The translations under genes and the position numbers were made by a program. The notes beneath the pieces were generated by a model, which worked only from the letters and a program-made list of their open reading frames with translations, was not told the DNA's origin and searched no databases. Positions 1-64,000 of a stretch of DNA of 64,000 nucleotides are shown here, one piece after another (position 1 is the first letter of the stretch; the number at the start of each line of letters is the position of its first letter). Source of the DNA: Salpingoeca rosetta (lineage: Eukaryota > Protista > Choanoflagellata). The stretch lies in contig JAWQFM010000009.1 of assembly GCA_033442325.1 (NCBI GenBank), positions 730,583 through 794,582 on the forward strand. The letters are read 5' to 3'.

Positions 1-920
1 CGCATGTCGGTTGTTCGGTGCTCTGCGCAGCCGTCGTCGGAGCGTCCATCTTCACTCTCCGCCTAACAAGTGTGTGTGTGTATGTGTGTGTGCGCGATGC
101 GATGGTTGGAGAAAGAGGGCACAGGTCAACAAGCACAAGCAGTGTTATCCAGACACAAATGTATGCCGCCACATTACACATGCGCGCGCGCGTGTGTGCA
201 TGTGTGTGTGTGCGTGTGTGTGGCCTCACCTGCAAGCGAATAAAGCGCCGAAGCGCCTTCAAGTAGTCGAAAGGAACCGATGTCACCTTCGGGTTGTGTG
301 ACAGCGCGAGCAAGATGGCGTTCCCGTGTCTCCAAATGCTCTTCCACAAGCACTGCTCCTCAGCGCCTGTATTGACGCAAGTACACATGTGAGATTTGGC
401 GAAGAGAGCAGTTGCAGTGCAACCTCAAGCTGCAACGCTTTTGCTTCACGTGATGGAATGTAACGCCACACGCACGCCTCAGTCACCAAGTTTCGCTTCA
501 CACACAAACACATACACACACACATACACACACGCACACACACAAGCACACCCTCTCTCCTCTCCGTGTGCGTTCACCTGGCGTGTTCAAGGAGTGGTGG
601 ATGAAGGTGGGGTGGATCGGCTGGCCCGCCAACTGCTTCTGAATGGCGCTGGTGAAGGCGCGACGCACCTTGGCACCTCCCAGTGCGGGATCGTACAGCA
701 GAACACCCTTGCAGGGATGCTTGGAGCTGCTTCTGACTGCCTTATGCACCTCATCTCGCACCATTCTCGCGATGGCACCCACACCATCGCTGCGTAGCAC
801 ACCAGCCTGCAGCAAACCGGGCACGTTCACCATGCGGCACCCTGCATACTCTGACGCGTGCACTGCCACTGCACCATCGTCATCCCACCCCGCCAGCAGC
901 ACCACAAAAACGTCGCTCAT
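1..920 (-). CDS. Hypothetical spliced protein, 3' part runs off the window start
   Basis: ATG at 920 (MSDVFVVLLAGWDDDG...). Exons 920-578, ~366-230 and ~62-<1 join in frame across GT-AG introns (...HSLNTP|GAEEQCLWKSIWRHG...RFIRLQ|AESEDGRS...). No family recognised. Confidence 0.65.
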
Positions 921-961
921 CGCACTTGTCGTGTACGACAGCATAAATTGCGAGTAACTGT

Positions 962-974
962 CTTGCCTGGCGAC
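962..974 (-). promoter_or_regulatory. RFX X-box-like element upstream of the ciliary gene LRRC6
   Basis: Minus strand reads GTCGCCAGGCAAG, matching GTNRCC-N-RGYAAC at all but the last base. It lies 20 bp upstream of the LRRC6 ATG, in the 74-bp gap between divergent start codons. Confidence 0.5.
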
Positions 975-994
975 GACTGCGCAAACAAGCCAAC

Positions 995-5294
<4,300 letters not shown>

Positions 5295-5798
5295 CACGTG
5301 GCGTGCAGCAACTGTTAGTCTGTTAGTGGCAAGCACAGTGCCGTAATGTCGTTCTCAGCCTGTGACAACCCCCCCCCCTTCCCTTGTGTCACCTCCTAGC
5401 CTTTCCCTTCTTTTTCATGCTCGCCCCTCCCTCCCCTCTCTTTTCTCTCTCGCTGCCAACATTGTACATGACGCTTGCTGTTTGGTAATCGTGAAGAAGA
5501 AAAGGAACCCCAAATCACAACGTGGGCACAGAACGACACTCAACAACACGGGAAAGAGAACATCAACACCAACCAAGCAGCACCACGCCAAGCACACAAC
5601 AACCTGCAACCAAGGAACAAGCATATTCACGCGCGCATTCACTCACACACACACACACTTGCATGGCCACATGCACGCATGTTCACGCAATGACATTGCA
5701 CCCAAACGCAGAAGCACGGCAGATACGGCAAGATATGCGTTGTTGAAAAAAAAAGAGCAACCAGCGAGAGAGAATGAGTTGAAAGTGGGGCTTGCCAG

Positions 5799-7076
5799 TT
5801 ACCTTCCGTACCTGTGGTGAAACGCGAGAGAGATGCATGTGTGTGTGTGTGTGTGTGTGCACGTACGTCGTGTGTGCGCGTGCGTGATGTGTGTGAGGAA
5901 AAGAGTGAAACTGTGCGAGCAGTTCACAAAACAGCAAGCAGACGAGGAACACCACCAGCAGAAGTGCTCGACCAGCCAAACCTACACCCACACACACGCA
6001 TACACACACACACACGCATGCGACTGGACGTACTTTTGAAACTCCCATTCTGTGTTGTCGAGGGGGCACACGTGGCGAGTCTTCAACCACCTCGAAATGC
6101 AGTGAAAGTGGAAAGCATGCTGGTCACACACGTACACAACAAAAAGAGACAAAGAACAGCTCGTGAGCGCTGCAGGTCATGCAGGTGTCATCATCCTCTG
6201 GCACATACATAGACACGAGCACCCACATCTGAAGGAAAAAGCGCGCACACACACGGCACGCGCACACACGGCACACGCACACATACGTTGCAAACGCCCC
6301 AAGCGGCTGTGCAGTCATCGCTGGTTGTTGATGCCTGATTTGCTTGGCATTCAATGCCTGAATCAGCAGTACCACACAAGAGAGTCATGATGTGAGCGCC
6401 ACAGTAAAGCACATGCATATGCATAAACGAGACAACCGCACATGCACGCACGCACGCACGCACGCACGCACAAACACACACACACACACACGCATACACG
6501 CACATGGATCCATGATGTGGTTGCGGCAGATGGCGCAGTTGTCGACCACCATGTCCCATCCCCAGAGCGCAACGGCATTCCACTGTCCATTTGTGATGTA
6601 GGCACCGAGTGAGCGTTGCTATGTGCGGGCTGAAAGACGCTGACGTGTGCCATAACGATGCAGCAGCAGAGCTGTAGGGCAGAGCACAGTTCAACTATCA
6701 CGGCATGTATTGCAATACCTTCTTCACTTCGAAACGGGGCTTCTCGTCGGGCGTGGTCTCCATCTTCTGCATCGATACAAGGACACACCAAGAAGGCGCG
6801 CAAACGGTTGCATGTCAGCATGTTGCGCCACAGCTTCAAAAACCAACACAAACACGGGCATCACTTTACAAGCATAACACGAAAAGTGCCCATCGCAGCT
6901 GCACACACACATACACACAAAACACGCCACGCGACACACAGAGAAGCAACGCGCGCCCAGTGCAAAAGAGGCAGCAGGCACTGTCGACAACACACCTTCC
7001 CCTCCGCTGCCGCGGGCTGCTCCTCAGCAGGCGCAGGCGCAGGCTGTTGTTGTTCTGTGGGCTTGGGATCCGACAT
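5799..7076 (-). CDS. RBX1: RING-box protein 1 (RBX1/ROC1), cullin-RING ligase subunit, 6 exons
   Basis: Spliced product MSDPKPTE...[16 protein letters not shown]|[27 protein letters not shown]|[23 protein letters not shown]|[29 protein letters not shown]|YGR*, closely matching the RBX1 consensus. Confidence 0.97.
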
Positions 7077-7578
7077 GATGTGTGTGTGTTTGTATATGCG
7101 TGTATGTGTGTATGTGTGGTGTTGGGAAGTCGTCGACACGTGTGGACGCAAACGTGCTCCGGCTAGACAGCAAACACGTCCTTGATTCGATCAGCCAGCT
7201 CGCACTGCTTCTGTGTCGTCTTCTGCAGCAACGTTCTCGTTGGGTTGTCGTCCGTTTCCCTTGCTGTGCCTTTGATTGACGAAAGTTGTTGCTGGATATT
7301 GCGATATTTCGTCTGAGCGGGCGGATTCCTCGAAGTTTTATGACAGCTGGCTGGAGCGAGCAGGAACACAAACAAGAGGAGGCGGAAACGAGTGAGTGTG
7401 CGTTGACGTGAGTGTGCGTTGAGTGTGGATGAAGGTGGGGCGCACCAAATCGCAAGCACAACACGAGGAGCAACCAGAGGAGTTGCAAGGCAGCCAGGAC
7501 CGGTGCGGTGGGTGTGGGTGTCAGGGATAGGCGCTGCCTTCTCTTGTCCGCCATCTGCCCCCAACCAACCAGCCAACC

Positions 7579-7717
7579 ATGGCCGAGAATCAGGAGGTGC
7601 AGACCTTCCGGGCCCTCTACAACTTTGAGGCACAAGAGGACGACGAACTGGACTTGCAGGCTGGCGATCTGATTGATGTCTACGTTGTACATGAAGGTGT
7701 GGCTGCGTGTTGGGTGT

Positions 7718-7754
<37 letters not shown>

Positions 7755-8162
7755 TGGTGTGGGTGTGGGTGTGGGTGTGTGTGTGTGGGTGTGGGTGTGG
7801 GTGTGTGGGTGGGTGGGTGGATGGGGGATGTGTGGGATGTGGGATGTGTGTCTGTGTGTCTGTGTGTGTGCATGGCATGGCGCAGCGCAGTGCACCTTTG
7901 CACATCCATTATTATCTGTGTTTGAGGTGTTTGCCATGACTCATAGCGCCGCTGTTTGCTGGTCACAGGTGAATGGGGCACAGGCGTCTCGCGCCGCAAC
8001 TTGAAGGAGGGCGCTTTCCCTTGGAGCTATGTGCAGCCCTATAAGCAAGCTGGCGTGGGCCACAAGTTTGAGCCCATCACAGTTACCGTGCCAACGGTCG
8101 ATTGGCACACGCATGCCTTTATCTGGGGAGCTGGCATGGCTGGCGAGGCCGTCCAATGCACT

Positions 8163-8244
<82 letters not shown>

Positions 8245-8579
8245 CGGGTGTTAAGCAAGTGTCTGTGTGTGAGTGTGTGTGCATGCAGGTGTGAAAGCGG
8301 TTGTGTTGCAATTGTGTTCGCATGGCATGGTGTGCGTGTCCGATTGCGTGAACATGGTCAGTTGTGTGACCCAGCTCACAGCTGGTCTCGCCAATGTGCC
8401 GTGCAGTGTGTGGCTTCACGTGCCACAAGCGGAGCAAGTTCTTTGTGGAGAACAACAGCGCTTCAGAGTGCATTCCCAACCGCAACATTGTGCGCCCGTC
8501 ATCGCGGCCCATCGATGACTGGACTGTGGAGGACGTGCACCTCTTCATGGTCGCGGTGCGTTGCCTCGTGCGTGCGTGC

Positions 8580-8617
<38 letters not shown>

Positions 8618-8646
8618 TTGTGCTTTGTTTGTGCATGTTGCCTCGT

Positions 8647-8682
<36 letters not shown>

Positions 8683-9944
8683 ATGTTGCCTCGTTTGTGT
8701 GTGTGTGTGTGTGGTTTTTTTTTGTGCATGCCGGCTTGTGTGCGCGCGCTTGTTTGCGTCATGTTTTCTTCGTGTATCGGTGTGCCATCTGAGCATGCTA
8801 TGGCCTCTGGGCTGTCACGTACTCACCTCATCCGCCTCCCACCCCACACACACACATACACACCACGTGCACAACCGCACTGCAGACGAAGCTCAATGAC
8901 TACGCGCTGCTGTTTCTGGACAAAGGAGTGACTGGCGGGAAGCTCAAGTCGCTGAACCACAAGAAGCTGCAAAGCCTCGGGGTTGATGATACACCGCACA
9001 GGAAGATGGTGATGGCGTGCATCGAGGAGATTCTGGGGCAGACAACAAACACCGTACGTCTTTTGTTGGTGTTGGTGTTGTTGTTGTGCTTGTCGTGCTT
9101 GTTGCGCTTGATGTGCTTATGGGAGTGCGAAACACTGCGTCTCAAGAGTGGTGGTCGCTTCCCCCCCCCGGGGCTCATTTCGTGCATCTCCAATGTTCCT
9201 TGTTGCCTGCAGGCATCGATGACGTTCCAGCAGCGCTGCCAGCTCTCAAAGACTGAGGAGTTTGACCCCGTGCAGATTATGGACCTCGTCCCGGTGTGTG
9301 TGTGTGTGTGTGTGTGTGTGTGACTTTCGTGTGTGTTTGGAAATTGTTCTGCTTCTTCATCGCGCCGTCGTCAGTGGCGCCACACGCGCGCATGTACATA
9401 CGCGTGCGTATCCTCCCTTTTTGCATTCCCTTCCTCACTCCCTCCCTCACCCCTCACACTACTCTCACGTTGGTACTCGTATGCGCACGTATGCGGGGCA
9501 GATTGAGGATCCACACGACAGCGTTGTTGTTGTGAAGGGCCACCGGTTCAAGCTGAAGAGCTACGCCAACATGACGTGGTGTGACTCAAGCCTCAAGCCC
9601 CTCTTTGGCCTGCAGACACAGGGCCTCCAGTGCACAGGTGCGCAGGCATGCATGCTGCTGCACATAACATGAACTGGCGTCACGCTATTCTGCTGCTTGT
9701 CCTGCTGCTGTAGAGACGTTCGTGACTGATGATCACGCGCCCCGTCGTGCCACATCTCACAACAAACCATATCACACACAACACACGTATACAACACACA
9801 CGCACACACACACACCAAACCAACAGTGTGTGGGTACAATGTGTCACGACAGTACCTGTACCAGGTGCCGTCCTGCCAGCCCGAAATGGCAATCACACAC
9901 TCCCCACTCCCCGCCGGAGCAAGTGCGTCATGCGCTCTGTGTAT

Positions 9945-9981
<37 letters not shown>

Positions 9982-12332
9982 TGTTTGTGTGTGTGTGTGT
10001 GTGTATGTGTCTGTTAGTTTGTTTTTGTGTGTGTGCGTAGCTGCTCCCTTGCCGTCGTTATCACGTTGCAACTTTTGGTCTCATCACCGTCGCTTGCATA
10101 TGTGTGTGTGCAGAGTGCGGGCACATGTTTGGTGTGCCGCTGGAAGGGCAGATGCACACGGGCAAAGAGGTTCCCATTGTCATTGAGAAGTGCATTCAAG
10201 CGCTGGAGAGCGGAAAGGGCCTCAAGACATCGGTACGCCCGCTCGCCCCTGCCCTTGTGTCCGTTTTTTTTGTTCACTCATTCATGTGCACATGTTTGAG
10301 GTTGTGCGTCAATGTGCGTGTGCGTTTCTATTTGGTGTCGACCTCCCTGTCTACCAGCGTGCTTGTTGGCGTTTTCATCCCCATGTTCCATGCCCCGGTT
10401 CCCTACACGCTTCCATTTTTCTGCATCGTCTTCGCCTGGAACTCACACACGACACATCACCATCAATCATCGATCATCATCATCACCACCAGCATCTGTA
10501 TGTTCAGATGGGCAACGTGTCGCGTGTCCGCGTCCTGCAGGCAGAGCTCCTCATGGACCCAAACGTACGTCCCAATGGCATCTCTATCGTGTGTGTGTGT
10601 GTGTGTTATCTGCTGGTGTTCAGCTTGCGATGGTATTAATACGCATTTTCAAACGCCCTCCCCTCCTCTTCCTCCTCCTCCTCCTCCTCCTCCTCCTCCT
10701 CCTCCTCCTCCTCCTCCCTCCTGAGTAGAAGACGCTTGAGGGCCAGGATGCACACGTGGTGGCAACGCTGCTCAAGCGCTACTTTGCCGAGCTGCCAGAG
10801 CCGCTGGTGCCGTTTGCGTGGTACGACCGCTTCATCGCCGCTGCGCTGCTGCCGACGGAGGCCGAGCAGGTGGCTGAGCTCGACCGCCTCGTGCCGCAGC
10901 TCCCGCCCCAGAGGCAGAAGATCATGGAGGTCCTCCTCGCCCACCTCGGCAGGTGCGGCGCCGCTGGTCGTGCTGCGTGTCTGTCTGTGTGTGTCTCTGT
11001 GTCTCTGTGCGTGTCGGGGTGTGTCTGCTTCGGTATGTGTGTGTGTCTGTCTGTGTGTGTGTGTCTGTCTGTCTGTGTGTGTGTGTGTGTCTGTCGGTCG
11101 GTGTGTTATGTTTTGTGTGTACGTTACTTGCTCGCATGTTTGGTAGCTTGCTGTGCCACCACCAACCCCACCCACACCCTGCCACGACACTTGTTTTCGA
11201 TCCCCGCCTGGCTTGTGCACCCAGGGTGCTTGGAAACTACAAGTCGACGAAGGTTGATGCGGAGGCGCTCGGCAAGGCGTGGGGCCACCTGTTCCTCATG
11301 CCTGCACCCCGAGAGATGGGCAAGGCCGCGGTGGAGCACGCCGCACAGTGCAACGCCGTCAAGCTGCTCATTGGCAAGTGCAAGTGCGGTGGGCTGCCCA
11401 CCACGGCCTCGGGCGCTGCGCCACCGCTGCACCCGCGTCGGAAGGCCTCTGTGCGCCGTCCGGCCAGCTCGCTCGTGACCCAGTCAAACTACGAAAACGT
11501 CGTCCTCCCGCGCCAGCCAACAGTGGTGCGTGTGTCTGTGTCTGTGTCTGTCTGTCCGTCTGTGTGTGTGTGTGTGTATGTGTGTGTGTCGCGATGTGTG
11601 TGATGCGACGTGTGCTTGGTGTGCATGACATCCTCACCAATGTACATGACCATGTGTGTTTGTCGTACAGACGAAATCGCCTCGGCCGCCCCCACCGCGC
11701 ACGCCCCGCCCGCGAGTGAACACGGTCTCGCAGAAGGAGCAGGTGATGGACGACGCGTGGTACGCCGGCAACATGGACCGCGCCGCCGCAGAGGCAACGC
11801 TGGCCCCGCTTGCAGGTGTGTGTTTTTGGCGAGGGGATGAGAATGTGTGGCAACGTACGCGCATGTGTGTAAGTGCGTGCGTGTGTGTACGCCCTTGATA
11901 TGACGGATGTGTCTTGACCAAGCCTCACGTGTGTACTGGTGTGACGCTGTGAAAATTGCAGACGGATCGTTCCTCGTTCGCGCGAGCCGAACTCGACGCG
12001 GCTTCACCCTCACCGTCAAATTCCTGTCAGTCGGTCACACCACATACGTACACACACACGCACAAGCACAAGCACAAACATGCATGCACATGCACATGCA
12101 CAAGCACGCGTGCATGTCGATCCAAGCGTGCGGCTTTGTGTGTGCTCACAATTACATGCTTTGGTTGCTTCATTTCTGCGTGCGCGTGTGTGCGTGTGTA
12201 CAGTGAGGTGCGGCATATCGTGATTGTCGAGAGCAAGGGCAAGTTTGGCTTCTCCGAACCAACGACCTTCCCATCTGTTGCGGTATGTCATGTGCTCTTC
12301 TGGTTTGCGCTCTCCGCGCTTGCTGGCACAAT

Positions 12333-12390
<58 letters not shown>

Positions 12391-13482
12391 CGTCTGTCTG
12401 TCTGTCTGTCTGTGTCTGTGTGTGTGTGTGTGCATTGCCGGAAGACTGACGATACATGCATCCTCATCCATTCGCTTGTTGTGTGTGTGTGTGTGTGTGT
12501 GTGCAGGATTTGATTCGCCACTTCCAATCTGTGAGCCTGGCATACTACAACGCGGAGCTGGAAACAACACTGGCCTACCCGTACAAGTAAGTGCTGCTGC
12601 TCTGTGTGGCTGCGCGGACACATACGCGCCCTGTCTCTCTACATGCCTTGTGCTTGCTTCCTCCCTCACAAATGCACACGCACACACGCACGCGCGCGCG
12701 CACACAGGACTGCGCCGCGGGCCGGGGAGAACGACGTTCAGTTTGACGACGAGCTTGCGGATGATGACATCTACGTGAGCAACGTGTATGCGCTGCGGGA
12801 GCGGCTTGCACGGCAGCACCGCGACTTCCGTCATGAGCGCCAGGCCCCGCCCGTCGAGGCATATGAGCAGCCGCCCGAACCCGTTGACAAGGAGGGCCTC
12901 GCACACTTGGACAAGGTCCGCGTCTTATGTGTGTGTCTATGTCCGCGTCTTGTGTGTGTGTCTATGTCCATGTCTGTGTGTGTGTGTGTATGTGTGTGTG
13001 TGTTCGCTTGTACAATGGGTTTTGCTTTGCTTGCGCTCAAACCATCGCCCATGTGTGCTTATTCCCAACAGCAAATGAAAGAGTTGGAGCGGAGTCTGAA
13101 GGCGCAGCAGATGATCTCCAGAATGCTCCGCGAACACTTGCAGGTGCACACCGTCGTCACACATGGCGTGCACGCGCGTTTGTGTGCGCTTGTTTGTTTG
13201 TTTGTTTGTTTGCTTGTTCGTTTGTTTGTTTGTTTGCGTCTGCTGATTCGTTCGCTCGTTCTTTCGCTCTCTCGCTCGCTTCTTGCACTTCTGGCGGCCG
13301 TTTCAGTGTGCCACAACACTTTCCTTGTCTATGCCTTACGTCTCTCGTTTCTTTCATGCGTGTGTGTGCAGCTGAACGAGACAAAGCGGGCGAGCGCGGG
13401 CACGGAGCAGAATGCTGTTGCGCTGGAGACGCACCACGCCAGCATGAAGTCTCTGCTCGATGAATCAGAACGCAAGGAAAAG

Positions 13483-13568
<86 letters not shown>

Positions 13569-14605
13569 CTGCTTGTCTGCCTCTTTACTTGTCTGCCTGT
13601 CTGCCTTGCGTTTCTTCTTGCTTCATCCCGCTCCTCCCATGACTTCAATCGCCTCACCTTCCCCCCCCCCTCTCTCTCTCTCTTCCACAATCTTCGTCTC
13701 CCTCGTCACCATTTCGTTCCAATGGGCATCAGGACATCCTTGCTGATCTTGAGCAGACGGCCAAGGCGAATCAGGCCGCCAGCAACTACGAGGAGGTCAA
13801 GCTCAAGGTCGGGTCGTGTTGTGTGTGTGTGTGTGTGTCTGTGGCTGTGTGTGTCTGTGTGCGTGCGTGTGTGTGTGCGCGCGCGTGTGTGTCTGCGTGC
13901 GTGTGTCTGCGCGTGTGTGTGTGCGTTCGTCCTCAGTCCAGCATGTGATCCCTAATAGTTTTGTTTGGCTTTGTTGTCGACGCCAGCATTGAACTTAAGC
14001 TCACAGCCATATGTGTGTGTTCCCATTAGAAGCGTGAGGAGGCGGCGCCTGCTCGTCCACCGCCGGCCGCTGCTCCCCAGCAGTCCGGTCTCGCCATGTA
14101 CTACCTCGGCCAGATCAGCCGCACAGACGCAAAGGTGTGTGTGTGTGTGTCTACGTGTGTGCGTCTATGTGTGTCTGTGTGTGTGTGTGTGTGTGTGTGT
14201 CTGCGTGTGTCTGTGTGTGTCTGGTGCCTGCGGTCCTCACCGCCCATTTCCTCGCCACCATGTGTTGTGCGTGCGTTGCAGCGCTACTTGGCAGGGCAGC
14301 CTGTGGGAACCTTCCTCGTCCGCAAGAGTGGGCGCGGTCACCCTTACACCATGGATGTTGTGTACGTTGCGCTCTCCATGCCTCTGTGTGTGTTTGTGTG
14401 CACGTGTGTGTGTGTGTGTGCGTGTGTTTGTGCGCATGTGTGTGTGTGTGTTGCCAATGTTGCTTGCGCTTGTGACCTGCCAACGAGTCACCATTGGTGC
14501 GTTGCGTTCCCTAGGTATGACGGTGAGGTGAAGCACATCCCCGTGCTGTATGATGGCGTCCTCTACGGCCTCGCGAAACCCCTCTCCTTCGACAGCGTCG
14601 AGGTG

Positions 14606-14636
<31 letters not shown>

Positions 14637-14834
14637 TTATTGCCCTCCTTTGTGCTCGCCCACAAGAATGGATGCCAATGCTTGTGCCTCGCTCCTTCGC
14701 GTCACCTCACGCACTGCGCCGCTGCTGTCACATCCTGCCAGGCGCTGGTGAAATTTTACCGCAAAGTGCCGCTCTCCGACAGCATCAACACCATCCTCAC
14801 CGGCGCAATCAAGGAGAGAACCACCATCCCATGA
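7579..14834 (+). CDS. PI3-kinase class IA regulatory subunit (p85)-like protein: SH3-C1-SAM-C1-RhoGAP-SH2-coiled coil-SH2, more than 20 exons
   Basis: SH3 ([20 protein letters not shown]...EGAFPWSYV); C1-like (HKF...CTVCGFTCH); SAM ([10 protein letters not shown]...[21 protein letters not shown]); second C1-like ([11 protein letters not shown]); RhoGAP ([15 protein letters not shown]...[16 protein letters not shown]); SH2 (WYAGNMDR...GSFLVRAS); coiled-coil linker; SH2 (YYLGQISR...GTFLVRKS). Stop TGA at 14832-14834. Confidence 0.85.
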
Positions 14835-14943
14835 TCACATTCCCTTGTACATGTGTGTGTGTGTGTTTGCTGTCCTTGCTTTGGTTGGTTGACGTCTGTG
14901 CTGTTTCTTCTGTGTTTCTGTACACTTTGTCCATGGTGAACGT

Positions 14944-14974
<31 letters not shown>

Positions 14975-15341
14975 TCGCCCTCCTTTTGCGTGTTTGCTTC
15001 TTTCTCCCCTGTTGCTTCGTGTCTGATGTGCATGATTGCTTTTTGAGGGTCGTTTTCGTGTATGCGAGATGGATACAAACCGCAATTGCCAAAGCAGTGC
15101 AGTTCATTTTATCGCCGTGCAGCTTGTCGCTGACAATGGAGGCAGGGGGTTAGTGGCGCTTGCCACAGCACACACACGCACACAATGAACACAACCACAA
15201 AAAAACTAGTGGCTGCGCCTCAAGAGACAGACAAAGGAAGCCAAGGATTGGCAGGGGCGAAGGGATTGTTGTTGAAGGGGCAGAGGGCTCGCACTTAGGC
15301 ACTTGTGTGGAGCCGCATGCAGTGTGGGCTAGTGGGTTTGT

Positions 15342-16066
15342 TTACATGGCACGAACAGCACGGCGAACGGTGGGCACAAAGGCGCCTTTGCCGAGGCCAA
15401 AGCCGTTGTACACGACGTTGTTGCCCGAGGTGACGAATGGTGTGTCATCCCCGTCAGCGCTGTGGCAGCAGGCGGCGTAGATGTAGCCTTTGCCGCCTTT
15501 CTTCCCCACGCCTTCGCTTATGGCGTTCATGATGTCGCCGCGGTGCAGGTACATGTCACGGCCGTCGCTTAGTCTGGTGAGGATGTTCACACGCAGAAGA
15601 GGCAAGACGGCGTGTGAGGTGGGGTGTTGAAGAGGCAGGGGTGGTGTGTGTGGGTGTGTGTGAGTGTTTGTGTGTGTGTTCGTGTGTGTGTGTGCGTGTG
15701 TGGATGTGTGTGGATGTGTTGTCGAAGCAAACAGAGCGCATTCACCACCACAGTACCCCAAACACAAGCAGATGAATCCACTTACTGGACGCCATCGGGG
15801 CGAACCCTGCAGCCGTGGCAGACGATGAGCACGCGAACGCCCTTGCCCTGGTTGGCCTCGGCCACGGCGTTCTTGAGGGCCGCGAGCGCGCCATATGGCT
15901 TGTAGTAGTTTGCAACCACCGCCGATGGGCTGGGCTTGTGGTAGCGGGTGAGCGCGTTGCGCACCACCCACAGCTTCCGCTCCACGCTGTAGTTGCGGTT
16001 TCCAATGCGCCTCAGTGGATAGAACACCACCACGGGGAGGCCGCTGTCTTCCTGCTTCGGTGCCAT
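15342..16066 (-). CDS. Small (170 aa) putative clan CD / caspase-hemoglobinase-fold cysteine peptidase, 2 exons
   Basis: Exons 16066-15786 and 15573-15342 (GTAAGT...CAG intron) total 513 nt in frame. Contains VRVLIVCHG and, about 46 aa later, GYIYAACCHS, resembling the His-Gly and Cys dyad motifs of caspases/metacaspases. The gene model is solid; the family call is tentative. Confidence 0.6.
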
Positions 16067-16781
16067 GCTCGCCTGTTGGTGTTGCTTCTTGCTTGCTCGC
16101 TTCTTGGTGTGCCTACTGCTCTTTCTTGAAGTGGGTCCAGTTGGCTGGTCGGTCGATGAGTGCGAAGCTGGTGTGGATGCTCTGGCAGGTAGGCAGGCTT
16201 GTGGTGTTTGTGTCGAGGGAGCAGAAGAAATGTTCCTCGCAGCTCGCTCACACCGCACACTCACACACACACACTCACGCACGCACGCTCATCGCGGCGC
16301 AACAGCTCCTAACACCCGCACAGCCGGGAATAAAGGACACCCCGACTGGCTGAAGAGAGCCAAGGCGAGGAGTGGGCGAGGTTGATGTTTCTCATGCATG
16401 AAGCTTGGTGTCATGAGCAATCAACAGCACCTGTGAACCATTCGAACGAAAAAAAAAAAATTGCGTGCATGCACGCGATTTGAATTTTGCGCGGCAGAGC
16501 TTGTTGCTGTTGTTTGTGTTTGGCGCGCCCGGTTTGAGAAAGCCAAAGAGACACATTTCCGTCCACCAAGCACCACAAGCAACCAGCCAGCAGTCTCCTT
16601 ACTGTTTCTCTGTTTGTTGTATCACCCCAAGCACCACGACAGCGACAACGCCAGCGCCAGCGCACGCAGAGCACACGGGCCACCAATACAGTCACAGGGC
16701 AGCAGTGCAGTGCACGCCAGGCAGCAGTCGCACAGGGACTGCTTGATCGGCTACTCACATCAACACGCTCGGTGGCTGACC

Positions 16782-28815
<12,034 letters not shown>

Positions 28816-28888
28816 CCCGTGTTTGATATTTTCCTTCCCTCGTTGATTGCTGTTGCATTTCTCTGGGCCGTGTTGAGTGCTGTGGTTG

Positions 28889-29161
28889 TTACTGTCGCAA
28901 CTCTTCGCATGGTTTAGCAACACGTGCTGTCAATGCCTGTGTGCGTGCTCGAGAGCGAATAGAAACAAAGAACGTCACATGTGACGGGAAGGAAGCAACA
29001 ACGTATTCAGGGAAAGGGCGCGCAACACGACCACTTGCGGTGGGAGCACAGCATGCCTGGAAACGCCCGCTCGCACTCGCCCAGTGCACCAGTGAGGCCT
29101 GAACACATGCAGTACAATGCCATGCGTTGTTGGTGAGAGACACTCGACAACTTTGGTGCTG

Positions 29162-29221
<60 letters not shown>

Positions 29222-29447
29222 GCACGCACACACGCACAAACACACGCACAAACACACGCACGCACACACGCACACACGCACACACACACACACACCTGGA
29301 AGGAAGTGCGTGGAGTTGATGAGCGGTGGGGAGAGAATTGTGCTCTTGTCATTGAGAAGAGCAGCAGCAGCAGTCGCAAACTTCACACACGCAGCCCGTG
29401 TCCCCTCTGTCGCAGATGTGTGAATCATGTCGCAGGACATTCGGGTA

Positions 29448-29512
<65 letters not shown>

Positions 29513-30282
29513 ACGCACGGGTTAGCATGTGTCAAGCCCTGGGCGTGGGGTGGTACAACGGAACATGTTGTACGGTAAATCTGAAGAGAGTCAGTTCGTC
29601 CATTTAGACAGAACCAACCAGCACCAGTGTGCGGCGAACCCCACACAACACAGTCCGTGCCGTACACGTGAGCTCACGTGTGTTGTTCAGCGGCGTGTCC
29701 CACGGGCTCCGCGTCATCTGGAAGATGCCATCGAGATTCAACCACGATGTTGGTGCACTCCAAAACCCTGAACGCCACGTGTGTGCACATGTGTGTGTGT
29801 GTGTTTGTTCCGTGAGTGTGTTCGTGATTGTGTTTGTACACAGTGATCTACATGGCAGGATGTATGATCCCAGCGGCAACACCACCACCACCACCACCAT
29901 CAGCACCAGCAGCACCAGCCATTGTAGAAGTACAGCATCGAATGCAACGGCACCTGCGTGCTCTCACCGTTGTCCTGCTGTAAACTGCGTGCAAAGGGCC
30001 ACAGCTGCTCAGCATAGGGCCACGGGTACCTGGTGTGGTTGAGACATGGTGACATGTGTTTGGCAACGAAGTCGTGCTGTCCTTCGTGCGCGAGGCGCCC
30101 TGGTGGCAATGTTCTGGTACATGCGATGTGGCACTGCACATACAAACTAGCACGTACAGCAGCAAAGAGATGTGCGCACACATACGTGCATACGCGCACC
30201 TCTGCTGGAAGTTGAGGAGAAAGTGAACAGCGGCACCAGCGCCCAAACACACACCAGGGCCATGTATGTCGCGCTGGAAGGG

Positions 30283-30334
<52 letters not shown>

Positions 30335-31638
30335 GGTGGTGGTGGTGTTGGTGATGATGATGGCGAACGCAATCGCGGCAGGTTCTAACAGCATGTCTTC
30401 ACAACAACAAAGTGCGCGAAATTCCTCATCAGCACCACAACACACCTGCAGTGGTGGGCAGAGTGTGCCTGTTGTCGGATCCATGTTCTCTGTCAGCCAC
30501 ACGAACCACCTGGTGGAGTGATGCGGGTAGAATGAAAGCACATGGCCGTGTCCTGGCATGAGAACCAGTGCGCCTTCAACACAGACAACGGAAGCCATTT
30601 CCACCATCACACCACGCCACGCCACTACCACTACCACACACACCACCCCGCAACATGTCACCAACACCAAGCCGCTTGCGTCCTCGCACCAGTTGAGAAA
30701 GTCGAGAACGGGCTCAGATTTCGTTCCGCTTTCAAGCGCCAGGACTGCGGGAATGGCCACCATCTTGTGAGCACACGAGTGCACGCTGTCGCACCCCTGA
30801 GCCACACGTATATATGACCCACAGTGCCGGAGGAGTGTAGCGTTAAAACGGTGGGACGAGCTTCAGCATCAGCCCAAGAATCAAGCGCCGAGACAACTCC
30901 AGGCTCAAACAGTGGTGGGCGTGGCTGCAAGGCACTAAGTTTTGTAATTGTGAACGCACTGCTGAAGGAAAGGCATGCAGGAGCGCCTCATATGTTGGCA
31001 GCCACTCCTTGGTGTTGTTGGCAAACTCGTGGTACACCTGGTTCCTGTACCTGCATCGATGGCCATCGTCCCGAGAAGAGAAGGGAGTGTGCATGTATGT
31101 GTGTACGTGTGTGCACGTGTGTGTGCATGTGTGCATGCGTGTGAGTGTGTGCATGTATGTGAGAGAGCCAAACGTTGCTTGCGCGCAACCCCCCGGTTGT
31201 ACACGAGCGTGCACGGCAGCAACAACCGCAACGACAGCAACAACAACAGGCAAGCACCTGGGTGCGGCGCCGAGGAGGGCGAGGGCAGAGGCAGCGTAGC
31301 CCGTGGAGTGCCATGGCTGAAATCCCGTCGTGAACTCGCCCGGTGTCAGCTCGTAGAACCCAGTCGTGTTCTGGAAGCCTGACATAACATGACATGATGT
31401 GACGTGACGTGACATGTCATGACACACCACACGAGTGGAATGAGTGTCAGTAGATTCAAAACAACAGTGCAGTCGAGGTTCGAACGTGCACTGCACATCA
31501 AAGAGGTTGCGTGCATGAACACGCACGTTGGTCTTCTAACAAGCTGCAAACCGTGCAAACGACCGCGTTGTCACACACACACACGCACACACACACACAC
31601 ACGCACACGCACACACACACGCACACACACACACACAC

Positions 31639-31670
<32 letters not shown>

Positions 31671-32122
31671 GACGGATACTTTCAGACCTTGGATGGTGGT
31701 TGCCCAGTCTTCGATTTGTTGAGGTGTGCACTCAGAGAGCTGGCCCACAAACTGGAGTAAGTGCGCCACGTCAGCGCTGCCGTACAGCGTGGTGTGCTGG
31801 TCCTTTGTGTTGAACCCAAACTCACCGCGGCATGCTGCAACGTACAACAAAGTTAGCGATGAGCAGCACGTTTTCACATTGAAAGGGACGGAAAGAAGAA
31901 ACACAGGGACAGGTACTGCTGTAAGGAAACGCAAGGGCAAACCACAAGCACACACAACAAGATCACACAACACGCAAGCACACAAACAAACACAAACACG
32001 CAAGCACATGAACGAACACAAACAAACACAAGCACTACAACCACCAAAACCACACACAAATCAACGCACCACACGGGTCGCCGGTGCAATTGTGCGACGA
32101 TGTGGTGTGGGCTTTGAGCCAT
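28889..32122 (-). CDS. Divergent DET1 (de-etiolated 1)-like protein, CUL4-DDB1 associated, multi-exon
   Basis: Exon peptides are colinear with DET1 as recalled: [10 protein letters not shown] (~NVIHRLERR), [13 protein letters not shown] (~FIAFSSDQTSLEIY), [16 protein letters not shown] (~NIRGRLFERFF), VLSFYPHH...GTL...[20 protein letters not shown] (~SYSGSPYLDLSLF), [17 protein letters not shown] (~LVAFTFHPFEPFAISVQ). Exon boundaries are only partly resolved. Confidence 0.45.
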
Positions 32123-32332
32123 AGTGGCAGCGCAGTCGTTTCGAATGGCCTCACGTCCGCCACACACTCCTCATCACCACCACTCACCGGCACAACAGTG
32201 CCGCACAGGCAGGTGCCTGCCAGCACAACCACAACAACAACAAGCCGCGCCGTGGTGGTCATCATCGTCCAAGTCCTGCCGAAAGTTATTATAAGTTTTC
32301 AACAAATCATCCCAACTTCACACCCGAAGAAG

Positions 32333-33642
32333 ATGGTGGTTGAGGAGGATGATGGTGGCCGCGGGGTGAAGGGAGCACCGAGTGCACGTGGTGCATGTCG
32401 TGCTGGGCTGACGCCAGCTGAAGAAGCCATGGTTGCGTGGCTGGACCAGCTCTCCAAGCGCGTTGAGCAGCGCCAAGAGCTTTTACAACGCCTGGTGAGC
32501 TGTTTTGCGTGGGACACTTGGTTGGTTGCACTTTTTACGGTTCCTCGAGTGAGAGTGGCTGGGTTGGGTTGGCGCCAACTGCTGCATGCGTGAATCTGAC
32601 GTGTGCATGTGCGATGCTGGTGGCAGATGGCACCCAGCGACCGCTTGGATGACGAGGATAACAATGGCTCTGTAGATGCAAGTTCAGCGTTGGCCACGAG
32701 CTTGTTTTTGGAGCAGAACGACACGGGGGCCCATGCAGACGAGGAGGTGGCATCTAGCGCGCTGGCACTGCACGCTGACCAAGAGCAGTTGCCGGGCCGC
32801 CACGTCCTCAGCTTCAGGGCCGCTGCAACTGAGCTTGCAGATGTTGACGGCGAACCTGGTGAGACCGTAGGGGAGGAGGAGAACCCAAGTGCAACAGCTG
32901 CTGACGGTGTAGATACGGGGCAGAAGGTTGAGCAGCTCCTGCAGGACTTGATGTCATCTGGTGAAGAGGACAATGAAGATCTAGACGATGGCGACGAAGA
33001 TAAGCAGGGAGACAGGGACGATGACGTGGATGTCGCACATGCTGAAGGCGACGAGAATGAAGCAGAGGACCAACACAATCAACTCCAGGGCTATCGCGGA
33101 TCGCGCATGTTCATGAAGGCACGTTGGCGTGTGTGTGCGTGCATGTGTGTGCGTGTGTGCGTGTGTGCGTGCATGTGTGTGCGTGTGTGCGTGTGTGCGT
33201 GGGTAGGTGTGGGTCAGTATGAATGCGCAGGGTGGTGTTTGCATGCATGCACATGTGCCGCGCCCACATCACACCCACACCTCACAGCTCACACGCGTTG
33301 TCCAAACACATCTCCATTTCGTCAGGGGAAGACGGGCAACACACCGCAGAACGATTACAGCCAGCACTTTGTTGATACGAAACAGCGACCGCAGAACTTC
33401 ATCCGTGATGCAGGTGTGTGTGTATGTGTGTTCGGAAAGTGTAAGCAGCATCTGGATCCGTGTGATCAGCAACATGACGACCATCCCACTCAATGCGGTG
33501 TGTCACTTGTGTTTTCAGATCCACTCACGCGCTACCGTTGCTATCCACGACTGGACACCCTCAGCCGCCTCAAGGTGCACAGTGTGTGCGCTTGTGTGCG
33601 TGTGTGTTCGTGTGTGTGTGCGTGCGCGCGTGTGTGTGTTCA

Positions 33643-33675
<33 letters not shown>

Positions 33676-36232
33676 GTGTTCGTGTGTGTGCGTGCGCGCG
33701 TGTGTGTGTTCATGTGTGTGTGTGTGTGTGTTGCTTTGCACGTGTGCACTGGAACGCGGTTCACCAACACGCGTGTTCACTATCACTGCAATCGTCTCCA
33801 TCACCACTCGCCTGCTTGCTGCTGTCCCAAGGATGATCTGCTTCGCGCCCGCAGCACACCGCCAATGTGAGACATATGCATGCACCAACATGCGTGCATG
33901 CAAATATGTGCATGTATGTGTGCATGTGTTGAGCGCCTCTTTGTTCGCCGATGATGTGGTTCCTCTCCACGTCTGCCTCTGCAACAGACCTACTCACCAC
34001 CATCACCACCACGACCATCACCATCACGCCGCCATCACCACCACTGCCGCCATCCTGCGTGGCCAGGAGCATCCGTGCTGATCCGCTGTGTCTTGATGCG
34101 TCTTCTCTCGGCACGTCGTTTGGCGTCATCTACATCGACGCGGTGGGATGGTGTCAATCGTGTGGTGTGGTGCGGTGTGGTGCGGTGTGGGTTTGATTTT
34201 GTGAGCTCTTCTTACCGTACAACCCCCTCCCCCCCCCCCTTTGTGCGCATGACATGTGTTTATGTGTGCGTGTGAATGCGTGTCCATGCTTGCATCACAG
34301 CCACTACCGGAGTATGCGCGAAGGGCGCCCGGCCTCAAACTGGACACCGTGTCCTGGGAGGAGGTATTGGTGCCGCTGCTGATGCCGCTTTGCAATGTGC
34401 TGAACTGCGAATCTGCTGCTGCCGACGACACTGCAGCAATGGCCTTGGCCTCACAACCATACCCTGCTGTTCCAAACATGCATACACACTCACTCGCGCT
34501 CACACACACACACACGCACTCTCTCTCTATCACACACCCCCTCTCTCTGCTGCAACACATAATCATCTCATTCTCTCTTGCCCCGCCACACCTGCCGGGT
34601 ACACAGCTTGGACGGTTGGATGTGCGCGGGCTGGCGGGGGAGATTGCGTTTGTGTTCATGTGGGTTGGCTGCTCGGAGGGACTCGAGAAAGGCGCGCAGG
34701 TGAGCCCGCACACGCCTGATGCCGCCCTGTCAATACGCACGGCGGCACTGTGCACACCCTCTGTATGTGTGTGTGTGTGCATGGGTGTGTGTGTATGTGT
34801 GTGTGATCAACGTACGCAGTTTCGTTTGGCAGCGTGCCTTCATTATGCTTCATTTTCTAGAGCTTCTCCGCTCACAATGATACCGTCACCACCACCACCA
34901 CCACCACCACCACCACCACCACCACCACCATAATCATCACCGCTGGCGACGCGTGCAGCTGCTGCGGCGATGGGGGTTTCGTCGGTGTGAGGACATATGT
35001 TGGGTGAAGACGAACAAACAGCAGCCGAGGCGGCGTGGGATTATGGAGCCGCACAGCCTTCTCCAACACACAAAGGTACAGTCTTGCTGTGTTCGCGCGT
35101 GTGTGTGCATGTGTGTGTACATGTGTGTATGCGATTGCTTTGGGAGGGGGCAGTTGCTGTGTGTGGTGTTTCCGTTGCTCAAGTTGACTGTCGTCACACT
35201 CACACACACACGGAAAACACGCATACATAATACACACACGCATAATACACACACACTGTGTGTCAAAGGAGCACTGCCTGCTTGGCATCCGCGGAGCTCC
35301 AAACCGGAAGACAGAGCCGCACATCCTGCACTCCAACATGGACGTGGATGTCATTGTGTCTGAGGATCCGCCCATCGAATCAACAGAGAAGCCGTCGGAG
35401 GTGTGTGCGCATGTACGCGTGTGTGAGAATGTGAAGTATGTGTGCACATGCATATGCACGTAACATGCGTGGACTAGCGTGTGCATGTTTGTACGTAGTT
35501 ATGTGCAGGGGGGCTTGCACACGGTCACTAGCCAACTGCCCCTCCGTTGCCCCCGATACCACGCCAATCTTCTCTTTCTCCCACTGCACAGATCTTTGCT
35601 GTGATGGAGCGCATGTGTCAATCGAGGAAGCGGCTTCATCTCTTTGCATCGGGCACCGTCCGACCAGGTGATCCACGCTGTTTTGAGGCCGGTGGCGTTT
35701 GCGCGCGCGCGCGTGTGTGCGTGCGTGTGTGTGCATCTGTGTGTGTTCATGTGCATGTGTGTGCATCTGTGTGTACATCTATTTGTGTGTGCGTGTGTAT
35801 GTGTGTGTGTGTGTGTGCGCCAGCGTTGCCACCAACGCCTTTCCCATCTCGCGCTCCCCCCCCCCAACAACTCATGCCCCACCTCCAACCACCAGGGTGG
35901 GTCGGTGTTGGCAAGGACCTGCCCCAGACCGATTATGATGCAGAGGCATACCTGAAGTACATGGAAGGCACAATTCAGCCGACAATTCAAGGTGCTTGCA
36001 TTGCGTGTGTGTGTGCGTGCGTGCGTTTGAGGCTCCTGTGTTCTTTGCTCACGCGATGTTCTTCACACACGCACACACACACACATCTTCAGATCGGCCC
36101 GTTGCAGATAGCGGGCAGTCAAACGAATATGTGGGCACGTGGGAGAAGATTGAATGCCTGCGCCCAAAGGTACTGCAACCGCCTTGACGCTGCCGTTCAG
36201 CCCTGGATTGTCTGTTGTGCGCGCATCAAGTT

Positions 36233-36327
<95 letters not shown>

Positions 36328-36639
36328 AAACACGCTCTGTCACCGTTCCACGCTTCAACCTCCCCCCCCCTCATTGTTCCTCACCATCACACCTCTTCCA
36401 AACTACACGCCACATTGCAGTCGCCCCCTCGCCACATGTCCAAGAAAAACAAACGGGGCAGGGGCTTCAGCAGCAGCAGCAGCAGCACTCGTGGTCGTGG
36501 TCGTGGCCGTGGCCGTGGCCGTGGTCGAGGCATGAGTCGTGGTGGTCGTGGTGGTCGCGGTATGGGACCTGGAAGGCGTGGAGGCTTGCACGGCTCGCCG
36601 CATACTTTCACTCCACCAAAGTCGCAGTGGGAAGTTTGA
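32333..36639 (+). CDS. METTL14: METTL14, non-catalytic subunit of the mRNA m6A writer (MT-A70 family), with RGG tail
   Basis: YRGSRMFMK|[126 protein letters not shown]...RPGWVGVG, IECLRPKSPP, then an RG/RGG-rich C-terminus. Confidence 0.95.
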
Positions 36640-37357
36640 CCGGCAGGATCATCATAAACGCGCATCAAACCGACCACCATTGTGATGATTTATTTTCTGT
36701 CTGTTGCTGTTGCTGTTGCTTGCTGCAGTTGTTGTCAACGACACGAGCAAGCAAGCAAGCGGCCTGCTTGTACAAACGCGCGCGGGCGCGCACGCACACA
36801 GAGAGATAGAGCACACACACACACACACACAGCAGAGCACACACACACACACACACACACTAACTCACACACCACCACCAAAACGCCTCACAAGCAAGAA
36901 GCCACAACAACAACACGGATCCCAACCCTTCGGTGCACCGAATTGGTGGCGAAGTCGTCCGCCTCGACCAACGGCGGTCGTTTCAAACCACACAACACCC
37001 GTCGCGAGTCAGGTACGCAAAGTTGGTTGCGTCACCGCCAACCACAACAACAACCACACCAACCCAAACATGCCGCATTCCTTCTGTTGAATGACGTGAC
37101 GATGGCTGGGCTGGCCACCGGCTGTGTGTTGTTGAGTGCGTGTCAAGTGTGGTGAAGTGAGGGCCTGACACGCATTACATGAGCACACGTCCACTCACAT
37201 TCACTCACTTTCTTGACGCACACACACACACGCCACCAATCAACCAACCAACCAACCAACCGACTGATACCGCCACCTTACCGACCATCCACCTGGTCGA
37301 TCGGTGTTGTTGCTTGTTGTTGGTGCTGTTGGTGAGGGTAGCTACAGCAAGAGGACA

Positions 37358-38420
37358 ATGCTGTCACGCAAGGGGGGAAGGCCCGCCACGGTGCCAACGG
37401 CGCTTCTCGCCAACACCAAGGCTGCCAACCCTCCCTCCCTCACCCGACACCCAATGCAACACGCCGGTAAGCAAGCCACACACAATCACCACACAGACAC
37501 ACACCCCACACACGCACCACAACAACAACCACACCAGGGCGCTGCACACAGCTCCTCAAGCACCCAACAGCACACTGGTTGGGAAGCCTCCACTACAGCA
37601 TCGACGAAGCAATGCGAGGAAGGAATGCCCGCTGAGGACGAGGAGGGGGAACAGCAAGAGGAGGTAAAGGGGATGGAAGAGAAGTCACACAACACAACAC
37701 AACGGTCCCAGCTCCAACCACAAGAGCAGCAGCAACAGCAGCAACAGCAGCAGATAAAACTGCAGCACATGACAAGGTCGAAGCAAGCCATTACAATCAG
37801 CGACAAGTCCAGCAACACCAACGCTAGCACCGAGGCGACAGCACCACAGGTCCCTGTGCCAAACACAATGTACCAAATGGAACAACAGCAGAGCCAAGCC
37901 GTCGGCGTCAACGAGCAAGCCGCAAGCACGCGGCTTGTCCGTGATGACACCGCCAGCAACACCCAGGCCAACGATGATGATAACAGCACTCAGAGTGAAG
38001 ATGACGATGGCCCCGCCACACCGGCGACACCCACAAGCCCATCCTCCATCGGCAGCGAGCCGGACACCGAGAGCGAACAGTCAATCGAAGAACCGCAGCC
38101 ACCAAGCGGCCCGCATGCCCATCATCATCAGCAGCAACAAGAATGGCAACAACAACATCAACAACAGCCGCAGCCGCAGCAGCAGCCACATCATCAGCGC
38201 GGCCGCCGCCCATCCGAGAAGCGACGCGCCCCGCCAACAGCGGAGGAGCACTTGAGCCAGAGCCCGGCCATCCACGGCGTGCCGACGCTGGCCAAGATGT
38301 TCTTTGGCGATGACGCGCCAACATGGTCGCGGCGGCGCGCTGTCGACCGCCTCTCGTCCCATCTCGTCCAGGCCATCATCGAAGAGGAGGAGGAAGAAGA
38401 GGGAGAGGAAAGCGCCACTG

Positions 38421-38458
<38 letters not shown>

Positions 38459-41400
38459 GAGGACCGCATCCCTGAACACGAAGAAGAGCAAGACAGAGAC
38501 GTCGCCCGACAAGAACAGCACCAACAACCACCAGCGCAAGAGCATCAGGGTCAACAGCAACAGCCGGCAGAAGCAGAGCAAAGGCAGGTGGATGTAAGTG
38601 CTGGTCGCAGACACAACTGCGCAGATCCGTCACAGCTACCGCCACCATCGACATCAGCAACACCAGCAACAGGCACATCAGCACGGTCGCGCCCGCGTCG
38701 CTTCACAGCGCCAGGACCAGGCTGCACCAGCTCCCCCTTCCAACGACGCCTCCACAAGAAGCCGCGCCGCGCATCCCCACTTGCGCAGGAGATGGCTGCT
38801 TGCATGCATGCATCCACAGCGGAAACCACCACCCCATCAACGACAGCAACAGCCACCACACAGAATACGGCCGCTGACACGAGTGATGACGATGCTGCTG
38901 CCACGAATGCTCAAGCTGATGCTATCCGCGTGGTTGCAAGCAACAGCCGTCCACGCATGCTTCCGACTCCCCCACCGCCTGATGGTCACTCGCACATGCG
39001 TAATCTCCACGTCCACGCCAGGCCCGCGCACGACTTGACCCAAAACACCACGGATGCTGGTTCTAGCGACTACGACAGCAGCAAGCACCTGGAGCAACAA
39101 CGAAACCAGGGCGACGACAAGATGCAACTACAACAGTGTGACCACACTCTTGATGGTTGTGATGCCGTTGATCGTGATGACGCTGATGATCGTGATGATG
39201 ATGATGATGATGATGATGGTGATGGTGATGGTAATGGTGATGATGACACTACGGCAGCTAGTGACGATGATGACGATAATGGCAATGAGAGTACTGACGA
39301 TACCAGCGGCAGCATTAGCAATAACGCCAGCACCGATGCAGCAGACTCACCAACTTTTCACCACAGTCGCACCGCACACAACAGCACGCACAACAGCACG
39401 CACAACAACACGTACAACAACAACACACACAACACACCCACCACATCACCATCACTCCGTCGTCGTTCTTCTGCGTGTGTTTGCATGTGTTCCATGTCAT
39501 GCGCGTGTGCGGGCAGAAGGAGACAATCCTCCGTTGCTTCAATCATGCAAACCATGAGTCGTCATCTGTCTGTGCTTGACAAGGCATTAGCCTGCGAAAT
39601 CTATGGCGTGAGTGTGCTGTGTGGCAGGTGCAGTACCTGTATCATCCGCGCCATGCTCAACACGTGCGACACGTGGTTTGCGGGCCACATGTCCCCTGCG
39701 GAGCAGTGCAAGTTCCTGATTCGCCTTCTCAAGCGCGCCGCGCCATCCTTCCTCGAGTACGCCAGCGTCCTCATCTCGCCGCTCACCAACCGGGACGTCC
39801 TGTACACCGTTGGCAATCGCACCTCCGCCACCAACGATGCCCGCCAAGCCATGGCCATGGGGTACATGCGACGCCACAGCTCAGCCATGCGCCCGCTCTC
39901 CAGCCACAGCACGCACTCTCGCCGACGAAACACAGCCAGCGAGTGGTCGTCCATCTTTGGGGCGGCAACAGCGACGGCACCAACGACCACCGCCACCACT
40001 TCTACAGCGGGCGGTGGCATCAGTGAGAGGAGCATGGACGGGGCTGGTGGCGGCGGCCGAACGCGTCGCCGTACGTCACACATGCACAGCCGGCAGTCCC
40101 GTTCGCGCCCGCGCAACAGCAGCTCCTTTGCCTCGCATAACAACAACAACAGCAGCAGCAGCAGCAGCAACAACAACAACAACAACAACAGCAGCAGCAA
40201 CGACAGCAGCGCGCACGAGGGTGTTGGTCTTGGCCACTCACCTCACCACCACCACCACCATCACCACCGCCACTCCCATCGTTCAAGCACTGGCAGCCGG
40301 GGACGCAGAGGAACGGAGAGCAATTGGAGTGCCGACAGCAACAGCAGCACTGGTAGTGATGCATTTGGGCTGATGGCTGCTGGTGTTGGCCTGGCGCCCC
40401 TGGATATGTTTGATGAAGAGGAAGAGGATGTGCTCATGGAATCGCAAGACAGCATCAGCTTCAGCCACAGCACTGATCACAAGCACACCCAAGGCCACAC
40501 GCAGCAGCGCACCGACTGCCACGACATTGCAGATCGCAACGCCGCAGATGATTGGAGCAGCAACGACAGCAGCGGCAACAGCAACAACAGCAGCAGTGGT
40601 GGATATGCCAACGAACTCGACATGATGCACGGCCCTCAACATACAATTGCCATGCAATCTCAGGCGTCGTCATCACCATCACTTCACCTCACGCGGCGCA
40701 AGCAGCCATCGCCCATGCAACGGCGCTCCCTCAGCCACAACAGCGGGATCGGGCTCTACACCAACCACACGCCCGCTTTCCACGACAAGGTGGCAACAGC
40801 GGCAGCAATTGCATCAGCCGAAACGGTGGGGGCACCGACAGCAGAGGGTGCGGTGGCCGAGCGCCCGCGCAAATTGGCGCGTGAGGTGGATGATGCCAAG
40901 CTGTGGCACGTTCATCCGTCCTCACCATTGTCGTCACTGTCATCCTCCCTCCCATTGCCATCAACCCTCAGCGCTGACACGCGCCAACACCCCCACCACC
41001 ACCACCACCAACAACAGCAGCCGCGCCATGTTCACATCGCGCAGCAGCCCACTACGGACTCGATCAGCTCGCGTTCGTCGTTTCAACGTCACCTGCCCAC
41101 GCGCAGGCCCGCCACCGTTGCTGGGGATCGCGTGACGCAATCAGCAGCCTGCAGCCAACCATCCACGGGGAGTCGAGACCGTCTGCTCGCAGCAGCGCGT
41201 GGCGGTGATGGCGGGGAAGGCGAGGGTGAAGCGAGTGAGGCAAAGGTGCTGCTGGAGTGGTTTGAGACGGCAAGCGATTGGCACAGGCTGATCGTTCTTC
41301 GCCATCTGCTCGGGTTCTCTGATGTGCGCACCATCAAACCCGTCCTCGACTACATCTCCTCGAGCTCCGGGAAACACACGCGCTCAAGCACTGCCTCCAC

Positions 41401-41725
41401 ATCAGCAGTGGCAACAGCCACCGTGGGTGGTGGCCGAGGTGGTGGTGACGGCAGGGACGAGAGTGAGGCAGCCAGCAGCAGCGGCAGCAAGATCAGCGCT
41501 GCGGGAGGCATTGCCAGAAGCAAGAGCCGCACAAACGTGAGCATTGTTGGGGCGGGTGGCGAAAAGATGGACATTATCGCCAAGCTGCCGTCTCCGCTTG
41601 CAAAGTTCATTCTCAGCCAGCTCGACTTCAACACGCTGACGCGCGCGTCCCGCGTCTCCCCGACGTGGCGCGCTCTCTCCAAACAAGTCATGGCAGACCA
41701 GGTACGGGCGGGGTTTCCTCTCTCT

Positions 41726-41798
<73 letters not shown>

Positions 41799-41859
41799 TG
41801 TGTGTGTCTGTGTGTGTATGTGTGTGCTTTTGTTTGCTTTTGTATGTGTGTGCACGTGT

Positions 41860-41891
<32 letters not shown>

Positions 41892-44107
41892 CCAATTCTC
41901 GTTGAGTACGTTGTCGCTGTGTCCACTCTTGTGGCGTGTCTGGTACTGCCTCTCACAATGCACACATTTCTCCGCACAAAAACACTAACACCCCCCCCCA
42001 CACACACACACACGAACACACAAACACACACACAACACATGAGTAGGTTCACAGCCAGGATGCGCGGGATTTGTTGATGGACATGCACAAGTCGTCAGCA
42101 GGCAGCCGCCACCCGGTTGCCGTTGAGATTCCGTACGCGACAGAGGACGGTCTGAAGATGCTTCAACTCACGGAGCAGAACGTCTTCTGTGGACCTTCGA
42201 GCGTCATCATGTGCGATGGCATGGACGACACGCGCGTGGTTGGGTATGCCGGCGGTGACATTGCTGTGACGGGGTCTGCCGACAAGCTGCTTCGGTTCTA
42301 CGACATCCACACCGGGTTTGTCGTGGCCAAGGTCTCTGGGCACGCGGGCAGCATTCGCAGCGTGGCTGTCAGCCCAACCTTCAACATTGTCCTCTCCGGC
42401 AGCTACGACTCCTCTGCGCGGGTGTGGGACTTGACCACGCGTAAGTGCCTGGGCATCCTACGCGGGCACAAGTCGACGGTGACGGCCGTGCACGTGGACG
42501 ACGACAGCGGGACAGCGGCCACGGGCTCACGGGACCGCCGGTTTATTGTGTGGGACGCGCCGTCACGCCAGATGCTCAAGAGCATGGCCACCGCAAGCAG
42601 CGTCACCAGCGTGTACGCAGGCTGCGGGTATGCGTGCTGTGGCATGCAGGAGGGCGAGGTGTTGGTGGTGCACGTGGACACGCACCGGAAGGTGAAGAGC
42701 CTCAAGGCGCACGATGGTGTTGTGCACGCGGTTGCTGTCGACGCGTACTTCTTTGTCAGCGGCGGCGAGGACGGCATTGCGCACCTGTGGAGCCTGCAGC
42801 CCTGCACATCGGAGCCCGTCACGTCCTTTCGCCACGTGTCGGCAGTCACCTCCGCGCACATGATGCAGTGCCGCACCATCACGGGGTGCGACGATGGCAA
42901 GATTCGCATCTGGAACAACCTTGACGGCTCGTGCATCAAGATCTTCCGGGGCAACTCCGCCAGCAGGCCCGTTCGCCACCTGTGCCTGCACGGTGGGACA
43001 ACCATGGTGGTGAACACAACCACCACCATGCACTTTCAGCTGTTTGCCTCCAGCAGCGATGAAGAGGATGAGGACGCGGATGCCGAGGGTCACGGTGAGG
43101 GTGTCGGTTTACACGGGCGGAACAGTCGGCCTTCGTCTCGTCACAGCAGCGCGCGTCGCAAGAAGAGCACGGATGTGTCATCGCGACCAGTGTCGCGCGG
43201 TGGCCGCAGCAGCCGCGGCAGCGCCAGCAGGCCAGGGACGGCGCGTGCCGAGAGCGCGCTTGTCCGCCAGCGGTCGCGGCCAACTACAGCGGCATCCCGA
43301 CCAGGATCACGTGCAGCATCCCGACCAGGATCACATGCAGCTTCCCGACCAGGATCACGTGCAGCTTCGAGGCAAGGGTCACGACGGCAACGCAGTGCTC
43401 GCGAGGGGAGCAGACGAGATGGCGCAACATCGCCTGCGGATGGGGCCATCGGTGGCAGAAGCACGTCACCAAACGCGTGGGTTGAGAGGCGGCAGCGGCC
43501 GAGTCAGTCTGACATTCCACTGCCAAGCATTTTACAGGAGACGTTGCTTGCAGGCATGCGGCCAGCACACGTGCGCCCGCCCTCACGCGACCCCAGCAAC
43601 AGCGCGTCGTGGCTCATGTCATCACCAATGGTGACCAACGGCGCCAACAGCAGCAGCGGCAATGGCAGCACTGGCAGGAGAAGGAGCGGTCGCGTCGTTG
43701 TTGGTGCTGACCCTGCCAGTATCGATGCCAGCTTGCACCGTGGTGCCCTGCACCGATCACCGTCGCCACAGCGACCCCCACACGCGAGGCACGGCCACAG
43801 CACCAGCCCCTCAACAGGGCGCAGCACCCCTGCGCACAGCAGAGACCACCAGCACCACGGCGGCGTTGTTGGCCACCACGTGAGGTTTGCACACCGGCCT
43901 AAGCGCTCCGTCTCCGTTGGGGACTTCCACCACGCCGACCCCGCATGCTCTGGGAGCGGTGATGGCGGCGGTGATGGGGATATGCGCCGGTCGGTGGAGC
44001 TGAGCGAATCGCTGCAACGCATGCGGTTTGGGCGGCAGTTCCCAGGGCAGTGGCGCACGTTGATGAAGGTGCCGGAGCTCGCTGCAAGCTTGCACGCAAC
44101 CACATGA
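37358..44107 (+). CDS. FBXW10: F-box/WD40 protein, FBXW10/CDRT1-like; 2 very large exons (37358-41701, 42047-44107)
   Basis: FBXW10-type blocks CE....LCGRCSTC....WF....QCKFLIRLL...RDVLY and LLEWFETASDW; F-box DIIAKLPSPLAKFILSQLDFNTLTRASRVSPTW; LTEQNVFCG; WD40 repeats (GHAGSIRSV...LSGSYDSSARVWD, GHKSTVTAV, AHDGVV, ITGCDDGKIRIWN). Start codon uncertain. Confidence 0.8.
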
Positions 44108-44676
44108 CGCACTGCGAGGATGTGGCGTGATGATGTCGTTCGGGAATGTGATGAGATGAGATGTGTTGAGAGGGTGTAGTGATTTGGTGTGACATGTGAC
44201 ATGCGACGCAATGGCATGCTCACGGATGTGGTTTGAGGATGCGATGAGAAGAGCTGTGTTGGGATGCGACAGCTTGCTTGCCCTTGCACACGTGCTAAGC
44301 TGGTTGATGGTGATGTGTATGGTCGAGAGGCTGAGAGGGTGTATGTTCCGGCCTTGCTTGCTCTCTTGCTGACCTACTTGCTGACTTGCTGACTTGCTGA
44401 CTTGCTGACTTGATTGCGATGTTGATTCCGCCCATCTTGTTGATTGCATGTACCTTGGGCTGCTTCTTGCTTGGTCACATCACATCACACACTTCTTCTT
44501 GCTTGTTTGTATCCCTGTCAATCAACACATGTCGTCACGTTGCTCAGCCGGTCAAACGTCACACCAGCAAAAGCCACAGCAGCAAACCAACAAACAAGCA
44601 GCACACGCCTCAACCACTCACCGACCACGTGATCGTCCACTGACCCACTGCAAGAAGAAGAACAAGTAGAAGCAGC

Positions 44677-44955
44677 ATGGATGGCGACAGCGGTGCGTTG
44701 CTGCCGCAGCTGGAAGGGCCGGCGCGGTTTGCGGCGTTTGTGGCCATGGGCTTGCTGACAGGCGCCATCATCACGTGCATCTCCCGGCTGTTGTTTGGCC
44801 GATGCATCCTCTCCTCCAGCGGTGACGAGTGCAGCGACGACCCCATCCAGCATGGGCCCAGCGGTGACGGTAGTGATGGTGAGCGGATTCACCTTCATCG
44901 CCGGCGGCGCCGCACGACGCGCAGCGCAGCAAGCCCAGCAAGCCCAGCAAGATAG
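44677..44955 (+). CDS. Possible small single-pass membrane protein
   Basis: 92-aa ORF with one hydrophobic stretch (FAAFVAMGLLTGAIITCISRLLFG). An overlapping frame from 44795 also looks coding, so the structure is unclear. Confidence 0.3.
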   Translation: MDGDSGALLPQLEGPARFAAFVAMGLLTGAIITCISRLLFGRCILSSSGDECSDDPIQHGPSGDGSDGERIHLHRRRRRTTRSAASPASPAR

Positions 44956-45577
44956 CACGCGCAGCAACCTGGCAAGCACAGCAAGCAGCCTGCCCAGTGC
45001 GATGGCATCAAAGTGTGAGCACCTTGAGGGAGGGGAGACGGGGAAGGCAGGGAAGCACATAGCAGCCACCCCAACACTGACAGCGTGCTCGCCCACTCAT
45101 GACCACTACTTCCACGAGCAGTTTCAAGAGCACTCGCTCCATCGCCGTCGCTCGGTGGCAGCAGCAGCTGTCACAGCAGGAGCGATCAAGACCCGCAGTC
45201 GCACCGCAGCTGCCTCGCCTGTTGCTCTCTGGTCCAAGGCCTCTGTGCCGAGGAGAAGCACAGACGTGGTGGCAAGCCATGACAGCAATGCCACATATCT
45301 GTGTGTGCGTGTGTGTGCGTCCTGTGCTATGATTACGCATCTCAGCAAGCGGGGATGTGCCGGGTACCACAGCTCCACAACTCCCCACTGTGTTGCATGC
45401 GTGTGCTTATTCCACTCCCATGCAACACTTCCGCGCATCTGCGCCCTCTCTGCTTTATCCACAGCATCCCTCTGTTTCGTTCCACTCGCCATTAAACGTT
45501 ACCCCCTGACCGTCATGTCGTTCATGTACATCGACCCTACACGCGAGCATAGACACACAGAAACAAGTCGACAGGCA

Positions 45578-45612
<35 letters not shown>

Positions 45613-47556
45613 TCAGGTTGCTTCGTGCTTCGCATCTGCCTTCTTGCCCTTCTTGCTCATGCTGCTGTTCTTATCCTTCTTCTTCTTCTTGCTCTTACTC
45701 TTCTTCTTCTTCTGCTTGGTCGTCATCATCGTCTCTACCGCCACCGCCGCCGTTGTCGCCGCCGCTGCCGCTGCCTTGCTGTTGCCACCCCCAACAATCT
45801 TATCTCCGTCTGTCTTCTTGTCTTCAGCCCCTTGCTTGTCCTTTGTGTGCATCTTCTTCTTCTTCTTCTTCTGCTGCTGCTGCTTCGTCTGCTTCTGCTG
45901 CTGTTGTTGTTGTTTCTTTCTGATCCGTCTCTTGCCCTTCGCAGCCTTCCCGTTCCCCTCAGCGGCGTCACCACGACTGTCCCCACCGACACTCGCCTCC
46001 ACACACACTGCTGGTGTCACCATCATCACCTTCGCCTTCTTTGTTGCCTGCTCACCACCTTCATCGGCGCCACCATCGGCACCACCATCGCCGTCACCAC
46101 CACCTCGCTTCCGTGATGCCGTTTCATCTTGGGTCGTCGTCTTCTTCTTCTCCCGCATGCGCTTCTGCCACCATCGTTCCTTCTTCTTCGTCATCTTTGC
46201 CTTCTTCGTAGCGTTTGTTGCCCCATTCTCTTGTTGCTGCTGCTGCTGTTGCTGTTGAGCACTTGCATCATCGCCATCACTTCCGCTTGTGTGGCCCTTC
46301 TCAGCTGCCTTCGTTTGCTCGCCCTCATGCGGCCTCCCCTTGCCTTTGCTCTTCTTCTTGCTCTTCTTCTTGCTCTGCTTCGGCTCCCCGCCCTGAACAT
46401 CTCCACCGCTCACGCCACCACCATCTCCAGCGTCATAGTCACGGTTCCCTTTCTTCCCCTCACCACCACCATTGCCACTGCCACTGACATTCGCCCCGCT
46501 TTGAGGCGCCTTCTTCGTCTTGCCTGATCGTCTGCGCGTGCTGTCCTTTGCGTCCTTGAAGTTGTCTGGCAAGTAGAACGACTTGACGGCCACGCCCACG
46601 TGCGGTCGCGACGACAGCAGGCCCTGCTGCACCTTCTCAAACACCCGCTGCTGGTGCTCGCGCAGGTTGCAGAACCAGAACGTGACAAAGGGGCTGGTCT
46701 TGAGCTGCTTCTTCCGCTGCACGTCACCGCGCATCGTGGCTGGCGCCTGGTACACGTACGCGCGCGGGGTGCCCGGGATCACGTAAAACGGCTGCGGGTG
46801 ATGTTTGCGCACAAGAGCGTGCCAAGGCCCCTTCGTGTACACGTAGTTGGGCTGCACCACGAGCCACGGCTTGGGTTGGCTGTACAGGAACCGGGCCAGC
46901 TTGAGCACGTGGTTCACCGGCACGGACGAGTACGGCGGGTTGGTGACGACCACGTCAAAGTCCGGGCTGGCAGCCTTCTTCTCCGCAACACTGTAAAAGT
47001 CCTCTGGCTTGTTGTACACGGACGTGAAGCCGAGCCGCGCCAGGTGCACGCGAATGCCGCCCGCACAGTAGTATGGGTCGTAGATGCGCAGCGCCGCGCG
47101 CTCCTTGCCCAGTGCCTGGCACAGCTCCTCCAGAATCGGCTCAATGTCTCGCACGGCGTCCAGGGGCGTCTCGCAGTGGTCTGCGTCCTCGCACTGCCAC
47201 TGCCGCTCCGGAACCAAGCCTGGCACAAACAACTTCCCGGCCTTCCACACACCAGCCTCCACCAGCTGACCCTCATCATCCCGCGTCCCAAAGTACGCCG
47301 TCCCTGTTCGGTCATCCACCAAAAACAGCTCCCCGCTCTCTGTGAACACCCCACGCACCTGCTCTTCTTCTTCTTCTTCTTCTTCTTCCTCCTCTTCTTC
47401 TTCTTGGCCGCTCTCGCCACTGCCGTCGTCATCGTCGTCATCTCCGCTGCTATCCATGCTGCTGCCGTTGTTGTTGTCGTTGTTGTTGTTGTTACCCTCA
47501 TCAACACCATCACCATCACTATCCGTGCTGTCGCTGGTGTCTGCACCAGTGTTGCT

Positions 47557-47588
<32 letters not shown>

Positions 47589-47754
47589 TGGAGGCTGCAT
47601 CCAAGGCTGTCGTCGTCGTCACAGGGTTCGGTTGGGGCCGTTCGAGGGCTTCCTTCATCCCAGTGTCGATGTACCCTTGCCAGCAGTCATTGCAGAACGA
47701 GCCAACCCACTCCACGTGCTCCCGCCGCCCGCACTCCCCACAAACCACACCCAT
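45613..47754 (-). CDS. Intronless SAM-dependent amino-methyltransferase (NPPY, N6-adenine MTase-like) with N-terminal CxxC...CxxC finger and Lys-rich tail
   Basis: Single 713-aa ORF: CGECG...CNDC, acidic tract, DHCETP, motif I IYDPYYCAGG, EDFY, motif IV FDVVVTNPPY, PWLVVQPNYV, TSPFVTFWF, then about 300 aa rich in K/Q/G. Confidence 0.8.
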
Positions 47755-47888
47755 TCTCGTCCGTGTGCACCACGCACGTTGTTGTCTTCTCTTCCGCGCC
47801 TTCCGCCGAAACTCGTTAGAAAATATCCACCACTCTTCCCAACTTCAGTCGCGGCTGAGCGTGATGTGAACGTCGCGGCCTGATGTGA

Positions 47889-51293
<3,405 letters not shown>

Positions 51294-51784
51294 TGTATCT
51301 GTGTGTGTCTGTTTGTCTGTCTGTCTGTCTGTCTGCGTATGTGCGTGTGTGTCTGTATGTATGTCTGTGTGTGTGTGTTTGTCTGTGTGTGTCTGTGTGT
51401 GTGTGTCTGTGCGTGTGTGTCTGTATGTATGTCTGTGTGTGTGTTTGTCTGTGTGTGTGTCTGTCTGTCTGTGCGTGCGTGTGTGTGTGTGTGTAACTGT
51501 GTCTTTCTCGCGAAAGTATTTGTGCGGCTTTGCTTTTCCTGGCACATGACCATTTCCTGATACATAACCACTGGTCAGTTTGAGCGAACACTGGTCTGTC
51601 TCTCTATTGTTGTTGCTAACGAACACGGTAAACGCATTTGTACAAAGAGCTAGTCGACTCAGACGAACAATGTCAATGTGAGAACATGCACACACAAACA
51701 TGCGTGCCACGAACACGTCAACATACACACACACACACACGCGCGCACACAGACCCGGTGCTCGCCGGCCTTGGCCTGTGCTGG

Positions 51785-52317
51785 CTATTGCTTGTGCTGT
51801 TGATGGTGTTCTTCCTCTTCTGCCCTCTCTCCTCCCTGTTCTTCTTGACGTTCCTGCTGTTGCTGCTGCTGGGCAAGAAAGCCGAGCGACGTCGTCAAGT
51901 TGGCCAAGAACGGCTTGCTCGCGTTCTGCACGCGGGATTGCAGTGATGACAGCGCACCAAACAGTTCATCCGCCGTTCTGCGGCCACTCGTTGCGGCGTC
52001 GTGGCCATCGCCATCACCACCACTGGCATCGTCGTCATCGCTGTTGTCGTCCTCGTCCGCAAAGAGATCCCGCCGCTGCTCGGGCGAAAACTCGAGGACA
52101 GACGCAATGATGTGCGCAACCTCCTGCACACACACACACATACACATACACATGCACGCATGCACACGTCGCCAGCGGGGACAACATCAGCGGGATTGGA
52201 GACAAGCAGACATTCAGCAGACTCTCACACATCGCCAACGCAGGCAAGAAATGCCATGCGCATGTGCACACGAGACACAACATTCGCACAAGCACAAGTA
52301 CACACACACACACAAGT

Positions 52318-52350
<33 letters not shown>

Positions 52351-55300
52351 CACACACTCACGTCTGCGTGGATTCCCATCATGTACTGATACACGACATT
52401 GCGAAGGTAATCGATGTCGACCGCAGAGCCATCAGCATGTGCTGTCGGCGGTGGTGCTGGTTTTGATGAAGAGGTGGCGGTTGCTTGTGCGGCTTCTTCC
52501 TGTTCGGCCCGTTGCGGCGCCTGTTGTTGCTGTAGTTGCAGTGGCAGGCAAAGGGTCAAGTGTTGGGGCAAAGAACGCATGAGCAACGGGAAACAGGAAA
52601 AGGAGAGAGAAGGAGAGAGATGACAGTTGAAATACACACACGCACACACACGCACACACAAAAAACAAACAAACAAACAAACAAACAAAACAAACAAACA
52701 AACAAAACAAACAAAACAAACAAAACAAACAAAACAAACAAAACAAACAAACGAGCACGAGCACACCTTCGCAGCTGAGAGCTGTTCTTGTAGCGTGGCC
52801 ACCTCCTGCCTCAGCGCTGCCAGTTTTTCGTCGTGCCACCGCTGCATCTCAGCCAGCTTCGCGTCGTGCTTCTCCTGCTCGTGTAAGCGCATGTCCTTCT
52901 CGTTATCGGCCCGTCGGTGCTGATCTTCCGCGTGCTCTCTGATGACCTTCAAGTCTCGCCGAACCGCCTCCATCTCCTCCTCGTGTGCCAGCGCCGACGC
53001 AGCTGCAGCGGACGCAGCAAACCGCTCTCGCTCAAGTTTCAGCTGCTCCTGAAACTGTACCAAATCCCGTTCCAACGCCATAATCTTCGCCCGTTTCGCT
53101 TGAATTACTCTCTTCAAGTCATCATTCTCCGTCGACAGCGCTTTCGTCTTCGCTTCAAGCGCCGCCACTTGCTCCTGCACATCGCTCGCGGCTGCGGATG
53201 ACTCATCAGCTGCCGCTGCCAGCTGCGCCCGCTCCACCTCCCACTCCTTCTCACGCTCGTCCTTCTCAACCTCAAGCTGCGTCACCGTTGTCCGCAGCTC
53301 CTCCAGCACCAGGTCGACGTTGCTGTACTTCTGCTTCATGTCCGCACATGTTTTCTCGCTTGCTTCCAGCGCCGCCTGCAGCTGCTCCGTCTCCTCCTCA
53401 AACTCCTTCTGAAGTTCATCCGCGTCCACCTTCGCCTCCAAAAGCTGCTGTCTCACTGCGCGCCCTTCCTCCTCCAGCATCTCCACGCGCGATTTTGCTT
53501 CCCCCTCCCGCTCCTTCGCCTCCCGTGCCGTCGCCGACAACTCTTCAGTTTCAGATTGAAGGATCTCCATTTCCTCGCGCAACGCCTGCATCTCTTCAAG
53601 CAGCTCCTGCTTCCGCTCGTCTGCACGCGCTTGCACCTCCTCCTTCTCCTTCACCAGCTGCTCCACACGCGCTGTGAGCTCCTCCACTTCACCCCGTGCT
53701 GTTGCCCCTGCGTTCTCGGCATGCTGTCTTGCATCATCAAGCGCTGCTTGAAGGTCGTTGCGCTCCTTCGTCACACGTTTCGCCCGCTGCTTCAGTTTCG
53801 TGAACGATTCATGGGCACGCTGCAACTCTGCTGTGCGCTGCTCGGCCACTTGCTTCCAATCCTCCATTTCCGCTCGCACGCGCTCAAGGGCTTCTGTCGC
53901 TTCGTCGGCTTCCCGCCTCGCTGCGTCTCTCTCCAGATCTTCGCCTTCTACTTGTTCCTGCAGCGTCGCAAGCCTTGCGTTGACCTCGCCAAGCTGTTCC
54001 CGCAAGCTCGCTGCCTCGCTCCTTGCTTCCTCCAGCTGGCTCTGCGATCCACTCTCGACCTCACTCAGGGCCGCCTTCATCTCATCCACCGCCGCCGACA
54101 ACCTTTCCACTTCCGTCTGCAGTGCGTCTCTCTTCTCGCAAACGTGCTGCTTCTCCGCTTCCGCTTTCGCAAGTTGCTCTTTGATGCCCTCAAGCTCTGC
54201 CTGCAAGCACGTCATGGCCTCCTCGTGCGCTTCTTGCGCCGTGCGTGTGTCCGCCGCTGCCGCATCAAGCTCACCGCGCAGCACCTGCACATCCTGCTCC
54301 AGGGCCTCTGCCTTCTTCGCGCCAGCCACCAGCGACTTTGCCTTTGCACGCAACTTCGTAAACCGCACGTGCGCTTCTTGCAGTTCAGCCTCTCTGCTTG
54401 CAAGCAACGACGTCAGTTCGTCCACTCGTGCAGACAACGCCACACTCTGGTCGCTCTCCGCCGCGTGTTGCTGTGCCGTCTCAACCTGCACACGCAGCGA
54501 GTCAGCTTCTTCCTCCACAGCAGCCAAGCGCGTTTGCGCGGCCACCAGTTGCTCTTCCTTCTCGGTCGCAGCAGCCTCTGCGGAATCGGCGCGTTTCGCA
54601 TGCGTGTCCATGTCCTCTTGCATCGCCTGTGCGGACACTGCGTGGTCGGCGCGCTCCTGCTCAAGCTGCAGTTGAAGCTCGTCACACTTTGCAGATGCTG
54701 TGGCAAGGTGTTGTTCGAGCTCATCCATGCGTGCTCCGGCCGCCTTGTCCTGTGCGGCCCTGTTGTCACGCAATTGTTGTAATTCACCACTGAGCTGTTT
54801 GGTGCGCTCGCGTTCGGCTGCCACCTCCTGTTGCGCTGCAGTCCACCGCTCCTTGAGCTGCCGCGCCTTGGCAAGAAGACGATCGTACTTCTGTTGAAGT
54901 GCAGACTCGTTCGCCTGAGAAGACGCGTTCAGCTGTTGCTCAAGCTGGGTCCTGCTCTCGCTCACCTCATTCAGCTGTTGCTCAAGCTGGGTCCTGCTCT
55001 CGCTCACCTCATTCAGTTGTTGCTCAAGCTCAGCGATGCGTGTGTTGGCTTCCTGCGTCGCGCCTTCCTGGCTCTCGCTCACCTCATTCAGTTGTTGCTC
55101 AAGCTCAGCGATGCGTGTGTTGGCTTCCTGCGTCGCGCCTTCCTGGCTCTCGCTCACCTCACTCAGCTGTTGCTCAAGCTGCGTCCTGCTCTCGCTCACC
55201 TCATTCAGCTGTTGCTCAAGCTGGGTCCTGCTCTCGCTCACCTCACTCAGCTGTTGCTCAAGCTGGGTCCTGCTCTCGCTCACCTCACTCAGCTGTTGCT

Positions 55301-57507
55301 CAAGCTGCGTCCTGCTCTCGCTCACCTCACTCAGCTGTTGCTCAAGCTGGGTCTTGCTCTCGCTCACTTCATTCAGTTGTTGCTCAAGGTGGGTCTTGCT
55401 CTCGCTCACCTCATTCAGCTGTTGCTCAAGGTGGGTCTTGCTCTCGCTCACTTCATTCAGCTGTTGCTCAAGCTGCGTCCTGCTCTCGCTCACCTCATTC
55501 AGTTGTTGCTCAAGCTCAGCGATGCGTGCGTTGGCTTCCTGCGTCGCGCCTTCCTGGCTCTCGCTCACCTCACTCAGCTGTTGCTCAAGCTGCGTCCTGC
55601 TCTCGCTCACCTCATTCAGCTGTTGCTCAAGCTGGGTCTTGCTCTCGCTCGCCTCACTCAGCTGTTGCACAAGCTGCGTCCTGCTCTCGCTCACCTCACT
55701 CAGCTGTTGCTCAAGCTGGGTCCTGCTCTCGCTCACCTCACTCAGCTGTTGCTCAAGGTGGGTCTTGCTCTCGCTCACCTCACTCAGCTGTTGCTCAAGC
55801 TGGGTCCTGCTCTCGCTCACCTCACTCAGCTGTTGCTCAAGCTGGGTCCTGCTCTCGCTCGCCTCATTCAGTTGTTGCTCAAGCTCAGCGATGCGTGTGT
55901 TGGCTTCCTGCGTCGCGCCTTCCTGGCTCTCGCTCACCTCACTCAGCTGTTGCTCAAGCTGCGTCCTGCTCTCGCTCACCTCACTCAGCTGTTGCTCAAG
56001 CTGGGTCTTGCTCTCGCTCACTTCATTCAGTTGTTGCTCAAGCTCAGCGATGCGTGCGTTGGCTTCCTGCGTCGCGCCTTCCTGGCTCTCGCTCACCTCA
56101 CTCAGTTGTTGCTCAAGCTGTGTCTTGCTCTCGCTCACCTCACTCAGCTGTTGCTCAAGCTGGGTCCTGCTCTCGCTCACCTCACTCAGCTGTTGCTCAA
56201 GCTGCGCCCTGCTCTCGCTCACTCTCACTCATCTGGTGCTCAAGGCTCAGCGATGCTCGCGATCACTTCATGCGTCGCGCCTTCCTGGCTCTCGCTGCAT
56301 CTCACTCAGCTGTTGCTCAAGCTGCGCCTGCTCTCGCTCATCTCACTCATGTGATGCTCAAGCTGGGCTCTTGCTCTCGCTCATCTCATTCAGCTGATGC
56401 TCCAGCTTAGCCATGCTCGCGTTGGTCTCCTGCGGCTCAGCTCATGGCTGCTCGGTGATCGTCATCCAGCTGTTGTTGTTGCTCAAGCTCAGCGATGCGT
56501 GCGTTGGCTTCCTGCGTCGCGCCTTCCTGGCTCTCGCTCACCTCATTCAGCTGTTGCTCAAGCTGGGTCCTGCTCTCGCTCACCTCATTCAGCTGTTGCT
56601 CAAGCTCAGCGATGCGTGCGTTGGCTTCCTGCGTCGCGTCGTCGTCTTTGTTCTTCCTCTCCTCCTCCACGGCTGCCTGACGGGCCTGCTAACACCATCG
56701 CACGTGTTCACAGACAAACATATCAGTACATTCACATCGACTGTTGTTCCAGACACGCACGTGAACGCAATATGATGACAAGATACCGGCATCGCCAGTG
56801 AAATGAAACTAGCTAGCAAGGCGGCTTCTTGCCACTTATTAATTGCCACACAAAACTGTGCGAACGAACCTTAAGCTGCTTGTTGCTTGCAAGCAACTGC
56901 TTTGCTTTCTCCTTCAGCTTTTCGTACGCCTGCTTTCCTTGCACAATCTCTGCCTCGCGTTGTTGCAGCAATGTCTCCAGCTCCCGCACCCTCTGCCCCG
57001 CATCGCCCATCGCGTCACCGTCGCCACCACCAGCGTCACCAGCAGCCCGTGCATGCGCCCCGTCCGTGGTTGTGTGCGCACGCGTGTGTGTGTCCTCTGC
57101 TTCCGTGAGTGAGATCTGCAGCGCGGCCACTTTTGACCGCAGCACCTGGAGTTCGTCCTCCTTCTCCGCCAGCTGCGCCTGCATCACCAACACAGTGGGG
57201 CGCGGTGGAGCGTGAAAGAGTGTGCGCGTGTGCGTGTGCGTGTGACAGAATGTGCATGGTGAGATGGGGATGAAATTGTAAACGACGTACCCACACACGC
57301 ACACTCACTGCCTCATTCAACAACGTGCAAACAAGCACACAAGGGCGAGAGCTGGGGTGCATCGCACCTGGTAGACTTGATTGAGCTGCTGCTTGGCTTG
57401 CGCATCCAGCTCGAGCGCTGCACACGGGCATGACGCAAGTGCGTGTGTTTGAACGTGAGACACAAAGAGCGCATGTGTGTGTATGTGTGTATGTGTGTAT
57501 GTGTGTG

Positions 57508-57556
<49 letters not shown>

Positions 57557-57992
57557 CTCTTCACGCATACTTGTAAACAAGCAGCAAAAAGCCTCTATGC
57601 ATAAACGCCTGACACGCCCATACACATTCACGCACGCGACAACGATTCATGCCACGCGATTACCTTGTTCGAGGTCCTTGATCTGTTGTCTCAAGTGCTG
57701 CACTTCTTCGCTCTGGCCACTGCCCGCATCAGTGTCCGGCCCTTGCCGCTGCTGTGCTGTGTCTGCGGAGGAAGTTTCCTGGGGAAGCAGAACGAGGTGG
57801 GGATGGAAACACAGTGAGCACGACAAGGTGGAACCCACAGTTGAACCAGTCGAGTGCTCTGATGCGTGTGGGCGTATGTGAGGTGGGTTTTCCAACTCGC
57901 CACTTTGTGCAGAGCGTTGAACTCACCTTTTGGGTCTCTGACGCTGGAGTGGATGTGGCTGCAGCAACTTTGTTCTTCAAGGACGCAAACAT
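51785..57992 (-). CDS. GRIP-domain trans-Golgi golgin (golgin-245/golgin-97 type), long coiled coil, about 7 exons
   Basis: N-terminus MFASLKNKV resembles MFxxLKxKI of golgin-97/245; about 1500 aa of E/Q/A/L-rich coiled coil; C-terminal GRIP VDIDYLRNVVYQYM...|EVAHIIASVLEFSPEQ. Frame is broken at about 56220-56470. Confidence 0.85.
54925..56640 (-). repeat. Coding tandem array of 42-bp (14 aa) and 75-bp (25 aa) units in the golgin
   Basis: Near-identical TQLEQQL[SN]EVSES[RK] units interspersed with QEGATQEAN[AT]RIAELEQQLNEVSES. Confidence 0.95.
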
Positions 57993-58497
57993 GCCACCAC
58001 CACCGCCACGGCTCTGCTGTTGCAGGGCGTTAGCACATGGATGGGGTGTGTGAGTGTGTGTGTGCGTGTGCGTGTGTGCGTTTGTGCGTGTGCGTGTGTG
58101 CGTTTGTGCGTGTGCGTGTGTGCGTGTGTGTGTGTGCGTGTGCATGTGTGCGTGTGTGTGTATGTGCATGCGGCAGCCATTAGATTTAGACATAAGTCCT
58201 TAGGCGAGTCCTCTTAGGCCGGCGGCAGGCCGCTATGACCCTAGGATCGAGCGTTCCTTTAACGTCCCGGTTCTGATCCGCTTTGGATCTTCTATTGAAA
58301 TTTATCAGGCATATTTCTGGTCAGGTCAAGATCTTACATTCTTGTGCACTTACTTTGATGGTCAGCATCTTGTGAGACGCCCGGACCTCACATTACAACC
58401 AATTGACGCTTGCCACGCAACGAACAGCATGATCTCCATTAGCCAGGGTTGCCGCGGTTTGCTCGTGATCTTAAAAGTGGGCTTTACGAACGCAATG

Positions 58498-58537
<40 letters not shown>

Positions 58538-58649
58538 CGTGTATGTGTGCGTGCATGTATGTGTGTGTGTGCGTGTATGTGTGCGTGCATGTATGTGTGT
58601 GTGTGTGTGCACATCCGTGCGTTGCGTTTGCACCTGTGTGCATGCAACG

Positions 58650-59053
58650 TACAGCAGGGGCAACCAATACTGCACTTCTGCCAGAAGCAATAACAAGGCG
58701 CAAGGAAGTGACGGAAGAACCTTATGTTTTGGCTTTCGGTACTTGTTGAGGATCGTACTAAACTCCTTGTAGTTGATCTTGTCGTCGTGATTCTCGTCCA
58801 AGGCGTGGATGACGGCTTTCAGCTCTGGTTTGCTCAGAGGCAACTTGATGCTTTTCATCGTGTCCCGGAACTCCTTGCGTGTGATGATGCCGTCATCATC
58901 CCGGTCGTACTGTCGAAATAGATCTAGTACACGCAAAGAGTTCTTGTCCATCACCTCAACCATGTTGTGCGCCCATTTGCTCAACACATCATCACCCCCC
59001 TCACCTCCAGCTTCATCGTGGTGGTGGTGGTGGTGTTGTTGTTCGCTGCTCAT
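58650..59053 (-). CDS. Small two-EF-hand calcium-binding protein; 3' end unresolved
   Basis: [12 protein letters not shown]...[23 protein letters not shown]...[18 protein letters not shown] probable short second exon (KCSIGCPC) lies at about 58678-58650. Confidence 0.75.
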
Positions 59054-59151
59054 TACCGTTCGTTGTTGTGGTTTGCTGGCTGGCACTTTGGCTGGAAAAT
59101 TGACCAACATTTTCATACACATTTCTACAACCGCCGCCAGGAACAGCGACA

Positions 59152-60462
<1,311 letters not shown>

Positions 60463-60833
60463 TACTAGCAGTGGTATGTTGTGCGCATTGGTTGCGCAGT
60501 TTTTTTTTGGTTCATATTCCCAGTTCGAGCGCTGCTTGTCGTTATCCTTGAGCAAGCTTGCCCACACTACATGTGCGTGCATGTGCATGTACATGTGTAC
60601 GTGTGTGCGCGCATGCGTGCGCGCGTGGGTAAACGTGCTCCTTTGCCGTGTATGGGATGCAATCAGCGACACTGCCTCGCCAGCTGTTGTCTGTATAGAC
60701 GCACGTGCGCATTGCACATGCGTCGATATCATATGTGTCTTTTCCAAGAAGATCTAATGGAATGAACCAACGACATATGTACATGCAAAGAGAGGTAGAG
60801 GTGTGTGTGGGAGCAACAGTCATATCCTAGCTT

Positions 60834-62610
<1,777 letters not shown>

Positions 62611-63550
62611 GTCACGGGCCACAGCAGTGTCTTCCTGCGCGCACGTCGCACACAGGGCTTGTTCGTCTCGGGACAGGCGTGTCGCCCATGCACCACTCGC
62701 GGGTTAAGGGTGTGCTCCAGCTGCACCGACAAAGATCACAATGGCAACAGCGCTGGCGGTGAGATACGTGCGCGCGTGTGCACTCGCGTCTTTGCGTACG
62801 TGTACGTGTTTGGTCGCGTGTGTGTTCGGAATTGGAGGGCCAGGCTGTTGTTGATAGTCGTCGTTGTTGTTTCTGCTTTTTTTTTTTTCGCACACACACA
62901 CACACGAACGCAACAAACAACAACAAACAACGACGATGATGATGAGGCTGAGGATCAGGCTGAGGAGGAACAACAGGGTGGGGGGGAGGGAGGGTGTGTT
63001 TCGCTGTTGCTGTGTTGCTGGCAGTGGTGGTAATTGCGCTTCTTGCCGGCGCTCAGGCACAGGAATGTCGACTGCAGCACCGAGCCAGACAACACGCCAT
63101 GGTATGGGCATGATCGCTGTGCATGTGTGTGTGTGTGTGTGTGTGTTGGAGATGTAGTGCTGTGGCAGTGATGGAACGCCCACGCTTCAGCAAACATGAT
63201 CACGATCACGCTGACGTGCTCACTTGACTCACTTGCTTGCTCACTTGCTTGGCTGCTTGCTTGCAGCGATGATGGCTCGTCCCTGACAGACAACGATCGC
63301 TGCCAGGGAGGTGTGGACCCCCCCCCCCGCTGTCCATGCGTGTGCCATGCGTGTGCAATGCTTGTGCCATGCGTGTGCCATGCATGCATCAATGGTGATT
63401 GGCGCCTTGCCCTGACATTATGATCACTCGCTCGCGCTCCTTCCACAGGCTCGTGCGTTGGCGTGTGTCGCAGATATGAGTTCAACGGCCAATGCTTGTC
63501 GAGCTGCCCATCTGGCTACGTACGTGACGCACACCTGAAATTGTGGACGC

Positions 63551-63630
<80 letters not shown>

Positions 63631-64000
63631 GTGTGTGTGTGAGTGACACAGTGTGCTTCTAGCTTTTAGCGTTGAGGTGTATGTGTCACAGTGCCTACTG
63701 TTCTGCTTCTCTATTATATACTCCCCCCCGATTGAAACTCCTCTTTCATGTTCCCAGCACCCCTTATTTCCTACGGCCGTGCTCCTGTGGTCCCTCCCTG
63801 TAGCATTTTTTTTTTTTTCCTGTCTAATAGCTGTATGATTATTGTGATTCCCCTTGCCCATTATTGGCAGAAAACTTTGATATCTGTGTTAAATGACCGC
63901 GTTTAATGTGTGAATCTCATTGCGCTTTCGAAGTTTTCAATAATTTTGTGTTTCTTGAATTAGCATGACATTCTCTTTCACCCTCAAATAAATGAGGAAA

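What the first reader, a model, noticed from the sequence alone, without database searches (positions are those of the whole stretch)
15342..16066. Minimal 170-aa caspase/metacaspase-like (clan CD) protein with an intact His-Cys dyad
Seen: a clean two-exon gene with beta-strand+HG (VRVLIVCHG), a short 'LSDGRDMYLHRGDIM' segment, and beta-strand+Cys (GYIYAACCHSA) about 46 aa later. Established: clan CD proteases (caspases, metacaspases, legumain, CHAT) place His in hhhxHG and Cys in hhhhxC at roughly this spacing, and the metacaspase motif is D[SAC]CHSG. Inference: this is a p20-like catalytic unit with no prodomain or obvious p10. The metacaspase S1 Asp is replaced by Ala, which implies a different specificity. 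True caspases are regarded as animal-specific, so such a stand-alone enzyme in a probable choanoflagellate may be an unrecognised family.
Basis: partly seen in the sequence, partly recalled or inferred. Interest (0 to 1): 0.75.

Follow-up and report, generated by a model that had tools for sequence, protein, structure and literature searches.

The report
Orphan mini caspase-fold protein, choanoflagellate
A small, expressed two-exon gene of the choanoflagellate Salpingoeca rosetta encodes a 170-residue protein with no detectable relatives; it is predicted to have the core fold of caspase-type proteases with the catalytic histidine and cysteine in the right places, but that rests on predictions and weak alignments and needs a bench test.

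Summary
The minus-strand gene 16066..15342, with a 212-nt GT..AG intron at 15785..15574, encodes exactly the 170-aa public protein PTSG_04802 of Salpingoeca rosetta. A spliced contig from a public run skips exactly that intron.

The protein matches no Pfam, NCBIfam, PHROG, PADLOC or PDB sequence. An exhaustive phmmer search of 1.84 billion representatives found only itself and three spurious repeat proteins. It is single-copy.

Three lines of evidence point to clan CD (caspase/metacaspase/CHAT/legumain):
- **ESM Atlas model** (pTM 0.79): 8 of its 10 listed structural neighbours carry a clan CD family.
- **AlphaFold model** (pLDDT 62): Foldseek's top hits in PDB and in the viral library are caspases, though E is only about 3e-3.
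- **Profile alignment**: hhalign against a bacterial C14 profile puts H84-G85 and C130-H-S on the catalytic columns. It scores 22.9, above 60 of 60 shuffles and 92 of 93 unrelated alpha/beta controls, and within the range of true CHAT relatives.

Verdict: probably a very divergent, minimal clan CD domain with an intact His-Cys dyad. It has the core through beta5/alpha4 but no alpha5/beta6. Activity is untested, and nothing shows it to be a true caspase.

The parts
15100..16246 (-). Transcribed region covered by the spliced contig. The contig runs about 127 nt beyond 15100 and about 39 nt beyond 16246, ending in simple repeats at both ends.
   Evidence: X4 record 3, 1101 nt, depth 187.7, in two pieces (15100-15573 and 15786-16246). 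Depth falls to 5-13 beyond 16244.
15786..16066 (-). Coding exon 1: residues 1-93 plus two bases of codon 94.
15574..15785 (-). Intron of 212 nt, GT..AG, phase 2. The 5' part is G/U-rich and the 3' part is CA-rich.
   Evidence: One search gives the sequence. One search shows a joint that skips 212 nt with ends CT..AC on the + strand.
15342..15573 (-). Coding exon 2: the last base of codon 94, residues 95-170 and the TAA stop.
15812..15817 (-). Codons of His84-Gly85, the proposed general base and oxyanion-hole glycine, at the C-terminal end of predicted strand 3 (76-84).
   Evidence: DSSP of the model. One search aligns them to the G-H-G of the C14 consensus.
15459..15470 (-). Codons of Cys129-Cys130-His131-Ser132. 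C130 is the proposed nucleophile, at the end of predicted strand 4 (122-130).
   Evidence: One search aligns C130-H-S to the C-h-s of the consensus. One search gives the alignment ends on caspase catalytic Cys positions.
15372..15386 (-). Codons of G157-A-F-V-P161, at the start of the C-terminal helix (159-169).
   Evidence: One search aligns them to the 'G-x-F-T' motif of the C14 consensus. One search gives helix 159-169.

Best explanation
PTSG_04802 is a highly divergent, minimal domain of the caspase-hemoglobinase (clan CD) type. It is a cytosolic 170-residue alpha/beta sandwich made of strands 1-5 and helices 1-4, with no prodomain and no helix 5/strand 6.

Proposed mechanism, inferred from established clan CD chemistry and not shown here:
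- A peptide substrate lies across the C-terminal edge of the sheet. It is held by the hairpin after His-Gly (86-95) and by the loop between strand 5 and the last helix (144-157).
- The Cys130 thiolate (or Cys129) attacks the scissile carbonyl.
- His84 protonates the leaving group.
- The backbone amides of Gly85 and Cys130 form the oxyanion hole.

The residue two before the nucleophile is Ala128. Metacaspases have Asp and caspases have Gln at that position, so P1 preference should differ from both. Arg19/20 or Arg87/89 might supply a basic S1 site; this is speculative.

Shown here: the gene model, expression, orphan status, the predicted topology, and the position of His and Cys in that topology. 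Inferred: homology to clan CD. Untested: any activity.
For: - Gene and transcript.
- ESM Atlas's own model (pTM 0.79): 8 of the 10 listed structural neighbours carry CHAT, Peptidase_C14 or Peptidase_C13, with TM by query 0.61-0.70.
- AF2 single-sequence model (pLDDT 62, pTM 0.66). Its order of elements is b1-a1-b2-a2-b3(H84)-hairpin-a3-b4(C129/130)-b5-a4.
- Foldseek against PDB: ranks 1-18 are all caspase-1/-4/-6/-11 chains, followed by SAVED-CHAT and MALT1. Best E is 2.5e-3, probability 0.95-1.0.
- Foldseek against viral models: rank 1 is 'Caspase domain protein', and seven more caspase/metacaspase entries are in the top 50.
- The AF2 model against the Atlas: the two top rows are CHAT, and a C13 row is also present.
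- hhalign against a profile of 28 Bacteroidota C14 domains: score 22.9, P 0.006. Four motifs align co-linearly: H-G, C-H-S, A128 on the Asp, and G-A-F on G-x-F-T.
- Controls for that score: 60 shuffles gave 12.4 +/- 2.1, maximum 17.6. Of 93 real sequences from lumazine synthase, dehydroquinase II, VWA and rhodanese, one scored 22.9 or more. Twenty-five true CHAT domains against the same profile gave a mean of 24.1.
Against: - No curated model reaches threshold, and no clan CD family appears even at E <= 10 in hmmscan.
- hhalign probability is only 2-6%. One negative control scored higher (23.3).
- The CHAT and DUF6642 profiles give no signal (P 0.49 and 0.25).
- The AF2 model is of middling confidence. 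Residues 132-156, the putative substrate loop, are below pLDDT 50.
- No homologues exist with which to test conservation of His/Cys.
- I had no model coordinates, so the His-Cys distance was not measured.
Confidence: 0.55

Rival explanations
1. It has the clan CD fold but is catalytically inert. It would act as a scaffold, decoy or regulator, like the caspase-like domain of Raptor or catalytically dead caspase homologues.
Against: His-Gly and the Cys are both retained at the exact topological positions, together with the C-H-S and G-x-F motifs. A dead domain with no relatives is under no obvious constraint to keep them.
Confidence: 0.17
2. It is a generic flavodoxin-like (doubly wound) alpha/beta protein unrelated to clan CD. 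The His and Cys would be coincidental, or would serve another role such as metal or redox chemistry through the C83-H-G-C86 and C129-C130-H cluster.
Against: Foldseek ranks caspases first in two independent libraries, and 8 of 10 listed Atlas neighbours are clan CD. Profiles of VWA, lumazine synthase and dehydroquinase II score no better than expected for any alpha/beta protein (P 0.03-0.2; VWA z 1.65 against C14 z 5.0).
Confidence: 0.17
3. It is a Cys-X5-Arg enzyme (rhodanese/Cdc25 or phosphatase-like) that uses C83-H-G-C-R-V-R89.
For: The literal C-X5-R pattern follows a buried beta strand, and these families also have small alpha/beta folds.
Against: In the model the loop leads into a beta hairpin, not into the helix that a phosphate-binding loop needs. 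hhalign against a rhodanese profile gives P 0.29 and does not align the motif. There is no Pfam hit, and no such structure is among the top 50 fold matches.
Confidence: 0.04
4. It is a young, lineage-specific orphan gene with no stable fold or function, and the predicted structure is an artefact.
For: There is no relative in 1.84 billion representatives, in metagenomes, in viral contigs or in 185,579 prokaryotic genomes. The AF2 confidence is modest.
Against: Two independent predictors give the same ordered five-strand/four-helix topology from a single sequence. The gene is spliced and well covered in an RNA-type contig. Its composition matches its neighbours.
Confidence: 0.07

Closest known systems
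Bacterial orthocaspases / metacaspase-like proteins (MEROPS C14B, Pfam PF00656)
   Same: This is the only profile with a signal above controls. The aligned H-G, C-H-S and G-x-F-T motifs are in the same order and spacing.
   Different: It scores below every curated threshold. It has Ala instead of the S1 Asp before the Cys. It is 170 aa, whereas the domains compared here are about 220-270 aa. It lacks the C-terminal helix/strand and has no accessory domains.
p20 subunits of inflammatory caspases (caspase-1/-4/-11)
   Same: These are the top Foldseek matches and are similar in size (about 150-180 aa). The strand-helix order is the same, the His-Cys spacing is 46 against 48, and C130 falls on the catalytic Cys in the alignments.
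   Different: It has no Q-A-C-x-G pentapeptide and no partner p10 chain. E-values are only about 3e-3, TM about 0.48 and identity about 12%. Caspases are reported as an animal-specific gene family (PMC6040629), and nothing here places this protein among them.
Raptor N-terminal caspase-like domain
   Different: Raptor's domain is a non-catalytic module of a 1,000+ residue scaffold. There is no sequence similarity to it.
DUF6642 (PF20347), small proteins of about 180 aa in bacteria and phages
   Same: They are similar in size. They are the nearest named clusters by language-model features (0.87, a lead only). Their sequences show F-H-G and later S-C after hydrophobic strands.
   Different: hhalign of P0001 against a DUF6642 profile gives no signal (P 0.25).

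Membership tests
Clan CD cysteine peptidases (caspase-hemoglobinase fold) | Three-layer alpha/beta/alpha sandwich with a central sheet of order 2-1-3-4-5 (plus an antiparallel strand 6) | tested here: inconclusive
   Both predicted models have the b-a-b order, and their nearest named neighbours are clan CD. Generic doubly wound folds score equal or higher Z. Strand 6 is absent. There is no experimental structure.
Clan CD cysteine peptidases (caspase-hemoglobinase fold) | Catalytic His in a hydrophobic-strand + H-G motif at the end of strand 3 | tested here: met
   V-L-I-V-C-H84-G85 lies at the end of predicted strand 76-84. It aligns to the G-H-G of the C14 consensus.
Clan CD cysteine peptidases (caspase-hemoglobinase fold) | Catalytic Cys at the end of strand 4, about 40-50 residues after the His | tested here: met
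   C129 and C130 lie at the end of predicted strand 122-130, 45-46 residues after H84. The ends of the caspase alignments place C130 on the catalytic Cys.
Clan CD cysteine peptidases (caspase-hemoglobinase fold) | His and Cys side chains adjacent in space | not testable with these tools
   Model coordinates are not exposed. Adjacency is only inferred from strands 3 and 4 being neighbours in all matched folds.
Clan CD cysteine peptidases (caspase-hemoglobinase fold) | Dyad conserved among homologues | tested here: inconclusive
   No homologue was found anywhere, so conservation cannot be assessed.
Clan CD cysteine peptidases (caspase-hemoglobinase fold) | Thiol-dependent peptidase activity | not testable with these tools
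   This needs recombinant protein and active-site mutants.
Peptidase C14 (caspases, metacaspases, orthocaspases; PF00656) | Score at or above the Pfam gathering threshold | tested here: not met
   hmmscan lists no PF00656 match even at E <= 10. My own HMM built from 28 C14 domains gives 1.1 bits. Only hhalign gives a weak signal (score 22.9, P 0.006).
Peptidase C14 (caspases, metacaspases, orthocaspases; PF00656) | S1 determinant two residues before the Cys (Asp in metacaspases, Gln in the caspase Q-A-C-x-G) | tested here: not met
   The residue is Ala128, and the local sequence is A-A-C-C-H-S.
Peptidase C14 (caspases, metacaspases, orthocaspases; PF00656) | Complete p10-equivalent region (strand 5, helices 4-5, strand 6) | tested here: not met
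   The protein ends after helix 159-169. Only strand 5 and one helix are present.
Rhodanese / Cdc25 / Cys-X5-Arg phosphatases | C-X5-R loop between a strand and the N-terminus of a helix, with a family profile match | tested here: not met
   The pattern C83..R89 exists, but a hairpin follows it. hhalign against a rhodanese profile gives P 0.29. There is no Pfam match.

The most novel reading that the evidence does not exclude
PTSG_04802 is an active, stand-alone 170-residue clan CD protease. That would make it, as far as I know, the smallest caspase-fold enzyme, working without a p10 half or dimerisation strand and with a P1 preference unlike caspases or metacaspases. It would also be the only C14-like protein in a choanoflagellate genome where six-frame searches find no canonical Peptidase_C14 or CHAT gene.
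Probability: 0.3. Interest if true: 0.7.

Novelty: new variant of a known kind. Interest (0 to 1): 0.5.

Why it matters
If the protein is active, it would define the minimal catalytic unit of the caspase fold: five strands, four helices, no p10 and no prodomain. [quoted passage not shown]

It further illustrates how predicted structure can assign an orphan that every sequence library misses.

The limits are real. It is one gene in one species, it cannot be linked to animal caspases, and all the functional statements are inference.

Tried and rejected
**Searches that found nothing**
- Exon-by-exon scans, by reference, against Pfam, NCBIfam and PDB sequences. Only sub-threshold Glyco_trans_4_4 (E 0.0047) and FGase (E 0.01-0.013) appeared, over a generic strand-helix-strand stretch. 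No such fold is among the structural matches, so both were rejected.
- Word search with exon 1 alone was blank because of the length filter. It was repeated with the stop-free ORF 16282..15785 scored over residues 73-166, which returned the public full-length protein P0001.
- PHROGs gave one hit at E 0.054, and PADLOC gave none.
- A literature search for the locus tag found nothing.

**Hits that proved spurious**
- phmmer hits P0002-P0004 are tandem-repeat proteins that match short stretches repeatedly.
- The genome-contig hit in Filimonas zeae is adenylate kinase sharing one 8-residue word by chance. I used it only to obtain a bacterial genome handle.

**Profile leads rejected**
- DUF6642, a lead from the Atlas: hhalign P 0.25.
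- CHAT profile: P 0.49.
- Rhodanese profile: P 0.29.
- C13 was too rare in the sampled phylum to build a profile.

**Steps that failed or gave no test**
- RNA raw-read runs X17 and X18 gave 0 and 2 reads, which is no test of expression.
- One call failed on a wrong handle type.

**Steps not run**
Every full-length analysis used the database record P0001, which equals the two exon translations plus the junction codon.

Full report
**1. The observation**

The gene lies on the minus strand.
- The ATG is at 16066..16064 in a good start context: A at -3 and G at +4. No upstream ATG is visible in the covered leader.
- Exon 1 runs to 15786 and is followed by GTAAGT. The intron is 15785..15574 (212 nt) and ends in CAG. 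Exon 2 runs from 15573 to the TAA at 15344..15342.
A word search with the stop-free ORF containing exon 1, scored over the exon part only, returned the public 170-aa protein P0001, 'hypothetical protein PTSG_04802 [Salpingoeca rosetta]'. It equals exon 1 + Gln + exon 2. All full-length work used that record.
- Laid on the window, a contig of run X4 (1101 nt, word depth 188) skips exactly 15574..15785, with CT..AC ends on the + strand. A DNA-like run (X1) covers the intron. Depth in X4 drops to 5-13 upstream of 16244.

The gene is therefore transcribed, spliced as modelled, and not part of a larger transcript. It is single-copy in the 55-Mb assembly, and its base composition matches that of its neighbours.

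**2. Sequence relatives: none**

- Pfam, NCBIfam, PHROGs, PADLOC and PDB sequences give nothing above noise, for the exons or for the whole protein.
- An exhaustive phmmer search of 1.84 billion cluster representatives finds the protein itself and three hits. On inspection these are tandem-repeat proteins matching short stretches.
- Pattern-plus-tblastn scans of prokaryotic genomes, metagenomes and viral contigs find no relative. The one 'hit' is an adenylate kinase sharing an 8-mer.
- P0001 is held by a source that includes choanoflagellate transcriptomes (EukProt). It therefore seems to be an orphan even within choanoflagellates, at phmmer sensitivity.

**3. Predicted structure**

The ESM Atlas holds this exact sequence with a model of pTM 0.79. 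Of its ten listed structural neighbours, eight carry CHAT, Peptidase_C14 or Peptidase_C13, including arthropod caspase-3-like and caspase-8 clusters. TM by query is 0.61-0.70.

My AlphaFold2 single-sequence model is of middling confidence (pLDDT 62, pTM 0.66; three of five models agree in confidence). Its elements are:

| Element | Residues | Note |
|---|---|---|
| b1 | 12-17 | |
| a1 | 28-42 | |
| b2 | 50-54 | |
| a2 | 57-71 | |
| b3 | 76-84 | ends in His84-Gly85 |
| hairpin | 86-95 | |
| a3 | 105-116 | |
| b4 | 122-130 | ends in Cys129-Cys130 |
| loop with short strands | 132-156 | low confidence; short strands at 140-148 |
| a4 | 159-169 | |

Fold searches with this model gave the following.
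- **Foldseek against PDB:** caspase-1/-4/-6/-11 chains fill ranks 1-18, then SAVED-CHAT and MALT1. Best E is 2.5e-3, probability 0.95-1.0, TM about 0.48.
- **Foldseek against viral models:** a giant-virus 'Caspase domain protein' ranks first, and seven more caspase/metacaspase entries are in the top 50.
- **Atlas search by shape:** the top two rows are CHAT, and a C13 row is also present.

All of these folds share the doubly wound 2-1-3-4-5 core. Geometry alone therefore shows the fold class, not the superfamily.

One further detail is useful. The ends of the alignments to caspase p20 chains put C130 on the catalytic Cys. Model 1..130 pairs with caspase-11 101..254, where 254 is the C254A position. 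Model 1..136 pairs with caspase-1 125..291, caspase-4 105..264 and caspase-2 175..326; each chain end is six residues past the residue I recall as its catalytic Cys (the residue numbers come from my own knowledge of these entries).

**4. A profile test with controls**

I took a bacterial genome handle from the chance hit and collected domains from Bacteroidota genomes: 28 Peptidase_C14, 25 CHAT, 25 lumazine synthase, 23 dehydroquinase II, 25 VWA, 20 rhodanese and 27 DUF6642. I built profiles from them and ran hhalign.

| Comparison | Result |
|---|---|
| P0001 vs C14 profile | score 22.9, P 0.006 |
| P0001 vs DMRL (lumazine synthase) | P 0.029 |
| P0001 vs VWA | P 0.055 |
| P0001 vs DHQ2 (dehydroquinase II) | P 0.22 |
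| P0001 vs DUF6642 | P 0.25 |
| P0001 vs rhodanese | P 0.29 |
| P0001 vs CHAT | P 0.49 |
| 60 shuffles of P0001 vs C14 | 12.4 +/- 2.1, max 17.6 (real sequence z = 5.0) |
| 60 shuffles of P0001 vs VWA | real sequence z = 1.65 |
| 93 real single sequences of the four unrelated families vs C14 | means 13-15; one (a rhodanese, 23.3) reached 22.9 |
| 25 CHAT domains (accepted remote relatives of C14) vs C14 | mean 24.1; 10 of 25 reached 22.9 |
| C14 profile vs CHAT profile (method check) | probability 91% |

P0001 thus behaves like a true but very remote clan CD relative, at an empirical P of about 0.01.

The alignment was not forced by any prior. It places H84-G85 on the G-H-G, C130-H131-S132 on the C-h-s, A128 on the conserved Asp, and G157-A-F on the G-x-F-T at the start of the helix after strand 5. 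This is four co-linear motifs.

**5. Reading**

The most likely account (about 0.55) is a minimal, very divergent clan CD domain with an intact dyad that is probably still a thiol peptidase.
- It contains strand 5, the following loop and one helix, which is the start of the p10-equivalent region.
- It lacks helix 5 and strand 6, the element caspases use to dimerise.
- The S1 residue before the Cys is Ala. Neither the basic-P1 pocket of metacaspases nor the Gln of caspases is present.
- Its C-H-S motif and best profile are of metacaspase/orthocaspase type. Nothing supports calling it a true caspase. Richter et al. list caspases among the core animal-specific gene families (PMC6040629).

Six-frame searches of this genome find two Peptidase_C13 loci exon by exon, so the method works in this intron-rich genome. 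They find no Peptidase_C14 or CHAT and only a sub-threshold Raptor_N match. PTSG_04802 may thus be the only C14-like protein found in those searches.

**6. Rivals**

- The same fold but catalytically inert: 0.17.
- An unrelated flavodoxin-like protein with coincidental or redox/metal Cys/His residues: 0.17.
- A Cys-X5-Arg enzyme using C83..R89: 0.04. It is disfavoured by the hairpin that follows the loop and by the null rhodanese profile.
- A structureless young orphan: 0.07.

**7. Limits**

- There are no homologues, so conservation is untestable.
- The AF2 model is only moderately confident, and the putative substrate loop (132-156) is poorly modelled.
- All E-values from fold searches are marginal. 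The case rests on agreement among independent weak lines, not on one strong result.

**8. Verdict**

The finding is best classed as a new, minimal variant of a known kind. Interest is moderate (0.5), and a simple recombinant assay would be decisive.

Noticed in passing
window 15574-15785 (-): The intron of this gene has a G/U-rich 5' part and a long CA-rich 3' part, and the minimum-energy fold pairs them in part. The folding energy is no better than that of shuffles (z 0.51). For this intron the 'complementary arms' idea of note s1-431575 is seen in composition but not in stability.
   Followed up: partly
window 14096-14700 (+): The convergent neighbour shows SH2-like motifs by eye, split by GT-repeat introns: [16 protein letters not shown] and V-K-H-I-P-V. 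A Pfam scan of the read-through ORF found nothing.
   Followed up: partly
window 16461-18746 (+): A divergently oriented gene starts about 200-700 bp upstream of this gene's 5' end. It has an [10 protein letters not shown] start, then acidic runs. The read-through ORF has no Pfam match. The two genes may share a bidirectional promoter region.
   Followed up: no
L137-L163 (Bacteroidota genomes): DUF6642 (PF20347) proteins of about 180 aa conserve Y-L-A-F-H-G and later F-x-S-C after hydrophobic strands. Their profile matches my C14 profile weakly (P 0.005). The family looks like an unrecognised small clan CD-type domain.
   Followed up: partly
G000 whole genome: Six-frame family searches of the S. 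rosetta assembly find two Peptidase_C13 loci (contigs C2 and C20). They find no Peptidase_C14 and no CHAT match at E <= 0.01, and only a sub-threshold Raptor_N match.
   Followed up: partly
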